A DNA stretch of 64,000 nucleotides from an uncultured Mycoplasmatota bacterium (GTDB taxonomy: Bacteria > Bacillota_I > Bacilli_A > RF39 > UBA660): the NCBI GenBank assembly GCA_947305065.1, contig CAMZCT010000003.1, positions 23,623 to 87,622 on the forward strand, given 5' to 3'. Below, one piece after another: positions 1 through 64,000 of the stretch. Each line of letters begins with the position of its first letter. The first letter of the stretch is position 1. The notes below the pieces were generated by a model that was given only the letters and a program-made list of their open reading frames with translations, ran no database searches and was not told where the DNA came from. Made by a program: the position numbers and the translations under genes.

Positions 1-1
1 T

Positions 2-127
2 ATGATACCTGGTTTAATAAAGATAATTAAAAAGATTAGTAAAAAAATTATAAGTGTTGTTTCTTTGATACTAATTGTTTGTTTTGTACTTGATATGATT
101 GTATATGGTATAATTAAAATGTTGTAA
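2..127 (+). CDS. 3' end of an upstream CDS (hydrophobic C-terminal tail; partial, runs off the window start)
   Basis: Frame 2 is open from the window edge to TAA at 125-127. The translated tail ...IISVVSLILIVCFVLDMIVYGIIKML looks like a TM segment. Too short to identify. Confidence 0.3.
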   Translation: MIPGLIKIIKKISKKIISVVSLILIVCFVLDMIVYGIIKML

Positions 128-145
128 TTTTATTTAGATAAAAAA

Positions 146-174
146 TTGACAGTTGTAAGTTTTAATGTTATTCT
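146..174 (+). promoter_or_regulatory. Putative sigma-A promoter of the trpS leader
   Basis: TTGACA at 146-151, a 17-nt spacer, then an extended -10 TGtTATTCT at 166-174. It lies just upstream of T-box stem I. Confidence 0.5.
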
Positions 175-183
175 ATGTTTGTA

Positions 184-407
184 AATCGATGACTTGGAGT
201 AAGTAGTTACTTAGGGATTTAATAGAGAGTTAGTGTTTGGTGGAAACTAATATGAAGTAAGTAATGAATGGACCAAGGAGAGATTCTAGGAAGATAAGTA
301 TTAGAATCCGGTAGATCTTACCGTTAAAAAAGACATATATGATTGTATATGATATTAGGTGGCACAAGGTTCTTGTCCTATTATTAGGATGGGAATCTTT
401 TTGTTTT
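184..407 (+). promoter_or_regulatory. T-box leader (tRNA-Trp responsive) with intrinsic terminator
   Basis: Stem I has AGAGA and GGTGGAAAC distal motifs. The specifier-loop codon TGG at 269-271 is followed by the conserved A and then the closing stem (CCAAGG pairs with CTTGG). The T-box sequence is AGGTGGCACAAGG (~356-369); its UGGC bulge would pair with a G73 discriminator, as in bacterial tRNA-Trp. The terminator hairpin is GGTTCTTGTCCT/AGGATGGGAATC (368-397) followed by a T-run. Confidence 0.85.
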
Positions 408-489
408 AGGAGATGATAGTATGTTAATTACAAATAAACGATGGTGCACTATTATTAAATAAAAGAATAATAGAAAGAAGGAATTAGAA

Positions 490-1533
490 ATGGGAAATAT
501 AATATTAACAGGAGATAGACCAACAGGAAAACTTCATTTAGGGCATTATGTTGGTAGTTTAAGAAATAGAGTTAGAATGCAAAATGAAGGTAATTATGAC
601 AAAATGTTTGTATTTTTAGCTGATGCCCAAGCATTAACAGATAATTTTGATAATCCCGAAAAGGTTAGGGATAATATTAAAGAAGTAGCTTTGGATTATT
701 TGGCAGTAGGATTAGATCCAGAAAAGTGTACAATTTTTATTCAATCAATGATACCAGAACTTACGGAATTAACTTTTTACTATATGAATTTAGTTACAAT
801 TGCTAGATTGCATAGAAATCCAACTGTTAAATCAGAAATAGAACAAAGGGGTTTTGAAGAAAGTATTCCGGCAGGATTCTTTACTTATCCAGTATCGCAA
901 ACTGCGGATATTACTGGATTTAAAGCTAATTTGGTACCAGTTGGAGAAGATCAAATGCCAATGCTAGAACAAGCAAGAGAAATAGTTAGAAAGTTTAATA
1001 GTATTTATGGGGAAACACTTGTTGAACCAGAAATAGTATTACCGGAAGATGAAAGATGTTATCGTTTAGTTGGTATAGATGGTAATGCGAAAATGAGTAA
1101 GAGTTTAGGTAATTGTATATATTTATCTGATTCAGAAGAAGAAATAAAGAAAAAAGTATTTAGTATGTATACTGATCCTAATCATATTAAAGTAGATGAT
1201 CCTGGTAAAGTAGAAGGTAATGTAGTGTTTACTTATTTAGATATTTTCTGTAGGGAAGATAGCTTTGAAAAGTATTTACCAGAATATAAGAATTTAGATG
1301 AATTAAAAGAGCATTATAGACGTGGTGGTCTTGGAGATATGAAGATAAAGAAATTCTTAAATGATGTACTTCAAGAGGAATTAAAACCTATTAGAGAGAG
1401 AAGAGAAAAGTTTGCTCAAGATATGGATTATGTTTATGATATGCTAAAGAAAGGTACAGAGGAAGCTAGAAAAGTTGCTGCAGAAACTCTTCATGAAGTT
1501 AGAGCAGCAATGAAAATTAATTATTTTGAATAG
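490..1533 (+). CDS. trpS: Tryptophan--tRNA ligase
   Basis: Class I aaRS motifs: GKLHLGHY (HIGH) and KMSKS. ~347 aa, typical of TrpRS. Preceded by a Trp-specific T-box. Confidence 0.95.
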
Positions 1534-1543
1534 GAGAATATAA

Positions 1544-2182
1544 ATGAAATATAATCAAGTAAAGGATGCTAAAAGAATAGTTAATAGTAGTTCTTATTTA
1601 ATTAGTAAACCTTATGAATTAAAGAATAATTGGCGCAATGAATTTGGTAATAATAATCCAATATGTTTAGAACTAGGTATGGGTAGAGGAGAATTCATAA
1701 TTAATATGGCTAAGCAAAATCCCAGAATTAATTACATTGGATTAGAATTAAATGAGTCACAAACTGCAACAGCGGTTAGTAAGATAGGTAAACAAGATAT
1801 ACCTAATTTAAGATTAATATGTGCTGATGCTAAAGATATTGATAAGATGTTTGGTAAAGAAATAGATACTATTTATTTAACTTTTTCTGAACCATGGCCA
1901 AAGCCTATAGATGAAAAGAAGAGATTTACTCATATTAATTATTTAAAACTATATGATAGAATATTTAAAAAAGATAAACATATAGTATTAAAAACTGATA
2001 ATAAAGTATTATTTGCTTATTCATTAGAGACTTTATCTCAGTATTGGTATGAGTTTAAAAGAGTTAGTATGGATTTACATAATGATGAGAGAAAAATACC
2101 TAATATTATGACGGATTGGGAAATTAAATGTAATCATGATAAAAAACAAATTTATTATGTAGATGCAGTATTTGAAGAATAA
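1544..2182 (+). CDS. trmB: tRNA (guanine-N7)-methyltransferase
   Basis: 212 aa. The motifs LELGMGRGEF (SAM binding), FSEPWPK and LKTDN...DLHN are collinear with Bacillus TrmB. Confidence 0.9.
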   Translation: MKYNQVKDAKRIVNSSSYLISKPYELKNNWRNEFGNNNPICLELGMGRGEFIINMAKQNPRINYIGLELNESQTATAVSKIGKQDIPNLRLICADAKDIDKMFGKEIDTIYLTFSEPWPKPIDEKKRFTHINYLKLYDRIFKKDKHIVLKTDNKVLFAYSLETLSQYWYEFKRVSMDLHNDERKIPNIMTDWEIKCNHDKKQIYYVDAVFEE

Positions 2183-2184
2183 AA

Positions 2185-2210
2185 AAGAATATACTTATAT
2201 TCTTTTTTTT
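2185..2210 (+). terminator. Rho-independent terminator after trmB
   Basis: Stem AAGAATAT/ATATTCTT (2185-2192 / 2197-2204), a 4-nt loop, then a T-run to 2210. Confidence 0.7.
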
Positions 2211-2445
2211 ATAAGATTGAATATTCAGCTTCATTTGGGGTGATGCATACATGAAACGGGTGTCGTAAGAGAATTTGTCACAAACATATAGATAAATATA
2301 TCTGATTTTAGAGAAATAATCTAAATTATTTGTGGCAAAGAATTCTTCGATTTCATCAATTATATTCATCTTTCTGTTAAAATATCTATAAAATAGTTTA
2401 TTTTTTAGTAGTAAAATGATACAATTAAAACAATAGGTGAGTTTT

Positions 2446-5400
2446 ATGAAGATTAGTAAAATTAAATACTATATTTGGATAATACCAATTATAGTAGTTG
2501 TTACATTATTTGTTCTAGGAATTAGGGATAGTAGGGGCGCTAAAACAGTAGACATCAATAAGGTTTTAAAGACAGATGCCTATTCTTATTTATCTGAACC
2601 TGCTAAAGAATATATAAAAGAAATTTATGAAAAAACTGGAAACGTATTGTTAACGGAAAAGAATAAGGAGGTTAATAAACCTTATTTAAATCCTATGTAC
2701 GTTAAGTACTTATCTTATAGTGAAGAAGAAAAGGAAGAAGAGGGTGTAGTTCCATTTTCTTTAAGAGTAGATTATCAAGATACTGAAGATGTTCAAGAAG
2801 ATACGATACCAACTAGTTATGATTTAAGAAATGTTAATGGAAAAAACTTTGTAACACCAGTAAGGGATCAGGGAGACCTTGGTATTTGTTGGACTTTTGC
2901 TAGTGCAGGAGCTGTTGAATCTCATTTGTTAAAGGAGAGTAATACTAGCTATAGTTCTTCAGCTAAGTTAGTAGCAGAAAGACAAATGGATTATTCTTCA
3001 GCTATTAATGGATTAAAAGATTATGATAGTGAATATGTTTCATTTATAAAAAGAACTCTTGGTTCTGGTGGAAATGTATATATTTCTTCTGTATCAATGG
3101 CAAGTGGAATATCTGTTTTTGATTATAATAATTTTAAAGAGTTTGATGACACTGACTATACTAAAATGGAAATCCAAGATGTCTTAAGCCATGGTAAATC
3201 TACTTATGAACTTAATGGGACAACTTATATGCCTTCAATGACTTATCGTGAATCTACGGATAATCTTACAAATGATGAAAAAGCAGAAAGATTAAATTAT
3301 TTAAATACTGTTAAAAGTTTAATTATGGAAAATGGTGCTGCTTATGTTGCAACGATGATGAGTAATTCTTGTCGTTATAATGATTCTAATTTAAATAATG
3401 TAGTTATTGATGTTTACAACTGTGATCAAGCTGGTGGGCACGCTATGGAAATTATTGGCTGGAATGATAATTACCAATGGTCTTATTGTGCTGATACTAA
3501 ATGGCATAATGCTAATTTAAGTGGATGTAATAATGTCGTATCTGGAAAAGGTGTTTGGATATTAAAAAATTCATGGGGTTCTCAATTACAATATCCATAT
3601 TTAACATATGATTCACTAGAGAGTGATATTGCCTTTATTACTGATATTGCCCCTAAGAGTAATAAAAACTGGGACAACAATTATGTTCTAAGTGATGTTG
3701 ATAATAATATGTATACTTCAAAAACTTATAATCTTAGTTCAACTAATATTAGGGGGGACGAAAAGATAAAGAAGATTAAGTTTCTGACTTTAATGAATGG
3801 GACTTATAATATAACAATTACTAAGAAGGATAATTCAACTGTATCATATACAAAAACACTTGATTTACCTGGTTTAGCTACTGTAGATGTTAGTGGGAAT
3901 GTAGTAGTTGATAGTAATTCAACTATTAAAATATCTTCAACTGATGGTTATTTTATTGATAAAGTATTAGTGTTTACTTCAAATGTTAGTACAACACCAT
4001 TTATAGATGTTTCAGATTTTAATAACGGAGCATATAATGTTGGTTCAAGAAGATTTTATTCGCAAACAAAGAATATTCCTTCATTAAGTGCTATCAATTA
4101 TAAATTATATGATGCTAATAATGTTGATCTAAGCAGTAAATTAACAGTGGAAAATAATCTTGTTGCTGAGAACAACGTTAATCCATTATTAACTTTCTCA
4201 GATGATTTGGTAAGTGGAAGTTATAGAATAGATGTTTTATATAATTCTAATGTTATAGCTACTTTCCAAATTACTTTAGAATCAATGAATGGTTTAGGAA
4301 CGGCTTCTAATCCGTATATAATTACTAATTCAGCACAATTAGATCAAGTGAGAAATAATTTGTCTGCTTATTATGAACTTGGTAATGATATAGATTTAAC
4401 AACTGCCACTAGAGAAGGTGGGGAATTTTATAATAAAAATGATATATGTCCTGATGGATTTGGATGGTCTTCAATAAATGGTTTCACAGGTTCTTTTGAT
4501 GGTAAAGGGCATACTATAAAAGGTTTATATCAGAATAATTCTTTCAGATGTACTGTTGGTAGTGAAGAGTATTATAGTTGGAATAAGTTAAATGGTTTAT
4601 TTGGTTATACTGAAGGTAATGTAACTATAAAGAATTTAGTTCTAGATGATTTTGATATTAATTGTTATGGAGATTATTGTGGAGCTTTAATGACTAAGTA
4701 TTTAGCTAGTATGGATGATTCTTGGAATACTGACTTTAGTGATCAAACTGTTTATACTGCTAATATTCAAAATGTAGTTATTAAAAATAGTCATATAAGA
4801 TCATTTACTGATGATTCAGTACTTAATTCTGGTGGTGGCTTAATAGGTTACATGGAATCCTTATATGGAAATGTTAATATTGAAAATATTTATATTGATA
4901 TAGATAGAGATCTAAAAAATATTTCTAGCAGTGGTTTATTACTTACTAGTATTATGGCTAAAAATAGTAATATTAAGAATATTCGTGTTTTAGGGAATGT
5001 TAATGGTAAATATAATGATGGAAGTGGGGATTCAGTATTAATCTATAATGTCCATGCTAGTAATCCAATTTCTATTAAAAATGTTTTATCAACAGTAAAG
5101 ACAACTAAAACTTTTGGTTCTTTGTTTTATATGGTAAATGGCAGTAATTTAAATCTTAGTGGTGTTAATGGTTTGAAGACTGAGGATAAACCACTATGTA
5201 ATAATAATTGCTCTGTGAATAGTTCTTATGTCAATTTTTATAATAGAAGTACGGAACTATCAGAATTAACAAAGAGAAGTAATTATAATGCATGGGAAGA
5301 CTTTGATACTAATTGGAAATTAGAAACTGTTGATGGAATAGCTAGAATACCAGTATTAAAGATGATGAATTTTGAATACACGAGTATTCCTAACATAAAT

Positions 5401-7452
5401 ATTTCTCAAGTATTAAATACTAAATATAGTATTTATGATTATGTTAGTCCTAAAATAGATGCTGCCAAGGAGATTAGCTTTAGTTCAAATAATACTAATA
5501 TAGTTCAAATTGAAGAAGATGGTACAATCGTTCCTAAAAAGACGGGAAGTACAACTATACATGTTGAAAGTTATTATGATGGATATATTAAAAATGTACC
5601 AATTAATGTTAATTATGTACCTCATTATACAATTGTATTTGATGCTAATGAAGGTACAGGAAGTATGGATCAAGTTGAAGTTCCAGCAGGACAAAATTAT
5701 ACTTTACCAAAAAATGTCTTTGAAAGAGAATTCTATGAATTTAAAGAATGGAATACAAAAGCCGATGGAACTGGTACATCATATAATGATTTAGCACAAA
5801 TCACTGGTTTAAGTGATAAAACTACTTTGAAATTATATGCAATATGGATTGGTGAAGAAAGAGTAGTAACATTTAATCCAAATGGTGGAACAGTTACACC
5901 AACAAGTAAAGTAGTTCGTTATAAAGAAAAATATGGTGAATTACCTATTCCGGTTAGATCAGGTTATGCATTTAATGGTTGGAGTTGTAATAATAGATCA
6001 ATAACTGCTATAGCTACAGTTTCATGTACAGAATTAAAAGCTGGATGGAAATCAAATGCCTTTACGGTTGTATATGATGCTAATGGTGGGGTTGTAGATG
6101 AGAATTATTCTGGTTCCCAACACTTTGCATCTGATACTAAGTTTACTGGTATGTATAGCACTACTAGTACATATAATAGTACAAGTGAAAATCCTTTTGT
6201 AAGGACAGGTTATAAGTTTAAAGAATGGAATACAAAAGCCGATGGAACTGGTGACGGTTATAAAGCTTCTTCTAAATATACTATTAATCAAACAGTAGAA
6301 GAAATGTTCTATTTATATGCGATATGGGAAGAAACTTCTTATACCATTCACTTTAATGCAAACGGTGGAACAGGAACGATGAATGATTATGTTTATTCAA
6401 CTAGTGAATCCGGTGTTTTACCAGCAAATACTTTTACGAAAACAAATTATATTTTCAAAAAATGGTGTACAAACGCTGATGGTACAGGAACTTGTCTTAA
6501 TGATCAAGCTACTATAACTAATTTGTTTAGTGATAATGAAGTTGAAAAGACTTTATATGCGATATGGGAAAATAATACTGGTATAGTTGTTACATTTAAT
6601 GCTAACTATGGAACAAATCCAGAAACATCAACTCAAAATATGACGATGAATCAAAATACAATGTTGAATACTAATACATTTATTAGAGATGGGTATAGAT
6701 TTGTAAATTGGAATACAAAAGCTGATGGTACAGGTACTTCTTATAGTAATATGCAAATAGTATCATTTAGTAGTAGTATTACTCTATATGCTATATGGGA
6801 AAATCTTAATGTAGTAGTTACATTTAATGCTAATTATGGTACGAGTCCTACAACTGTAACTCAAACTATACCGAAGAATCAAAGTACTACTTTAAGAGCA
6901 AATTCATTTACAAGAAGTAGTTATAAGTTTGTTAAATGGAATACAAAAGCAAATGGTAGTGGAACATCCTATAATGATAAACAAAGTGTAACGCTAAGTA
7001 GTGATCTTACTTTATATGCTGTTTGGGAAGAAATAATTCCATATGTTATTAATACATATACAGTAGATGAAACTAATTGGTATATAAGTGGTATAAGTGT
7101 GAATACAGATGTTAATACTTTCAAAAGTAAAATAACTCTTGGAAGTGGATATAGTGTAGAAGTTGATACAAAAACAGTTAATAACAAGCAAGTACTATAT
7201 ACGGGTGGAAAAACTAAAATTAAGAATGGTTCTACAGTATATAGAGAATTTACGAATATTGTAACAGGAGAAACTAGTGGTGATGGTGTTATAAATTCTG
7301 CTGATTTACTTAAAATAGTAAAACATTTAAAAGGTACAGCAGTTTTGGCGGGCGCTTATTTTAAATCTGCAGATTGTAACAAAGATAATACAATTAATTC
7401 TGCGGACCTTATGAAAATAGTTAAGTTCTTAAAGGGCACTGGTACGTTGTAG
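2446..7452 (+). CDS. Giant secreted or cell-surface multidomain protein: papain-like C1 cysteine peptidase + GLUG-type beta-helix + Big_2 + 6 Listeria-Bacteroides (Flg_new) repeats + C-terminal dockerin
   Basis: N-terminal signal anchor. C1 catalytic motifs are DQGDLGICWTFAS (Cys codon at 2887-2889), GGHAMEIIGW (His codon at 3439-3441) and ILKNSWG. GLGTASNPYIITNSAQLDQVRNNL...FTGSFDGKGHTIKGL...GGGLIG is the typical start and GLUG motif of adhesin beta-helices. ISFSSNNTNIVQIEEDGTIVPKKTGSTTIHV is Big_2-like. Six F(D/N)ANGGT...(F/Y)KEWNTKADGTGTSY...LYAIWE repeats follow. The dockerin is at the C-terminus. Start placed at ATG 2446 (RBS AGGTGA at 2435-2440) rather than the GTG at 2437 in the ORF track. 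Confidence 0.85.
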   Translation: MKISKIKYYIWIIPIIVVVTLFVLGIRDSRGAKTVDINKVLKTDAYSYLSEPAKEYIKEIYEKTGNVLLTEKNKEVNKPYLNPMYVKYLSYSEEEKEEEGVVPFSLRVDYQDTEDVQEDTIPTSYDLRNVNGKNFVTPVRDQGDLGICWTFASAGAVESHLLKESNTSYSSSAKLVAERQMDYSSAINGLKDYDSEYVSFIKRTLGSGGNVYISSVSMASGISVFDYNNFKEFDDTDYTKMEIQDVLSHGKSTYELNGTTYMPSMTYRESTDNLTNDEKAERLNYLNTVKSLIMENGAAYVATMMSNSCRYNDSNLNNVVIDVYNCDQAGGHAMEIIGWNDNYQWSYCADTKWHNANLSGCNNVVSGKGVWILKNSWGSQLQYPYLTYDSLESDIAFITDIAPKSNKNWDNNYVLSDVDNNMYTSKTYNLSSTNIRGDEKIKKIKFLTLMNGTYNITITKKDNSTVSYTKTLDLPGLATVDVSGNVVVDSNSTIKISSTDGYFIDKVLVFTSNVSTTPFIDVSDFNNGAYNVGSRRFYSQTKNIPSLSAINYKLYDANNVDLSSKLTVENNLVAENNVNPLLTFSDDLVSGSYRIDVLYNSNVIATFQITLESMNGLGTASNPYIITNSAQLDQVRNNLSAYYELGNDIDLTTATREGGEFYNKNDICPDGFGWSSINGFTGSFDGKGHTIKGLYQNNSFRCTVGSEEYYSWNKLNGLFGYTEGNVTIKNLVLDDFDINCYGDYCGALMTKYLASMDDSWNTDFSDQTVYTANIQNVVIKNSHIRSFTDDSVLNSGGGLIGYMESLYGNVNIENIYIDIDRDLKNISSSGLLLTSIMAKNSNIKNIRVLGNVNGKYNDGSGDSVLIYNVHASNPISIKNVLSTVKTTKTFGSLFYMVNGSNLNLSGVNGLKTEDKPLCNNNCSVNSSYVNFYNRSTELSELTKRSNYNAWEDFDTNWKLETVDGIARIPVLKMMNFEYTSIPNINISQVLNTKYSIYDYVSPKIDAAKEISFSSNNTNIVQIEEDGTIVPKKTGSTTIHVESYYDGYIKNVPINVNYVPHYTIVFDANEGTGSMDQVEVPAGQNYTLPKNVFEREFYEFKEWNTKADGTGTSYNDLAQITGLSDKTTLKLYAIWIGEERVVTFNPNGGTVTPTSKVVRYKEKYGELPIPVRSGYAFNGWSCNNRSITAIATVSCTELKAGWKSNAFTVVYDANGGVVDENYSGSQHFASDTKFTGMYSTTSTYNSTSENPFVRTGYKFKEWNTKADGTGDGYKASSKYTINQTVEEMFYLYAIWEETSYTIHFNANGGTGTMNDYVYSTSESGVLPANTFTKTNYIFKKWCTNADGTGTCLNDQATITNLFSDNEVEKTLYAIWENNTGIVVTFNANYGTNPETSTQNMTMNQNTMLNTNTFIRDGYRFVNWNTKADGTGTSYSNMQIVSFSSSITLYAIWENLNVVVTFNANYGTSPTTVTQTIPKNQSTTLRANSFTRSSYKFVKWNTKANGSGTSYNDKQSVTLSSDLTLYAVWEEIIPYVINTYTVDETNWYISGISVNTDVNTFKSKITLGSGYSVEVDTKTVNNKQVLYTGGKTKIKNGSTVYREFTNIVTGETSGDGVINSADLLKIVKHLKGTAVLAGAYFKSADCNKDNTINSADLMKIVKFLKGTGTL
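5626..7032 (+). repeat. Six tandem Listeria-Bacteroides (Flg_new-type) repeat modules within the giant surface protein
   Basis: ~70-95-aa modules, each starting (Y/V)T(I/V)xF(D/N)(A/P)N(G/E/Y)G and ending LYA(I/V)W. A 36-nt stretch, tttaaagaatggaatacaaaagccgatggaactggt, is identical at 5740-5775 and 6217-6252. Confidence 0.85.
7267..7449 (+). other. Type I dockerin-like module (two Ca-binding EF-hand-like segments)
   Basis: SGDGVINSADLLKIVKHLKG and DCNKDNTINSADLMKIVKFLKG form the duplicated D-x-[ND]-x-[DN]-x-x-[IV]N-x-x-D-L-x-x-[IL]-x-x signature, located at the extreme C-terminus. Confidence 0.75.
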
Positions 7453-7464
7453 AAGAAAGGTGAT

Positions 7465-8952
7465 ATGATGAAGAATAAAATAATAAAAGGGGTAGTATTA
7501 ATTTTAATAAGTGTGTTTATGCCTTCTTTGGTATTGGCAGCTAGTGCCAGTATTTCTGCAAGTAAGACAAGTGCTTATGTAGGAGAATCTGTTACAGTTA
7601 CAGTTAATTGCTATGCTGGTACATGGAATCTGTCAGTTAGTGGGGCTGTTAACGATTCGATTGTTGGGTTTAACATGGATGGGAACACTAGTTGTTCAAA
7701 ATCTTATACTTTGACAGCTAGTTCACCAACTACACAAACAGTTAGATTGTCTGGTGATATTACAGATTATGATACTGATGTTACTTCTTATCCATCAGGA
7801 TCTGTTTCCGTAACTTTTACTAATCGTCTAGCGGCTCCAACTCCAGATCCAACGCCGACCCCAACACCGACTCCAACACCAACGCCAACCCCAACACCGA
7901 CTAAACCAACAACTCCTACAACACCAAGTAAAAAAGATGAACCAAAAAAATCTAATAATACCAATATAAAAGCTATATCTGTAGAGGGTTATAATTTAGA
8001 AACTACAGATAATGTTAATTATTATTTATCAGTTAACAATCAAGTTGATAAACTAGTAATTAATGCTGTAGCAGAAGATGGTAAAGCTACTATAGCTGGT
8101 ACTGGAACACATGTATTATTGGTTGGTGAGAATACTTTTAAAATTATAGTTACAGCTGAAGATGGTACAAAGAAAGAGTATGTAGTTAGAGTTTATAGAA
8201 AAAAAGATAAGTTCTATTTAGAAGATTTAAAAGACGCTATCAGTAATGAAGGTGATAGTGTTGAGATAATACTTAAAGATAATGATGTTATTAGTAAAGA
8301 AAATATAAACGTAATAAAAGATAGCAATAAAACCATAAAATTTATTAAGTATGATGAAAACAATAAAGAAGTATATAGTTTCACTATTAATGGTAAAGAT
8401 TTAAAAGATAATGAAATAGATACAATGTTTACTATTGAAACTAATGGTATTAAATTTAAGAATAAATATAATTATGATAAAGGTATTAATATTATATTTA
8501 ATTCTAAAAAGAGTTTACCTAAGGGGACTAAATTTAGATTATATGTAGGTGACCAATTTAAAGATACTGTGGAATTATATGCATATAATGATAGTAAATC
8601 TACAAGTACTAAGATTGGTGATGGATTAAAAGTAGTAAATGGTTATGTAGAATTTACTATTAATAACGAATATGATTATTTACTTAGAGATAAAGCAATT
8701 GTTGTTAAACCAGTAGAAAAGAAAGAAAAGAAATCTACTAAAATAAATCCATTTATGATTATTTCTATAGTTGAAGGTTTAATAATTATTGGTGGTATAA
8801 TATTCTTCATTATTTATAAGAAAAAGAATGATAAGAATAAGATAGAAGAGCAACCAGTAGTAAATACTAATGTAGAAGAAACTAACAATAGTATTGAACA
8901 ACCAATTAGTGAAGAAGTAGAATTACCAAAAAGAGTGGATGATAAAGAATAA
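7465..8952 (+). CDS. Membrane-anchored surface protein: signal peptide, Ig-like N-domain, Pro/Thr linker, cadherin-like beta-sandwich domain, C-terminal TM anchor
   Basis: Signal peptide MMKNKIIKGVVLILISVFMPSLVLA. (PT)n linker. NIKAISVEGYNLE...GENTFKIIVTAEDGTKKEYVVRVYR matches the cadherin-like beta-sandwich pattern. C-terminal hydrophobic helix IISIVEGLIIIGGIIFFIIY is followed by KKKNDK. Confidence 0.7.
   Translation: MMKNKIIKGVVLILISVFMPSLVLAASASISASKTSAYVGESVTVTVNCYAGTWNLSVSGAVNDSIVGFNMDGNTSCSKSYTLTASSPTTQTVRLSGDITDYDTDVTSYPSGSVSVTFTNRLAAPTPDPTPTPTPTPTPTPTPTPTKPTTPTTPSKKDEPKKSNNTNIKAISVEGYNLETTDNVNYYLSVNNQVDKLVINAVAEDGKATIAGTGTHVLLVGENTFKIIVTAEDGTKKEYVVRVYRKKDKFYLEDLKDAISNEGDSVEIILKDNDVISKENINVIKDSNKTIKFIKYDENNKEVYSFTINGKDLKDNEIDTMFTIETNGIKFKNKYNYDKGINIIFNSKKSLPKGTKFRLYVGDQFKDTVELYAYNDSKSTSTKIGDGLKVVNGYVEFTINNEYDYLLRDKAIVVKPVEKKEKKSTKINPFMIISIVEGLIIIGGIIFFIIYKKKNDKNKIEEQPVVNTNVEETNNSIEQPISEEVELPKRVDDKE
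7846..7905 (+). repeat. Imperfect CCAACN hexamer / 30-nt tandem repeat encoding the (Pro-Thr)n linker
   Basis: ccaacgccgaccccaacaccgact (7849-7872) recurs with one mismatch at 7879-2 nt later range 7879-7902. This is a local GC-rich island in AT-rich DNA. Confidence 0.8.
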
Positions 8953-8981
8953 AAGTCTTTAAAAAAGACTTTTTCTTTTTT
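8951..8981 (+). terminator. Rho-independent terminator
   Basis: Stem AAAAGTCTTT/AAAGACTTTT with a 3-nt loop, followed by a T-rich run. Confidence 0.7.
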
Positions 8982-9065
8982 GTGTAAATGCAATGTAATC
9001 TTTACAAAAAAATATCTAGTACATAGTATTGAGTGTTATATAATAAAAATAAGATAGGTGATAGT

Positions 9066-10211
9066 ATGAAGAAATATTTAAAATATTTATTAGCTCTTTT
9101 ATTATTTATACCTTTTGTAGTTAGTGCTCAAGATGTAGGTATTAAAAATATATCATTGGTTGATAGTAAAGGATTTGTGGAAGAAGTAAGTCCTGCTAAA
9201 GCGGAAGGATTAAATGTTGATTTAGATTTAAAATTTAGAGAAGTAGGAGATGAAGCAACATATTTATTAATAATACATAATGGAGATAGCGAAGATTATG
9301 TATTAGATACTAAATTAGGTGTTAGTAGTAAATATGTAGAATATTCATTAGATTCAGCTAGTGATGATAATATTATTAAAGCTGGTGGAGATACTAAAGT
9401 ATATATAACAGCTAAGTATAATAAAGCTGTGCCAGATTATTTAATGACAGAGAATAAATATAGTGAAATAATGAATATTAAAATAAATTTTGTTGGTGAT
9501 AATAATATACCGGAAGAAACAAGTAAGAATGCAGTAAATCCTAATACTGGTAATCCAATAGTAATTATTGGCATAGGTTTATTTATAACAGTAATATGTG
9601 CAGTATTATTAAAAAACTACAATGTTAGAAAATATACTAATATGATATTAATATTAGGATTGGTATTAATACCAACAACAATAATGGCTTTGAAAACAGT
9701 TGTTATAGATGTAAATTCGAAAGTAGAAATAGAAAAAGTAGAACCAATTACTTTCTATGTAGAAAGAGTGTACTTCTTTGGGGAAAGCCCTAGAGAAAAT
9801 TATACTCTTACAGGATTACCAGGAATGACTTGGGGACAATGGTTAACTTCTAGTTTTAATGATAAGAATATTAAAATGGATGATTTAGCTAATATTAATA
9901 AATTTAGTGATATGGCTTGTAAACAATCTCATTTTATCTATGATTCCGAAAGATTTGATGCTGCTATGAATGGAATATACGGTGATAATACTAATGTTGA
10001 TGCAAATAGTGGTAATGTTAATAATTATGAGACCGATGCTCCTACTTCAGCAACTAGTTATGGCGATATTACGGTTGAAGAATATAAACAAATCGGAGGA
10101 ATTTTACTAAATGATGAAATAGTAGCAAATACTAGATATAAATATATAATTGGTAATCCTTGTGAAATAATTAGTTATTATGATAATCTGCCGGGAGGTC
10201 ACACAATGTAG
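9066..10211 (+). CDS. Exported two-domain protein with an internal sortase-B-like sorting signal / TM hairpin
   Basis: Signal peptide MKKYLKYLLALLLFIPFVVSAQD (start moved to ATG 9066, RBS AGGTGA). Mid-protein NPNTG + hydrophobic helix + KNYNVRK, then a second helix and a ~170-aa C-terminal domain. No recognisable catalytic motifs. Confidence 0.6.
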   Translation: MKKYLKYLLALLLFIPFVVSAQDVGIKNISLVDSKGFVEEVSPAKAEGLNVDLDLKFREVGDEATYLLIIHNGDSEDYVLDTKLGVSSKYVEYSLDSASDDNIIKAGGDTKVYITAKYNKAVPDYLMTENKYSEIMNIKINFVGDNNIPEETSKNAVNPNTGNPIVIIGIGLFITVICAVLLKNYNVRKYTNMILILGLVLIPTTIMALKTVVIDVNSKVEIEKVEPITFYVERVYFFGESPRENYTLTGLPGMTWGQWLTSSFNDKNIKMDDLANINKFSDMACKQSHFIYDSERFDAAMNGIYGDNTNVDANSGNVNNYETDAPTSATSYGDITVEEYKQIGGILLNDEIVANTRYKYIIGNPCEIISYYDNLPGGHTM

Positions 10212-10220
10212 TTTTGTATT

Positions 10221-10246
10221 AAGTTTATCGAAAGATAAACTTTTTT
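10221..10246 (+). terminator. Rho-independent terminator
   Basis: Stem AAGTTTATC/GATAAACTT with loop GAAA, then TTTTTT. Confidence 0.7.
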
Positions 10247-10545
10247 AATTGTATAAAAATTAATGAAATGTTAGATTTAGCTAATGAAGGAATAATTTCA
10301 CAAATGTTTGATTCTGAGGAAAAGGTGACATATGTAAAAAGTAATTGACTTTACTTTTTTTATATTGTATATTTAATTTGACTTTTTTATTTGAGAACTT
10401 ATATTTTGATATGTACTACATTTTTTTATATGTGGTTTTTTTGCTTTGCATAGGAAGGAGAGTAAAAGGGAAAATTCGGCTACTTAGAGGTACATAAGAA
10501 ATATATGTATCTTTTTTAAAATAGTTAATATTTATAGGAGGATTT

Positions 10546-11529
10546 ATGAGTTTTATCAGTGTAAAACATTTAAACAAAGAGTTTAAGGTATTGCAGCGTG
10601 AAAGTGGACTTAGAAACGCCTTTAAATCGTTGATTAAGAGAAAATATAGAACTATTAAAGCCGTTGATGATATCTCTTTGGAAATTGAAAAAGGCGAGAT
10701 TGTTGGATATATTGGACCGAATGGTGCTGGTAAATCAACAACGATAAAAATGCTTTGTGGAATATTAAAAGCGGATAGTGGAACTATTAGAGTTGCTGGT
10801 TTTGATCCTTTTAGGGATAGAAAACAATATGTCAAAAATATTGGTGTTGTCTTTGGACAAAAATCACAATTATGGTGGGATATTCCAGTTATAGATTCTT
10901 TTGAATTATTAAAAAGTATCTATAAAATAAGTGATAAAGATTATAATGAAACAAAGAATGAATTATTAGAATTACTCGATTTAGAAGATATTCTTACAAT
11001 TCCAGTTAGACAACTGAGCTTAGGGCAGAGAATGCGAGCGGAAATCGCAGCGTCTTTACTTCATAATCCGAAAATATTATTTCTAGATGAACCAACTATT
11101 GGACTTGATGCTGTTTCTAAATTAGAAGTTAGAAAGTTTATAAAAGAAATAAGTAAGAAGAAAAAAGTTACTGTTATTCTTACTTCTCATGATATGAGCG
11201 ATATTGAAGCTTTGACTAATCGTCTAATAGTAATAGGGCATGGAAAAAAGCTTTATGATGGAACTCTTACAGGTATTAAGGATAAATTTTCTAATAATAA
11301 AAGGTTAGAAATAATATATAAAAATTTAAAAAAACAACCAGAGATTAAAAATACAACGATAGTAGAGAATAAAAATAATAAAGTAGTATTAGATGTTGAT
11401 ATTACTAATATATCGGTATCTAGTGTTATAAAGAAATATACTGAAGTATGTGATATAGAAGATGTAAATATAATAAATGAGGATATAGATAATATAATAG
11501 TTAAGTTGTATAAAGATTACGATTTATGA
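10546..11529 (+). CDS. ABC transporter ATP-binding protein
   Basis: Walker A GPNGAGKST, signature LSLGQRMR, Walker B ILFLDEPT, H-loop TSHD. Stop overlaps the next start (ATGA). Confidence 0.9.
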   Translation: MSFISVKHLNKEFKVLQRESGLRNAFKSLIKRKYRTIKAVDDISLEIEKGEIVGYIGPNGAGKSTTIKMLCGILKADSGTIRVAGFDPFRDRKQYVKNIGVVFGQKSQLWWDIPVIDSFELLKSIYKISDKDYNETKNELLELLDLEDILTIPVRQLSLGQRMRAEIAASLLHNPKILFLDEPTIGLDAVSKLEVRKFIKEISKKKKVTVILTSHDMSDIEALTNRLIVIGHGKKLYDGTLTGIKDKFSNNKRLEIIYKNLKKQPEIKNTTIVENKNNKVVLDVDITNISVSSVIKKYTEVCDIEDVNIINEDIDNIIVKLYKDYDL

Positions 11530-12326
11530 GTGGATATTTAAGATATTTTAAAACAGAATTAATAATGGGATTACAATATAAAGCTGCGGCAATTTCTGGA
11601 CTTTGTACACAAATATTTTGGGGAATACTTTATTGTTTACTATATGAAGCTTTTTATTCTCATGCTAGTATAGATGCAATAAGTTTTAAAGAAATAATAT
11701 GTTATGTTTGGTTAATGCAATCTTTCTTTACTTTAATATATATTAGAGTAAATGATTCTGAGATATTAGAAAAAATTAAAAGTGGTACGGTTGCATATGA
11801 ATTATGTAGACCTTATAATTTATATTTTTGGTGGTATGTAAAGTTATTATCTAAAAAATATGCTGCTGTTACACTTAGATGTTTACCGGTTTTGATTATT
11901 TCATTTCTTTTACCCAAACCTTACCGTCTATTATTACCAATATCTTTAGAAGCTTTTGTTTTATTTGTTATTTCTTTAATACTAGGTTCTTTTGTTGTAG
12001 TTGGATTGTGTATGATAATTCATTCTATTACTTTTTTTACTCTAGAAAGTAAAGGAATAACTAGTATAGTATGTAGTATTGGTGAATTATTATCAGGATT
12101 TGCTATACCTGTACCATTACTTCCTACATTTTTAGTAAATATTACTAAATATATGCCTTTTAGACTTATTGGTGATGCTTCATTTAGAATTTATTCAGGT
12201 AATATTAGTATTATAGGAGCTAAAGAAATAATTATATTACAAATTATTTGGATAATAATACTTATTATTGTTGGTAATCTATTAGTAAATAAAGCATTAA
12301 AGAAAGTATGTATACAAGGTGGTTAG
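11526..12326 (+). CDS. ABC-2-type transporter permease (uncharacterised family)
   Basis: ~6 predicted TM helices. Translationally coupled to the ATPase. Its size and paired-permease layout fit ABC-2-type uncharacterised transport systems. Confidence 0.65.
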   Translation: MSGYLRYFKTELIMGLQYKAAAISGLCTQIFWGILYCLLYEAFYSHASIDAISFKEIICYVWLMQSFFTLIYIRVNDSEILEKIKSGTVAYELCRPYNLYFWWYVKLLSKKYAAVTLRCLPVLIISFLLPKPYRLLLPISLEAFVLFVISLILGSFVVVGLCMIIHSITFFTLESKGITSIVCSIGELLSGFAIPVPLLPTFLVNITKYMPFRLIGDASFRIYSGNISIIGAKEIIILQIIWIIILIIVGNLLVNKALKKVCIQGG

Positions 12327-12327
12327 T

Positions 12328-13104
12328 ATGGAATTAATAAAAAACTATTTGGCTAATCACTTAAAAGTAAGTTTAGAATATAGATTATCATTTATATTAA
12401 GTTTAATATCGCAAGGATTATATATGTTAATAGAATTATTTGCAGTATATGCTTTGTTTAGAAAATTTAATTTACTTAAAATGTATAATATTAATGAAGT
12501 GTTATTAAGTTTTAGTGCTATTTGGTTATCTTTCTCTTTTTGTGAATTATTTTTTAGAGGATTTGATAATTTTTCTAAATTAATTATAAAAGGAGATTTC
12601 GATATTTTACTTATTAGACCAAGAAGTATTTATTTACAAATATTTGGTAGTGATGTGTGTTATGAGAAATTTAGTAGAGTATTAACAGCTTTGGGATTAT
12701 TCCTATATAGTAGTATTAATTTAATAGATAAGTTTAGTTTAGGAAAGGTATTATTACTCTTTAATATGTTCTTAGGTGGAGTAATGTTATTTCTTGGATT
12801 ATTTATAATGGGGGCTACTATGTGTTTTTATACTATACAAGGTTTAGAAGTAGTAAATATTATTACTAATGGTGCTAAGCAATTTGCAGAATATCCAATT
12901 CGTATTTATAGAAGAGCTTTAAGATTAGTATTTACTTTTGTAATTCCAATAACAATTATTAATTATTATCCAATTAATTATTTAATAGGAAAGACAAATA
13001 ACTTATTATATATTTTTTTACCTCTTGTATCATTTATTGTATTATTTATAGGTACTAAGATATTTAACTTTGGAATGAGTAAGTATTATAGTACTGGATC
13101 ATAG
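12328..13104 (+). CDS. ABC-2-type transporter permease (second subunit)
   Basis: Polytopic membrane protein that overlaps or abuts the previous permease. ATG 12328 is preferred (RBS AAGGTGG at 12316-12322) over the GTG at 12319. Confidence 0.65.
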   Translation: MELIKNYLANHLKVSLEYRLSFILSLISQGLYMLIELFAVYALFRKFNLLKMYNINEVLLSFSAIWLSFSFCELFFRGFDNFSKLIIKGDFDILLIRPRSIYLQIFGSDVCYEKFSRVLTALGLFLYSSINLIDKFSLGKVLLLFNMFLGGVMLFLGLFIMGATMCFYTIQGLEVVNIITNGAKQFAEYPIRIYRRALRLVFTFVIPITIINYYPINYLIGKTNNLLYIFLPLVSFIVLFIGTKIFNFGMSKYYSTGS

Positions 13105-13130
13105 AAGAACTAAATGTTCTTCTTTTTTTT
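13103..13130 (+). terminator. Rho-independent terminator after the ABC operon
   Basis: Stem AGAAGAAC/GTTCTTCT with a 5-nt loop and a T-run. Confidence 0.75.
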
Positions 13131-13171
13131 AGAGATAAGTAATGCTATAATTATTTAAAGAGAGTGATGAT

Positions 13172-14200
13172 ATGAGTTTATTTGATAATGAGAATGTTAA
13201 AAAGGGTTGGACTAAAAAGAAAAGATTGTTTTTAATAGCTATTGCAGTTTTAATGATATCTATTTTTTCTTGTATTTGGGGGACATCTATAGCGGATAAA
13301 AAAAGTAAAAAAATTGTTGAGTTAGAAGAAGTTATTTCTGAAAAGAGTTCTAAAAAAGAATATAAGAAAGTTAAAGTAAAGATTTATTATCAACCTTGGT
13401 TATTAGCTGAAAAAGAAGATACTTCTTCTGCTTATTATATAGTTTCTAGTAAAGATTACTTTTATATTGCTAAAATGGAAAAATCTTTAGCAGAGAAAAT
13501 AACTAAAAAAGATGTAGAGAATGGTTATGAGTTAGTTGGATTTACTGATAATGTACCAAGTGAAGTTAAAAATTTTGCTATTGATGAATATAATGAAGCT
13601 TATGGAGATGAGTTAGAGAGAAAAGTAACTTTAGCTGATTACGATGACATATTTGGTGATGTGTGTATAGATTTAGGTAAAGATGATTTCGCTGTTTTTG
13701 CTCCAGTACAATATGCTATATTTACTATTGGTTTAATAATTGGATTATTATTATTGATAACTTCTATTTCTTTAATAATAGTGTATAGAATAAAGGTTGG
13801 ACAACTAAATAAGAGTAATAAAGAAGATTTAGATAAGCTTGGTGAAGAAGTTAATAATGGAAATGCTATTTTTTATGATAAGGGTCAAATCTATTTAACA
13901 AATAATTATTTGTTAGATGTTTCTAATTTACAATATTTTAAATATGAAGATATATTTTGGGTATATAAACATATTCAAAGAGTAAATGGTATTGTTTCAT
14001 ATACTTGTTTAATGTTAACAAAAAATGATGGAAAACAATATGTAGTAGCTATGAATGCTAAAAATAATTATGAAGAAATTATGAATGAGTTAGCTATTAG
14101 AAATAGTAATATTAGAATAGGTTATACTGCTGAGAATCAAGATGCCTTAAAGATGAAAAAGAAAGAGTTAAAAGAAGCTAAAAAGAATAAAAAAGCGTAA
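13172..14200 (+). CDS. Hypothetical membrane protein (two TM helices)
   Basis: TM1 is LFLIAIAVLMISIFSCIW and TM2 is AIFTIGLIIGLLLLITSISLIIVY. The C-terminus is Lys-rich. No motif I recognise. Confidence 0.55.
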   Translation: MSLFDNENVKKGWTKKKRLFLIAIAVLMISIFSCIWGTSIADKKSKKIVELEEVISEKSSKKEYKKVKVKIYYQPWLLAEKEDTSSAYYIVSSKDYFYIAKMEKSLAEKITKKDVENGYELVGFTDNVPSEVKNFAIDEYNEAYGDELERKVTLADYDDIFGDVCIDLGKDDFAVFAPVQYAIFTIGLIIGLLLLITSISLIIVYRIKVGQLNKSNKEDLDKLGEEVNNGNAIFYDKGQIYLTNNYLLDVSNLQYFKYEDIFWVYKHIQRVNGIVSYTCLMLTKNDGKQYVVAMNAKNNYEEIMNELAIRNSNIRIGYTAENQDALKMKKKELKEAKKNKKA

Positions 14201-14202
14201 TA

Positions 14203-14229
14203 AAAAGTAAACAGAATTGTTTACTTTTT
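14203..14229 (+). terminator. Rho-independent terminator
   Basis: 11-bp stem AAAAGTAAACA/TGTTTACTTTT with loop GAAT. Confidence 0.7.
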
Positions 14230-14306
14230 ATTGTCTAGTTAATTGAAGAGAAGTATTATAAATGTTATAATTTAAATAGATATAATACTAATAGGTAGTG
14301 ATTAAG

Positions 14307-15662
14307 ATGGAACCATATAATGATATTGATACAATAGATACAACAGATACTACAACTAGAGAGGCTTTTTATAATAATTTAAAACGTTTGATAGAGATTG
14401 AAGAAGATCCTAACAAAGAGTTTATTGATGAACTTGTTACGCTTAGAAGTGTTGATAATTATCCTTATGAATCTAAGTGGGTTTGTGGTTCTGCTTATAC
14501 AGATGGGGAATATAGGTTGATAGCTAGCTATGATAAAAATGCTGTTAGAAATGAAATACCAAAGAAGAGGTCGATATTTAATTTTGTTGGATCTAAAAAA
14601 GTTGATGAAATAAGAGAACCGGAGTTAGAACCTTTGTATTTATATACGCCTGTAAGATTTTTTTCAACTAAGCATTTTACTATTAATACGGCTTTAGGTA
14701 CTACATTAGAATGGAATACCATGAATCCTAATATGAATTTTGTTATAATTGATGATATATATAACTTTCTGGAATCTGGTTATGGGTATTCTTTAGCTGA
14801 TAAAGATGCTTATTGTGATGTGACTCATGAACCATTACCAATATCTAAAAATAGTATTACGGTTCTTACTCTTGATACTTATAATAGGATTAAAGATGAT
14901 AAAGAATTGATGGAAAGAATATTTTCTACTAGTAAGAAGATTAGAATAGTTAAAGGAGATCTTGTTACAGGTATTAATATGATCTTAGTAGAGGAGGGAA
15001 AATTGCCTTTTAGATTAGGAAAAGATGCTGAGTATGAGTATCCAACATCTATAAAGGAAAAAATAGAGAAATCTCTGCAAAAAATATGTCTTGATTATAA
15101 TTTGGAATATGATAGGTCACATGTTGGACCTAACCCTCATTTTTCATCTTATATAAATCAATATTGTGGAGGAGATCTTGATAAATGGAATAATTTTGAT
15201 AAAGATGGAAAGATTCATTCGATTATGGACGTTGTTAAGAAAGTAATTAGGTTATTAAATGAAAGAATGGGTAAAATAGTCTTAAATGAGAATGATTATA
15301 ATAGAGAGTTGTATTTTACGAGGTTTTCTGGGGATTTGCGTTATAAGATTCAAATAGGATTAATAGATCCTTTGATACTAAAATCAGTATTAGATGAAAT
15401 AAACCCTTTAACTAAAGCTGAAATAGAAGAAAATAGAAGAAATTACTTTCTAGATAGACAAAAAATAACACCAGAGATTAGTGAATTATTTAAAGATACA
15501 GTAAGGTTAGTTAAAGAACATGAAAATGAGTTAGCAACATTTCTTTCACCTAGTGAAATTCAACAAGATGTAATAGACTTCTTTTTGGCTCCTACGGTAG
15601 AAGAACAAGTTAAATCGGCTAGTAAAATAAAAGCATACTATAGTGAGTTTACTCTTAAGTAA
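14307..15662 (+). CDS. Hypothetical cytoplasmic protein (~451 aa), no recognisable domain
   Basis: A long open frame in AT-rich DNA. ATG 14307 is preceded by TAGGTAGTG. No TM helices and no motifs I can assign. Confidence 0.55.
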   Translation: MEPYNDIDTIDTTDTTTREAFYNNLKRLIEIEEDPNKEFIDELVTLRSVDNYPYESKWVCGSAYTDGEYRLIASYDKNAVRNEIPKKRSIFNFVGSKKVDEIREPELEPLYLYTPVRFFSTKHFTINTALGTTLEWNTMNPNMNFVIIDDIYNFLESGYGYSLADKDAYCDVTHEPLPISKNSITVLTLDTYNRIKDDKELMERIFSTSKKIRIVKGDLVTGINMILVEEGKLPFRLGKDAEYEYPTSIKEKIEKSLQKICLDYNLEYDRSHVGPNPHFSSYINQYCGGDLDKWNNFDKDGKIHSIMDVVKKVIRLLNERMGKIVLNENDYNRELYFTRFSGDLRYKIQIGLIDPLILKSVLDEINPLTKAEIEENRRNYFLDRQKITPEISELFKDTVRLVKEHENELATFLSPSEIQQDVIDFFLAPTVEEQVKSASKIKAYYSEFTLK

Positions 15663-15723
15663 AGTTTAGTGATTTGCAATATATGAGAAAATATTTTATA
15701 ATTTAAGTGCGTAGGTGATAGAG

Positions 15724-16314
15724 ATGAAAATCGAGTCAGTAATGTTGGAAACTATAGCTATTAGAGAAAGTCAGTATCCTACTGATCAAAAATCAGAATT
15801 TTTATTAGTAGGTAGAAGTAATGTCGGTAAGAGTAGTTTTATTAATACTTTAATTAATAGAAAGAATATGGCCCATACAAGCGCAACACCTGGTAAGACA
15901 CAAACTTTAAATTTCTATCTTGTTAATAATAGTTTTTATTTAGTTGATGTACCAGGATATGGATATGCTACGACATCAAAGGATACTCAAAAGAAATTTG
16001 GTATGATGATAGAAGAGTATTTGAAAACTAGAGATAATTTAAAGAGAGTATTTCTTTTAGTGGATAGTAGACATAAAATAATGGAAGACGATTTATTAAT
16101 GTTTAACTTTGTTAAGTATTATAATTTAGATGTTACAATAGTTGCTACTAAGTGTGATAAACTTAAACAAAGTGAAAAAGCTAAATTAGATAGTAAATTC
16201 TCTACGGCATTTGAACTAGGTGAACGAGATAATATGGTTTATTTTTCTAGTGTAACTAAAGAAGGTAGAGATGAAGTTCTCGGTATTATTAATAAGTGTA
16301 TAGATACTAAATAG
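15724..16314 (+). CDS. engB: Ribosome biogenesis GTP-binding protein YsxC/EngB
   Basis: G1 is GRSNVGKSS, G3 is DVPGYG, G4 is TKCDK. ~196 aa. Start taken at ATG 15724 (GTG 15715 is also possible). Confidence 0.9.
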   Translation: MKIESVMLETIAIRESQYPTDQKSEFLLVGRSNVGKSSFINTLINRKNMAHTSATPGKTQTLNFYLVNNSFYLVDVPGYGYATTSKDTQKKFGMMIEEYLKTRDNLKRVFLLVDSRHKIMEDDLLMFNFVKYYNLDVTIVATKCDKLKQSEKAKLDSKFSTAFELGERDNMVYFSSVTKEGRDEVLGIINKCIDTK

Positions 16315-16370
16315 TATCTTTTTTATTTTGTTAAAATATATTATAATTATGGTGTATAGTAGGTGAGTTA

Positions 16371-16949
16371 ATGAATAGAAAAGGATTTACCTTAGTAGAA
16401 TTATTAGCAGTAATTACTATTCTATCATTATTAATGATAGTAGCTGTTCCTTCAGCTTTAAACTTTCAGGAAAACATGCGAAAGAAGATGTTTTGTTCTA
16501 AAGTAGAGACAGTAGAAAGAGCAGCAAAGATATATGGTAATGATGTTAAAGAAACAATTAAAGGTGATAAGATAAGTGAAAGAAAATGTTCTAATATAAC
16601 GGGTGAGAATACTTCTTCTTGTCAATTTATTACTATTAATACTTTAATGGCTAAAGGATATTTAAAAAAAGAAGTAAATAACGTAAGAAAAGATGAAAAT
16701 GGAAAGCCATTATATGATGAATTTTATGATCCTAGAAATTATCATAGTATGAAGAAGGATTATGTAATAGTATATGTTGATAATGATAGGGCTTATGCTA
16801 GATATGTTTATAAAAATCTAAAAGACTCACAGTATTGTAATCCGGAGGATGCCGAAAAGAAAGCAGTAGATGGATCTAAAATATTTGGATATTATTACGA
16901 AGATGAACATGAAGCCTCAGAAGAACATGGAAAGGTAGAAATGTGGTAA
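16371..16949 (+). CDS. Type IV pilin-like / pseudopilin protein (prepilin-type N-terminal cleavage-methylation motif)
   Basis: MNRKG|FTLVELLAVITILSLLMIVAVP is a class III signal peptide with Glu at +5. Four Cys residues lie in the globular part. Confidence 0.8.
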   Translation: MNRKGFTLVELLAVITILSLLMIVAVPSALNFQENMRKKMFCSKVETVERAAKIYGNDVKETIKGDKISERKCSNITGENTSSCQFITINTLMAKGYLKKEVNNVRKDENGKPLYDEFYDPRNYHSMKKDYVIVYVDNDRAYARYVYKNLKDSQYCNPEDAEKKAVDGSKIFGYYYEDEHEASEEHGKVEMW

Positions 16950-17497
16950 TGAAGAAAGGTTTTACATTAGTTGAATTATTAGGGGTTATTGCCATACTTG
17001 CTATTTTAATAATAATAGCAACACCAGCAATATTAACTATTGCTAAAAAAAATAAAGATAATATGTATTGTAAAAAAGTTAAAACAGTTATAAAAGCTGC
17101 ACAATTATATGGGGAAGAGTATTTCCAAAATATTGATAAGACAGTTATAAGTAATGAAGATTATTTAATTGATGATAATAGATTGTGTGTAGTTGGTAGT
17201 AATACAATTGATCATTGTCAAATTACAACTATAGGTTCTTTGGCAGAGAGAGGATTTTTAAAACTAGAAAAAGTAGGTAAGAGTGCTTATGAAAAAGAAT
17301 TCCTTGATCCGAGAGATTTTAAGACCATGTTAAATGAAGAAGTTATGGTTTATATTGTAAATAAAAGAATGAATGCTCAGTTTTTGTTTAAAAGTAAAAA
17401 AGATGGAGAAAAATGTACTGATTCTGTAGAAGTCGGGGGCGGAAGATACAAAAGTTATTATTATAAAGAAGGAAGTACAATAATGTCTAGCGAATAA
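16949..17497 (+). CDS. Type IV pilin-like / pseudopilin protein (paralogue of the preceding gene)
   Basis: MKKG|FTLVELLGVIAILAILIIIATP. The start overlaps the upstream stop (TAATG). It shares the upstream gene's Cys pattern and the motifs (F/Y)CxKVxTV..AAxxYG, CQ(F/I)xTIxxLxxxG(Y/F)LK and DPR(N/D)(Y/F). Confidence 0.8.
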   Translation: MKKGFTLVELLGVIAILAILIIIATPAILTIAKKNKDNMYCKKVKTVIKAAQLYGEEYFQNIDKTVISNEDYLIDDNRLCVVGSNTIDHCQITTIGSLAERGFLKLEKVGKSAYEKEFLDPRDFKTMLNEEVMVYIVNKRMNAQFLFKSKKDGEKCTDSVEVGGGRYKSYYYKEGSTIMSSE

Positions 17498-17549
17498 TTT
17501 ACTTCTTTACTTTTTTTTGATAAAATATTGGAGCTTGGAGGGGTTTATT

Positions 17550-18872
17550 ATGAAAAAAACTGTTTGTTTGATTGGTAAACCAAATGTAGGTAAGAGTACT
17601 ATATTTAATAAATTAATTAAAGAAAATAAAGCAATAATAATGGATGAACCAGGTATTACTAGGGATAGAATATATGGAACAGTTAATTATAAGGATTATT
17701 CTTTTTTACTTATTGATACTGGTGGTATAGATTTTGAACAAGGGGATTTTAATAAAGACATTATTTTGCAAGCAGAAATTGCTATTGAAGAAAGTGATAT
17801 TATCTTATTTGTAGTTGATGGAAGAACGGATTTAACTTCTGATGATTATAAAGTAAGAGATATGCTTATGAAGACAGATAAAAAAGTAATAGTACTATTG
17901 AATAAGTTAGATAATTATAAATTGCAAGAAGAAAGAATTTATTACTATTATGAACTAGGTTTTGAATACGTTATACCTGTTTCAGCATTACATAGTTTAG
18001 GTTTTTCAGAAATGATGAATTCGATAGTTGAAGATTTGACCATAACTGAAGAGGAAGAAGAAGATATATTAAAGTTTTCTATTATAGGGCGACCTAATGT
18101 AGGTAAGAGTAGTTTAATAAATGCAATTCTTAATCAGGAGAGATCAATAGTTTCTAATATAGCTGGAACAACTAGGGATGCTATTGATACTAGGTTTAAA
18201 TATAATGGCGAGGAATATGTAGTTATTGATACTGCTGGAATGCGTAAAAAAGGAAGAATATTTGAGTCAGTAGAAAAATATTCTTTGATTAGAAGTTTAA
18301 AAGCTATTGAAAGAAGTAATGTATGTGTGTTAGTAATTGATGCTTCTGAAGGAATTATTGAACACGATAAACATATTGCTTCTTATGCCCTGGAAGCTGG
18401 TAAAGGATTAGTACTAGTAGTTAATAAGTGGGATGTTATTGAGAATAAAGATGCAGAAATGAAAAAATGGAAAGAATTAATTGCTGCAGAGTTCCAATTT
18501 ATGACGTATGTAAATGTAGTTTTCTTATCAGCTAAAACAAAGAAGAGATTACATACTTTAATGCCAGAAATAATTAATGCTTATAATAATAATCATAAAG
18601 AAATAAAAACATCATTATTAAATAATGTTATTAACGATGCAACTACATTACATGAAGCACCAGGATATAAAGGTAAAAAACTAAAAATATATTTCAGTTC
18701 ACAAACCGGGATATGTCCACCAAAATTCACTTTTAGGTGTAATAATAAAGGTTTAGTACATTTTAGCTATGAAAGATATTTAGAAAATGTTATTAGAAAG
18801 AATTATGATTTTAGTGGAACCCCAATAATACTACAATTTAAGAATAGAAACGGTGATGAAGATAGTGAATAA
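17550..18872 (+). CDS. der: Ribosome-associated GTPase Der/EngA
   Basis: Two tandem GTPase domains (GKPNVGKST...DTGG...NKLD and GRPNVGKSS...DTAG...NKWD) plus a KH-like C-terminus. Confidence 0.95.
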   Translation: MKKTVCLIGKPNVGKSTIFNKLIKENKAIIMDEPGITRDRIYGTVNYKDYSFLLIDTGGIDFEQGDFNKDIILQAEIAIEESDIILFVVDGRTDLTSDDYKVRDMLMKTDKKVIVLLNKLDNYKLQEERIYYYYELGFEYVIPVSALHSLGFSEMMNSIVEDLTITEEEEEDILKFSIIGRPNVGKSSLINAILNQERSIVSNIAGTTRDAIDTRFKYNGEEYVVIDTAGMRKKGRIFESVEKYSLIRSLKAIERSNVCVLVIDASEGIIEHDKHIASYALEAGKGLVLVVNKWDVIENKDAEMKKWKELIAAEFQFMTYVNVVFLSAKTKKRLHTLMPEIINAYNNNHKEIKTSLLNNVINDATTLHEAPGYKGKKLKIYFSSQTGICPPKFTFRCNNKGLVHFSYERYLENVIRKNYDFSGTPIILQFKNRNGDEDSE

Positions 18873-19012
18873 CTATCTTTCTTTGTTATAATAATGGGAA
18901 GATAATAATTCTTTTATAGCTTAAAGACTTAGAAATTGCTAATTATGGCCCCGTAGCAAGAAATGTGGAGTTGAAAAAAAGTTTTAAAAAAGAAAGATGA
19001 TAATTAAGAGAA

Positions 19013-19041
19013 TTGACAAATTAAGAAAAAGGGCTTATTAT
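19013..19041 (+). promoter_or_regulatory. Putative sigma-A promoter of the thrS leader
   Basis: TTGACA at 19013-19018, a 17-nt spacer, then TATTAT at 19036-19041. Confidence 0.45.
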
Positions 19042-19049
19042 TTAATTAG

Positions 19050-19242
19050 TTCGATGAAGGAAAACGAGATTATTAAGAACCTTGCTTAGAGAGAGTTAGT
19101 GGGTGGTGGAAACTAATAGAAGACTTAATAATTACTATTTCTAGAGAGATATAATAATATCCGGTTAATAGCCGTTATCTATAATTAAGTGAAAATAAGG
19201 ATGGTACCGCATTATTTGCTCCTGCAAGTAATGTGGTTTTTT
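19050..19242 (+). promoter_or_regulatory. T-box leader (tRNA-Thr responsive) with intrinsic terminator
   Basis: AGAGAG and GGTGGAAAC stem I motifs. Specifier ACT at 19134-19136 is followed by A and the closing stem (TTTCT pairs with AGGAA). T-box sequence GGATGGTACCGCA (~19199-19211). Terminator CCGCATTATTTGC/GCAAGTAATGTGG (19207-19236), then TTTTTT. Confidence 0.85.
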
Positions 19243-19254
19243 ATTTAGAAAGAA

Positions 19255-19491
19255 GTGATGCTCATGGATCGAACCCCAGAGTTAGAAGAATTAAGAAAAA
19301 AATTGTTACAATTGAAATTAAATATTGCTTTGGAACATGATTCGGAAAGAAAAAAAGATTTAGAAAAAGAAGCTACAGTGGTTCATAAAAAAATGGGAAC
19401 TATAATGCTTGGAATAGAAAAGGAAAAACTAAAAGATAATAATAAAAAAGATGTTGATGATAAGGAAATGGAAGGAAGGAAAAAGAAATGA
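19255..19491 (+). CDS. Small Lys/Glu-rich hypothetical protein, translationally coupled to thrS
   Basis: A 78-codon open frame between the T-box terminator and thrS. Its TGA overlaps the thrS ATG (ATGA at 19488-19491). Predicted helical or coiled-coil and highly charged. A stop-free stretch this long is unlikely by chance in DNA this AT-rich. Confidence 0.45.
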   Translation: MMLMDRTPELEELRKKLLQLKLNIALEHDSERKKDLEKEATVVHKKMGTIMLGIEKEKLKDNNKKDVDDKEMEGRKKK

Positions 19492-21254
19492 TAAATTTTA
19501 AAGAAGATGAAAAATTAAATAAGTTAAATCATAGTTGTGCACATTTATTAGCACAAGCAGTAAAACATTTATATCCTGAAGCTAAGTTTTGGGTAGGACC
19601 AGTAGTAGAAGAAGGATTCTATTATGATATAGATTTAGGAGATAAAAAGATTACAGAAGAGGATTTACCATTAATTGAAAAAGAAATGAAAAAGTGTTCT
19701 AAGAGCGCTAAAAATATAGTTAGAAAAGAAATAAGTAAAGAAGAAGCTTTAGAAATGTTTAAAGATGATCCATATAAGATAGATTTAATATCAAGAATGG
19801 ATGAAGAAGAAAATGTTATTTCTTGTTATACACAAGGAGATTTTACTGATCTTTGTCGTGGGCCACATATGGATAATACTAAAGAATTAAAATATTTTAA
19901 ATTAATTAAATTTAGTGGAGCTTATTGGAAGGGCGACGCTAATAATAAGATGTTACAAAGAATATACGGAGTATGTTTCCCAACTGAAGAAGAGTTAGAA
20001 GAACATCTAAAAGAACTTGAAGAAAGAGCTAATAGAGATCATAGAAAAATAGGTAAAGACTTAGGAATATTTATGATGAGTGATTTAGTAGGTAGAGGTT
20101 TACCTATGTATCTTCCTAATGGTTTTACAATGTGGAATTTATTAGAAACATATATTAGAGATAAAGAAATAAAAAGAGGATATTTACATGTTCAAACTCC
20201 ACCATTAGGTAATGTTAATCTATATAAAACTTCTGGTCATTTAGCACATTATAAAGATGCAATGTTCCCTATAATGGAAGTAGAAGATGAAGAATATGTT
20301 CTTCGTCCAATGAATTGTCCTCATCATATGGTTATCTATGGAAATGATATTCATTCTTATCGTGATTTACCTATTAGAATTGCTGAAATAGCAAGAGATT
20401 GTCGATATGAAACTAGTGGTTCTTTAAAAGGAATAGAAAGAGTTAGAACTTTCTGTCAAAATGATTCACATATTTTCTGTACACCAGATCAAATAGAAAG
20501 TGAATTTAAAAATGTTGTTGATTTGATATTAGAAGTATACAAAGAATTAGGTATTACGGATTATCGTTTTGAATTATCTTTAAGAGATCCAGAGGATAAA
20601 GTTAAATATCATGATGATGATGAAATGTGGAATAAAGCAGAAGATGCTTTAAGAAAAATTATGAATGATATTGGAGTTCCATATGTTGAAAAAATTGGGG
20701 AAGCAGCATTCTATGGACCTAAACTAGATGTTCAATTAAAACCAGCTGTAGGCAATGAATTTAGTTTATCTACTTGTCAAATAGATTTCTGTCTACCTAT
20801 GAAGTTTGACTTAAAATATGTAGATCAAGATGGTAATAAGAAGACTCCAGTTGTATTACATAGAGCAGTTTTTGGATCTTTAGATAGAACTATTGCTTAC
20901 TACTTAGAAGAAACAAGAGGATATCTTCCTACATGGCTTGCTCCAGTACAAGTAAAAGTGATACCTGTTAATGAAAAATATCATTTAGACTATGCTAAAG
21001 AAGTATTTGAAGAATTAAAGGGATTAGGATTTAGAGTAGAATTAGATGATAGAAATGAAAAATTATCATATAAGACTAGAGAAGCAATTGTTAAAAAGAT
21101 ACCTTATCTAGTAATACTTGGTCAAAAAGAAGTAGATGATAATAGTATTTCATATCGTCGTAGTGGTTCAGAAGAAACTGTTACTTTATCTAGAAAAGAC
21201 TTCATTAAATTATTAAATAAAGATGTAGAAAATAAGACTAGATATGATAAATAA
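19488..21254 (+). CDS. thrS: Threonine--tRNA ligase lacking the N-terminal TGS domain
   Basis: The editing-domain motif HSCAHLLAQA is at residues 14-23 (around residue 70 in E. coli or B. subtilis ThrRS). Class II motifs RPMNCPHH and FSLSTCQIDF are present, with an anticodon-binding C-terminus. 588 aa, compared with ~640. Confidence 0.95.
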   Translation: MINFKEDEKLNKLNHSCAHLLAQAVKHLYPEAKFWVGPVVEEGFYYDIDLGDKKITEEDLPLIEKEMKKCSKSAKNIVRKEISKEEALEMFKDDPYKIDLISRMDEEENVISCYTQGDFTDLCRGPHMDNTKELKYFKLIKFSGAYWKGDANNKMLQRIYGVCFPTEEELEEHLKELEERANRDHRKIGKDLGIFMMSDLVGRGLPMYLPNGFTMWNLLETYIRDKEIKRGYLHVQTPPLGNVNLYKTSGHLAHYKDAMFPIMEVEDEEYVLRPMNCPHHMVIYGNDIHSYRDLPIRIAEIARDCRYETSGSLKGIERVRTFCQNDSHIFCTPDQIESEFKNVVDLILEVYKELGITDYRFELSLRDPEDKVKYHDDDEMWNKAEDALRKIMNDIGVPYVEKIGEAAFYGPKLDVQLKPAVGNEFSLSTCQIDFCLPMKFDLKYVDQDGNKKTPVVLHRAVFGSLDRTIAYYLEETRGYLPTWLAPVQVKVIPVNEKYHLDYAKEVFEELKGLGFRVELDDRNEKLSYKTREAIVKKIPYLVILGQKEVDDNSISYRRSGSEETVTLSRKDFIKLLNKDVENKTRYDK

Positions 21255-21276
21255 AGAAGAGAAATCTTCTTTTTTT
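21254..21276 (+). terminator. Rho-independent terminator after thrS
   Basis: Stem AAGAAGA/TCTTCTT with loop GAAA and a T-run. Confidence 0.65.
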
Positions 21277-21345
21277 GTTACATACATAATAAAAAAAGCT
21301 AATAATTGTTCGATTATGATATAATTATATTAGGAGGTTGAACCA

Positions 21346-22476
21346 GTGGATAAAAGTATAGTAGAAATTCTTTCTTTAATTGAGGAAAATGGTTTTGAAG
21401 CGTATATAGTTGGTGGCTATGTAAGGGATTTTTTGCTTAATAAGGAGACTAAGGATATAGATATTTGTACTAATGCTAGAGTAGTAGAATTAGTAGATAT
21501 ATTTAGAGACTATAGTATTACTAGTAATAATTATGGAGCAGTAAAAATAACTTATAATGATTTTAAGTTTGATATTACTACTTATAGGAAAGAAATTAAG
21601 TATAATGGTGATAGAAGAAATCTAGAGATTAAATATGTTGATAACTTAATGGAAGATATTAAAAGAAGAGATTTTACTTGTAATACTTTATGTATGAATA
21701 AAGAAGGGAATGTAATAGATATTCTTAATGGTAAAGAGGATATTGATAATAAAGTAATTAAATGTGTAGGAGATGTTAATAAAAAGTTAATGGAAGATCC
21801 ATTAAGAATATTAAGAGCAATTAGATTTGCTACAGTGTTAGATTTTAAAATTGATAAAGATTTATATAATGCTATAGAAGAAAAAAAAGAGTTGATAGAC
21901 GGTCTATCAACACAAAGAATGAAGGAAGAACTAACTAAGATATTGGTTAGTAAAAAAGCTTTAAAGGGATTAGATTATTTAAAAAGATTAAAATTAACTA
22001 ATTATATGGGGATTGATTATGATAATGTAAAACTGGTTTCAGATATATGTGGTATGTATAGTCAAATAACTTTTAATAAAGAATATCCCTTTACAATAGA
22101 AGAGAAAGAGAATATAGATAAAATTAATGAATTAGTAAAGACAGGTAAAATAGATAAGTATTCTATTATAAAGTATGGTTTATATATATGTGGTGTTGCA
22201 GGTGATATATTAGGATATAAGAAGAAAGATATTATTAAAATGGATAAAGAATTACCTATTAAGTGTAAAAAGGATATAGCTATTACTGGACATGAGATAT
22301 GTCAGATATTAGATTGTAAACCATCTAGAATAATAGGTATGATTTATGATGAGATATTAGTACAAATAGTGGAAGGTAATATTAATAATGATATAGTTGA
22401 TATTAAAAATTATATATCTAATAATAGAAAGAAGTGGGTTAATGGTGGTAAAAGGAGTTTCGAAGAAGGAGTATAA
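21346..22476 (+). CDS. cca: CCA-adding tRNA nucleotidyltransferase
   Basis: Class II nucleotidyltransferase head: GGYVRDFLL...KDIDI, RRDFTCN and DPLRILRAIRF. GTG start after AGGAGG. Confidence 0.85.
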   Translation: MDKSIVEILSLIEENGFEAYIVGGYVRDFLLNKETKDIDICTNARVVELVDIFRDYSITSNNYGAVKITYNDFKFDITTYRKEIKYNGDRRNLEIKYVDNLMEDIKRRDFTCNTLCMNKEGNVIDILNGKEDIDNKVIKCVGDVNKKLMEDPLRILRAIRFATVLDFKIDKDLYNAIEEKKELIDGLSTQRMKEELTKILVSKKALKGLDYLKRLKLTNYMGIDYDNVKLVSDICGMYSQITFNKEYPFTIEEKENIDKINELVKTGKIDKYSIIKYGLYICGVAGDILGYKKKDIIKMDKELPIKCKKDIAITGHEICQILDCKPSRIIGMIYDEILVQIVEGNINNDIVDIKNYISNNRKKWVNGGKRSFEEGV

Positions 22477-23101
22477 GTTTGTAGTTACTGATGTATTGTT
22501 AAAGTTGGTTAAAGCTAAGGACTTATCTTTAAATGAATTTCTTGTACTTATGTATTTAGATAATAACTATAGTGATAATTTTGAAATAGAAATTATGAGT
22601 GAAGCATTGAATTTAGATACAGAATTATGTTTAGAAGGTTTTAATTCATTGTTGATGAAGGGATTAGTAAGTCTAGATTCTAAGAAAGATGAAAATGACA
22701 AGTATAAGGAAGTAGTTAATATAGATAATGCTTATAAAGTAGTTGAAATAGAAGATGAAATAGAACTTGAAGGGGAAGAGATATTTAAGATATTTGAAGA
22801 AGAGTTAGGAAGAACTTTATCTCAGACTGAGTTGGCCTTGATAAATGGATGGTTGTTATCTGGTACTAAAGAAGAATTGATTATTGGGGCTTTGAAAGAA
22901 GCTATCTTTAATGGAGTTACTAGTTTTAGATATATAGATAAGATTATATATGAATGGGAAAAGAAAGGGTTTACTTCAATGGATGAAGTAAATGACTATT
23001 TAAAGAATAGAAGAAATGATAAGGTACAGGATAAAAAGGAGATTGAAAAAAAGGAACAAGAAGTATTGGATTATGATTGGTTGAACGATGATGATAAGTA
23101 A
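22442..23101 (+). CDS. dnaD: DnaD-domain replication initiation / membrane attachment protein
   Basis: C-terminal DnaD/DnaB-2 domain: FEEELGRTLSQTELALINGWL...FRYIDKIIYEWEKKGFTS. Conserved dnaD-nth synteny with Bacillus. Start moved to ATG 22442. Confidence 0.75.
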   Translation: MVVKGVSKKEYKFVVTDVLLKLVKAKDLSLNEFLVLMYLDNNYSDNFEIEIMSEALNLDTELCLEGFNSLLMKGLVSLDSKKDENDKYKEVVNIDNAYKVVEIEDEIELEGEEIFKIFEEELGRTLSQTELALINGWLLSGTKEELIIGALKEAIFNGVTSFRYIDKIIYEWEKKGFTSMDEVNDYLKNRRNDKVQDKKEIEKKEQEVLDYDWLNDDDK

Positions 23102-23720
23102 TATTAATGATAAGTTAGATATAATGTTCCCGGATGCTAGATGTGAATTAGAATATAATAAAGATTATGAATTATTAATAGCTACAGTTTTATCAGCACA
23201 ATGTACTGATAAAAGGGTAAATAGTTGTACTAAAGAGTTATTTAGTAAATATAAAGATTTAACTAGTCTTTCTAAGGCGAATAAGAGGGATATAGAAGAT
23301 ATTATTAGATCTTGTGGTAATCAGGTCAAAAAGAGTGGATATATCCTAGAAATAGCTAAAAAGTTATTAAATGAGTGTGATGGTAAAGTACCTAATGATA
23401 GAGAATATTTAGAAAAGTTACCAGGAGTAGGAAGAAAGACCACTAATGTGGTAATATCTAATATTTATGATGTACCTGCTATAGCTGTTGATACGCATGT
23501 AGCTAGAGTTAGTAAAAGGTTAAGATTAGCTAATAAAAATGATGATGTATTAGATATTGAAAAGAAACTAATGAAAAAGATACCTAAGGATAAATGGAGT
23601 AAAAGTCATCATCAATTAGTTTTATTTGGAAGATATATATGTAAAGCTCAAAAACCAGAATGTGAGAGATGTTTATTCTATGAAGAATGTAATAGCAAAG
23701 ATAAAATAAATCGATTATAA
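23088..23720 (+). CDS. nth: Endonuclease III (DNA-(apurinic/apyrimidinic site) lyase)
   Basis: HhH-GPD motif LPGVGRKTTNVV...DTHV. C-terminal 4Fe-4S cluster loop CKAQKPECERCLFYEEC. Confidence 0.9.
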   Translation: MMISNINDKLDIMFPDARCELEYNKDYELLIATVLSAQCTDKRVNSCTKELFSKYKDLTSLSKANKRDIEDIIRSCGNQVKKSGYILEIAKKLLNECDGKVPNDREYLEKLPGVGRKTTNVVISNIYDVPAIAVDTHVARVSKRLRLANKNDDVLDIEKKLMKKIPKDKWSKSHHQLVLFGRYICKAQKPECERCLFYEECNSKDKINRL

Positions 23721-23755
23721 TAATGGTTAAAATTATTGAAAACGAGGAGAAATCT

Positions 23756-25315
23756 ATGGACATATTACAGACAACGCTTAGTTTGCTTAGAAAAGGTAAT
23801 CAGTTATTACTGGCTAAAAAGAAAATTGGCTTTGGCCAGGGTAAATATAATGGTATTGGGGGAGAAGTTGAAAAAGGTGAGACCCCAGAACAGGCGATGA
23901 TTAGGGAAACAGAGGAAGAAATATTTGTTACACCTACTAAGTATGATAGAGTTGGTTATTTAGAATTTGATGAGTTTTATAAAGGAGATAAGAAGAGAAT
24001 AATATTTCATATATACTTAGTGGAAGAGTGGCAAGGAGAACCAATGGAAAGTGAAGAGATGGATCCTAAATGGTTTGACTTGGATAATATTCCTTATAAT
24101 GAAATGTTTCCAGATGATAGTTATTGGCTTCCTTTAATATTAGAGGGTAAAAAAGTTAGAGCGTTTTTTGATTTTGATGAGAATTGGACTATCTTATCGA
24201 AAAGGATAGATGATTTTTATAAGAATATAAGTATAGTTATAGATGGACAAGCTGGTTCTTGTGGTAAAGGTAAAATATGTGGGTATTTAGCCAAAAAAGA
24301 TGGTTATAGAGTGTCTACTAATAATTGGTCTAGTAATGCTGGACATACCTATGTAGAAAATGATGGACGAAAAATAGTTGTTAGTCATTTACCGATGGGG
24401 ATAGTTAATCCGAGTACAAAAATATGTATTAATGCAGGGGCTATAATTACGCCTGAAACATTATGTAAAGAGATTGATGAGTATCAAGATTTAATTGGGG
24501 ATAGAAAGGTTTTTATTCATCCTAGAGCAATGATAATATCAGAAAAGCATAGGGAGATAGAAAGGCAAACTATTGTAAGTGGTTCTACTTTTAAGGGATG
24601 TGGAGCAGCTTTAGCTGAGAAGATTATGAGAACAAAAGATATTGCTCTTGCTAAAGATTATTTTAAGAATGTTGACGATAAGTATAGTAATATTATTGAA
24701 ATTACTGATACAGCGAGAATATTAAATGAAGAACAAGGTGAAATATTAATAGAAGGGGCGCAAGGACAAGATTTAGATATAAATTATGGACTTGATTATC
24801 CTAATGTTACTAGTAGAATGTGTAGTGCAGCACAACTAGTTGCTGATGCTGGATTAAGTGTATTTATTGTCAAGGATATTTATATGATAATTAGACCATA
24901 TCCGATTAGGATTAGTAATAAAACTAATATTGGCAAAGATATATATAGTGGTGATTATGCTGGTAGTAAAGAGATTACTTGGGAGAGGGTTGCTAAAAGA
25001 TGTGGGTGTCCTGAAGATTTAATTGAATTTACGACAGTTACAAAGAAGAAAAGAAGAGTTTTTGAAATGAACTGGGATAGACTTAAATATAATGTAATGA
25101 TCAATAGACCAACCCAGATAGTATTAAATTTTGCTCAATATATTGATTACAAAGCTTATAAATGTAAAAGTTATGATAAATTACCCAGAAAAGTTAAAAA
25201 CTTTATTGCGAAAATAGAAAAAGAGACGAAAGTTCCGGTTACATTGATTGGTACTGGAGAAAGAGATGAAGATATTATAGATTTGCGAGATAGGATTTTT
25301 AACCTAGGAGAGTAA
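23756..25315 (+). CDS. Fusion protein: MTH1/NUDT1-like Nudix hydrolase (N-terminal) + divergent short adenylosuccinate-synthetase-like (PurA/PurZ-like) module (C-terminal)
   Basis: N-terminal: Nudix box GGEVEKGETPEQAMIRETEEEI, plus KYNGIGG and MFPDDSYWLPLILEGKK, which parallel human MTH1. C-terminal PurA-fold motifs occur in order: GQAGSCGKGK, SNAGHT, GSTFKGCG, EGAQGQDLDINYGLDYPNVTS, TTVTKKKRR and GTGERDEDI. There is no stop or frameshift between the modules. ATG 23756 (RBS GAGGAG) is preferred to 23723. Confidence 0.8.
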   Translation: MDILQTTLSLLRKGNQLLLAKKKIGFGQGKYNGIGGEVEKGETPEQAMIRETEEEIFVTPTKYDRVGYLEFDEFYKGDKKRIIFHIYLVEEWQGEPMESEEMDPKWFDLDNIPYNEMFPDDSYWLPLILEGKKVRAFFDFDENWTILSKRIDDFYKNISIVIDGQAGSCGKGKICGYLAKKDGYRVSTNNWSSNAGHTYVENDGRKIVVSHLPMGIVNPSTKICINAGAIITPETLCKEIDEYQDLIGDRKVFIHPRAMIISEKHREIERQTIVSGSTFKGCGAALAEKIMRTKDIALAKDYFKNVDDKYSNIIEITDTARILNEEQGEILIEGAQGQDLDINYGLDYPNVTSRMCSAAQLVADAGLSVFIVKDIYMIIRPYPIRISNKTNIGKDIYSGDYAGSKEITWERVAKRCGCPEDLIEFTTVTKKKRRVFEMNWDRLKYNVMINRPTQIVLNFAQYIDYKAYKCKSYDKLPRKVKNFIAKIEKETKVPVTLIGTGERDEDIIDLRDRIFNLGE

Positions 25316-25346
25316 AAAAAAGAATTGATTAGGTATCAATTCTTTT
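25314..25346. terminator. Bidirectional terminator between the convergent Nudix-PurA-like gene and ponA
   Basis: 10-bp stem AAGAATTGAT/ATCAATTCTT, flanked by an A-run on the 5' side and a T-run on the 3' side. Confidence 0.75.
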
Positions 25347-28254
25347 AGTTTGTATCACAAGTATTTGTTGAACTACATTTATTACATACATATACATTAA
25401 CTTTCTTTTTAGGTGATTCTAAATCATTTTTTGAAGCATATACTGTAACACCAGTAGGTTTATCACCAGAGAAGGTTACTTTACGCCCACCCTCTCTTGG
25501 AGTAGGATCGCCTTGAATTATATAACGTATATTAGCTTTACCAACATTTGAAGTAGCGTCTATGATGGTTCCTATTTCTGCTGACCCCCCTGCTCCTGGT
25601 CCGCTAAGACAAACATTGTATATATCGCCAACTAAAACACCGTTATTAATATCTATTGTAGGTACTGTTGTATCATCCACTTCTTCATCATCTTGAGTTC
25701 CTGGTTCAACATTAGAATCTTGTCTACCAGTAACGCTAACATTTACTGATACTCCAGAAGATTGATTAGCTTTATAAATACTATAAGCAGTTCTAACGGT
25801 AAAGTTATAATTTCCGTTTGTAGGAGGATTATAAGTATAGACAGTACCATCAGTAAAACCTATATCGGAAACTTGACCTTCAGAACTAGTCATATATATT
25901 TGATATCCTATATTACCAATAGAGGAATTATTATAATTAATTCTTCTATCATAAAAGGTTTTATAATTATCTTTACCATAAGCATTTATAAAATAGTTTT
26001 TTAAGTATTCTGAATCGGCAACTTCTGGCATAGCAGCAGCGCCCCAAGTTATAGTTACGCTTCCTCCAGCTTCTGAAGCAGATACGTTGGAAGGATTTCC
26101 TAATTGTTCAAATCTATTAGATATAACACTTGGTTCTGTACCTTTTTTGAATAATTCTGTTCCAATTAATTCGGCAGGGGTGTATGAACTGGGAAGTTCC
26201 GTTGGTATTGATTCTTTTTCATATTTACTAGATACGATTCCGCTAGGTCTAGTAAATTTAGAATTTCTCTTATAAATCTTGTTAGCTAAGACAGCTGATA
26301 TTTTCTTTCTTTGGATAGCAGCAGCTATAGCATCTGTCCAATCGTCATGTGTCAGTTTATCATAACCATAACGGAATGAAATAACATAATCAGGTGAATA
26401 AGTTAATACCCAGTTATCCATGGAAGCATTATCAGGAACTTTATTAGCTCTTAAGATATTTTTATCATAAGTAGAAGTACCTGTTTTAGAAGCAACTGTT
26501 GTTCCTGGAACGTTTATATTACCACCAACACCATTTTGGGTAGCGGTTACTAACATGTCGTTTATTAAGTAAGCTGTTTCAGGACTCATTGCCTGTCTTT
26601 TTTCTACTTTTCTTTCGTATATTTCATCAGTTTCTTCATAAATAATCTTTGTAAATGAATATGGTTCAATATAAGTACCACCACGAGCAAAGGTTCCGTA
26701 AGCAGCAGCCATATCTAATGGACTAACTTCCATACCTCCACCGATAGCATATGATTCATATAAAGTTTCATCAATTACATTTCCTTGAGAATCATATTTA
26801 TAATAATTGATTCCACAGTTAGTAACAAATTGAGCTACTTTAGCTTTATCTACAGCTTGGAAAGCTTGTAGAGCAGGTATATTTCTTGATTGTACTAGAG
26901 CTTGACGCATTGTCATAGCACCTTTATAACCATTATCAGAGTTTGTAATTATTGTTCCGTTTGAGAAACGGTATGGAATATCATAGAAGATTGTTCCAGG
27001 AGAACCATTGTTATATTCAATATATGGGCCATAATCAATTATTGGTTTAATTGTTGATCCTGGCTGATAGTTCTTACTTAAAGCTCTATTGAAAGCTCTT
27101 TGTGTAGTTTGATTACGACCACCATCAATAGCAGTAATAGATCCATCTTTAACGTTAGTAATTGCTAAACCTATTTGGATACGATCATTTACCCATTTAT
27201 AACCAAGTTCACCAGCATTTAATTTGTTTAGGGTGTCTTGGATTTCAGGATCTAATGTTGTATATATTAGCATTGGTACATCATATGGATTATTTCCAGT
27301 TACTCTTTTGACTTCGTTTACAACAACATCGATGTATGATTGATATTTATTTAATTCTGTATCTTCTTTTTTACTTAGTAAAGATTCAACTGGGATATCT
27401 TTAGCATCTTGTGCTTGCTCTTTAGTTATATAACCGTGTCTTACCATTAGGTTAAGAACAGTGTTTCTTCTTTGTGTGGCTAAATCAATACTATAGAATG
27501 GGTTATAAGATGATGGAGCATTGAAGATACCAGCAATTAGGGCAGCTTCAGTAAGAGATATATCAGTTACTGATTTACCAAAGTATACTTGACAGGCTTG
27601 TTCAACTCCGTAAGTATTACTTCCCATGAATGGTTTATTAACATACATTTCCATTATTTCTTCTTTAGTATAATTTTTTTCTAGTTTGAAAACAGCCATG
27701 TAGATATCTGTAAATTTTCTTATGATACCTTCAATACCGTGAGCTTCAGTAGATGTAAATGTGTTCTTAACTAATTGCATTGTTAAGGTTGAAGCACCAC
27801 CGGCACCAGATTGACCAGCTATTTGCCCAAAACCGGCTTTAGTAAAACGAACTATATCAAAACCATTATGCTGAAAGAATCTTGAATCTTCAGTAGCAAT
27901 TATAGCATCGATTAAAACTTCTGGTAGTTCATCATAAGTTTTCAATTCTCTTTGCTCACTACCAATACGGTCTATTTCGTTACCATCTTTATCATAAAGA
28001 ATAGTTGCTTCTTTATTATATAATAAGTCGGTATTGAATGCAGGGGCGGATATTACTATGTATGCACAGAAGGCTAGAGTAACACCCATCACAGCTATAC
28101 CTAACAACATAATCACTATTAGGATAAAGTTTAGAACTTTTCCTTTTCTTTTCTTTCTTTTTGGTTTTTCTTCAACTTTCTTTTTAGCCTTAGTATTTGT
28201 TTTGGCTACTTTATTTTTTACGGATATTAGTTTATTACCTTTTTCTTTTTTCAT
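25345..28254 (-). CDS. ponA: Bifunctional class A penicillin-binding protein (glycosyltransferase GT51 + transpeptidase) with a long C-terminal extension
   Basis: GT51 motifs EDSRFFQHNGFD and GASTLTMQL. Transpeptidase motifs STIKP, SRN and KTGT. N-terminal TM anchor. recU-ponA synteny. Confidence 0.9.
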   Translation of the reverse strand: MKKEKGNKLISVKNKVAKTNTKAKKKVEEKPKRKKRKGKVLNFILIVIMLLGIAVMGVTLAFCAYIVISAPAFNTDLLYNKEATILYDKDGNEIDRIGSEQRELKTYDELPEVLIDAIIATEDSRFFQHNGFDIVRFTKAGFGQIAGQSGAGGASTLTMQLVKNTFTSTEAHGIEGIIRKFTDIYMAVFKLEKNYTKEEIMEMYVNKPFMGSNTYGVEQACQVYFGKSVTDISLTEAALIAGIFNAPSSYNPFYSIDLATQRRNTVLNLMVRHGYITKEQAQDAKDIPVESLLSKKEDTELNKYQSYIDVVVNEVKRVTGNNPYDVPMLIYTTLDPEIQDTLNKLNAGELGYKWVNDRIQIGLAITNVKDGSITAIDGGRNQTTQRAFNRALSKNYQPGSTIKPIIDYGPYIEYNNGSPGTIFYDIPYRFSNGTIITNSDNGYKGAMTMRQALVQSRNIPALQAFQAVDKAKVAQFVTNCGINYYKYDSQGNVIDETLYESYAIGGGMEVSPLDMAAAYGTFARGGTYIEPYSFTKIIYEETDEIYERKVEKRQAMSPETAYLINDMLVTATQNGVGGNINVPGTTVASKTGTSTYDKNILRANKVPDNASMDNWVLTYSPDYVISFRYGYDKLTHDDWTDAIAAAIQRKKISAVLANKIYKRNSKFTRPSGIVSSKYEKESIPTELPSSYTPAELIGTELFKKGTEPSVISNRFEQLGNPSNVSASEAGGSVTITWGAAAMPEVADSEYLKNYFINAYGKDNYKTFYDRRINYNNSSIGNIGYQIYMTSSEGQVSDIGFTDGTVYTYNPPTNGNYNFTVRTAYSIYKANQSSGVSVNVSVTGRQDSNVEPGTQDDEEVDDTTVPTIDINNGVLVGDIYNVCLSGPGAGGSAEIGTIIDATSNVGKANIRYIIQGDPTPREGGRKVTFSGDKPTGVTVYASKNDLESPKKKVNVYVCNKCSSTNTCDTN

Positions 28255-28256
28255 AT

Positions 28257-28820
28257 CTATTCTCCTTCAAAATATATTTCATCAATAGTGTTTAGATAAT
28301 CTAAAGCTGGTTGATAATTTTCTTTTACTAAGTAAGCTTTATTCTTAATGTAAGAATATGGTATAGATTTTCTATCGTTGTTATCGATAAAATCTAGAAA
28401 ATCTTCTCCTCTTAGTAAGTAATAATAATTGTTCATTTTAATAATTAAAAAAGCTATACCTTTATGTTTTATTACTCCTCTTATTTGTTCAATCTGATGA
28501 TCATGAACATTGGCGATAGGAAAAGCTGTTTTATTAAGAGTTTCTTTAGCATCAAATTCAATATATTTTCCTCTATATATTCCGTTGTAATCTAAAGTTG
28601 ATTGCTCTTTAAAATAAGCTTTTTTAATTAATTTTTTGTGATTATTATAAGAAACTTCTGCAACACCAATAGGTGTTGGTTTCTTATATATTAAAGCAAT
28701 ATCTTTATCTACATAGTATTCGTTGGCTTTATTTAGAAGATTTTCTAAAGACATACCTCTGTTACTATGACTAACAGTCATATGATTGTAATTCTTCTTA
28801 ATGTTGTTAGGATATTGCAT
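28257..28820 (-). CDS. recU: Holliday junction resolvase RecU
   Basis: LDYNGIYRGKYIEFDAKET catalytic core pattern. ~187 aa. Immediately upstream of ponA, as in Bacillus. Confidence 0.85.
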   Translation of the reverse strand: MQYPNNIKKNYNHMTVSHSNRGMSLENLLNKANEYYVDKDIALIYKKPTPIGVAEVSYNNHKKLIKKAYFKEQSTLDYNGIYRGKYIEFDAKETLNKTAFPIANVHDHQIEQIRGVIKHKGIAFLIIKMNNYYYLLRGEDFLDFIDNNDRKSIPYSYIKNKAYLVKENYQPALDYLNTIDEIYFEGE

Positions 28821-29012
28821 GTAATCACCTTTAGTAATTATACTACATAATAAATTTAAAATATAGTGTTTTTGAACTAATAAAAAATTAAAAATTGGAT
28901 CTTAATAAAGAGATTTATTGGTGTTTATTTAAATAAATTAATTGGTATAAAATATAGTTATTATTGCAATATTATTTATAAAGTATAGTTATAGTTGATA
29001 AAAGTCCCTACC

Positions 29013-29042
29013 TTGACAAGGAACTATTATAGACTTTATAAT
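29013..29042 (+). promoter_or_regulatory. Putative sigma-A promoter of gpsB
   Basis: TTGACA at 29013-29018, an 18-nt spacer, then TATAAT at 29037-29042. Confidence 0.5.
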
Positions 29043-29066
29043 ATTCGTGTAAGAAGGGTGAATGCT

Positions 29067-29420
29067 ATGTATGGAGATAAAATATCTTTAACTATTGAAG
29101 ATATCTTAAATAAAGATTTTAAAATTGATGCTAGAGGATTTAGACCTCAAGAAGTTGATAGGTTCTTAGATACTATTATTGCGGATTATAATGAGTATAA
29201 TAATATGATAAAAGAATATAGAAAAGAAATTAGTTTATTAAATGATGAAAATACAAGACTTAAGAATGAACTAAGAAGGTTAAAGGATAATATCTCTGCG
29301 GCAGAAAAAGATGGTGCTCATGGTAATACTGTCAACAATGTAGATTTATTGAGACGATTAAGTCAATTAGAAAAGGTGGTTTTTGGAGACAATAATAATA
29401 ATAATGGTAATAAGGAATAA
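29067..29420 (+). CDS. gpsB: Cell-cycle protein GpsB (DivIVA-domain)
   Basis: LTIEDILNKDFKIDARGFRPQEVDRFLDTIIADY is the DivIVA/GpsB N-terminal domain, followed by a coiled coil. Small size. Divergent from recU-ponA and next to rnpB, as in Bacillus. Start at ATG 29067 (RBS GAAGGGTG). Confidence 0.8.
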   Translation: MYGDKISLTIEDILNKDFKIDARGFRPQEVDRFLDTIIADYNEYNNMIKEYRKEISLLNDENTRLKNELRRLKDNISAAEKDGAHGNTVNNVDLLRRLSQLEKVVFGDNNNNNGNKE

Positions 29421-29760
29421 AACTTAGGCAAATGCGATATACTTCGGGTATATTGAGGAAAGTCCAAGCTCACACAATCTGCGATGGTTGTAGTGTTCGT
29501 GCTAAGGGAAAAGATAACCTTAGGCAGTAATTTACTGACGGCTTCGAAATAGTCCCTCTGGGATTAAAGTAGATATAAAAGTGCCAAAGAGACGAGTCTA
29601 GAAAGTAATTTCTAGAGTGGAACGTGGTAAACCCCGCGAGTGAGAAACCCAAATTTGGTAGGGGAGTCCTTACTAGGAATTGAACGATGTAAGGAACCTA
29701 GAAATAGGTAGATAAATATTTGCCACTCCGTAAGGAGTACAGAACGTGGCTTATTAAGTT
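29421..29760 (+). ncRNA. rnpB: RNase P RNA (bacterial type B)
   Basis: Universally conserved GAGGAAAGTCC (29454-29464) and ACAGAACGTGGCTTA near the 3' end. P1 pairing is AACTTA (29421-29426) with TAAGTT (29755-29760). GGCAAAT pairs with ATTTGCC. The ends are approximate. Confidence 0.9.
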
Positions 29761-29795
29761 TTATTTTTATTATTAAGAAAGGAACGTGAATAATC

Positions 29796-30275
29796 TTGAA
29801 TGAGATTGGAGAACTTCTGAGAACGACACGAGAGAGCTCAGGAGTTAGTTTGGAGGAAGCTAGTTCCGATTTAGATATCAAACCCCTGGTGTTGGAAAAT
29901 ATTGAAAATGGAAACATAGGTTGTTTCAAAGATATTTTTGCTTTAAAAGAAGATTTGATTAATTATGCTAAATATTTGGGATTAGATTCTAAAAAGATTG
30001 TCGACGATTTTAATGATTATTTGTTTGAATATACTTCGAAAATTCCAATAGATGACATTGAAAAGGCAATAATGGAAAAGAAGAAAGAAGAAAGCAAAGA
30101 GGCTAGAGAAAAAGTTGTTTCTCCTTACACAAATTCTATTAAGAAAAAAGGGCAAAAATGGATAGTTTTATACGTTATAATAGCAGTAATTGCTTTAATT
30201 GTAGTTGTATGGGCTGTTAAACAAATAACAGGTAATACCAGTACAAATAATATGGTTAGTTATGTAGAAGGATAG
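29796..30275 (+). CDS. RodZ-like HTH (XRE-type) membrane protein
   Basis: N-terminal HTH IGELLRTTRESSGVSLEEASSDLDIKPLVLENIENGN and a single TM (WIVLYVIIAVIALIVVVWAV). Lies upstream of pgsA-recA, like B. subtilis ymfM/rodZ. TTG start. Confidence 0.6.
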   Translation: MNEIGELLRTTRESSGVSLEEASSDLDIKPLVLENIENGNIGCFKDIFALKEDLINYAKYLGLDSKKIVDDFNDYLFEYTSKIPIDDIEKAIMEKKKEESKEAREKVVSPYTNSIKKKGQKWIVLYVIIAVIALIVVVWAVKQITGNTSTNNMVSYVEG

Positions 30276-30285
30276 GTGTTATAAA

Positions 30286-30918
30286 ATGACTAAGAAAGAA
30301 GAAAGTAAAAAAGGGATGAATTTACCAAATAAGATTACTTGTGTAAGATTGGTTATATCTGTAATGGTTTTATTACTATTATGTTTGCCTTGGCAACAAA
30401 TGAAGGTAGAATGGCCTTTATATAGTGTGTATGGAATAGAAGTAGTAAATCTAAAATATATAATAGCCGGTGTATTATTCCTTATTGGATCTGTAACAGA
30501 TTTTTTAGATGGATACATTGCTAGAAAATATAATATGGTTACAGACTTTGGAAAAGTAATGGACGCAATAGCAGATAAGGTATTAGTTAACGGAGTATTA
30601 ATTATACTAGCTTATGATAAGTTTATACCTCTTGCAGTTCCAGTAATTATTATTTCTAGAGATATATTTGTTGATTCAATAAAAATGGTTGCTGGTAGTA
30701 AAAAAGGTGCAGTTGCTGCAGCTTGGCCAGGTAAAATTAAAACAATTTGTATGATGATAGGAGTTACATTAGTATTCTTCTATAATATGCCATTTGCATT
30801 TATAGGTAATGGTATTAGAATTGATTACTTATTTGTATTTGTTGCAACTGTTATGAGTATAGTGTCTGGATGTCAATATTATTTATCTTATAAAGATGTT
30901 ATACTTTCAGATGTATAA
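30286..30918 (+). CDS. pgsA: CDP-diacylglycerol--glycerol-3-phosphate 3-phosphatidyltransferase
   Basis: CDP-alcohol phosphatidyltransferase motif DGYIARKYNMVTDFGKVMDAIADK. Polytopic. Confidence 0.9.
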   Translation: MTKKEESKKGMNLPNKITCVRLVISVMVLLLLCLPWQQMKVEWPLYSVYGIEVVNLKYIIAGVLFLIGSVTDFLDGYIARKYNMVTDFGKVMDAIADKVLVNGVLIILAYDKFIPLAVPVIIISRDIFVDSIKMVAGSKKGAVAAAWPGKIKTICMMIGVTLVFFYNMPFAFIGNGIRIDYLFVFVATVMSIVSGCQYYLSYKDVILSDV

Positions 30919-30979
30919 AAAGAGTTTTTTAGAAAGAATTTTGTAATAAATTCTTTTTTTTACGTAAAAATATTCGCCA

Positions 30980-30991
30980 AAACAAATGTTT
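30980..30991 (+). promoter_or_regulatory. Possible degenerate LexA (Cheo-type) box upstream of recA
   Basis: The palindrome AAAC-AAAT-GTTT resembles the Firmicute consensus GAAC-N4-GTTC, with one symmetric change per arm. It lies 12 nt upstream of the recA -35 element. Confidence 0.3.
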
Positions 30992-31002
30992 GTAAAATTG
31001 TC

Positions 31003-31030
31003 TTGACAAATGAATAAATAATATTATAAA
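31003..31030 (+). promoter_or_regulatory. Putative sigma-A promoter of recA
   Basis: TTGACA at 31003-31008, a 16-nt spacer, then TATAAA at 31025-31030. Confidence 0.5.
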
Positions 31031-31063
31031 ATTATCTTGTGATGACACGAGGAGGAAATGAAA

Positions 31064-32116
31064 ATGGTAAAAGAGAGTAAAGATGATAAGATATTAGATC
31101 AAGTATTATTAGATATAGAAAAACAATTTGGTAAAGGATCAATTATGAGATTGGGTTCTGATAGTCATATGAATATAGAAACGACTTCTTCAGGATCAAT
31201 TGCTCTAGACATCGCTTTAGGGGTTGGAGGATATCCAAAAGGAAGAATAGTAGAAATATATGGACCAGAGTCATCTGGTAAAACTACCTTTGCTTTACAT
31301 GCAATTGCAGAAGTTCAAAAAAAAGGAGGTAGGGCTGCATTCATAGATGCAGAACATGCTTTAGACCCTGTATATGCAAAACATTTAGGTGTTGATATTG
31401 ATAATTTACTATTGTCACAACCAGATACTGGTGAACAAGCTTTAGAAATATGTGAAGCATTGATAAGAAGTGAAGTTATAGATTTAATAGTTATCGACTC
31501 AGTAGCTGCATTGGTTCCGCAGGCAGAAATCGAAGGGGAAATGGGAGATTCTCATGTTGGTTTACAAGCGAGACTTATGAGTCAGGCATTAAGAAAAATT
31601 ACTGGTATTTTGATGAAGACAAAGACTACAGCAATTTTTATAAATCAATTACGTGAAAAAGTTGGAGTAATATTTGGTAATCCTGAAACTACACCAGGTG
31701 GTAGAGCATTAAAGTTTTATTCAACTATTAGATTAGAAGTAAGAAAAGCTGAAAGTATAAAAATGGGAGATCAAGTAATTGGAAGTAGGACTAACGTTAA
31801 GATAGTAAAAAATAAAGTTGCTCCACCATTTAAAACTGCTCAAGTAGAGATAATGTATGGTACTGGTGTTTCTAGAGAAAGTGATATTATTGAAATTGCT
31901 ACTGACATTGGAATATTAGAAAAGAGTGGCGCTTGGTATGCATATAATGGTGAGAAGATTGGCCAAGGAAAAGAAAATGTTAAGAATTATTTGAAAGAGC
32001 ATACAGATGTTAGAGACGAATTAGAATACAAAGTTAGAGAGCACTATAATATCTTAGGGGATATGAAGAAAAAGGAAAATAAAAAGAGTTCTAATGACGA
32101 AAAGGAAAATGAGTAA
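31064..32116 (+). CDS. recA: Recombinase RecA
   Basis: Walker [10 protein letters not shown]. Canonical RecA sequence throughout ([30 protein letters not shown]). ATG 31064 is better spaced from GGAGG than 31058. Confidence 0.97.
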
Positions 32117-32132
32117 TTTTCCTTTATTTTTT
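32101..32132 (+). terminator. Rho-independent terminator after recA
   Basis: Stem AAAGGAAAA/TTTTCCTTT with a 7-nt loop containing the stop codon, then a T-run. Confidence 0.65.
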
Positions 32133-32177
32133 GGGTAAAATAAATTATAATAATGAATAGTAAGAGAGGTATAAATT

Positions 32178-34529
32178 ATGAAGAGAAACTCTGATTTAGA
32201 TGATACTAAACCAATACAAATTATTGGTGATGACCTTTTAAACGAAGATGAAAACTCTAGTGTAATGACTAGAGAGGAAAAATATAAAGATCGTGATATT
32301 GAGGAGGAACTTATTGAAACTAAGGAATTGAAAGAATTAGTTGAGATAAGCGATGCGGAAAAAGAAGCTTTGGAAAATGCCGAAGAAGCTTTGGTAGAAA
32401 AAAATATTAACGAAGCTGAAAAGTTATTACAAGAGGAAGCAATAGAAAAGGAAGCATATGATAAGAAGGAAGAGAAATTAACCTTGCTTGATAAATGGAA
32501 AAACATGTCAAAAAGGAAGAAAGTACTTATTATTGTTTTATCTCTTGTTATATTGGCCATTATTATTACTTTGTTGGTTCTATTATTAGGTAAAGAAGAG
32601 AAAAAGGTAGAACCTAAAAAGAAGAAAGCCGAAGAAAAAATAACTATTGTTGATAATTATTATTATAAGAAAGGCAAGTTACATATTCTTGATGCTAAAC
32701 AAAATGAAATCGGCGTATATGAATGTAAAAATAAAGATGAAGAAAAGTGTTATGTTGCAATTAATACTTATCGTGATTCTTTAGATGTACCTAGGGTATT
32801 AGATGCTGAAGGTAATGATAAAGTAGAGAGAATGCCAGTTTATAATGATGATCATGTATTTATTTATGATAACGATAATGCTACTGGTGGGAAAATAGTT
32901 TTATATTCTTTAAAAGAGGGGGTAGAGAAAGCTACTTATTTAGAGGTTAAAGCCTTTGATGGGGATTTCTTAATATTAAAGGATGAAAATGAAAAATATG
33001 GGTTATTCCAGTTTAAAGAAGTTTTGAATATTGTTATTTCACCTACATATAATAAGTTATATATGATTGATGGAACTGATGAATTAGTTGGAGAAACTGG
33101 AAAAGGATATGTATTAATCGATAAGGTTGGAAAGAATTTAAGTAGTGTCTTAACAACTACGGGAGAGATTAAATATTATAATAATTATTATTTAGTCGTT
33201 AAGGAAAACGACAAGTATAGTGCTATTGATACTAAGAATAATGTTATTCTTAGTGATCAACAATTCATTACTGTCGATGATAAATATATATTTGCTGTTG
33301 ATACCAAGAATAACCTTTATGTTAGAGATAATGAAGGATCTAAGTATAATGAAGTACCTATTTCTTTAAAGAATAATAATTATGTCCCTGGTTATATGTA
33401 TGATGAGAATGGTAAGTTGAAAAAGACGATGTTATCATTTAAACCAACAGTTCAAAAAACTGTTATTGATGTAATGCCATATAATAAAAAGTATGAGGAA
33501 GATAAAAATGTTTCGATTAATCTATTAGAAGGAACACTTAATAAGTCATTTAAATATTATAGTTATTTTGATGGCTTGTTATATTTCTATGCTGATGAAA
33601 CTAAGGTGGCACCAATTGGTAGTTATAAATGTAGTGTAGTTAATAATGTTACAGCTAATAATATGGCTTTAACTAATTGTTTACCAGCTGTAGATTCTAT
33701 TTTTGAAGATAATGATATGATGGATATAGGAGAAGAGAATAGACGTAGTACTATACCTTTATATAATGGTAGATTTGCTTTTATTCAGGATGGAGCGAAG
33801 AATATAATTCTTTATGATTTAGCAGAGAATAAAGCAAAATCATCTTATACTCAAGTTAATACTTATACTCCTAATAACGATAATAATTTTGTATTAGCTA
33901 ATGGTGACTTTTATGTTGTTGGAGTTAATAAAAAAGGTTTATTTGGAATAGTAAGTGTTGGAGCAACAAGTGTTCAATCTGTATATCCATTTGAATATAA
34001 ACATATAGAAAAAGCTGGAAGTAGATTTATTGCTAAAAATCAAAGCGATAAGTGGGTTGTCTTAGGTGGAAACGGAACTGAGTATAAGTTTAAGATAAGA
34101 GGATATTCTAAGGATTTAGACTTACTTAAGGTAAAAGGATCTAATTATGATGTTGTAGATAGTAAAGGTAATATAATTGATTCTGACTTGAAATATGTTC
34201 AAATATATGATACTTATTATGCTGGAGTAGATAAAAATAACAAGTTAATGTTATATACTTATGATGGTTATACGTTATTAAAAGATTCAGTTCAATTAAG
34301 TTCTACAACTTATTGTCGTACTGATAAGCCATCCTTTAAAGTAAATTCTACTACTGATGGTAAAGTTAGAACATTTGTAATATCTGTCTTTAATGGAACA
34401 GAATATAAAGATATAGTTGTTAAAGAGAAAAATGCAGATGTTTCTGAACCAGAAGACGATAAAGAAAAAGAAAAGGAACCCCCTGAAAAACCAGAAACTA
34501 ATCCAGATGAACATAATGGTGGGGAGTAA
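32178..34529 (+). CDS. Membrane-anchored protein: acidic cytoplasmic N-terminus, one TM, large extracellular beta-repeat (WG/KWG-like) region
   Basis: TM is VLIIVLSLVILAIIITLLVLLL. Recurrent (K/D)(Y/W)G(L/V)(F/I) and YxxVxxF-type strands (EKYGLFQF, KGLFGIVS, DKWVVLG). Charged Pro/Glu tail. Confidence 0.6.
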   Translation: MKRNSDLDDTKPIQIIGDDLLNEDENSSVMTREEKYKDRDIEEELIETKELKELVEISDAEKEALENAEEALVEKNINEAEKLLQEEAIEKEAYDKKEEKLTLLDKWKNMSKRKKVLIIVLSLVILAIIITLLVLLLGKEEKKVEPKKKKAEEKITIVDNYYYKKGKLHILDAKQNEIGVYECKNKDEEKCYVAINTYRDSLDVPRVLDAEGNDKVERMPVYNDDHVFIYDNDNATGGKIVLYSLKEGVEKATYLEVKAFDGDFLILKDENEKYGLFQFKEVLNIVISPTYNKLYMIDGTDELVGETGKGYVLIDKVGKNLSSVLTTTGEIKYYNNYYLVVKENDKYSAIDTKNNVILSDQQFITVDDKYIFAVDTKNNLYVRDNEGSKYNEVPISLKNNNYVPGYMYDENGKLKKTMLSFKPTVQKTVIDVMPYNKKYEEDKNVSINLLEGTLNKSFKYYSYFDGLLYFYADETKVAPIGSYKCSVVNNVTANNMALTNCLPAVDSIFEDNDMMDIGEENRRSTIPLYNGRFAFIQDGAKNIILYDLAENKAKSSYTQVNTYTPNNDNNFVLANGDFYVVGVNKKGLFGIVSVGATSVQSVYPFEYKHIEKAGSRFIAKNQSDKWVVLGGNGTEYKFKIRGYSKDLDLLKVKGSNYDVVDSKGNIIDSDLKYVQIYDTYYAGVDKNNKLMLYTYDGYTLLKDSVQLSSTTYCRTDKPSFKVNSTTDGKVRTFVISVFNGTEYKDIVVKEKNADVSEPEDDKEKEKEPPEKPETNPDEHNGGE

Positions 34530-34549
34530 AAAGTTGGTTGGTGATATAA

Positions 34550-35605
34550 ATGGATGAAAATGCTGTAGCTGAAAAAGAGAAAAAGAACAAAAAAATCGCA
34601 TTATTTGCGATGATTGGTGTATGTGGTTTATGTTTTATATTTGGTGTAATAGGTGGAATAACAAAGTTTATTAGCTTTGTTAATGAAACCGGTGAAAATA
34701 CTGAAGAAAACATGAAAACTCCAGTACAAAAAGAGTTTAGTGATGGCGTTTTTAATATTTTAAATGGTAATAATGTTTTAGGTACTTATAAATGTACTCA
34801 TAAACAATGCGGTTATGTATATGGATATAATGATGATAATTTGTATGATTTGAAGACTGTCGATTTAGGTGAGTATCAAATAAGAAAAGTAATTAATAAC
34901 CGATTTGTTTTATTGTATGATGATGACGAAGATACCGGATCTCTTCATAGAAGTGGGGGAGTTAAGGTATATGATTTTGTGGGAAGTAAGGTCGTAAGAG
35001 AATTTAAGGCTATAAAGAACTATAATAGAAATGATATGCTAGTATTTATTGCTCAAGATACGAATGATAAATGGGGCGTTATTAAATTTGATAAAGATCA
35101 AGTTGTTGATATGGTAAAACCTAATTTTGATTATATTGGGGCTTATGTACCAACTGGGGAATTATTAAATAGTCAACTATACTATGCAGCTTTTAATAAT
35201 AATGATTGGTTTATTATCTATATAAATGATGGTTCTGTGTATTCAAAGGAATTCAATGAACCAATAGTGGCTTATGATGGTGAAATGCTTGTTACTAAAA
35301 ACGATAATTCTTTCAATGTTTATGATGTTAAAGGTAATTTGTTATTTAGGGATGCCAAGGATTTTAACTTTACAGGTAGTGGTTTGTTAGTAGTTAATAA
35401 TTTGAGTACTGTTACGGTTTTTGATGCATATGCTATTACTTCGCTTTATTCTCATAATTATGTTCAGGTTGGTAGTGTAACTGCGGAAGAGAGTAGTACT
35501 GGTATAGTAATCAAAGTAAATGGTGAAGTAGTTTATAATAAACCTGATAAAAAGAAGAGTAATCGTAATAGAAACGGTGCAGATTATCAATTAATAGTTT
35601 CATAA
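34550..35605 (+). CDS. Membrane-anchored WG-repeat-like protein (shorter paralogue of the preceding gene)
   Basis: TM is IALFAMIGVCGLCFIFGVIGGI. NDKWGVIKFDKD motif. It shares the upstream gene's C-x-x-x-x-C / 'YxC' N-proximal pattern (GVYECKNK... versus GTYKCTHKQC). Confidence 0.6.
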   Translation: MDENAVAEKEKKNKKIALFAMIGVCGLCFIFGVIGGITKFISFVNETGENTEENMKTPVQKEFSDGVFNILNGNNVLGTYKCTHKQCGYVYGYNDDNLYDLKTVDLGEYQIRKVINNRFVLLYDDDEDTGSLHRSGGVKVYDFVGSKVVREFKAIKNYNRNDMLVFIAQDTNDKWGVIKFDKDQVVDMVKPNFDYIGAYVPTGELLNSQLYYAAFNNNDWFIIYINDGSVYSKEFNEPIVAYDGEMLVTKNDNSFNVYDVKGNLLFRDAKDFNFTGSGLLVVNNLSTVTVFDAYAITSLYSHNYVQVGSVTAEESSTGIVIKVNGEVVYNKPDKKKSNRNRNGADYQLIVS

Positions 35606-35632
35606 AAAAAGAACAAAATTGTTCTTTTTTTT
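35604..35632. terminator. Bidirectional terminator between convergent genes
   Basis: A-run, GAAC-loop-GTTC hairpin (agaacaaaattgttct), then a T-run. Confidence 0.6.
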
Positions 35633-36608
35633 ATTCTATATAGTAAGCATAGTATTCATCAAATGTTATATTTTCATTTTTTATTTTTGTTGCTACTTCT
35701 TCACCAACATATCGGAAATGCCAACTTTCGGTACTATAACCAGTTATTGTTTCTTTTCCATCTGGGTATCTTAGGATAAAACCATATTTGTGACAGTTTT
35801 CTTTTAACCATTCGTATTCTTGGGAATTTTTAAATGCAGTACTAGTAGGATTGGTAATAGAAGTAATATCTATTGCCAAACCAGTCTGATGTTCAGAAAA
35901 ACTAGGACGAGCGGCATAGGAATCAGCATATTCTTGTCCCTTGCCTTTAAATTGCTTATATATTTCTTCTTGATCACTATATGGTCTATAGGAAGAATTT
36001 ACCATAAGGGTTACACCAAGCTCTTCTTTTACTTTTTTATGCATTTCAATATATTTTTCTACAACTTCACTTGCAGCTTTATTACCAGAATAAGAGTATT
36101 GTAAAGGAATGCTAACTAAATCATCTCTTTGATAGTCTTCTTCTAACTGGTAGAATTTATTAACGAGTATTAAATTATTTTTTGTTAAGTCTGTTTTGTA
36201 AGTATTATTATACCAACCATCACTAGCGTGGGTATTTACTAAAGCTACGATAGTACGCAAATCGAGACTTTGATGAGTTTTTTGATAATCGATATATTTT
36301 AAATAGTTTTTCTTAAGGAAATACTTTTCGTTAATAATATTGTAATATATATCTTCTTTAGGATTAGTTAATAAAAACTCTCTAATATCATCATCAAGTA
36401 TTTTTACTAAGTCCTTAGCTTCATCTAAGCTATAGCCCATTGTTTGTATTTTATATTCGTCAGTTTTTTGATACTGGTAATCGTTGTAAATTTTAATACT
36501 ATTTATTAAGATGAACAGTATTAGGAATAATCCAAAAAAACAATAGGTAAGGAATTTAACTCCTTCGTAACGAATTTTAATTCTTTTTTTTCTCTTTTTT
36601 ATTGCCAT
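35631..36608 (-). CDS. D-alanyl-D-alanine carboxypeptidase, VanY/M15B family, membrane-anchored
   Basis: Zn-ligand and catalytic motifs SYRPYSDQ, SEHQTGLAIDI and ESWHFRYVG. N-terminal TM. Confidence 0.85.
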   Translation of the reverse strand: MAIKKRKKRIKIRYEGVKFLTYCFFGLFLILFILINSIKIYNDYQYQKTDEYKIQTMGYSLDEAKDLVKILDDDIREFLLTNPKEDIYYNIINEKYFLKKNYLKYIDYQKTHQSLDLRTIVALVNTHASDGWYNNTYKTDLTKNNLILVNKFYQLEEDYQRDDLVSIPLQYSYSGNKAASEVVEKYIEMHKKVKEELGVTLMVNSSYRPYSDQEEIYKQFKGKGQEYADSYAARPSFSEHQTGLAIDITSITNPTSTAFKNSQEYEWLKENCHKYGFILRYPDGKETITGYSTESWHFRYVGEEVATKIKNENITFDEYYAYYIE

Positions 36609-36674
36609 ATAATCACCATATTTTACATGAATTATTATATCATAATATAGGAAAAAAAGATTATTTTTTAGATA

Positions 36675-36701
36675 TTAGCATTTTCTATTGACAAGTGCTA
36701 A
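36675..36701 (+). promoter_or_regulatory. CIRCE operator 1 (HrcA binding site), overlapping the promoter
   Basis: TTAGCATT-N11-AGTGCTAA, versus the consensus TTAGCACTC-N9-GAGTGCTAA. Confidence 0.8.
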
Positions 36702-36715
36702 TAATCTGCTATAAT
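36688..36715 (+). promoter_or_regulatory. Sigma-A promoter of the hrcA-grpE-dnaK operon
   Basis: TTGACA at 36688-36693, a 16-nt spacer, then an extended -10 TGcTATAAT at 36707-36715. Confidence 0.7.
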
Positions 36716-36719
36716 GAAT

Positions 36720-36746
36720 TTAGCACTAAAGTGTTGACAGTGCTAA
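36720..36746 (+). promoter_or_regulatory. CIRCE operator 2
   Basis: TTAGCACT-N11-AGTGCTAA, immediately downstream of the -10 element. Confidence 0.85.
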
Positions 36747-36759
36747 TGGCGGTGGTTTT

Positions 36760-37761
36760 ATGGATGAAAGACAAAAGGATCTACTTAAGGAAATAGTAGA
36801 AACTTATATTAAAACTATTAAACCTGTTGGTAGTAAAGGATTATGTGATAAGTTCAATTTGTCTTCGGCTACTATTAGAAATGAGATGGCTTTCTTAGAA
36901 CAATTAGGTTATCTAGAAAAGAATCACGTTTCTAGTGGTAGAATACCTTCAGAAAAAGGGTATAAATATTATGTAGAAAACTTGATGAAACCAAAAGAGT
37001 TAAATGGGGAAGAAATGTTAAAATTACAAACTATATTCCATAACCAAGAGTTGCAAATTAGTGATACTATTCAGGAATGTATGCAAATTATTAGTGAGAT
37101 AACTAATTATACAAGTGTGGTTTTAGGTAAGAGTTCAAAGGAGAATACTTTAAGACAGGTAAGTATTGTTCCACTTGATCATAATCAAGTAATTGCTTTA
37201 GTTTGTACTGATAAGGGTGTAGTAGAGAATAAAACATTTAAGATTCCTGCCAATATTTATATAGATGAGTTAGTTAAGACATCCGAAATAATTAACAAGA
37301 TGTTAATAGGTACACCAATAGTTGAGGTTTCAGAAAGATTAGAATTAGAAATAAAACCGATTATTAGTAAGAGAATTAAACAGTATGAAGCAGTATATGA
37401 GATATTCTATGATGCTTTCAACGATTTTACTAAAAATACTACTAATGTATTCTTCTCTGGCAAAAGTAATATGTTAAAACAACCAGAATATGACAATGTT
37501 GAAGAAGTAAAGAATATTATTAGTAAGTTTGAAGATGATAAATTAATAAAGAACATTGAAAGTAAAAGTGATGGTATCAATGTTTATATTGGAAATGAAA
37601 CGGAATTTGATTCTAATGTTACAGTTGTTAAAACTCACTATAATTTAAATGGTGAAGAAGGAACAATTGCCATAGTAGGACCAAAGAGAATGGAATATGA
37701 CAAGGTGTTTGGTTTATTAGAATATATAAATAAAGAATTAGAAAAGAGAAAGAATGAGTGA
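36760..37761 (+). CDS. hrcA: Heat-inducible transcription repressor HrcA
   Basis: N-terminal wHTH RQKDLLKEIVETYIKTIKPVGSKGL...SSATIRNEMAFLEQLGYLEKNHVSSGRIPS. Operon position. Confidence 0.95.
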   Translation: MDERQKDLLKEIVETYIKTIKPVGSKGLCDKFNLSSATIRNEMAFLEQLGYLEKNHVSSGRIPSEKGYKYYVENLMKPKELNGEEMLKLQTIFHNQELQISDTIQECMQIISEITNYTSVVLGKSSKENTLRQVSIVPLDHNQVIALVCTDKGVVENKTFKIPANIYIDELVKTSEIINKMLIGTPIVEVSERLELEIKPIISKRIKQYEAVYEIFYDAFNDFTKNTTNVFFSGKSNMLKQPEYDNVEEVKNIISKFEDDKLIKNIESKSDGINVYIGNETEFDSNVTVVKTHYNLNGEEGTIAIVGPKRMEYDKVFGLLEYINKELEKRKNE

Positions 37762-38365
37762 TATGGAGAACAAAGAGAATAATATAAATGCGAAGAAGGA
37801 AGATGTAAAAAAGGAGAATAAACAAGAAAATCATTCTGAACAAGTAAAGAAAGATGAACACAAGAAGGGAATATTCAATAAAAAAGAAGATCCTAATAAA
37901 GTTAAATACGAAAAAGAAATAAATAAATTAAAAGAAGAAAATAATGTTTTAAATGATAAATTATTACGTATTAGTGCTGAGATGCAAAATATGATGCGTA
38001 GAAATGAAGAAAAAATTCAAAATTTATTTAAATATGAAGGTGAAGAGTTAATAAAGAAACTATTACCGACATTAGATAATTTTGAAAGAGCAATTAGTAT
38101 GGATGATACTAATTTACTTGATGAAGTAAGTAAATTCTTGAGTGGATTTAAGATGATATATGGAAACTTAAGTGATGTTTTAAAATCATATGAAGTTGAA
38201 GTTATAGATTGCTTACATCAACCATTTAATCCTAATACTATGGAAGCTGTTTTAGTTGAAGAAGTAGAAGGTATCGAACCTAATATGGTTATTGATGTAC
38301 TACAAAAAGGATATACTTATAAAGGTAAAGTTATTAGACATGCTATGGTTAAAGTTAGTAAATAA
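37754..38365 (+). CDS. grpE: Nucleotide exchange factor GrpE
   Basis: [12 protein letters not shown]...[11 protein letters not shown]...[16 protein letters not shown]. Confidence 0.95.
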
Positions 38366-38382
38366 GAAAGAAGGAAATATAT

Positions 38383-40206
38383 ATGGGAAAAATAATAGGA
38401 ATTGATTTAGGTACAACAAATTCATGTGTAGCTGTTTTAGAAGGTGGAGAAGCACACGTTATACCAAATCCAGAAGGAAATAGAACTACACCTTCAGTAG
38501 TAGCTATCAAAAAAGATGGTGAAGAATTAGTTGGTGAAACAGCTAAAAGACAAGCAGTAACAAATGTTGATAATACTGTTTCTTCAATTAAAAGAAAAAT
38601 GGGTACAAAAGAGAAAGTAGAGATAGATGGAAAGAAATATACTCCAGAAGAAATTTCTGCTAAGATTTTAATGAAATTAAAGAGTGATGCTGAAGCATAT
38701 CTTGGTGAAAAAGTAACAGAAGCTGTTATTACAGTACCAGCATACTTTAATGACTCTCAAAGACAAGCAACTAAAAATGCTGGTAAGATTGCTGGTTTAG
38801 ATGTTAAACGTATCATCAATGAACCAACTGCTGCCGCTTTGGCTTATGGTATTGATAAACAAGATAATACTCATACAGTATTAGTATATGACTTAGGTGG
38901 AGGTACATTCGATGTATCTATACTTGAATTAGGTGACGGTATTTTTGAGGTTAAATCAACAAGCGGAAATAACCATTTAGGTGGAGATGATTTCGACCAA
39001 AGAATTATGGATTATCTAGTAGATGAGTTTAAGAAAGATAACGGTGTAGACTTATCTAAAGATAAAATGGCAATGCAACGTATTAAGGATGCTGCTGAAA
39101 AAGCTAAAAAAGATTTATCTGGTATGACTAATGCACAAATTAGTATTCCATTTATAGCACAAAATGATGGTGGTCCATTACACTTAGAAGTATCTTTAAC
39201 AAGAAGTAAATTTGAAGAATTAAATATGGATTTATTTGAAAGTACTCTTGGACCTGTTAAAACAGCTTTAAAAGATGCTAAGTTAAAACCAAGTGATATT
39301 AATAAAGTATTATTAGTTGGTGGATCTACTCGTATACCTTATATTCAAGAATTGGTTAAAAAGGAATTAGGTCAAGAACCATCTAAGGGAGTTAATCCTG
39401 ATGAGTGTGTGGCTATGGGTGCTGCTATTCAAGGTGGTGTATTAACAGGAGAAGTTAATGATTTAGTATTACTTGATGTTACTCCATTATCATTAGGTAT
39501 TGAAACATTAGGTAATGTAATGACAGTATTGATTCCTAAGAATACAACAATTCCAACAAGTAAGAGTCAAGTGTTCAGTACAGCAGCAGATAATCAACCA
39601 GCTGTAGATATTCATATCTTGCAAGGTGAAAGACCAATGGTTCAAGATAATAAAACTCTAGGACATTTCCAATTAACTGGTATTCCTCCTGCACCACGTG
39701 GTATTCCACAAATTGAAGTTAAATTTGATATAGATGCTAATGGTATCGTTAATGTATCTGCTAAAGATTTGGGTACAGGAAAAGAACAAAGTATTACAAT
39801 TACTTCTTCTACTAACTTAACAGATGAAGAAATCGATAAGATGGTTAAGGAAGCTGAAGCAAATAAAGAACAAGATGAAAAACGTAAGGAAGAAGCTGAA
39901 GTAAGAAATGAAGCTGATTCATTAGTATTCCAAACTGAAAAAGCTATTAAAGATTTAGGAGATAAAGTATCTGATTCAGATAAAGAAGAAGCTGAAGATT
40001 TAATTAAGAAAGTTAAAGAAGCTTTAGAAAAAGATAATATTGATGATATAAAAGAAGCAAAAGATAAGTTACAAGAAAAAGCTATGGCATTAGCTACTAA
40101 AGCTTATGAAGAAGCTGCTAAATCTAAACAAGCTGAAGGTGGAGATACAGCTACTGATAGTACAAGTGATGATAATGTACAAGAAGCTAATTATGAAGAA
40201 AAATAA
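38383..40206 (+). CDS. dnaK: Molecular chaperone DnaK (Hsp70)
   Basis: [28 protein letters not shown]. Full-length Hsp70. Confidence 0.98.
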
Positions 40207-40273
40207 TTAAGATTGTAAGGGAGAAGTTCTAGGAAACTAGAACTTTTACCTAGTTAACGAAAGGAATCAAAAT

Positions 40274-42067
40274 ATGCAAAAATATAAATCTAGAAAAGAT
40301 GTACCAGAAAAATATAAGTGGGATTTAACCAGTATATATAAAAATCTTAATGAGTATGATAAGGACTTTAATTCTTTAAAGAGTAATATTAAAAAACTAT
40401 CTAGTTATAAAGGATGTACTAATGATTGTGACAAGTTATATGAGTTTTTAAAGTTGGATACCGAGACATCTGCTATAAATTACAAAGTATATGTTTATTC
40501 ATTTTTAATAAACGATCAAGAGTTAGGTATATCAGAAAATATGGATAGAATGGCTAAAGCAGAGGATTTATCTAGTGAATATTCTAATGCGGTATCTTTC
40601 TTTGCACCTGAGTTATTAAAACTATCTAAAAAAGAATTTGCAAACTTATTTATGCATGAAAAGTTATTAGAGTATAAAAAGGAATTAGAAAGAATATATG
40701 AAGCTAAAGATTATATATTAGATGAAAATAGTGAAATAATAATAAATAAACTTGAGAATAGTGCTTTAAACTATGATAATATTTCTTCAACTTTATTAAA
40801 TTCGTTACATGATTATGGGGAAATAAATATTGATGGAGAAGCAGAAAAAATTACTTTAACTAATTTAAGAAGATTATTAAAGAATAAGGATAAAAAGATA
40901 AGAAAAGAAGTTAGAGAAAAATATTCGAAGGTTATAGATCAGTATTCAACTATAAATGCTTCATTATTAAATAGTTATGTTAAGACAAATATTACTAATT
41001 CTAAGTTGCATAATTTTGCTAATGCATGGGAAGAAAAACTCTTTTATAATAAAATGCCTAATGAAGCATATGAAACTTTGATTAGTGCAGTGGAGAGTAA
41101 TGTTGATAAGTTGCAAAAGTTCTTTAGAATCTTTAAAGAAACATTAGGTTTAGATACTTTGGAGATGTGTGATTTAAATTTAGAAATGGTTAAATTAGAT
41201 AAAGAATATACTATTGAAGATGCTCAAAAAGTATGCTTGGAAGCTATTAAAGTATTAGGTGAAGATTATTATAATCGCTTTAAGAAAATATTTGATAATC
41301 GTTATATCGATTATGCGCAATATCCTAAAAAATGTAGTGGTGGATATTGTGCTTCTGGTATAGATTTTGATTCGAGAATTTTAATGAGTTATAATTATGA
41401 CCTTAGTTCAGTATCTACGATTATTCATGAAGGTGGACATAATGTTCATCATCAATACATTATAGAAAATAATCCTTTACAGTATAGAGAAACTTCTTCT
41501 TTAATAGGAGAAGTAGCTTCTCTAACTAATGAATGTTTATTATCTTCTTATTTAGCTAATAATGGTAATACTAAAGAAGAAAGAATGAAAGGTATTGAAA
41601 ATATAATAGATGTTATAGTATCTAATTTGTTTGGAGCTGCAAGGGAAGGTAAAATAGAACAAGATTTTTATAATTATGTTTTAGATGGAAATAGTATTAC
41701 GAAAGATTATATGAATTCTTTAACTAGGGATTCCATAGAAAAATATTATGGCGATACTGTAAGTAAAGATGAATATAGTGGATTATCATGGATATCTAAA
41801 AGTCATTATTATATGGGCTATTATTTATATTCATATTCATTTTGTATTTCTATAGCTTCTTATGTAGCTGGTGAAATACTAGCAGGAAATAAGGAAATGT
41901 TAGATAATTATATTAAGTTCTTAAAGACAGGATCAGAAAAAGATACTGTAGATATTTATAAGGTTTTAGGTATCGATATAACTGATAAAAAGGTTTATAT
42001 TAAAGCAATTGAGTATTTTGATAAGATGTTAGATAAATTCGTAGAATTGAGAGACGAGGAGAAGTAA
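40274..42067 (+). CDS. pepF: Oligoendopeptidase F (M3B family)
   Basis: Zn motif IIHEGGHNVHH. ~597 aa. Its stop overlaps the dnaJ start (TAATG). Confidence 0.85.
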   Translation: MQKYKSRKDVPEKYKWDLTSIYKNLNEYDKDFNSLKSNIKKLSSYKGCTNDCDKLYEFLKLDTETSAINYKVYVYSFLINDQELGISENMDRMAKAEDLSSEYSNAVSFFAPELLKLSKKEFANLFMHEKLLEYKKELERIYEAKDYILDENSEIIINKLENSALNYDNISSTLLNSLHDYGEINIDGEAEKITLTNLRRLLKNKDKKIRKEVREKYSKVIDQYSTINASLLNSYVKTNITNSKLHNFANAWEEKLFYNKMPNEAYETLISAVESNVDKLQKFFRIFKETLGLDTLEMCDLNLEMVKLDKEYTIEDAQKVCLEAIKVLGEDYYNRFKKIFDNRYIDYAQYPKKCSGGYCASGIDFDSRILMSYNYDLSSVSTIIHEGGHNVHHQYIIENNPLQYRETSSLIGEVASLTNECLLSSYLANNGNTKEERMKGIENIIDVIVSNLFGAAREGKIEQDFYNYVLDGNSITKDYMNSLTRDSIEKYYGDTVSKDEYSGLSWISKSHYYMGYYLYSYSFCISIASYVAGEILAGNKEMLDNYIKFLKTGSEKDTVDIYKVLGIDITDKKVYIKAIEYFDKMLDKFVELRDEEK

Positions 42068-43191
42068 TGGCTGATAAGAGAGATTATTATGAAGTGCTTG
42101 GTCTGTCTAAAGGGGCAAGTACTGATGAAATTAAAAGTGCTTTTCGTAAATTAGCTAAGAAATATCACCCAGATAATAAAGAAACGGGAGATGAAGCAAA
42201 GTTTAAAGAAATCGGAGAAGCTTATGCGGTTTTAAGTGATGAACAAAAGAGAAAACAATATGATCAATTTGGTCATGCGGCTTTTGATGGAACTGGTGGA
42301 CCGGGTTTTGGTGGTTTTGGAGGCTTTGGAGGATTCTCTGCCGATGATATTGATTTGGGTTCTATATTTGATGATATTTTTGGTGCTGGTATGTTTGGTG
42401 GTTCTTCTAGAAGAAGTTCTAGAACTCGACCTACGAAGGGTAGAGATTCTTTGGTTAAAGTTAATTTGACGTTTGAAGAAGCGGTATTTGGTTGTAAGAA
42501 GACTATTTCTTTAGATTTAGATTCTGAATGTGATTCTTGTAATGGAAAAGGTGGAGACGGGGAAGTAAGCTGTTCAACCTGTGGAGGAAGTGGTCGAGTA
42601 GTACAACAACAAAGAACTATGTTTGGAGTATTCCAAAGTGAAACTACTTGTCCAGATTGTAATGGAAAAGGTAAAAGATATAAAAATATATGTAAAAAAT
42701 GTAATGGAGAAGGCCACGTAATTAAGAATAAGGAAATAGAGATAGAAGTTCCAGAGGGTGTAAATTCTGGTCATCAGTTACGAATTTCTGGTAAGGGTGC
42801 TGCTGGTTATAATGGTGGACCTAACGGAGATATTTATATTGAGTTTAACGTTAAAGATCATCCTTTATTCGAAAGAAAAGGTAATGATATATATGTAGAT
42901 GTTCCATTAACAGTTACGGAAGCAGTATTAGGATGTAAAAAAGAAGTTCCTACTTTAACAGGTAGTGTAATACTTGATATTGACTCTGGTAGTCAACCAG
43001 GGGAACAACTAAGAATGAAAGGTAAAGGAGTTAAGGACCCTTCATCATCTAGACGTGGAGATATGTATGTAGTATTGGATGTAATTATTCCTAATAAACT
43101 GGATAGAAAACAAAAAGAACTATTTAACGAATTGGCGGAAACTGATTTGGAAATTGGTTCGGAATTTAAAAACTTTAAAAAGTATTTATAG
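42067..43191 (+). CDS. dnaJ: Molecular chaperone DnaJ
   Basis: J domain with HPD (KKYHPDNK), a G/F-rich region and four CxxCxGxG zinc-finger repeats. Confidence 0.97.
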   Translation: MADKRDYYEVLGLSKGASTDEIKSAFRKLAKKYHPDNKETGDEAKFKEIGEAYAVLSDEQKRKQYDQFGHAAFDGTGGPGFGGFGGFGGFSADDIDLGSIFDDIFGAGMFGGSSRRSSRTRPTKGRDSLVKVNLTFEEAVFGCKKTISLDLDSECDSCNGKGGDGEVSCSTCGGSGRVVQQQRTMFGVFQSETTCPDCNGKGKRYKNICKKCNGEGHVIKNKEIEIEVPEGVNSGHQLRISGKGAAGYNGGPNGDIYIEFNVKDHPLFERKGNDIYVDVPLTVTEAVLGCKKEVPTLTGSVILDIDSGSQPGEQLRMKGKGVKDPSSSRRGDMYVVLDVIIPNKLDRKQKELFNELAETDLEIGSEFKNFKKYL

Positions 43192-43217
43192 AATTATAGT
43201 AATATAATTCTTTTTTT
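43190..43217 (+). terminator. Rho-independent terminator after dnaJ
   Basis: Stem AGAATTATA/TATAATTCT with loop GTAA, then T7. Confidence 0.7.
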
Positions 43218-43265
43218 AATTATAAATAAATGATATATTTAAAGTGTATTAGAGGAGGAATGGAA

Positions 43266-44396
43266 ATGGATACTAAAAAGATAAAGAAAAATATGGGATA
43301 TAAGAATAATTATTTATCATTTTATGCAACTAAGGATGACGATGCTATTAGATTAAAGGCTATAGAAGAAGATATAAGACCTCCGTTTTTTAGAGATATA
43401 GATAGAATTGTTTATTCATTATCTTATACGAGATATATGGATAAAACACAAGTGTTTACTTTTAACGATAATGATAATATTAGTAAACGTATGACACATG
43501 TTCAAATGGTTTCTAAAGTAGCAAGAACTATTGGTAGAGCACTAGGTTTAAATGAAGATCTAATTGAAGCAGCTGCTTTAGGTCATGATATTGGCCATGT
43601 CCCATTTGGTCACGTTGGAGAAAGAATATTAAATGAAATAAGTCTTAGAGTAAATGAAGGATTTTTTAATCATAATGTTCAAAGTGTAAGGCAGTTAATG
43701 GTCTTAGAGAATAAGGGAAAAGGATGTAATTTAACTATTCAGGTATTAGATGCGATACTTTGTCATAATGGGGAATTGGAGTTAAAAGAATATCGTCCTC
43801 GTAAAAAGGATATAAGGACTTTTTTAGAAGAATATGAAAATACCTATAAAGATCCGGGGGCAGTAAAGAAATTAGTTCCGATGACATTAGAAGGATGTGT
43901 TGTAAGAGTTAGTGATATTATCGCTTATATTGGCAGAGATATAGAGGATGCAATCAGATTAGGATTAATTAAAGAAGAAGATATTCCTTTAGAAATTAGA
44001 GATGTATTGGGGTGCACTAATAGTCAGATAATAGATACTATTATTAAGGATATTTTAACTAACAGTTTAGATAGAGAGTATTTAAAAATGAGTGATGGTG
44101 TATATAGAGCTATTAAAGCATTAAAGAAATTTAATTATGAAAATATTTATGATAAAGCTAATAGTATAGAAATGTTAGAATTCTATAATAGTGTATTTAA
44201 TACAGTCTTTGATGTTTCCTTGAAGGGTGTAAAAGAAGGTAATAAAGATAGTAATATATATATGGTTTTTTTGAATGAGATGGATGAAGAATACATTAAA
44301 AATACTAGTGATGAAAGAAAAGTTATCGATTATATAGCAGGTATGACAGATGACTATATTGTTAAGGAATATAAGATATGTCTTAATAAAAAGTAA
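43266..44396 (+). CDS. dGTPase-like HD-domain phosphohydrolase
   Basis: HD motif RMTHVQMVSKVAR...LGHDIGHVPFGH. DDY near the C-terminus (GMTDDY), typical of the dGTP triphosphohydrolase-like family. Confidence 0.75.
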   Translation: MDTKKIKKNMGYKNNYLSFYATKDDDAIRLKAIEEDIRPPFFRDIDRIVYSLSYTRYMDKTQVFTFNDNDNISKRMTHVQMVSKVARTIGRALGLNEDLIEAAALGHDIGHVPFGHVGERILNEISLRVNEGFFNHNVQSVRQLMVLENKGKGCNLTIQVLDAILCHNGELELKEYRPRKKDIRTFLEEYENTYKDPGAVKKLVPMTLEGCVVRVSDIIAYIGRDIEDAIRLGLIKEEDIPLEIRDVLGCTNSQIIDTIIKDILTNSLDREYLKMSDGVYRAIKALKKFNYENIYDKANSIEMLEFYNSVFNTVFDVSLKGVKEGNKDSNIYMVFLNEMDEEYIKNTSDERKVIDYIAGMTDDYIVKEYKICLNKK

Positions 44397-44447
44397 TTGA
44401 AGTATTAGCGATTATGAACTATAATTTTATTAGAGAGGTAAAATGAA

Positions 44448-45932
44448 ATGAAAAAGAAGAATGAAACAGTTGCAAGAGAATCTAAGTTTAGAAAATTTGA
44501 ATTAAACTCTAATAATGTTAGAGGTTTATTAACAAGTATGAGATTATTTATTGCTATTTTAACAGTTTTAATAATTGTTTTATTGATTAAAAATATATTT
44601 TTTAAACCTAAAGTAGTTAATTATCCTTTGGTATATAATAAGAACGAAACAGGATTGGTATTATTAGATAAAAAGGATGAAAAAGTTACTCTATCTAAAG
44701 AAGATAGTGTTAGCGATGTTTTATATGCTAATAATACTGATAAATATGTGTTGTTTATGAAGAATTCTTCTTTATATTTATATAAAGCTAATAAAAAGAA
44801 TGAAACGGTTAAAGTATTAAACAATGTTAAAAAATATTATTTTAGTCCTGATGATAAATATATAGTTTCTGTTGATGAAGATGATAATCTATATGTTTAT
44901 AATTTTAAGAAAAATGAGAAGATAGTATCAGATATTCAGGAAGTAAAAATTATTACTGAAGATGAAGTAGTATATTTAAAAGATGGTGTTTTAAATAGAA
45001 GAAGTTTAAAACAGAATAAGGATAGTATTAAAAAAATAGAGAAGAATTTTGGTAAGGACTTAAGATTATTAAATAATAAGTACTTAGTTTATTTAGATGT
45101 TAATAAATCATTAAAACTATATAATATAATTGAAGATAGTAATGTAAAAATAGATGAAGATGTTAGTACATATTATTCTGATGAGAATTTAGAAGAGTTT
45201 TATTATTTAACTCTTAATGGTACTTTATATTACTATGATGGTAGTAAGAGTAATAAGGTTGCTAATGATATTTATGATATAGCAAGTGTTGATGTAGAGA
45301 ATAAAGAGATAGTATATAGTAAATTTGATAAGACTTATACTTTATATTTCCAAAAAGGTACTAAAGAAGCAAGTGTTATTGAAAAAGATTTAAAGAATAG
45401 TATTAATTATGTATATATATTTAATAAGAGTGCTGTTTACTATATTAATAAAGATAATGAATTGATGTTTGCTAGAATTAATGGTACTAAAGTTGGTAAG
45501 AGTAGAACTGTAATAAGTGATGTCGATGCTTTATCATTCCAAAAAGCTAAAAAAGGTTATGTGTTCTTAGCTGATGCTACAAAGAAAGGATTAGGTACTT
45601 TATATATTACTAATTCATATAAAGCTAAGAAAATTGATAGTGATATTATAAGAACTAATATTAAAATAGGTAATGATGGTAAGAATATTTATTATTATAA
45701 AAATTATACTGCTAATAGTGGTTCTCTATATTATTCAAAGGGTGGAAGGCCTAAGTTAGTAGATGAAGATGTAGCTAAATATCAATATGTAAAGGACAAG
45801 AAAATATACTATATTAAGAATTATAATAAAACAAATAGATATGGTGATTTATATAGATATACTGGCAAGATTAAAAAAATAGATGATAAAGTTTCTAGTA
45901 TGGCTAATATAAATAATGAATATAAGAAGTAA
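44448..45932 (+). CDS. Membrane-anchored hypothetical protein with Tyr-rich beta-propeller-like repeats
   Basis: N-terminal TM (LFIAILTVLIIVLLI). Recurrent ...D(D/N)xLY(V/Y)Y... / (I/L)YY(I/Y)(K/N) strand motifs. Confidence 0.55.
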   Translation: MKKKNETVARESKFRKFELNSNNVRGLLTSMRLFIAILTVLIIVLLIKNIFFKPKVVNYPLVYNKNETGLVLLDKKDEKVTLSKEDSVSDVLYANNTDKYVLFMKNSSLYLYKANKKNETVKVLNNVKKYYFSPDDKYIVSVDEDDNLYVYNFKKNEKIVSDIQEVKIITEDEVVYLKDGVLNRRSLKQNKDSIKKIEKNFGKDLRLLNNKYLVYLDVNKSLKLYNIIEDSNVKIDEDVSTYYSDENLEEFYYLTLNGTLYYYDGSKSNKVANDIYDIASVDVENKEIVYSKFDKTYTLYFQKGTKEASVIEKDLKNSINYVYIFNKSAVYYINKDNELMFARINGTKVGKSRTVISDVDALSFQKAKKGYVFLADATKKGLGTLYITNSYKAKKIDSDIIRTNIKIGNDGKNIYYYKNYTANSGSLYYSKGGRPKLVDEDVAKYQYVKDKKIYYIKNYNKTNRYGDLYRYTGKIKKIDDKVSSMANINNEYKK

Positions 45933-45981
45933 CTATAGTAATATTGTTACTTTTTTTATATAATAAATAGCGAGGTGTTTT

Positions 45982-47256
45982 ATGAAGAGAAGTATCATAA
46001 AGAGAGATAATTGTACGATTAGTTTTATAAAAAGTAGCAAGTTTAAAAATTGTTCAGTGATGGTATTATTTAAAAGAAAACTTAATAAAGAAGAAATAAC
46101 AGTAAATAATTTGTTAGTAGATTGTTTAACTTATAGTTGTAAAAAATATCCAACTAAGAATCTGTTACAAAAAGAATTAGAGCGATTATATGATGCTAAT
46201 ATTGAGGGTGTTTTTTATAAAACAGGTAAAGAATTTTTTCAAAGGTTTTATCTATCTTTTTTAAATCCAAAGTATTGTGATAAAGGATATGTAAAAGAAG
46301 TATTTAATTTGTTAATGGAAATAATATTTAATCCTAATATAAAAGATAATAAATTTGATGAAGATACTTTTAATATATCTAAAAAGTTCTACTTAGATAC
46401 TTTAACAGCATATAAAGAAGAAGCTCATTATGTGGCTGGTTCAGAGTGCTTAAAATTATTCGCTCCTGATACTATGACGGGATATATAGAAGACGGTAAT
46501 ATTGAAGATTTGGAAAAAATAAAGAATGAAGATGTTGTTAAAGCTTATAATGAAATGATGAGTAACTCAGATTGTAATATTTATATTGTTGGTAATTGTG
46601 ATCCGGAAGAATTTTTGCCAGTTATTGATAATTATTTTGTTAACTATATAAATAAAAAATTAACAAATGATTTGTATGTAAATAATAAAGAAAGACAAGA
46701 AGTTCTTAATGCTTCTAAAAGCGGACCGTTTAAACAAGATGTGTTAATGATTTATTATAATGTTAAACCGACTTCTAAAAGGGATAGATTTGTAGTGTTT
46801 AGTGTTTTTAATAAGATATTTTCTACAGGTGGTTTGAATTCAAAATTATATAAGAGAGTAAGAGAAGAAAACTCTTTATGTTATACAATTGTTGCTACGC
46901 GTTATAGTTATGATAATTGTCTTTCGGTTTATGCAGGAATTAATAAGAAGGATAAAGATAAGTGCTTAGTATTAATTGATCAATGCTTAAATGAGATGGT
47001 AAATGGGGATTTTACTGATAAAGACGTGAAAGATGCAATAAAGGCATTAGAAATAAATATTAAAGGTAGAAGAAATACTTCATTTGGAGTAATGTCAGAG
47101 TATATTTCTATAGATAATTATGATGGTTATGAAGATGAAGAGTTTTTAAGACTATTAAAAGGTGTAACGAAATCAGATGTTATGAGAGTTGCTAAATTAA
47201 TAAAGAAGAATTTAACATTCTTATTATATGGGGAGGAAGAAAATGCAAAAGATTAA
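45982..47256 (+). CDS. M16-family peptidase-like protein, non-catalytic subunit (no HxxEH)
   Basis: Insulinase-like size and layout. Paired with, and overlapping, the catalytic M16 gene, like the Bacillus ymfF/ymfH pair. Confidence 0.65.
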   Translation: MKRSIIKRDNCTISFIKSSKFKNCSVMVLFKRKLNKEEITVNNLLVDCLTYSCKKYPTKNLLQKELERLYDANIEGVFYKTGKEFFQRFYLSFLNPKYCDKGYVKEVFNLLMEIIFNPNIKDNKFDEDTFNISKKFYLDTLTAYKEEAHYVAGSECLKLFAPDTMTGYIEDGNIEDLEKIKNEDVVKAYNEMMSNSDCNIYIVGNCDPEEFLPVIDNYFVNYINKKLTNDLYVNNKERQEVLNASKSGPFKQDVLMIYYNVKPTSKRDRFVVFSVFNKIFSTGGLNSKLYKRVREENSLCYTIVATRYSYDNCLSVYAGINKKDKDKCLVLIDQCLNEMVNGDFTDKDVKDAIKALEINIKGRRNTSFGVMSEYISIDNYDGYEDEEFLRLLKGVTKSDVMRVAKLIKKNLTFLLYGEEENAKD

Positions 47257-48508
47257 ACTAAAAAAAGTTGATCAAGTATTATATTATGATGTTATTTCTA
47301 ATGGTCTTCCTGTTTATATGTTAGTTAATAAAAATGTCAAAGATTTTCATATAAGTTTTACGGTTCGATATGGTGCTATACATACGGAATTTAAAGTAAA
47401 TGATAAGTATTATAAAGTAAGTGATGGGATAGCTCATTTTTTAGAACATGTTAATTTTAATATTGATGATAATGTAACTGCACATAATTTGTTTCAAAAA
47501 TTAGGTTCTCGTATTAATGCTTATACTACTTTTGATCATACTTCTTACTGGGTGATATCAAATAGCAGTTTTAAAAAGAATCTTAATCTTTTATTAGATT
47601 ATGTACAAAAGAGTTATTTTACGGAAAAGATAATAAACAAAGAAAAAGGTATAATAGTTGAAGAAATAAGAAGAGCTAAAAGTGAAATAAATAGAAAAGC
47701 CCTATATGCAACAAATGAGTCTTTGTTTATAAAGGATAAAAGAAGAATAAGTGTGTTAGGTACTGAAGATAATGTAAATGGTATTACTTTGGATGAAGTA
47801 AAATTAGTTCATGAAAATTTTTATCGACCTAATAATATGTTTGTTGTTATTACTGGTAATTTTAATCCTGAAGAGGCTATAAAAATAATAGAAGAAAATC
47901 AAAAAGAGAAACATTTCTCTAATAATAAAGTAGAAGTTATTCAGGAAAGAGAACCGGTAGAAGTTAGTAAGAAACTAATTGAGATTCATGATAAACAAGT
48001 AGAAATACCTAGAGTTATATTAAATTATAAGTTAGATATTAAGAAGTTTAAAAAATATGATTTAGAATTATTAGATTATATATTTTGTATTATTCTTACT
48101 AATAATATTGGTTATACGTCTGATTTAAGAGAAAAATTAGAAAAGGAAGAACTGATATCATCGATGTTTTATGATACCGAGTTCTTAGATGATGTTATAA
48201 CTATTACGATAGGTATGTATAGTAAAAAGGGAGAAAAGACGTTAGAATTAGTTAGAGATAAGATGCATAATCTACAAATTACTGAGGAAGAATTAGAAAG
48301 AAGAAGAAAGGTAAGTATCGCTAATATAATATATGAATATGATTATGTTAGTAGAGTTAATTCTAGTATCGTTTTTTCGGTATTAAAATATAATAAAGTT
48401 TATGATAATTTATACGACCTATACAATAACGTTACCTTGAAAGAAGTAAAGGAAGTTATGAGTCTTATAGATTTAAATAATGAATCAGTAGTGTTATTAA
48501 ACAAATAA
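47243..48508 (+). CDS. M16-family zinc peptidase (pitrilysin/insulinase-like)
   Basis: Inverted zinc motif HFLEH (GIAHFLEHVNF) with a downstream Glu (IIVEEIRR). Start at ATG 47243 after GGGGAGGA. Confidence 0.8.
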   Translation: MQKIKLKKVDQVLYYDVISNGLPVYMLVNKNVKDFHISFTVRYGAIHTEFKVNDKYYKVSDGIAHFLEHVNFNIDDNVTAHNLFQKLGSRINAYTTFDHTSYWVISNSSFKKNLNLLLDYVQKSYFTEKIINKEKGIIVEEIRRAKSEINRKALYATNESLFIKDKRRISVLGTEDNVNGITLDEVKLVHENFYRPNNMFVVITGNFNPEEAIKIIEENQKEKHFSNNKVEVIQEREPVEVSKKLIEIHDKQVEIPRVILNYKLDIKKFKKYDLELLDYIFCIILTNNIGYTSDLREKLEKEELISSMFYDTEFLDDVITITIGMYSKKGEKTLELVRDKMHNLQITEEELERRRKVSIANIIYEYDYVSRVNSSIVFSVLKYNKVYDNLYDLYNNVTLKEVKEVMSLIDLNNESVVLLNK

Positions 48509-48536
48509 AAAACATCTCATATATTGAGATGTTTTT
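48508..48536. terminator. Bidirectional terminator between the M16 gene and rpsD
   Basis: 12-bp stem AAAAACATCTCA/TGAGATGTTTTT with loop TATAT. Confidence 0.8.
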
Positions 48537-48540
48537 ATTA

Positions 48541-49143
48541 TTATCTGTTGTAGTACTCAACGATAAGTGTTTCATTAACTTCTTGGTTAATTTCACTTCT
48601 ATCAGGTAATCTTACTAATTTACCTGTCATCTTCTTAGGATCGAATTCTACAAATGCAGGACGATTTAAAGTAGTTTCTGCAGCTTCTTTAATTGCTGGA
48701 TGGTCTAAAGAGTTTTCTTTAACAGCAACTATGTCTCCAACTTTAACTTGGAAAGATGGAATATTAACTTTTCTACCATTAACAGTAATATGTCCATGGT
48801 TAACTACTTGTCTTGCAGCTCTTCTAGTTTTAGCTAAACCTAAACGATAAACAATATTATCTAATCTAGTTTCTAATAAGAATAATAGGTTATGACCGGC
48901 ATTACCTCTCATCTTAGAAGCTTTATCAAATAATTTGTGGAATTGTTTTTCATTTAGACCATACATTAATCTAACTTTTTGTTTTTCAGCTAACTGAACA
49001 CCATATTCAGAAGATTTACGTCTCTTATCATTTCCATGAATACCAGGAGCATAAGGACGCTTTGCTAATTCTTTACCGTTTTCTAGAATTGAAAAACCTA
49101 GACGACGACTTTTCTTATAAACTGGACCAGTATATCTTGCCAT
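48541..49143 (-). CDS. rpsD: 30S ribosomal protein S4
   Basis: [16 protein letters not shown]... The S4 domain is canonical. Confidence 0.97.
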
Positions 49144-49300
49144 AATGAGATCTCCTTTCTATCAATATTGATATATAGGATTGTTATAAATAATATATAG
49201 GGAGTTTATTTAGATATTTTCATTAGGGCAGCCCTAATTACTAATAAACTGAACGTAATAAACACTTTATAATTACTTATAACGCTGCCAAATACATCGC
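49144..49300 (-). promoter_or_regulatory. rpsD 5' leader (candidate S4 autoregulatory leader)
   Basis: ~155-nt untranslated region between the predicted promoter and the rpsD start. Bacillus rpsD is known to be autoregulated through its leader. The structure was not verified here. Confidence 0.35.
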
Positions 49301-49307
49301 ATAATTA

Positions 49308-49335
49308 ATTATACAAGAAAATATGTTTTTGTCAA
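49308..49335 (-). promoter_or_regulatory. Putative sigma-A promoter of rpsD
   Basis: On the minus strand: TTGACA (49335-49330), a 16-nt spacer, then TATAAT (49313-49308). Confidence 0.6.
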
Positions 49336-49418
49336 TGTTTATAGGGCTTTTTGTACCAAAAAATAAAAATCTTGTTATTAAGATTTTTATCTAGTTTGAG
49401 TATTTGTCTTTTGAGCAT

Positions 49419-50003
49419 TTATCTTTTAAGTACTCTAATTATTTCTGGGTCCCAAACGCCTAAGTAATCTCTTGGTTTATCATCTACTGGCCATATTACC
49501 TTTCCTTGGGTAATATAGATTGAGTCTTCTGGTACAACTGCATTAAGTGTTTTGTAAGCTTCTCGACCGTTTAAGCAAAATCCGCTTGGTGCATAATAGT
49601 TTTTTCTACCTTCTGAATCAATTACAGTTTTTGTATCAGAATGAATTGTTACCTTACCATTTTCGCTTGTATAGGCTCTAATTCCTTGTTCTGCATATCG
49701 ATTATTGATTTCATTAATTTGATGCTCTACTCCAAACAAGTAATTGAATGGACAATAATAATGTAAATGGTCAGAGTTTTCAACCAAAAGAGCTCCTGTT
49801 ATAGCTAGTCCTGCTGCTATTCCTATAGCTGCGATTAAATTGGTTATTTTTCCGCTCTTTTTTCTTTCTTCACATTCTTCACTTTGTTGTGCTTCGTTAA
49901 TGTTTAATATTGCCCCACAATTTGGACACTCATAATATTGTTCTATTCCTGTAGGCTTAATTGTTGCACCACACGATGGACATTTTAATTCTTTTATTTC
50001 CAT
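49419..50003 (-). CDS. Hypothetical protein: N-terminal zinc ribbon + TM + extracytoplasmic domain
   Basis: CPSCGA...CPNCGA zinc ribbon. TM is LIAAIGIAAGLAITGALLV. A terminator hairpin (aaaaatctt/aagattttt) lies downstream at ~49365-49390. Confidence 0.6.
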   Translation of the reverse strand: MEIKELKCPSCGATIKPTGIEQYYECPNCGAILNINEAQQSEECEERKKSGKITNLIAAIGIAAGLAITGALLVENSDHLHYYCPFNYLFGVEHQINEINNRYAEQGIRAYTSENGKVTIHSDTKTVIDSEGRKNYYAPSGFCLNGREAYKTLNAVVPEDSIYITQGKVIWPVDDKPRDYLGVWDPEIIRVLKR

Positions 50004-50169
50004 TTTATTATTCCTCCTTTTGGTGGCTTGATTATACCTCTAATTGGATTAATGGTCAAATCTTGCTTCCTAATTGAATAAATGGGTATGGGTTTAATGT
50101 TATATAAAAGTATTAATAAATAATTGTATTATATGTTAGATTATAATAATGGAGTGAGGTATAAGGTAT

Positions 50170-50793
50170 ATGAAGGATAAATTAATACTCTTTGATTGGG
50201 GAAATATTGTAGAATCGCATACGACTGGTTTTTCGTGTAAAGATGCCCTTAATGAAACCTTTAGGTAATGTGGTTATAAAGGGGAAAAAGATATATTTCG
50301 TTTACTAGGCATGTACAAATTAAACAGCATAATGACTGAAGAAGATTTTGTTACTACTTATGAATTAATGAAAAAAGAGTTTAATTTTAATACATCATTC
50401 GAGGAATTTATGGAAATTTATAAAAGAGTGTTTGATAAGATTGATTATTATAAAGATGTTGCAAATTATGAAGTATCACTTAAAGATAGATGTAAAATAG
50501 GAGTTTTTTCTAATTTAGCAATCTTTGATAAAGAAAGATTGGATAAATTAGAAAATCTTAAAAATTATGATTATGTATTTTTATCTTTTGAATATGGTTT
50601 AAGAAAACCAGAAAGCGAATTCTATAAAGCTGTTCAAAGTAAATTACCTTTTTCTAGGGAGGATATCTTATTTATTGATGATCGAAGTGATAATGTAGAT
50701 GCAGCTTTAAAAGCTGGTTGGAATGCTTTTCAAGCAACAGGTTTAGAACTTGATAGAATAAAAGAAAAATGTGAAGAATTCTTAAATAATTAA
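50170..50793 (+). pseudogene. HAD-IA family hydrolase interrupted by a single in-frame TAA (codon 33)
   Basis: ATG 50170 (RBS GGAGTGAGG) encodes MKDKLILFDWGNIV... (HAD motif I) up to TAA at 50266-50268. The same frame continues into the ORF-track ORF 50311..50793, which carries motif II (GVFSN), motif III (RKPE) and motif IV (FIDDRSDN). Confidence 0.7.
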
Positions 50794-50854
50794 TAATGTG
50801 ACATAAATACTTCCTAATTAAATAATATTATTTACTTAGAAAGAAGGTAAATAT

Positions 50855-51343
50855 ATGATTAAATTAGATCAGTATAGAGACACGTGGTTAAAAGAAAAGA
50901 TGGATGATGTAATAGGTTTTTATCCAAGAGAGTTTTATCCACTTGATAATTTTTCTTCATTTAAAGTAGAAGTTGATGGTTATTTGTATGCTTCTTTAGA
51001 AGAAGCTTTTCAAAGTTCTTTATTTTTACCTGATTATCCAGATATTTCTCAAAAAATAAAAAACAGTCATTCTGCACATGAAGCGCAGAAAATAATGTTT
51101 GAAAATATAGATAAAGTAAAATATTCTTTTGATGAACAATTGGTTATTATGGAAAAATTATTAAGAATTAAATCGGAACAAAATCCCTATGTAAAGAAAA
51201 AGTTATTAGAAACCAAAGATTATACAATAGTTGAAGATTCGCCAAAAGATTCTTATTGGGGATGGGGAATTAATAGAGATGGTGAAAATCAACTAGGTAA
51301 ATTGTGGATGAAGTTAAGGGAAGAGATTAAGAAACAAGAATAA
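50855..51343 (+). CDS. NADAR (YbiA-like, DUF1768) family protein
   Basis: F(Y)PLDNFS...YASLEEAFQS...YWGWG...GENQLGKLWMKLR, the pattern typical of NADAR domains. Confidence 0.7.
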   Translation: MIKLDQYRDTWLKEKMDDVIGFYPREFYPLDNFSSFKVEVDGYLYASLEEAFQSSLFLPDYPDISQKIKNSHSAHEAQKIMFENIDKVKYSFDEQLVIMEKLLRIKSEQNPYVKKKLLETKDYTIVEDSPKDSYWGWGINRDGENQLGKLWMKLREEIKKQE

Positions 51344-51344
51344 T

Positions 51345-51368
51345 AAACAGATAGATTATCTGTTTTTT
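51345..51368 (+). terminator. Rho-independent terminator
   Basis: Stem AAACAGATA/TATCTGTTT with a short loop, then a T-run. Confidence 0.6.
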
Positions 51369-51451
51369 ATAATATTAAAATTATTTCAGCTATATTTTAT
51401 TATAAATTTGTGGTAATATAATAATAGTTAATTTAGAATAGGAGGAATATT

Positions 51452-53170
51452 ATGAGTCAGACAGCTTATATACTTGCTGGAGTTACTTTTTACTTAGTAA
51501 GTATCATAATATTAGTTATTGTTCTAAATATCATTAATAATAATGAAAAGAAGAGATACAGAAATGAAATTAACTCTTTAGAGAGAGAAAAGAATTTAAT
51601 TATTTCATCAGCTATTTTAAGTGAAATACATAAAGTTGAAGCATTGATTAGTAACAATGATAGAATGCAAGAGAAGTTAGATGATTGGAAGGAACGTTTT
51701 AACGAAATAAAGGATAAAGATGTTCCGAAAATAACTGATGAATTAATAGAAATAGAAGATTTATTTAATGATAAGGACTATTCTTCTTTAGATGAGAAGA
51801 TAGCACCAGTAGAACTAGAAATTTACTATGTTAAAACTAAAACTAATTTCTTGTTAGATGAAATAAAAGAAATAACTTTATCTGAAGAAAAGAATAGGGA
51901 TAGTATAATTAAATTAAAAGCTGAATACCGTGAAATAGTTAGTAAATATAACAATAATAAAAATGATTATAAAGAAGTTAGTGATTCGCTTGAATTACAA
52001 TTTGAAAATGTTGATAAACTATTTGCAGCTTTTGAAGTGGCTATGGAAAATAATAGCTATGAAGAAGTTGGTAAAATAGTTAAAGGTATTTCTGATATTA
52101 TTGGTAATTTAAATATTATCGTTGATGAAGCTCCAACAATTATCTTATTAGGTAATAATTTGATACCTAGTAAAATAGAAGATGTTAGAAATGTTTATAG
52201 TAGAATGACTAAAGATGGATATAATTTAGATTATCTTAATTTAGAATACAATATCGAAGAAACTAAGAAGAAAATATCAGATATATTTGATAAACTTAAT
52301 GTTTTAAATGTTGAAGATAGTACACAGGATTTAAAGACAATATTAGATTATTTTGATGGATTATATACTAATTTTGATGAAGAGAGAAATGCAAAAAAAA
52401 TCTTTGAAGAATATACAAGAAAAATAATAGTTAGAGCAAATAAAATAGAAAAAGTTAATAATAGTTTGTATAGAAAACTAGATGTAATTAAATATAGTTA
52501 TGATTTATCTGATCAAGATGTTAAAGTTATAGAAGTAATTAAACAGGAAATATATGCAATAAAAAGGGATTATGATGAGATTATTAATGCTCATAGAACG
52601 GGTTCTTTCGCTTATACAAGATTAGGTAAAGAAATGGAAGCATTAAATAATAGATTGAATAAAACAGAAGAAAGATTAAATAGTGCTCTTCATAATCTTG
52701 GTGGATTAGAAGAAGATGAATCAAGAGCAAGAGAACAACTTGTGGAAATAACAGAAATTATGCGTAAGGGTAAAGAAAAAGTGTTCTCATATAATCTACC
52801 AGTTATTCCTCAAACTTATTATGTTCAAATAGATGAAGCGGAAGCAGCTGTAGAAGAGATGGTAAGAGAACTAAATATGCAACCAATTAGTATTAAGACT
52901 TTAAATATTAGGGTTGATACAGCAAGAGACTTGGTTCTAAAGGTTTATAATACAGCTAATCAAATAGTAAAAACAGCAGCAATGGCAGAAATGGCAGTTG
53001 TATATGGTAATAGGTATAGAACAGTTAATAAGGGGATGAATGAAGCGTTAAAAGTATCTGAAGATTGTTTTTATAAAGGAGAATATAAAAAGTCTTTAGA
53101 GAGTACTATGAGGGCTTTAAATAACATTGAACCAGGGGTTTCAGAAAAACTATTGAATGGTTTGAAATAA
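51452..53170 (+). CDS. ezrA: Septation ring formation regulator EzrA
   Basis: Single N-terminal TM followed by ~540 aa of coiled-coil repeats. The length and the rpsD...ezrA...nifZ-thiI neighbourhood match Bacillus. Confidence 0.75.
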   Translation: MSQTAYILAGVTFYLVSIIILVIVLNIINNNEKKRYRNEINSLEREKNLIISSAILSEIHKVEALISNNDRMQEKLDDWKERFNEIKDKDVPKITDELIEIEDLFNDKDYSSLDEKIAPVELEIYYVKTKTNFLLDEIKEITLSEEKNRDSIIKLKAEYREIVSKYNNNKNDYKEVSDSLELQFENVDKLFAAFEVAMENNSYEEVGKIVKGISDIIGNLNIIVDEAPTIILLGNNLIPSKIEDVRNVYSRMTKDGYNLDYLNLEYNIEETKKKISDIFDKLNVLNVEDSTQDLKTILDYFDGLYTNFDEERNAKKIFEEYTRKIIVRANKIEKVNNSLYRKLDVIKYSYDLSDQDVKVIEVIKQEIYAIKRDYDEIINAHRTGSFAYTRLGKEMEALNNRLNKTEERLNSALHNLGGLEEDESRAREQLVEITEIMRKGKEKVFSYNLPVIPQTYYVQIDEAEAAVEEMVRELNMQPISIKTLNIRVDTARDLVLKVYNTANQIVKTAAMAEMAVVYGNRYRTVNKGMNEALKVSEDCFYKGEYKKSLESTMRALNNIEPGVSEKLLNGLK

Positions 53171-53209
53171 GAATGGTAACATTCTTATTTTTTGAAGAGA
53201 GTGATATTG

Positions 53210-54307
53210 ATGGTTTATTTGGATTATGCTTCTTCAACACCGGTTGATGAAGAAATACTAAAGACTTATTCTAAGGCATCGTTAGAATACTATAATAAAA
53301 TGACTTGTCCTAATGATTTAGGAATAAGAAGTAGACATTTATATAATACTTCTATAAATGAAATGGCTAAGAATATGGGAGTATCTAATGATGAATTATT
53401 ATTAACTAATGGAAATAATTATGATGTGTTATTAGATATTATAAATACTAATAGGAAAAGTAAGAATAGAGTGATTATATCAAAGTTAGAAGTACCGGCA
53501 ATGTATGAGTTTGTTAAAGTACTGGAAGATAATAATCTAAAGATTGATTATGTTAATAATGATGAAGATGGTTTAATAGATTTAAATGATTTAAAAGATT
53601 TAATTACTTCAGAGACGTTATTAGTTAGTATTCCTTATGTTAATGGTGAATTAGGTATACGTGAACCTATAAAGAGCGTTAAACAAGTGATAAAGAAGAT
53701 AAATGAAGATATACTTTTATTTTCTGATTTGAGTTTTGCTTTTGGCAGAGTAAATGTTAATTTTAAAGATATAGATATTGGTATGATGGTTACTGATAAT
53801 CTATATGGAATAAAAGGTAAAGGAATAATATATAAAAGAAGTGATTTGAAAATAACGAATGATTATTCTATTGAGTTACCTAGTGTTGTAGCTTTAGCAA
53901 AAATGGTTGAAGTAAGTATTGATTCTTTAATGGATAGAGAAAGAAAAGTAGTAGATTTAAATAGTAGAATAGTTGATAAATTAAAAGATTATAAAGGGTT
54001 ACTATTTAATAGTAATAAGTATAGTATTCCTTATATAATTAATATTAGTTTTATGGATAGGTATACTGAAGATATAGTTAATAGTATGAATGATTATGAG
54101 GTGTATCTTAGTAATGCTGATGAAAATAGTCAGTTGAGTACCAGTGTTATGGCAGTATATGGAGATAAAATAAGAAGCTTAACTAGTGTTAGAATTAGTT
54201 TATCTCATTTAACTAGTTATAGAGATGTTGATTATTTTTTAGAAGTGTTTAATAATATTTATTATGAGAGAGGAGTTAGTTATGAAAAAGATAATAGTAA
54301 TGATTAG
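53210..54307 (+). CDS. Cysteine desulfurase (IscS/NifZ)-like protein, predicted catalytically inactive
   Basis: Collinear with IscS (VYLDYASSTPVD; VSIPYVNGELG; SVRISLSHLTSYRDVDY). However, SGHK (PLP Lys) is TDNL, SSGSACTS (catalytic Cys) is SNADENS, and TEHKA is LEVPA. Confidence 0.75.
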   Translation: MVYLDYASSTPVDEEILKTYSKASLEYYNKMTCPNDLGIRSRHLYNTSINEMAKNMGVSNDELLLTNGNNYDVLLDIINTNRKSKNRVIISKLEVPAMYEFVKVLEDNNLKIDYVNNDEDGLIDLNDLKDLITSETLLVSIPYVNGELGIREPIKSVKQVIKKINEDILLFSDLSFAFGRVNVNFKDIDIGMMVTDNLYGIKGKGIIYKRSDLKITNDYSIELPSVVALAKMVEVSIDSLMDRERKVVDLNSRIVDKLKDYKGLLFNSNKYSIPYIINISFMDRYTEDIVNSMNDYEVYLSNADENSQLSTSVMAVYGDKIRSLTSVRISLSHLTSYRDVDYFLEVFNNIYYERGVSYEKDNSND

Positions 54308-54653
54308 TATAATGTTATTAATTTGTGGATGTACAGGTAGAAATGATAAAAAAGAAGTTAAGGGGGAAATTACTAGCGTTAATTGTGAAGAAGCATTAGA
54401 TATACAAGCTGATGAAGGTTTATTAGTGGATGTAAGAGAAAAAGAAGAGTTTGAAGAAAGTCATTTAGAAGGGGCAGTAAATATTTCTGAAAAAGTAATT
54501 GAAGAAAAAATAGATCAATATGCTACGGATAAAGATACTCCCATAATAGTATATTGTAAAAGTGGTAAAAGAAGTGCTTCGGCTGCTAAAAAATTATTAG
54601 AAGCTGGTTATACAAACATATATGATTTAGGTTCAATAAACAACTGTAGTTAG
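54282..54653 (+). CDS. Exported (probable lipoprotein) single-domain rhodanese
   Basis: Signal peptide MKKIIVMISIMLLICGC (lipobox-like ICGC). Rhodanese active-site loop VYCKSGKRS. Overlaps the 3' end of the desulfurase-like gene by 26 nt. Confidence 0.75.
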   Translation: MKKIIVMISIMLLICGCTGRNDKKEVKGEITSVNCEEALDIQADEGLLVDVREKEEFEESHLEGAVNISEKVIEEKIDQYATDKDTPIIVYCKSGKRSASAAKKLLEAGYTNIYDLGSINNCS

Positions 54654-54732
54654 GAGATTTATGTCTCTTTTTTCTTGCAATCATTTGGATAATATGTATA
54701 ATTAAATTGGGATTTTTGAATGAGGTATATAT

Positions 54733-55563
54733 ATGAAACTTACTGATGAATTATTTGAAAGAGGAAAGAATAGTAAACAAATATGCACAATAGTTGACGA
54801 TGAATATGTATTACTTACTAAAGCTATGCCGGTTACTGATGATAAATTAGATGCTTATATTGAAAATTTGAAGAAAGCAAAGGAAGCTGGGATTAACATT
54901 GCTTGTGTTGAAGATTATAGATTAATAAATGAAAAACAATTAATTCTTAATGATGGTTCATCTTATACTAGAGGAGTTTTTTTAGAAACGAGAGCTAAAG
55001 GTTCGACATTAAATGGGAGAACTTTGTTTAGTGTAGAAGATAATAGTAGTGTAAGTGAAGTTGTAGATGGGTATATAAAAGAAAGCATAATTTATTTAGA
55101 AGAACTAGAAAAGAGAGCAGAAGGTAGTAGTGAATTTTATGATAAATTAGTTAGTGATTATATTAAAATGAAAAAATATGGTTTAACTGTTGATCCAAAA
55201 CCTCTAAATTATTACTATGATGAAGAGGAAGGATTTACTTTAATTGATCCTATATCATATTCTGAAGGTGATGAAGAAGAATATTTACCTTCATATATAA
55301 TTGAAGCGGTATATGGTTATGGGCGACCAGTTTTATATATAGAAGATTACAAGGCAGGTCTTCCTGAAGAATTGGTTCCGAGATATATGAGAGTTTATAA
55401 TGAATTAAATTCTAAAATAATAATGGCTTTGAAAAAGAATATGGTTAAAGAAGAATATATTGATAATGCTTTTGAAAGAAGAGGATTTAAAACTAGTTAT
55501 CAAGAGGGTGTTATGGAAAAGGAAGATATATTAGCTAGATTTGGTAATACACATAGAATATAA
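54733..55563 (+). CDS. Small protein-kinase-like / aminoglycoside-phosphotransferase-like fold protein
   Basis: D154-P-K-P-L-N159 and I-D172-P reproduce the kinase catalytic-loop D-x-K-x-x-N and the metal-binding Asp at the canonical +18 spacing. There is a candidate N-lobe Lys (LLTK). Confidence 0.5.
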   Translation: MKLTDELFERGKNSKQICTIVDDEYVLLTKAMPVTDDKLDAYIENLKKAKEAGINIACVEDYRLINEKQLILNDGSSYTRGVFLETRAKGSTLNGRTLFSVEDNSSVSEVVDGYIKESIIYLEELEKRAEGSSEFYDKLVSDYIKMKKYGLTVDPKPLNYYYDEEEGFTLIDPISYSEGDEEEYLPSYIIEAVYGYGRPVLYIEDYKAGLPEELVPRYMRVYNELNSKIIMALKKNMVKEEYIDNAFERRGFKTSYQEGVMEKEDILARFGNTHRI

Positions 55564-55573
55564 AGGTGAAACT

Positions 55574-56761
55574 ATGAATAGATTAATAATGATTAAATAT
55601 GGGGAATTGAGCACAAAGAAAGATAATATAAATGTTTTTTTGAAGCAATTGAAAAAGAATATAGAATTTGCTTTAAAAGATTATGACGTTAATATTGAAT
55701 TTGATAAAGGTAGAATGTTTGTTGAAACAAAGGACATTGATAAAGTAGTAGAAAGATTACAATATGTAGCTGGGATTCATGAATATAATATTGTTTATAA
55801 GATGAAATATAGTGAAGATATTGATGAATTAGGACAAAATGTTTTAGAAAAAGTAAAAGATTATGAATTCAATACCTTTAGAGTTACAACAAAAAGGAGC
55901 AATAAAAAATATCCTCTAGAATCAATGGAAGTTAGTAGAATAATCGGAGCAATTATATTAAAGAATACTAAAGATAAAAAAGTAGATGTTCATAATCCAG
56001 AATTAAATGTAAATGTAGAAATAAGATTAAATGCTATATATTATTATTTTAATAGTGAAGAAGGATTGGGTGGGTATCCTGTAACATCGGCAGGTAAAGG
56101 TTTATTAATGCTTAGTGGAGGAATAGATTCACCAGTTGCTGGTTATATGGCAATTAAAAGAGGGGTAAAGATTGAAGCATTGTATTTTGAAAGTCCTCCT
56201 CATACTAGTATAGAAGCTAAGAATAAAGTTATTAATTTAGCTAAGAAATTAGCAATATATAATAATGATATAAAATTACATGTAATTAATTTTACTAAGA
56301 TTCAGGAAGCAATATATAGGAATATACCTCATGATTATCTGATAACAATTATGAGAAGAATGATGTATAGAATAAGTGAAAAAATAGCACATAGAAATAG
56401 ATGTAAAATATTAATAAATGGGGAAAGTATTGGACAAGTTGCATCACAAACATTAAGTAGTATGGCAGTTATAAATGAAGTGGTTAGAATACCTGTTATT
56501 AGACCACTAGCTTGTTTTGATAAATTAGATATTATTAAGATAAGTGAAAAGATTGATACATATAATATAAGTATTGAACCATATGAGGATTGCTGTACAA
56601 TCTTTGTACCTAAACATCCAGTTATTAATCCAGAACATGATAAGTGTGAAGAGTATGAGAAATTAATCGAATATGAAGAATTAATTAGGGAAGCTATTGC
56701 TAATGATGAAGTAATTAAGATTAGTAATGAAGATAATAATAAATATAGTGATTTGTTATAA
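55574..56761 (+). CDS. thiI: tRNA 4-thiouridine synthase ThiI (no rhodanese domain)
   Basis: N-terminal ferredoxin-like/THUMP region, PP-loop SGGIDSPVA and conserved EDCCT. ~395 aa, the Bacillus-type short form. Confidence 0.9.
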   Translation: MNRLIMIKYGELSTKKDNINVFLKQLKKNIEFALKDYDVNIEFDKGRMFVETKDIDKVVERLQYVAGIHEYNIVYKMKYSEDIDELGQNVLEKVKDYEFNTFRVTTKRSNKKYPLESMEVSRIIGAIILKNTKDKKVDVHNPELNVNVEIRLNAIYYYFNSEEGLGGYPVTSAGKGLLMLSGGIDSPVAGYMAIKRGVKIEALYFESPPHTSIEAKNKVINLAKKLAIYNNDIKLHVINFTKIQEAIYRNIPHDYLITIMRRMMYRISEKIAHRNRCKILINGESIGQVASQTLSSMAVINEVVRIPVIRPLACFDKLDIIKISEKIDTYNISIEPYEDCCTIFVPKHPVINPEHDKCEEYEKLIEYEELIREAIANDEVIKISNEDNNKYSDLL

Positions 56762-56879
56762 TCACTATTTTTATTGGTTTATATTACGAAATATTATGTA
56801 CTTTCTATAAAAAGATAGAATGCTTTTTGTTTTTTTTAAAATATCTATATGTTATTATAATTGTGAAAAGAGGTTTAAT

Positions 56880-57782
56880 ATGAAAAAAGAAAAAAAGGAA
56901 GAAAAGAAATCTTTGTTTGGAGGTATAAAACTTAGTTGGTTGATGGTAATTATTGGGGCGATTGTAATAGGTGTTCTTGTTGGTTTAATAAACTGTGTAT
57001 CATCATTACTTGATACTTCATTTAGAGATCCTGCTATTTATTTCGGTTTTTGGATATTTTGTGGAATATTTATTATTATGAATTCTAAGAGTAATTTGGA
57101 TTCAGCCTTGAAATGTTTTGTATTCTTTTTAATCAGTCAACCATTGATATATTTGGTAGAAGTACCATTTGTTAGAATGGGATGGGGAATATTTACTTAT
57201 TATAAATATTGGTTAATTTGGACGATTTTATGTTTTCCAATGGGATTTATTGGTTATTATTTAAAAAAGAATAAATGGTGGGGATTAGTAATACTAGTTC
57301 CTATGATGATATTTATAGCATTAGAAATGTCTGCTCATGTTGGGGGGGTATTATATTATTTTCCACATCATTTGCTTAGTGCATTATTTTGTATTTGTTC
57401 TTTAATTATTTATCCTTTATGTATTTTTAAAGATAATAAAAAGATAAGATATATTGGTTTAGGTATTGGAATAGTATTAATTTGTTATGGTATATTAAGT
57501 CCAATAATATCTAAGTCATATATTTATGAAACGGATATATTATGTGATAGCGAACAGCATCCATTAGATGAAAAATCTAAAGTTTATCTTAAAGATAGTA
57601 AATATGGGAAACTAGAGATTAAAGAATATAAAGGAGAAGAGAGTTTTTATTGTGTTCATGCAACTTTTGTAAGAGCTGGAAAAACAGAATTTACTACAGT
57701 AGATAAAAAAGGGAAGAAAACAGTTTATGAATTAGAAATAAAGAAAAATACATATGACCGTGAAATGAAAAAAGAGAAGTAA
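56880..57782 (+). CDS. Hypothetical polytopic membrane protein with a soluble C-terminal domain
   Basis: ~6 TM helices after a Lys-rich N-terminus. Start moved to ATG 56880 (RBS AGAGG). Confidence 0.55.
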   Translation: MKKEKKEEKKSLFGGIKLSWLMVIIGAIVIGVLVGLINCVSSLLDTSFRDPAIYFGFWIFCGIFIIMNSKSNLDSALKCFVFFLISQPLIYLVEVPFVRMGWGIFTYYKYWLIWTILCFPMGFIGYYLKKNKWWGLVILVPMMIFIALEMSAHVGGVLYYFPHHLLSALFCICSLIIYPLCIFKDNKKIRYIGLGIGIVLICYGILSPIISKSYIYETDILCDSEQHPLDEKSKVYLKDSKYGKLEIKEYKGEESFYCVHATFVRAGKTEFTTVDKKGKKTVYELEIKKNTYDREMKKEK

Positions 57783-57842
57783 TACTTCTTTTTTCTTTTA
57801 AAATAAGGGATAATTTAGTATAATCTAAGTAGAGGTGAAATT

Positions 57843-59039
57843 ATGAAATTATTATGTGTAAACGCAGGAAGTAGTTCATTAAAGTTTCAATTATTTGAAA
57901 TGCCAGAAGAAAAAGTAATCATTAGTGGTTATATTGAAAAAATTGGTTTAGAAGATACTTTTTGGACTACAAAAATAAATGGTGAAAAAATTAAAGGGGG
58001 AAGATATTTAAAGAATCATAGCGAAGCTGTTGATGTTTTAATTGAAGAATTATTAAAGCATAAAGCAGTTAAAAGTTTAGATGAAATTAAAGGAGTAGGA
58101 CATAGAGTTTTACACGGTGGAGAAAAGTATAAAGATTCTGTTTTGATTACTGATCAAGTAATTCAAGATATTAAGGATTTAACTAAGTTAGGGCCTTTAC
58201 ATCATCCTGGTAATTTAGCTGGTATCGAGGCTATGCAGAAAGCTTTACCAGATGTACCAATGGTAGCTGTATATGATACAGCATTCCATCAAACAATGCC
58301 TGAATATAATTATATGTATCCTGTACCAATGGAATGGTATGAAAAATATGGAGTAAGAAAATATGGTTTTCATGGAACTAGTCATAAATACATTACAACA
58401 GTTATGAAGGAAAAATTAGGTAGAGATGATGTAAATCTAATTATAGCTCATATTGGTAGTGGAGCTAGTATATCTGCTGTTAAAGATGGTAAGTGTTATG
58501 ATACAACAATGGGTATTACTCCATTAGATGGTTTGATGATGGGAACTAGATCTGGTGCTGTTGATCCATCTATACTTGGTTATGTTTGTAAAGAAGCTGA
58601 AATGAATATTGAGGACGTTACAAATGCGTTAAATAAACGTAGTGGATTACTTGGAATATCTGGATATTCTGATAGTAGAGATGTGGAAAATGCGGCATCT
58701 GAAGGGGATCACAATGCTATACTTGCTCTACGTATGTATAATGATAGAGTAGCGAAGTATATAGCTGATTACTATGTTGAATTAGAAGGAAAGATAGATG
58801 CAATCGTCTTTACTGCTGGTGTAGGTGAAAATGGTTGTGAAGCTCGAGAAGATATTATTAATAAGTTAGATTGTTTAGGAATATATATTAATAAAGAAGT
58901 AAATGACTCAATTGCTTCATATAAAGATGTTCAAGAAGGTTTAATAAGTTCTAATGATTCTAAAGTAGATGTTTATGTAATACCTACTAATGAGGAGTTA
59001 ATGATAATTAAAGATACTTATGATATAATTAATAAATAG
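57843..59039 (+). CDS. ackA: Acetate kinase
   Basis: LCVNAGSSSLKF, GHRVLHGG, FHGTSH, IAHIGSGASI, FTAGVGEN. Confidence 0.96.
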   Translation: MKLLCVNAGSSSLKFQLFEMPEEKVIISGYIEKIGLEDTFWTTKINGEKIKGGRYLKNHSEAVDVLIEELLKHKAVKSLDEIKGVGHRVLHGGEKYKDSVLITDQVIQDIKDLTKLGPLHHPGNLAGIEAMQKALPDVPMVAVYDTAFHQTMPEYNYMYPVPMEWYEKYGVRKYGFHGTSHKYITTVMKEKLGRDDVNLIIAHIGSGASISAVKDGKCYDTTMGITPLDGLMMGTRSGAVDPSILGYVCKEAEMNIEDVTNALNKRSGLLGISGYSDSRDVENAASEGDHNAILALRMYNDRVAKYIADYYVELEGKIDAIVFTAGVGENGCEAREDIINKLDCLGIYINKEVNDSIASYKDVQEGLISSNDSKVDVYVIPTNEELMIIKDTYDIINK

Positions 59040-59061
59040 AAAATAGAAAGGGAGGATTAGT

Positions 59062-60039
59062 GTGATAAATTTATTAATCAAGAAAATATTTAGAAAGATT
59101 AAACAATATGACACTATAGTTATTGCTAGACATACTAGTCCTGATCCAGACGCTATTGCTTCCCAAATTTCTCTTAGAGATTCAATAAGACTTACTTTTC
59201 CAAAAAAGAAAGTATATGCTGTGGGAGCAGGGGTTGCTAAATTTAAGTATTTTGGTGGATTAGATAAGGTGGATGAAACAACATTTGAAGGAGACTCTTT
59301 ATTAATTGCTACTGATGTTCCAAATAAAAATCGAATTGATGGTGTAGATCCTTCTGTTTTCACAGAAATATTTAAAATAGATCATCATCCTTCTGATGAA
59401 GTATTTGGAGAATGCGATTGGGTTGATGAAACTTCTTCAAGCGCTTGTCAAATGATTATTGAGTTGTTATTAAAAACCCCTTTAAAATACGATAGAAAAA
59501 TAGCTGAGAATTTATTCTTGGGAGTTGTTTCGGATAGTGATAGATTTTTATTAAGTTATACAACTCCAGAAACTTTTGCTCTAATTAGTAAGTTAATAGA
59601 TAAAACAGGGATAGATTTTGTTTCTTTATATCCTTATTTGTATGATAGAAGTATTGATGAAGTTAGATTTCATGGATATATAGGGGAGAATTTAACAGTA
59701 ACAGAGAATGGCTTAGCATATATAGAAATTACTGCGGATATCATAAAAAAATATAATGTTGATGCTGCAACTCCTTCAAATATGATTAATGATTTTTCTA
59801 TTATAAAAGATGTCTATGCTTGGGTATTTATTACTTTTGATGAAAAAAATGAATTGTATAAGATTAATATTAGAAGTAAGGGACCAGTAATAAATGATAC
59901 TGCTGCTAAATATGGTGGTGGAGGTCATAAAATGGCAAGTGGAATAAGACTTAAAGATAAAGAAATGATTCCAGATATTATTAAAGATTTGGATTTAGAT
60001 TGTCTAAAATATAAAGAAAGCTTAGAAAAAGATGTCTAA
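59062..60039 (+). CDS. nrnA: DHH/DHHA1 phosphoesterase (NrnA-like oligoribonuclease / pAp phosphatase)
   Basis: ARHTSPDPDAIAS, IDHHPS (DHH) and GGGHKMASG (DHHA1). GTG start after GGGAGGA. Confidence 0.8.
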   Translation: MINLLIKKIFRKIKQYDTIVIARHTSPDPDAIASQISLRDSIRLTFPKKKVYAVGAGVAKFKYFGGLDKVDETTFEGDSLLIATDVPNKNRIDGVDPSVFTEIFKIDHHPSDEVFGECDWVDETSSSACQMIIELLLKTPLKYDRKIAENLFLGVVSDSDRFLLSYTTPETFALISKLIDKTGIDFVSLYPYLYDRSIDEVRFHGYIGENLTVTENGLAYIEITADIIKKYNVDAATPSNMINDFSIIKDVYAWVFITFDEKNELYKINIRSKGPVINDTAAKYGGGGHKMASGIRLKDKEMIPDIIKDLDLDCLKYKESLEKDV

Positions 60040-60051
60040 GCTTTCTTTTTT
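60016..60051 (+). terminator. Rho-independent terminator after nrnA
   Basis: 10-bp stem GAAAGCTTAG/CTAAGCTTTC, then a T-run. Confidence 0.7.
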
Positions 60052-60099
60052 ATTTACACACAAATGTACGTGTGATAAGATTTAATTGATGGTGATAAG

Positions 60100-60864
60100 A
60101 TGAAAGTATTAAAGTATAAAAAGACTAATAGTAATAAATATATTTTAAACTTGGATAATGGTGAAAGCATAAAATTGTACGATGATACGATTATTCATTT
60201 TGATTTATTAAGAACTAAGAGTATAAATGATTTAGAAGAAATAATTAAATATGATCGAGATGTGGAAGCATATTATAAGAGTATAAAATATTTAGAAAGA
60301 AAAATGCGTACTACTAAAGAAATAAAAAAGTATTTAATAGATTATCCCAGTAAAACTATCGATAAAGTAATAGAAAGATTAAGTAAAGAAGGATATTTAA
60401 ATGATAATCATTATTTAAAAGTTTTTATTTCTAATCAAGTAGCTATTACTAATAATGGACCTTATAAGATAATGAAAAAATTAGAAATGTTAGGATTTTC
60501 TAAAGATGAAGTTTATGAAGAAATAAGTAAGTATGAAAAGGAAATATTTTTAGATAAATTAGAAAAACTTATTGATAAAAAAATTAAAAGTAATACTAAG
60601 TATAGTAGTAATAGATTAAAAGAAAAAATAATTATAGATATGTCTAATAACGGTTATGATAAAAAAGATATTATTAATATTCTAAGTACTAAAACAATAA
60701 AAACTGCTAATGGGGTTTTAGATAAGGAATATGATAAAGCTTATAAAAAGCTATCTAAGAAATATGAAAAGTATGATTTAGAGAATAAAATAATAACTAA
60801 ATTATTGAGCAAAGGCTTTAATTATGACGATATTAGAGAAATTTTAAATAAAAAAGTTTTATAA
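60100..60864 (+). CDS. recX: RecA regulator RecX
   Basis: Repeated three-helix RecX modules (IDKVIERLSKEGYLNDNHYLKVFI...). ~254 aa. Confidence 0.7.
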   Translation: MKVLKYKKTNSNKYILNLDNGESIKLYDDTIIHFDLLRTKSINDLEEIIKYDRDVEAYYKSIKYLERKMRTTKEIKKYLIDYPSKTIDKVIERLSKEGYLNDNHYLKVFISNQVAITNNGPYKIMKKLEMLGFSKDEVYEEISKYEKEIFLDKLEKLIDKKIKSNTKYSSNRLKEKIIIDMSNNGYDKKDIINILSTKTIKTANGVLDKEYDKAYKKLSKKYEKYDLENKIITKLLSKGFNYDDIREILNKKVL

Positions 60865-60910
60865 CTATGTAATATATGTTATACTTTATTTATAGTAGGA
60901 AGTTGATATT

Positions 60911-61477
60911 ATGGTAGAGAGTGAAAAACAAGAAACCAAAAAGAAAAGTAAAAGAAAATATTATCTGTTACTAATCATTTTATTATTGCTGATAATAAGT
61001 GTTGGATATTCATTAGTATCTTCAAATATACTAATTAATGGAACAACTAATATTAGGAGAAGTGAATGGAATGTTCATTTCAGTAGTATTAATGTTACGT
61101 CTGGTAGTGAACTAACAGTTATTCCTCCAACTTTAAATGATAAGGGTACAATAATTAATTTTTCTATCAACTTAGATAAAGTAGATGATGTATATGAGTT
61201 AGTAGCAGAAGTATATAATGAAGGTACTATAGATGCAAAAGTTACTAGTTGTACAAAACTAGGCCTTAGTCAAGAACAAGAACAATATGTAAATTATAGT
61301 ATAACATATTTAGACGGTTCAGCTATTAATGAAGGAGATATATTAAGAGCTGGAGATAAGGTAAAAGTAAAGGTAAGAGTTAACTATATTCAATTATTAC
61401 CGATTAATGAAGCTGATTTAACTGATTTATATGAAACTGTAAATTTGGCGTTCCGAGTAGACTATATACAAAATTGA
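60911..61477 (+). CDS. TasA/camelysin-like secreted protein with SipW-type signal peptide (paralogue 1)
   Basis: Lys-rich n-region, h-region, then VGYSLVSSNILINGTTNI. The core LDKVDDVYELVAEVYNEGTIDAKV parallels TasA LKPGDKLTKDFQFENNGSLAIK. Camelysin-like size (188 aa). Confidence 0.65.
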   Translation: MVESEKQETKKKSKRKYYLLLIILLLLIISVGYSLVSSNILINGTTNIRRSEWNVHFSSINVTSGSELTVIPPTLNDKGTIINFSINLDKVDDVYELVAEVYNEGTIDAKVTSCTKLGLSQEQEQYVNYSITYLDGSAINEGDILRAGDKVKVKVRVNYIQLLPINEADLTDLYETVNLAFRVDYIQN

Positions 61478-61553
61478 TGTAAATTTTGTGAAGATTTTGT
61501 GGTAATTATTTGAGAAAGATACTATAATAAAATTAGAATAGGAGAGTAAAATT

Positions 61554-62123
61554 ATGGAAAAGAAGGAAAAGAAGAAAAATAAGAATAATGTTTTGCTAAT
61601 CATAGGTCTAGTATTGTTAATAGTAGTAATCGGTGTTGGATATGCATCTTTGTATGAAAATTTAGAGATTAATGGTACTGCTAATATTGGAAAATCTACT
61701 TGGAGTATAACTTTTGATAATATTCAACCAGTAACAGGTTCTGTGACTCCTAGTACTCCACCATATGTTATGGGAGAAACAACAACATTAAGTTATACAG
61801 TAGCATTAAATAAACCTGGTGACTTTTATGAATTTAGAGTAGATGTTGTAAATGAAGGATCTTTATCTGCTGCACTTACTAGTCAAACATTAACTGGTGG
61901 TGAATCATATAATTTTATAATTCATGATGTAAAAATGGTTAGTGGATCAAATTTAATTGCTGTTCCTAGTGACTTAGTATTGGCTCCTCATGGAGAAACT
62001 GGTGACACAATTACTCTTGACGTTAAAGTAGAATATGATAGAGAAAATGCTAGTGCTGAATATCTATCTGCTACTATCCCACCAATCAATTTACAATATG
62101 CAATGAATTTCGAACAAGCTTAA
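61554..62123 (+). CDS. TasA/camelysin-like secreted protein with SipW-type signal peptide (paralogue 2)
   Basis: VGYASLYENLEINGTANI after the signal h-region. LNKPGDFYEFRVDVVNEGSLSAAL closely parallels the TasA NLKPGD...NNGSL motif. Confidence 0.7.
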   Translation: MEKKEKKKNKNNVLLIIGLVLLIVVIGVGYASLYENLEINGTANIGKSTWSITFDNIQPVTGSVTPSTPPYVMGETTTLSYTVALNKPGDFYEFRVDVVNEGSLSAALTSQTLTGGESYNFIIHDVKMVSGSNLIAVPSDLVLAPHGETGDTITLDVKVEYDRENASAEYLSATIPPINLQYAMNFEQA

Positions 62124-62133
62124 AAAATGAATT

Positions 62134-62164
62134 TTACAATCTTTGATTGTAATATTTATTTTTT
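62134..62164 (+). terminator. Possible (leaky) terminator between the TasA-like genes and the signal peptidase gene
   Basis: Stem TTACAATC/GATTGTAA with a 3-nt loop and an interrupted T-run. Confidence 0.4.
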
Positions 62165-62219
62165 ATATATGAAGATAAAATTTATCTTTGTATATAAGGA
62201 ATAAATAGGGAGTATTATT

Positions 62220-63368
62220 ATGAAAAGATGGCTTAAGAATTCTATAATTTTATTACTTCTAGGAACATATATTTATTTATATGTTTTTTATATATTAGAT
62301 AATTTGTTAAAGTACTCAGAATCTATTACTTCTGGTGCTGTTATATTAATTTCTTTTATTGCATATTTATTTTATGGATATGCTAAAGATAAAAGGACAT
62401 TTGCAAGGAAGAGTATTTTTCAAATTATTATTACGCAAATGATAATATTCTTTTTAATTAGTTATGGACTTGGTTTAGTAGTTGGATTTTTGAAGAACTC
62501 TTATTCTTTAAGGTTTACTTCAATAATCGATAATATTTTTGCACCATTTGCAATGATTGTTGCGATGGAAATATTAAGATATTTGTTTATTATTCCAAAT
62601 AAAAATAACAAAGTAGTAATAGGTCTTTTAACTTTTGCATTTATTGTTTTGGAATCTGTTATGAGCATTAGGGTATATGCTCTTACAGATTTTTCTGGGT
62701 TATTTAAATATTTAACTTTGGTTATATTACCCCTTACTGTTAAACATGGTATGTTAACTTATGTTACATATTATGTAGGATATAAACCATCTATTTTATA
62801 CAGAGTTATTATGGATGGGTATATTTATGTTGTTCCTATATCACCTGATTTAGGAGATTATTTGAGTTCTATGTTTGGACTTGGTTTACCATTCTTGGTA
62901 TATTTATATAGTTCTCGATTTATTACGGAATATAATGATGGAGTAGAGAGAGAGTATGTTTCAACGACGTTTAAACCGTTTGATTTTGTTGTAATAGGGT
63001 TCTTCTTATTCCTTGCTGCTTTAATAAGTGGTTATTTCCCACTATTTATGTTGGGTGTAGGTAGTGCTTCTATGCACCCTAGTATTAATACTGGAGATGC
63101 AGTAATTGGACTTAAAGTAAAGGAAAATGAATTGAAGTTGAACGATATTGTTGTATATCAAGGTGATGAAAGACTAGTAGTTCATAGATTAGTTGGAATA
63201 GAAGAAAAAAATAATAAGTTGTATTATCATACTAAAGGAGATAATAATAACACAGAAGATGGTATTGATATAACTTATGATAGAATTAAGGGTAAAGTAT
63301 TGTTTAGGATTCCATATATAGCTTATCCAGCAATATACTTTACTGAGATGATGAAGGGAGATGACTAG
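62220..63368 (+). CDS. SipW-type (S26B, archaeal/ER-like) signal peptidase I fused to an N-terminal ~275-aa polytopic membrane domain
   Basis: C-terminal GVGSASMHPSINTGDAV (nucleophile Ser codon at 63069-63071), VVHRLVG (His codon at 63183-63185) and TKGDNNNTED. The N-terminal 62220-~63045 encodes 8-9 hydrophobic helices. Confidence 0.75.
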   Translation: MKRWLKNSIILLLLGTYIYLYVFYILDNLLKYSESITSGAVILISFIAYLFYGYAKDKRTFARKSIFQIIITQMIIFFLISYGLGLVVGFLKNSYSLRFTSIIDNIFAPFAMIVAMEILRYLFIIPNKNNKVVIGLLTFAFIVLESVMSIRVYALTDFSGLFKYLTLVILPLTVKHGMLTYVTYYVGYKPSILYRVIMDGYIYVVPISPDLGDYLSSMFGLGLPFLVYLYSSRFITEYNDGVEREYVSTTFKPFDFVVIGFFLFLAALISGYFPLFMLGVGSASMHPSINTGDAVIGLKVKENELKLNDIVVYQGDERLVVHRLVGIEEKNNKLYYHTKGDNNNTEDGIDITYDRIKGKVLFRIPYIAYPAIYFTEMMKGDD

Positions 63369-63369
63369 T

Positions 63370-64000
63370 GTGAAGCTAAGGAATATTGTTTGTTTTATAC
63401 TATTTGTTTTGTTAGCTTTTTTATCATATTACTTGTTTACAAATGATTTTTATTCATACTTAATAATAGTTGGTCCCGTTGATTTAATAGCGTTATTCTT
63501 TACTTTTAAAGGTTTAGGGGGAAGTAAAACTCCTGAAGATGAGTATAATAGTTTTCTACGAGAAATAATGAAAACTTATGATGCGGTATTGATAGATGTT
63601 GTTGAAATGCCTAATGTCGATGGTAGAAGTATTATAAAAGTAACGAATTTTGAAGACTTAATAGATGCTCAGATAGAGATAAGAAAACCTATTTATTTTA
63701 AGAGAGATGATAGAAGTTCTTTATTTGTTTTATTAGATGACAAACAAGTTTGTATATTTATTTTGAAGGTAGATGATAAGGAAGAATCTCGTTTTGATAA
63801 ATGGGTAGCAGAACAAGAAAAAGAAAAAGTTAAATTTGATGAAAGTTTATTATCTGATATAGAGAATACAACAATAGTAAAACTAGATAATAATAAATCA
63901 TATAGGATATCTCCTATAAGAGAAAAAGGAAAGAATGTAATTAAAAATTATAAGGAATTAGAAAAAACATTATCTGGTTTACCTAAGTTGAAGGATACTA
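63370..64000 (+). CDS. Two-TM membrane protein, partial (runs off the window end). Fourth gene of the TasA-like locus
   Basis: GTG 63370 lies 1 nt after the upstream stop. The frame is open to the window end (210 codons, checked by hand). N-terminal helices are IVCFILFVLLAFLSYYLF and LIIVGPVDLIALFFTF, followed by a soluble region. It is absent from the ORF track because it has no stop in the window. Confidence 0.55.
   Translation, partial: MKLRNIVCFILFVLLAFLSYYLFTNDFYSYLIIVGPVDLIALFFTFKGLGGSKTPEDEYNSFLREIMKTYDAVLIDVVEMPNVDGRSIIKVTNFEDLIDAQIEIRKPIYFKRDDRSSLFVLLDDKQVCIFILKVDDKEESRFDKWVAEQEKEKVKFDESLLSDIENTTIVKLDNNKSYRISPIREKGKNVIKNYKELEKTLSGLPKLKDT

Follow-up and report, generated by a model that had tools for sequence, protein, structure and literature searches.

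We found that a single gene in the genome of an uncultured Mycoplasmatota bacterium joins an MTH1-like Nudix domain to a short PurZ-like synthetase domain, and its diagnostic residues, its position in the tree and its nearest relatives show that the synthetase belongs to the clade of Ser-type PurZ and PurZ0 proteins and is of phage-derived origin. We propose, with a probability of about 0.6, that the gene encodes a chromosomal two-domain enzyme that would perform the first two steps of the phage-type 2-aminoadenine (Z) deoxynucleotide pathway. The Nudix domain would split pyrophosphate from a guanine (deoxy)nucleoside triphosphate, most probably dGTP, leaving the monophosphate, as MazZ, DUF550 or DutZ does in phages; the PurZ-clade domain would then join aspartate to C6 of dGMP with ATP as the phosphate donor, giving N6-succino-2-amino-2'-deoxyadenylate (dSMP), which the host's adenylosuccinate lyase and nucleotide kinases would carry on to dZMP and dZTP. 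We infer dGTP or dGMP, ATP and aspartate as substrates, channelling between the domains and the downstream steps. The initial annotation had seen the logic of the phage MazZ-PurZ pair in this gene, and the signatures, the clade, the phage relatives and the repeated coupling to Nudix proteins agree with it.

The fusion gene and its chromosomal setting

The window is the whole 64,000-nucleotide stretch of DNA analysed; coordinates are window positions, and features lie on the + strand unless stated. The frame described at the outset as single and uninterrupted is just that, without a stop or frameshift, and every motif quoted from it then was found in the translation at its given residues.

23088–23720, + strand: nth (endonuclease III), Pfam HhH-GPD 3.7e-23
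23723–25315, + strand: longer version of the fusion ORF from an in-frame upstream ATG at 23723, 530 aa, stop-free throughout
23744–23749, + strand: Shine-Dalgarno sequence GAGGAG, 6 nt ahead of ATG 23756, read from the sequence
23756–25315, + strand: fusion ORF, 519 aa plus stop
23756–24220, + strand: MTH1/NUDT1-like Nudix domain, aa 1–155 (Pfam, human MTH1 match, Foldseek)
24221–25312, + strand: PurZ-like short adenylosuccinate-synthetase-fold domain, aa 156–519 (Pfam PF00709, NCBIfam, PDB matches, Foldseek, tree)
25322–25346, no strand assigned: AT-rich inverted repeat GAATTGAT...ATCAATTC, then TTTT, between the convergent fusion gene and ponA (sequence only)

Translation likely starts at ATG 23756 rather than ATG 23723, because GAGGAG precedes it and the N-termini of orthologues agree. 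Since the nth stop lies only 2 nt upstream of the first in-frame ATG, nth and the fusion gene are probably co-transcribed; a promoter scan of the gap between them gave nothing above chance. The inverted repeat is possibly a bidirectional terminator. A terminator scan also gave nothing above chance, and this hairpin went unscored because the scan requires at least three G-C pairs. Pfam identified DnaD (DnaB_2) and Nth (HhH-GPD) upstream, in agreement with the earlier placement of the ORF directly after dnaD-nth, and PBP1A, RecU and GpsB downstream.

The taxonomic survey that had been suggested found the family in low-GC, Bacilli-like gut and rumen MAGs of at least 51 species (51 of 185,579 species genomes), with the fused form in 13 species-level genomes. 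The CAG:440 cluster alone holds 206 member sequences on 97 contigs. Contigs that carry the gene include CAMYYH010000009, FR898646 (CAG:440) and FR884564 (CAG:575). Across species the PurZ-like gene sits among housekeeping genes, and its chromosomal position varies. That two genes were joined by sequencing error, or that the locus is a phage or prophage fragment such as a misbinned Z-phage cassette, is very improbable: the fusion is uninterrupted in 12 species-level genomes besides this one and in many independent assemblies, the domains on both sides of the junction are under purifying selection (dN/dS 0.06–0.16 in each), and base composition (GC and GC3) is host-like. The gene is also flanked by core genes on both sides (thrS, cca, dnaD and nth; ponA, recU, gpsB and rnpB), a synteny repeated in locus L002, and phage genes, DatZ and MazZ are all absent from its surroundings. 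Against this stand the nearest outgroup sequences, which lie on phage contigs, the gene of locus L046, which is split by a frameshift, and certain loci that are near mobile-element or defence-island genes.

Diagnostic residues and placement of the synthetase domain

The adenylosuccinate-synthetase landmarks initially annotated in the C-terminal part could all be located, and Pfam Adenylsucc_synt (PF00709) matches there at 3.4e-41. Four of four PurA hallmarks are nevertheless replaced, namely Asp13, the GTP-specificity motif, the GxGPFPTE loop and the TTGRRRR loop.

24245–24274, + strand: P-loop GQAGSCGKGK, aa 164–173; Ser168 where PurA has catalytic Asp13 (GDEGKG)
aa 193–198, + strand: SNAGHT, synthetase-domain motif
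24578–24604, + strand: SGSTFKGCG, aa 275–283, nucleotide-phosphate loop; GST as in PurZ/PurZ0, against GTT in PurA
aa 333–354, + strand: EGAQGQDLDINYGLDYPNVTSR, synthetase-domain motif quoted in the initial annotation
24896–24985, + strand: PYPIRIS and a 20-residue insertion ending SGDYAGSKEITWE, in place of PurA RVGxGPFPTE
25031–25063, + strand: TTVTKKKRRVF, aa 426–436, aspartate-binding loop; TTVTK.xRR in phage PurZ, against (A/T)TTGRRRR in PurA
25124–25141, + strand: LNFAQY, aa 457–462, phosphate-donor base pocket; replaces the guanine-specific TKLD/TMLD of PurA
25247–25288, + strand: IGTGERDEDIIDLR, aa 498–511, archaeal-type C-terminal segment; Glu for the Pro of the G-x-G-P base loop

The reported exchange of the catalytic Asp for Ser is present as Ser168 and is shared by the family, 115 of whose 120 members match DGQAGS.GKG; among the 150 closest cluster representatives at 50% identity, 135 likewise have Ser at the Asp13 position. 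PurA conserves Asp13 at 99%, and the position is Ser in 100% of phage PurZ and PurZ0 (PMC12884076; PMC8342488 also informs the meaning of Asp and Ser here). The replacement of TKLD by LNFAQYID likewise held up, LNFAQY being identical to the N305-F306-A-Q308 pocket of S-2L PurZ, which binds adenine (PMC8342488), and present in 116 of the 120 members. The insertion after PYPIRIS corresponds to the PurZ-specific insertion beside the sugar 2'-position, which in PurZ follows R-V and crowds that position (PMC8342488). The dGMP-pocket residues of S-2L PurZ (S23, N49/A50, S131/T132, Q190, R240) are conserved, and Lys occupies the PurA-R303 position, as in PurZ. The pocket departs from that of characterised PurZ in a V241-to-Ile exchange and a longer insertion, and the phosphate donor could differ from that of PurZ because the donor-base-loop Pro is Glu in the family, a point against the Z-pathway reading.

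The HMM and structure searches that had been proposed for the C-terminal module confirmed its adenylosuccinate-synthetase fold. In the AF2 model (pLDDT 91.5), Foldseek gave TM scores of 0.90 to Pyrococcus horikoshii PurA (5K7X), 0.88 to phiVC8 PurZ, 0.85 to S-2L PurZ and at most 0.76 to long PurA; the pTM of 0.88 gives no more than a hint that the two domains are arranged in a defined way. The NCBIfam PurZ model (NF038379) scored 215.9 bits, under its 300-bit cut-off and slightly below the 235.5 bits of the archaeal-type model PRK04293, itself under its cut-off of 368, and the PurA model TIGR00184 scored 155.9 bits against a cut-off of 395. We count two of these results against the Z-pathway reading: the PurZ model falls below its cut-off with the archaeal model higher, and the fold matches P. 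horikoshii PurA as well as PurZ.

To place the domain, we built a neighbour-joining tree of 188 sequences, in which a bootstrap of 0.99 divides all Ser-type sequences from the Asp-type PurA of archaea and E. coli. The module therefore lies outside bacterial PurA and inside the Ser-type clade, which answers the phylogenetic check laid out beforehand. The PurZ-like family of the fusion is supported at 1.00, and the family together with the IMG/VR phage contigs L056/L057 and P0121 at 0.92; the family groups among the ATP-type PurZ proteins (phiVC8, S-2L, SH-Ab 15497 and PMBT28) with moderate support of 0.63, and this value and the use of neighbour joining rather than maximum likelihood count against the Z-pathway reading. 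The nearest relatives are the PurZ genes of L056/L057 (51–53% identity), contigs that are genuine phage replication modules, and the best matches among deposited phages are all PurZ of known or suspected Z-genome phages, with 43% identity to Bacillus phage vB_BpsS-140 and 35% to phiVC8. The PurZ of L056/L057 and vB_BpsS-140 share with the fusion the C-terminal segment LP.KVK.FI..IE.ET.VPV..IGTG and the long insertion, and likewise have no recognisable DatZ or MazZ nearby, but they are phage-borne and stand-alone, have no Nudix gene, and belong to replication modules that also encode ThyX, dNMP kinase, helicases and primase. Together, the signatures, the 0.99 split and the phage PurZ nearest to it uphold the first assessment of the domain as PurZ-like rather than PurA-like.

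The same evidence bears on a plainer reading, in which the gene encodes a housekeeping adenylosuccinate synthetase, short archaeal-type or phage-derived, that would convert IMP and aspartate to adenylosuccinate, perhaps with ATP as donor, while the Nudix would be a separate house-cleaning domain that became joined to it through gene adjacency. The source annotation reads "adenylosuccinate synthase", the gene context is housekeeping, and P. horikoshii PurA (PDB 5K7X/2D7U; PRK04293), which shares the compact fold, a length of ~340–365 aa and the C-terminal segment, gives the best single PDB and NCBIfam scores. The Nudix types concerned also stand alone in repair-type contexts, free-standing MTH1-like copies occurring, for instance, beside Ham1 and UDG. 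Canonical purA was not found either: tblastn with E. coli PurA returned no match in the window and 51 flanks (~0.8 Mb, ~1.5% of each genome), a result that is uninformative because fewer than one match would be expected even if all genomes had purA. The same search with E. coli PurB gave a single match, at L037. We nevertheless consider this reading unlikely, since it would have to accommodate Ser in place of an Asp that is 99% conserved in PurA, the full set of PurZ signatures, and scores below every PurA HMM cut-off (156 against 395; 235 against 368). The IMP- and GTP-specific GDEGKG, GTT, RVGAGPFPTE, GTVTGRRRR and TMLD of archaeal PurA are all missing from the family, from which the tree separates it at 0.99. 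Nor do the patchy distribution, the shifting chromosomal position and the close relatives that have the same MTH1-like Nudix without the PurZ-like gene fit a housekeeping enzyme, and three Nudix lineages next to the gene would be unexpected for a plain PurA.

The Nudix domain and its coupling to PurZ-like genes

The N-terminal domain was matched by Pfam NUDIX at 2.4e-16, and human MTH1 aligned with residues 7–149 at E = 7e-35 with 40% identity over the whole domain; by Foldseek the two share a TM score of 0.91–0.93 at that identity. The MTH1-like character first assigned to it, including the Asn and the Asp-Asp pair, stands, with N33, D119 and D120 all kept.

aa 30–36, + strand: KYNGIGG, Nudix domain motif
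23858–23929, + strand: Nudix box GGEVEKGETPEQAMIRETEEEIFV, aa 35–58, holding the equivalents of the hMTH1 metal-binding residues E52, E55 and E56
24104–24127, + strand: MFPDDSYW, aa 117–124, equivalent to hMTH1 W117(F)-P-D119-D120-S-Y-W123, the reader of the purine Watson-Crick face

The kept catalytic and base-reading residues of hMTH1 further comprise K23, F27, E52, E55, E56, F72, E100 and W123, and F139 is also conserved; the fusion differs in having Phe for W117, Tyr for W32 and Tyr for F74, and in being a bacterial domain joined to a synthetase. The 36 fused and 118 free-standing homologues retain the Nudix-box Glu residues, Asn33, Asp119, Asp120 and Trp123, with Phe for W117, and a comparison of these two groups found no specificity-changing substitutions. 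Because the residues are unchanged from the free-standing copies, the fused domain may simply stay a sanitiser of 8-oxo-dGTP and 2-oxo-dATP.

A Nudix gene or domain accompanies the PurZ-like gene in 41 of the 48 scorable loci (fused in 13, directly adjacent in 25, within five genes in 3), as counted by sequence-motif search and cross-checked with BLAST. Three unrelated Nudix lineages are coupled in this way: the MTH1-like, the CWNGIGGKIE type and the KFNLVGGKVE type. We rejected the idea that these partners are dedicated to the PurZ-like gene, as MTH1-like Nudix proteins of 60–70% identity are common and free-standing elsewhere, and of 13 scorable metagenome loci with the type-2 Nudix, 11 have no PurZ-like gene beside it. 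This occurrence of the partners without a PurZ-like gene tells against the Z-pathway reading, as does the GNAT domain that takes the place of the Nudix in certain family members.

The same C6 aspartate ligation might instead serve another substrate: 8-oxo-dGMP or a different damaged nucleotide set free by the MTH1-like domain ("sanitise and convert"), ribo-GMP, with 2-aminoadenosine nucleotides as the products, or dIMP or XMP. MTH1 favours oxidised purine dNTPs, the key residues of the N-terminal domain are those of free-standing MTH1-like Nudix proteins found in settings of sanitation and repair, the fusion gene of the window lies downstream of nth, which acts in base-excision repair, and the Pro-to-Glu and V241-to-Ile exchanges and the longer insertion leave a pocket not identical to that of characterised PurZ. 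We regard this as rather unlikely, however: nothing specific supports the conversion of 8-oxo-dGMP, we know of no use for 8-oxo-Z nucleotides, and the remaining two coupled Nudix lineages are not MTH1-like. The conserved S-2L dGMP pocket also argues against it, and a deoxy substrate, as in PurZ, is favoured by Lys in place of PurA R303 and by the insertion close to C2'.

Comparison with phage Z systems

With the PurZ and MazZ of S-2L and phiVC8, the fusion shares the Ser P-loop, GST, TTVTK, the insertion after R-V/I, the NFxQ adenine pocket and a purine NTP pyrophosphatase encoded right beside the synthetase, at 32–35% identity and TM 0.85–0.88 to their PurZ within a common Ser-type clade. It differs in being chromosomal among housekeeping genes rather than phage-borne, in keeping the archaeal-type C-terminal segment, in the Glu of the donor loop and in its score under the NCBIfam PurZ cut-off, and it has neither DatZ nor a Z-specific polymerase. 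Its pyrophosphatase is covalently fused and has a Nudix fold; the all-alpha MazG/HisE fold of S-2L MazZ is absent from it, and it is not a MazZ family member, though its function may resemble that of MazZ.

A Ser-type homologue of PurA together with a non-homologous dNTP pyrophosphatase that supplies dGMP is also found in the PurZ0 systems of actinophages (DutZ, DmtZ, DUF5664) and in the DUF550-PurZ of SH-Ab 15497, and such auxiliary enzymes are sometimes fused together, as in DmtZ-DutZ (PMC12884076). The donor pocket of PurZ0, by contrast, is of the guanine type (SMAD/TMLD), and PurZ0 branches outside the clade that holds the fusion family; the published partners of PurZ and PurZ0 that we found include no Nudix and no enzyme fused to the synthetase. 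A literature search returned no relevant paper joining PurZ, diaminopurine or adenylosuccinate synthetase with Nudix, and the architecture is apparently undescribed.

Homologues of DatZ and MazZ (the latter by tblastn) were found neither in the window nor in the 51 bacterial loci, which also showed no DpoZ or other Z-specific polymerase; in viral loci L060–L072, which served as the positive control, both were detected beside PurZ. The missing DatZ, DpoZ and MazZ, together with purB in one flank only, weigh against the Z-pathway reading. Cellular polymerases treat A and Z alike, and in E. coli mazZ with purZ is enough for Z to be incorporated in part (PMC8342488). Constitutive Z synthesis is toxic in E. 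coli (PMC8342488), which we also count against it.

Under the two-domain Z-enzyme reading, some bacteria may make 2-aminoadenine themselves. To our knowledge, 2-aminoadenine biosynthesis has so far come from phages only, where the base takes the place of adenine completely and thwarts host restriction. A further step, which we hold to be possible but doubtful, is that RF39-like Bacilli/"Tenericutes" of gut and rumen MAGs have domesticated a phage PurZ, wired it to their own Nudix and make dZTP constitutively, either placing 2-aminoadenine in their own DNA or turning Z nucleotides, or a drain on dGTP, against phages and restriction enzymes. Cells making dZTP would be the first cellular organisms with a Z-base pathway, and Z-base use by cells would become a directly testable question. 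The "functional convergence" of dGMP-supplying pyrophosphatases would extend to the Nudix superfamily, synthetic Z-DNA work would gain a natural one-polypeptide dGTP-to-dSMP module, and hundreds of family proteins would now be mis-annotated as adenylosuccinate synthase.

PADLOC gave only a weak generic Nudix match (PDC-S07) on the fusion, and in some loci the neighbours matched the candidate defence families PDC-S05 and PDC-S02; these neighbour matches are suggestive of variable islands and are not evidence of a defence role.

A Nudix-synthetase fusion among core genes

The initial annotation described one uninterrupted ORF, directly after dnaD-nth, joining an N-terminal MTH1-like Nudix domain to a C-terminal PurA/PurZ-like synthetase. 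We found a single reading frame, encoding 519 aa from the probable start, and every motif quoted there was in its place in the translated ORF.

23723..25315 (+), single open reading frame in the sequence
23756 (+), probable ATG start, with a GAGGAG Shine-Dalgarno six bases before it and coinciding orthologue N-termini
29420-29758 (+), bacterial RNase P RNA class B, 275.6 bits

Pfam recognizes NUDIX (aa 10-126, 2.4e-16) and Adenylsucc_synt (3.4e-41) in the protein, and its matches bear out the neighborhood: CCA-adding enzyme, DnaD and endonuclease III precede the fusion; beyond it lie convergent PBP1A, RecU and GpsB and then the RNase P RNA, which is consistent with a Bacillota/Mycoplasmatota-type host. 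The same order, thrS-cca-dnaD-nth-[fusion]-ponA-recU, is found in a second locus (L002, 89% identity), and in other species the family gene sits at differing chromosomal positions, among core genes. The window has 28% G+C; the gene is host-like in composition (G+C 0.32-0.33, GC3 0.18-0.27), and purifying selection acts strongly on both domains (dN/dS 0.06-0.16). An assembly artefact or a prophage gene is excluded for practical purposes by these features, namely recurrence of the fusion elsewhere, selection, core-gene neighbors and composition. The window also encodes a dGTPase-family protein (HD + HD_assoc; 43230-44396, +) after dnaJ, 18 kb downstream of the fusion, a further dGTP-acting enzyme of the same genome, and a NADAR/YbiA-like protein (50855-51343, +), whose homologue in another locus (L004, 559-1023) lies directly upstream of a Nudix-PurZ-like fusion.

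The MTH1-like character of the N-terminal domain held up in sequence and structure comparisons. Human MTH1/NUDT1 matches residues 7-149 with no large gaps (E = 7e-35), E. coli MutT reaches only 8e-14, and MTH1 structures match this part of the AlphaFold model (pLDDT 91.5, pTM 0.88) with TM 0.91-0.93 and 40% identity. The fusion keeps the Nudix-box glutamates and hMTH1 residues K23, F27, N33, F72, E100, D119, D120, W123 and F139, with Phe in place of W117. Nudix domains of this type also occur outside the fusion: related "Bacilli bacterium" MAGs contain more than 100 clusters of free-standing copies (153-157 aa, 60-70% identical) in housekeeping or repair contexts, none with a PurZ-like neighbor in the loci examined, and no alignment column tells fused from free-standing copies. 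Among deposited phages, no MTH1-like Nudix was found. In one related Bacilli MAG (L083, 6001-7601; also L084 and L085), a free-standing copy has Ham1 (ITPase) and uracil-DNA glycosylase genes directly after it, seemingly a compact cluster for nucleotide sanitation and repair.

PurZ-like features and origin of the synthetase domain

The closest solved relatives of the C-terminal domain by sequence are the short P. horikoshii PurA (1.5e-46), phiVC8 PurZ (3e-46) and S-2L PurZ (1e-35), with long bacterial PurA at 1e-18 to 1e-24. Fold comparison gave the same ranking (TM 0.90, 0.88 and 0.85, with PurZ0 at 0.81 and long PurA at 0.76 or less). The domain scores below both the NCBIfam archaeal AdSS cut-off (235.5 bits; cut-off 368) and the PurZ cut-off (215.9 bits; cut-off 300), indicating a clade of its own.

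At the level of sequence, the residues that discriminate PurZ from PurA settle its assignment to the PurZ side. The P-loop reads GSCGKG instead of GDEGKG; PurA Asp13 is 99% conserved, and phage PurZ and PurZ0 have Ser there in 100% (PMC12884076). The nucleotide-phosphate loop has GST in place of GTT, and the aspartate loop is TTVTKKKRR, compared with TTVTK.xRR in phage PurZ and TTGRRRR in PurA. IRIS plus a 20-residue insertion replaces RVGxGPFPTE, which is likewise replaced by an insertion in the PurZ of S-2L, SH-Ab 15497, PMBT28 and vB_BpsS-140. LNFAQY replaces the guanine-specific TKLD/TMLD and is identical to the hexapeptide of S-2L PurZ, where N305, F306 and Q308 bind the adenine of ATP/dATP (PMC8342488). 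The alignment confirmed two of the departures from PurA recorded initially, Asp to Ser and TKLD to LNFAQYID. The family, comprising fused and stand-alone chromosomal PurZ-like synthetases, differs from characterized PurZ in retaining an archaeal-type C-terminal segment and in having Glu, in 118 of 120 members, where the G-x-G-P donor-base loop has Pro. Another 6-oxopurine substrate (8-oxo-dGMP, GMP or dIMP) is possible, in keeping with a pocket that departs from characterized PurZ at a few positions and with the unchanged MTH1-like domain.

To place the PurZ-like domain, we searched 1.84 billion cluster representatives with HMMER, finding 492 clusters at E <= 1e-30; among the best 150 of these, the Asp13 position is Ser in 135, Gly in 2 and Asp in 1. 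In a neighbor-joining tree (188 sequences, 344 columns, 200 bootstraps, rooted on E. coli PurA), to which eight archaeal Asp-type PurA were added to test the split, all Ser-type sequences separated from Asp-type PurA (bootstrap 0.99). The family forms a clade (1.00), joined by protein P0121 and two 63-kb IMG/VR phage contigs (L056 and L057; 51-53% identity) at 0.92; a 145-member clade uniting the family with the PurZ of phiVC8, S-2L, SH-Ab 15497, PMBT28 and vB_BpsS-140 had 0.63, with PurZ0 outside. Both contigs carry true phage replication modules (PD-(D/E)XK exonuclease, UvsW-like helicase, ThyX, dNMP kinase, primase-helicase), and every good match among deposited phages is a PurZ. The simplest history is that these bacteria took up a phage PurZ, followed by amelioration and fixation. 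The two contigs hold the closest phage PurZ genes, and at these loci (L056, 9980-11640; L057, 9941-11620) no DatZ or MazZ was recognizable; PurZ is followed by a conserved 153-154-aa ORF that matches nothing in Pfam or PHROG and could encode one more enzyme that supplies dGMP or removes dATP.

Coupling to Nudix genes and putative role

The full-length protein has more than 1,100 homologues in a 5.8-billion-protein set, in three groups: Nudix fusions (~40 clusters), stand-alone proteins of 355-380 aa (~80 clusters, synthetase part 70-80% identical) and a few GNAT fusions. Scanning one genome per GTDB species, we found the family in 51, all uncultured low-G+C gut/rumen MAGs labeled Tenericutes, Bacilli or Clostridia, including Clostridium sp. 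CAG:440 and CAG:575.

The strongest pointer to function is the link with Nudix genes. In 13 of 48 scorable loci, window included, a Nudix is fused to the PurZ-like gene (11 MTH1-like, 2 of a second type); in 25 it is the immediate neighbor (one a split fusion), in 3 it lies within five genes, and 7 show none. The second type (..PYKxCWNGIGGKIE.., about 143 aa) lies directly upstream in about 21 loci, and a third (..KFNLVGGKVE.., 136 aa) directly downstream in 3. The pair stays together while flanking genes vary. These counts indicate that a purine NTP pyrophosphatase was coupled to the synthetase on at least three or four separate occasions, an arrangement that Z-phages reach with MazZ, DUF550, DutZ or DUF5664 (PMC8342488; PMC12884076). 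Because the partner Nudix genes are ordinary residents also found without the synthetase, the coupling reflects recruitment and not co-inheritance of a dedicated partner. S-2L and phiVC8 MazZ and DatZ queries had no homologues in the window, any bacterial locus or L056-L059, and as a control matched genes right beside PurZ in viral loci L060-L072. A housekeeping AdSS role for the synthetase is disfavored by the Nudix coupling, the patchy distribution, the tree, which sets the family apart from Asp-type PurA, and the loss of Asp13 and all PurA-specific loops.

Full-text searches on Nudix with PurZ, diaminopurine or adenylosuccinate synthetase returned nothing relevant, and the PurZ group of the latest phylogenomic survey comprises only phage and four archaeal sequences (PMC12884076). 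The predicted PurZ-type chemistry and the pairing with a pyrophosphatase follow a known pattern; the cellular chromosome, the Nudix partner and the single polypeptide depart from it. By analogy with the PurZ literature, the Nudix domain would convert dGTP (possibly GTP or oxidized dGTP) to the monophosphate, and the PurZ-like domain would phosphorylate O6 of dGMP with ATP, aspartate displacing the phosphate to yield dSMP, which host PurB and kinases would carry to dZTP. Cellular polymerases make no distinction between A and Z, and mazZ plus purZ are already enough to replace part of the A by Z in E. coli (PMC8342488), so some Z would be expected in the cell's own DNA. The cell might gain protection for its very AT-rich DNA, an effect against phages or restriction, or a drain on dGTP.

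Variant arrangements and neighbors

In some species, the Nudix/PurZ-like pair adjoins PADLOC candidate-defence families PDC-S05 (ORF6N/RhuM-like) and PDC-S02 (YhcG-like), with genes matching these families at the following and similar positions:

L011 11103-12122
L016 5781-6809
L046 15431-16486

Several loci also have a MobV-like relaxase nearby. The defence-family neighbors fit a variable-island gene and prove nothing.

In L046, the fusion gene is broken into two ORFs (9515-10417 and 10421-11071), as a frameshifted pseudogene or through an assembly error. MAG RGIG4938 carries two copies of the fusion that have diverged, on different contigs (L007 9545-11077 and L009 9545-11077; dS about 0.3), either paralogues or mixed strains. 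In some species (L014 9515-11787; L015 9464-11787; proteins P0039 and P0059), an N-terminal GNAT acetyltransferase takes the place of Nudix, with an Asp/Glu-racemase-family gene immediately after, a separate 160-aa Nudix five genes upstream, and GNATs, an APH-like kinase and a radical-SAM enzyme in the cluster. Other metagenomic Ser-type PurA homologues have N-terminal P-loop nucleotide-kinase-like domains (AAA_18/AAA_33/ADK) or are interrupted by inteins/LAGLIDADG endonucleases (jointly P0237, P0238, P0262, P0267, P0269, P0270; P0141, P0145, P0158, P0211).

Follow-up and report, generated by a model that had tools for sequence, protein, structure and literature searches.

A signal peptidase joined to a large membrane domain, encoded next to two small precursor proteins, raises the question of what such a locus builds and whether it represents a new kind of system. 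The four genes concerned lie at the end of the window, the 64,000-nucleotide stretch of DNA analysed here, which comes from the 1.67-Mb, low-GC genome of an uncultured bovine-gut bacterium, and all four ORFs lie in a row at 60911–64000, as the initial annotation described. Judged from its genes, the locus is very probably an AbpX-type (TasA-superfamily) extracellular fibre operon, and the earlier view of a TasA-superfamily fibre-type locus with its own SipW-type peptidase, in permanent fusion with a polytopic domain, is upheld. That view had left the N-terminal domain of the fusion without a family. However, a polytopic peptidase together with DUF5305 had already been noted at AbpX loci in a January 2026 preprint, as a 'ten-TM SPase I plus DUF5305' module (bioRxiv 10.64898/2026.01.04.697558). 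Because this preprint outlines the gene set, no new category is opened, and the locus is a divergent member of that set. Its features are the following.

60911–64000, + strand: four-gene operon (subunit A, subunit B, 382-aa polytopic peptidase, two-TM DUF5305 protein)
60911–61477, + strand: subunit A, 188 aa, precursor of an AbpX-like fibre subunit (included in alignments A2 and A4)
61554–62123, + strand: subunit B, 189 aa, precursor of an AbpX-like fibre subunit
62134–62207, + strand: intergenic structured element, with an 8-bp hairpin (62134–62152), then a run rich in U and an AU-rich hairpin of 26 bp (62153–62207)
62208–62212, + strand: GGGAG, likely ribosome-binding site of the peptidase gene
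62220–63368, + strand: 382-aa fusion ORF, polytopic N-domain plus SipW/Sec11-type signal peptidase
62220–62969, + strand: N-terminal polytopic domain, aa 1–250, eight helices (AF2)
62970–63368, + strand: signal-anchor helix (aa ~253–270) and SipW/Sec11-type S26B catalytic domain, with Ser284, His322, Asp341 and Asp347
63361–64000, + strand: DUF5305-family accessory protein, continuing 59 nt past the window; two-TM hairpin, cytoplasmic α/β domain and Lys/Glu-rich tail

Family and precursor features of the two small proteins

As first described, the two tandem proteins (188 and 189 aa) are paralogues (phmmer E 1.7e-22, 30% identity), and both hold a Lys-rich n-region and an h-region followed by VGY(S/A)..N(I/L)xINGT(T/A)NI. 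Subunit A runs from a basic n-region and a TM-like h-region through VGYS and, across the predicted cut, LVSSNILINGTTNI to a β-sandwich core. Subunit B, in which LNKPGDFYEFRVDVVNEGSLSAAL is present, has the core motif KPGDFYEF..VVNEGS, and its predicted cut after VGYA would expose SLYENLEINGTANI as a putative donor strand.

Searches of Pfam and NCBIfam returned zero family matches for both subunits, and Peptidase_M73 (PF12389) was matched at E<=1 neither by them nor by any of the 21 members of the close-family profile (A2). A profile of the window subunits and their syntenic homologues (A4), run against all PDB sequences, placed AbpX (9sj2) first, with an E-value of 2.1e-16 over chain residues 2–161, which is the whole mature chain, followed by TasA (8aur and 5of1, E 2–3e-3). 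Used by itself against the PDB, the A2 profile missed AbpX; its hhalign comparison with AbpX gave a probability of 71.6% (E 3.5e-5, 155 columns). A transitive phmmer link joins them as well: AbpX as query matches subunits whose genes adjoin that of a polytopic peptidase (1e-12 to 1e-5), and these subunits also match A2 (1e-5 to 1e-50), the direct BLASTP comparison of subunit B with AbpX being weak (E 0.04). By these sequence comparisons, the subunits are assigned to the AbpX clade of the TasA superfamily; of the former label 'TasA/camelysin-like', the superfamily therefore stands, but TasA/camelysin proper does not, given the missing Peptidase_M73 match.

A low pI (~4) and ~15% Asp/Glu are traits of the AbpX clade, and both predicted mature subunits display them, with a pI of 4.47 and 13.6% Asp+Glu in subunit A, and 4.15 and 12.0% in subunit B (4.05 and 14.8% when AbpX is computed alike). 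The AF2 model of subunit B (pLDDT 85.6) comprises a TM helix (residues 11–33), a low-confidence, unstructured stretch (34–51) and an all-β sandwich (52–188); lack of structure at residues 34–51 of a monomer model is as would be expected of a donor strand. The top PDB match of this model in Foldseek was the TasA fibre 8aur, at a modest level (E 3.4e-3, TM 0.33–0.40), and AbpX entries were not among the 50 matches listed.

The cleavage context of AbpX (G-x-Y-A) and the amphipathic strand behind it align with the window subunits, which are nevertheless only ~21% identical to it. Cut after G-Y-A/S, subunit A would begin with LVSSNILING and subunit B with SLYENLEING. [quoted passage not shown] The alternating hydrophobic strand pattern L-x-I-x-G-x-A-x-I is conserved in the subunit family alignment.

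The polytopic signal peptidase and its DUF5305 partner

The S26B peptidase recognized from the outset at the C-terminus of the fusion, with its SASMHP Ser284, VHRL His322 and GDNN Asp341, is borne out both by the presence of these residues and by the match of aa 264–375 to NCBIfam TIGR02228 (archaeal/SipW-type signal peptidase I), which scores 78.5 bits (4.9e-22) against a cut-off of 51.85. The SipW equivalog NF046067 reached 63.2 bits, below its cut-off of 190. Ser284, His322, Asp341 and Asp347 are invariant in alignment A1 and 94–95% conserved over 119 diverse homologues, and by its sequence the peptidase is classed with the ER/archaeal Ser-His type, not with the Ser-Lys enzymes of the bacterial LepB type. 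Foldseek of the fusion model likewise put human SEC11A/C, in 7p2p and 7p2q, on top (E 2.4e-4, prob 1.00).

The fusion itself is genuine: the check for a missed stop or a frameshift, proposed together with the original description, revealed neither, and the length of ~382 aa is kept by homologues down to 38% identity. The 8–9 TM helices announced for the first ~275 aa agree with the AF2 model (pLDDT 77.9), where nine helices, eight of the N-domain and the peptidase anchor, precede the catalytic domain. In one lineage (L086–L088), the N-domain and the peptidase are encoded by two overlapping genes, the gene neighbourhood being otherwise the same, and this naturally split version shows the two to be separable partners.

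The N-domain is a well-conserved protein module with a near-invariant Glu/Arg pair. A search with it found 582 matching clusters (50% identity), and among the 150 best almost every one is ~370–395 aa long. Its conserved residues are Gly85, Gly89, Glu117 and Arg120 (both in TM4), Pro206 and Pro209. With a conservation of 99% for Glu117 and 98% for Arg120 over 119 homologues, the E-x-x-R (AMEILRYL) had been rightly singled out as a signature; the "conserved-looking His" of TVKHG, however, is not conserved across the homologue alignments. A Pfam search with 11 N-domain members gave nothing at E<=10, PF02517 included, and a PDB sequence search with the N-domain gave no match.

The last protein had been described as a two-TM protein; it does have two adjacent TM segments, and it belongs to the DUF5305 family ('SPase I accessory', PF17231), which it matches at 1.3e-9 (38.2 bits, cut-off 29) over profile positions 141–214 of 217 only. 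Full DUF5305 proteins consist of TM1, an extracellular β-sandwich, TM2 and a cytoplasmic α/β domain (bioRxiv 10.64898/2026.01.04.697558). The β-sandwich is missing from the window protein, whose TM segments (9–27 and 34–52) are ~6 residues apart, whereas ~200 residues separate them in the paralogues on contigs C16, C29 and C2. Its ORF measures 232 aa from ATG 63361 (read on the genome contig) or 229 aa from GTG 63370. This GTG indeed lies 1 nt after the upstream stop (TAG 63366–63368), with AAGGGAG 9 nt upstream, and the alternative in-frame ATG overlaps the peptidase stop; translation of the DUF5305 gene is coupled to that of the peptidase gene.

Gene neighbourhood, expression and related systems

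The co-occurrence of the N-domain fusion with TasA-like genes, put forward initially as a check, was found: across 62 genome loci with the N-domain, a subunit-family gene is present at 52, a DUF5305 gene at 52 and both at 42. In almost all such loci, distributed over Bacilli, Clostridia and Chloroflexi, the subunit gene or genes come first, then the peptidase gene and then DUF5305. The window locus holds the AbpX-type gene set, that is, a TIGR02228 peptidase with about ten TM helices and an adjacent DUF5305 gene, and neither SLH, LPXTG, sortase nor c-di-GMP genes adjoin it. The 1.67-Mb genome contains four paralogous loci plus at least five subunit-headed proteins of 654–668 aa, and its putative substrates number at least a dozen.

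Between the subunit genes and the machinery genes, region 62118–62222 folds with an MFE of -28.3 kcal/mol (z -6.4, 0/200 shuffles as good). A "possible terminator" had been suspected here; a consensus terminator scan did not find one, but the strong hairpin fold stands, and the element may act as a partial terminator or attenuator. Contigs from bovine-gut metatranscriptomes span the locus with 0–5 mismatches and are deeper over the subunit genes. In run X6, contigs end at 62138 and the depth falls from 12–28 to 4–8, contig word depth being a poor measure of expression. The hairpin and these depths lend soft support to high expression of the subunits and low expression of the machinery.

Among the closest known systems are the AbpX loci, represented by Pyrodictium abyssi AbpX (PDB 9SJ2/9RHP) and by homologues from Thermoproteota, Bacillota and Chloroflexota (bioRxiv 10.64898/2026.01.04.697558). 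Those loci share with the window homologous acidic subunits, a TIGR02228 peptidase with about ten helices, a DUF5305 gene and extra minor-subunit paralogues; they differ in the complete DUF5305 protein and in the four paralogous loci found here in one genome. The parallel drawn at first with archaeal bundling-pilus loci was apt. The tapA-sipW-tasA operon of B. subtilis also dedicates a SipW/Sec11-type peptidase to a secreted β-sandwich fibre subunit, and TasA ranks second among PDB families for the A4 profile and first in Foldseek for subunit B. TasA polymerises by donor-strand exchange, and SipW, of ~190 aa, does not hold an eight-helix domain. Unlike that operon, the window has subunits that do not match Peptidase_M73, a peptidase at 63 versus 190 bits for NF046067, and a DUF5305 gene where no TapA-like gene is found.

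The haloarchaeal Tat-fimbriae (tafi) have donor-strand subunits (TafA/C/E), an S26 peptidase dedicated to them (TafD) and a DUF5305 protein (TafG). However, these subunits are exported through Tat, TafD spans the membrane with four helices and bears an additional domain at its C-terminus, not an eight-helix domain at its N-terminus, and TafG is a full DUF5305 protein (PMC11821415). Finally, the eukaryotic signal peptidase complex (SEC11A/C plus SPCS1-3; 7P2P/7P2Q) has the same fold of the catalytic domain, and its catalytic subunit works with extra membrane-spanning parts; in the window, by contrast, the extra helices are fused in cis, with no homology to SPCS1-3 detected. Any functional analogy between the two would be putative.

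Proposed mechanism and alternative readings

The Sec pathway would export the precursors, whose signal-anchor would keep them in the membrane until their own peptidase cleaves behind the conserved G-Y-A/S (with small residues at both -3 and -1), freeing the amphipathic strand xLxxNLxINGTxNI. This strand would then enter the open groove of a neighbour (donor-strand complementation), so that a major and a minor subunit together build up the fibre, and the hairpin between the subunit and machinery genes would lower read-through, yielding more subunits than machinery. The N-domain, DUF5305 and the catalytic domain may form a substrate-dedicated signal-peptidase complex that recognizes or positions the unusual signal-anchor; the roles given here to the N-domain and DUF5305, including that of an assembly platform, are our inference. 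A further step, which is possible but doubtful, is that this prokaryotic complex doubles as the fibre assembly site, where the helix bundle (Glu117/Arg120 and conserved outward loops) would hold the signal-anchor and cleavage would be coupled to strand insertion. If true, Gram-positive bacteria would have a version of the chaperone-usher logic that is embedded in the membrane and works without a chaperone.

Other readings of the same genes have to be considered. The N-domain may be an enzyme itself, an intramembrane hydrolase or transferase acting on Glu117/Arg120 (for example, by clearing or re-cutting the freed signal-anchor), and not a passive docking scaffold, as the near-invariance of a buried Glu-x-x-Arg in TM4 and a first hhalign comparison, which set E117/R120 on the EExxxR motif of CPBP proteases, would allow. 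However, with a richer 16-sequence CPBP profile the similarity (prob 5.4%, E 0.007) equals that of a reversed-sequence control (4.6%, E 0.009). Both CPBP histidine motifs (FxxxH and HxxxN/D) are without a conserved counterpart, leaving only an E-x-x-R of other spacing, and Rce1 is not among the 50 Foldseek matches listed for the whole fusion protein. With similarity at noise level, no conserved His and the empty Pfam search, a CPBP/Rce1 (CAAX protease, PF02517) identity is not supported at the sequence level, and an enzymatic N-domain is unlikely.

The small proteins, in turn, may be dedicated substrates of the peptidase that do not polymerise, staying as monomeric surface or matrix proteins (e.g., wall-associated or binding modules) in which the post-anchor segment is a recognition element only. 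The AbpX donor-strand signature is largely absent in this branch, as its few acidic residues at position 4 illustrate, and the same N-terminal module heads proteins of 654–750 aa with large C-terminal domains, which fits a display module equally well. Nevertheless, the homology to AbpX is full-length, N-terminal strand included, the alternating hydrophobic pattern is conserved, and tandem paralogous subunits are typical of major and minor fibre subunits, all of which makes monomers quite improbable. Retention of an uncleaved signal-anchor, with the small proteins tethered to the membrane and the adjoining peptidase serving other substrates, would accommodate the long h-region and its predicted 23-residue helix (AF2). 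It is contradicted by the fit of G-Y-A/S to the -3/-1 rule and its alignment with the AbpX cleavage site, by the AbpX mature N-terminus (QWSETL...) that heads the deposited fibril chain, by the strict synteny of subunits and peptidase, and by the experimental requirement of TafD for TafA processing in Haloarcula (PMC11821415), and has very little to commend it.

Fibres of the TasA/AbpX type are a cross-domain means of building biofilm matrix, and the four loci in one 1.67-Mb genome indicate that small-genome, uncultured Bacilli of the bovine gut invest heavily in an AbpX-type system. The locus offers a compact system for asking how a signal peptidase gains substrate specificity, and whether its cut and the assembly of the fibre are coupled.

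Layout of the locus and architecture of the peptidase

The four ORFs that the initial annotation had described at this locus are present in an assembly of 1.67 Mb (42 contigs, ~27% GC), of which the window spans C3:23623–87622, in the following order:

60911–61477: subunit A, ORF of 188 aa
61554–62123: subunit B, ORF of 189 aa
62220–63368: polytopic peptidase, ORF of 382 aa
63361 (ATG) or 63370 (GTG) to past the window end: DUF5305-family ORF, 232 aa in the genome contig

As previously noted, the GTG at 63370 lies 1 nt past the TAG of the peptidase gene; it also lies 9 nt past an AAGGGAG sequence. Subunits A and B are indeed paralogous (E 1.7e-22; 30% identity), and both hold the motifs earlier quoted for them. 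Housekeeping genes for a DHH/DHHA1 phosphoesterase (59062–60039) and a RecX-family protein (60100–60864) precede the locus, and no functional tie between them and the fibre operon is found within the window. Further upstream, 57843–59039 looks like an acetate kinase gene, by its N-terminal motif only, and 56820–57782 encodes a polytopic membrane protein of 320 aa whose C-terminal part is soluble and whose only family match is a weak, sub-threshold one to PEMT (E 0.006).

Residues 264–375 of the peptidase are covered by TIGR02228, the NCBIfam model of archaeal/SipW-type signal peptidase I (78.5 bits, cut-off 51.85); the Bacillus SipW equivalog of NCBIfam is not reached (63 bits, cut-off 190). 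In the AlphaFold2 model (pLDDT 77.9, pTM 0.72), nine helices precede a beta domain; among PDB structures, this model is matched best by human SEC11A and SEC11C from the signal peptidase complex (7p2p and 7p2q; E 2.4e-4, prob 1.00). Ser284, His322, Asp341, and Asp347 are invariant in 20 homologues, and 94–95% conserved in 119 representatives at ≤50% identity.

The fusion of this peptidase to a polytopic domain, already proposed from the sequence, is real. The length of ~382 aa is kept in at least 120 homologues of 38–98% identity, and a search with the N-terminal domain alone (N-domain, aa 1–250) among 1.84 billion cluster representatives gave 582 matches at E ≤ 0.001, the best 150 of which are nearly all proteins of 370–395 aa with the domain at the N-terminus. 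A frameshift or missed stop around 63000–63060 is ruled out, as the frame is open and the homologues are full length. Named homologues are few, and are annotated solely as "signal peptidase I" from Bacilli or Bacillota metagenome-assembled genomes. In the genus to which the window's genome belongs, 23 of 25 genomes hold one to four copies of the peptidase, all of them open frames of 373–398 aa save two fragments; 16 further genera from its class or order have no copy of the polytopic form. In one lineage, represented by three independent assemblies (metagenome contigs from three samples), a 247-aa N-domain gene and a 143-aa S26 peptidase gene overlap by 38 nt, with a 267-aa DUF5305 gene downstream of the split pair. 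This arrangement represents either a fusion that has split naturally or a frameshift that has been conserved; as overlapping genes, the N-domain and the peptidase would therefore be separable modules that remain together.

The N-domain is strongly conserved at Gly85 (100%), Gly89 (97%), Glu117 (99%), Arg120 (98%), Pro206 (99%), and Pro209 (97%), but not at His176, the residue that had been singled out as a conserved-looking histidine. Helix order and the positive-inside rule suggest a cytoplasmic N-terminus, and the AlphaFold2 model together with the sequence predicts that Glu117 and Arg120 lie in TM4, with the loops at ~89–98 and ~204–212 exposed to the outside, where the catalytic domain also lies. 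Neither Pfam nor the PDB sequences gave any match to the N-domain at E ≤ 10, and in a Foldseek search of the whole peptidase, the peptidase domain dominated, with no credible match for the helices. A relationship to CPBP/CAAX proteases was also considered. Aligned by hhalign with eight CPBP proteins, the N-domain places Glu117 and Arg120 on the EExxxR motif (prob 23.7%); however, a richer profile of 16 CPBP sequences gave 5.4% (E 0.007), a score indistinguishable from those of reversed-sequence controls (4.6% and 1.2%), and this identity is therefore rejected at the sequence level.

Relationship of the subunits to AbpX

The subunits had been described as having a TasA-like core, in a TasA/camelysin-like locus, but the TasA/camelysin family (Peptidase_M73) was not matched in the Pfam search; Pfam and NCBIfam gave only weak fn3/Ig-like noise. 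Subunit B, as modelled by AlphaFold2 (pLDDT 85.6), has a TM helix (residues 11–33), a low-confidence unstructured stretch (34–51), and a beta-sandwich (52–188). The TasA fibre 8aur ranks first among the PDB matches to this model, although weakly (E 3.4e-3, TM 0.33–0.40).

A closer relative is AbpX, a fibre subunit of the TasA superfamily from Pyrodictium abyssi, whose sequence is printed in the supplement of a January 2026 preprint (bioRxiv 10.64898/2026.01.04.697558). An hhalign comparison between the close subunit family and AbpX (prob 71.6%, E 3.5e-5, 155 collinear columns) brings together the IGxxYA motif, the strand after it, and the PG..N.G(T/S)(I/L).A motif. Used as a query on ORFs from the window's own genome and from the related loci retrieved, AbpX matches the small proteins encoded beside polytopic peptidases. 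Its E-values are lowest for Chloroflexi and Bacillota (1e-10 to 1e-12), followed by Clostridia (2e-6 to 2.5e-8) and Bacilli (~1e-5), and these proteins also match the close-family profile (1e-5 to 1e-50). That profile missed AbpX among the PDB sequences, where it found only fn3 at E > 0.06, so a broader one was needed. A profile of the two window subunits and 21 syntenic homologues, searched against all PDB sequences, retrieved AbpX first (9sj2, E 2.1e-16, over the entire mature chain; 9rhp, 1.3e-12) and TasA as the second family (8aur, 1.7e-3; 5of1, 3e-3). Together, the hhalign, AbpX-query, and broad-profile matches place the subunits in a divergent branch of the AbpX clade within the TasA superfamily. 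Their predicted mature forms have an AbpX-like pI of 4.15–4.47.

Synteny, accessory gene, and expression

Relatives, sought in one genome per species with the alignment of peptidase homologues, were found in uncultured Bacilli, "Mollicutes", Erysipelotrichaceae, Chloroflexi, and Clostridia, the last including Clostridium sp. CAG:1000 and Ruminococcus intestinalis. Among 62 loci with the N-domain, a subunit-family gene occurs in 52 and a DUF5305 gene likewise in 52; the two occur together in 42, and the order subunit(s)–peptidase–DUF5305 is kept in almost all cases. The window's own genome holds four such loci (contigs C3, C16, C29, and C2).

The fourth gene matches Pfam DUF5305 at 38.2 bits (threshold 29), over positions 141–214 of the 217 of the profile only. 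Its two TM segments are adjacent, whereas three paralogues in the genome hold ~200 extracytoplasmic residues between theirs. The window's copy lacks the extracellular beta-sandwich of full-length DUF5305 proteins.

Between the genes of subunit B and the peptidase, folding yields an 8-bp hairpin, then a U-rich run and a 26-bp AU hairpin (z -6.4). The consensus scan gives no call here for the terminator suspected after the subunit genes, and the AU-rich hairpin came out of the folding alone. The locus was found in bovine-gut metagenomes and metatranscriptomes. In one RNA run, zero-mismatch contigs span 61248–62138 at a depth of 12–28 and end at the hairpin, past which coverage of the peptidase and DUF5305 genes is only partial, at a depth of 4–8; two further metatranscriptome runs show a roughly two-fold lower depth downstream, or gaps, and depth in a DNA run is nearly flat across the locus (7.6 versus 6.0). 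Contig depth is a poor measure, but these values fit a subunit transcript more abundant than that of the machinery.

Related proteins in the genome and comparison with known systems

In the window's own genome, the signal and subunit module also stands at the head of at least five proteins of 654–668 aa and one of 750 aa. The former are encoded at:

C3:91168–93132 (3.5 kb past the window end)
C9:32029–33999
C11:10058–12064
C24:7930–9924
C4:23813–25780

All five open with this signal-anchor, the G-Y-A motif, and the AbpX-like module, and continue into a ~460-aa domain rich in Cys, Asn, Thr, and Tyr, for which a Pfam scan of one copy (C3:91168) gave no match. Four of the five share the C-terminus SGTGSE(S/T/A)DPWI(V/A)E. 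Such proteins could be adhesins displayed on the fibres, or tip subunits, with the same peptidases serving them. The 750-aa protein (C16:31556–33808, minus strand), encoded immediately after the subunit–peptidase–DUF5305 locus of C16, holds a subunit-type signal (VGYA↓IYSVRLNVNG), a weak PKD-like match, and weak Hint/intein matches near GGCVVEGTKVLLANG (Hom_end_hint E 0.0036, Intein_splicing E 0.0075), and may be a surface protein that cleaves itself and is linked to a fibre locus.

The subunit paralogue of the C2 locus (C2:32523–33035, minus strand) keeps the PxxFYEVxFDVVNSG core, but past its hydrophobic segment neither the G-Y-A motif nor the LxIxGTA strand is present. It could accept but not give a donor strand and would then be a candidate for a capping or anchoring role. 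At C1:95000–103300, three short SipW-like genes (180–195 aa) lie among several secreted proteins of ~190–320 aa, beside a protein of 913 aa whose N-terminus resembles that of type IV pilins. One of the secreted proteins holds a TasA-like A↓WF motif and a weak Peptidase_M73 match (E 0.008), the only such match among the subunit-like paralogues of the genome. This cluster looks like a second, more TasA-like system.

AbpX-associated type I signal peptidases of bacteria and archaea hold ten TM helices, and abpX loci also code for minor subunits, tip proteins, and a DUF5305 accessory protein (bioRxiv 10.64898/2026.01.04.697558). Similarly, in haloarchaeal tafi, the processing of TafA needs the peptidase TafD, and TafG is a DUF5305 protein. 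The window operon is the AbpX-locus module of the preprint, with three differing features. [quoted passage not shown] The other two features are the truncation of the accessory DUF5305 protein and the expansion of the system to several loci in the genome.

The initial annotation was right in kind, its errors concerning details such as the TasA/camelysin label and the conservation of His176. With the homology, architecture, and synteny of the operon established, the most likely mechanism is one in which the precursors would be exported by Sec; we infer that the dedicated peptidase would then cut them after G-Y-A/S, that a major and a minor subunit would polymerise by a donor-strand mechanism, and that the N-domain and the DUF5305 protein would be parts of a substrate-dedicated peptidase complex. 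The operon is a divergent representative of a system type described in 2025–2026.
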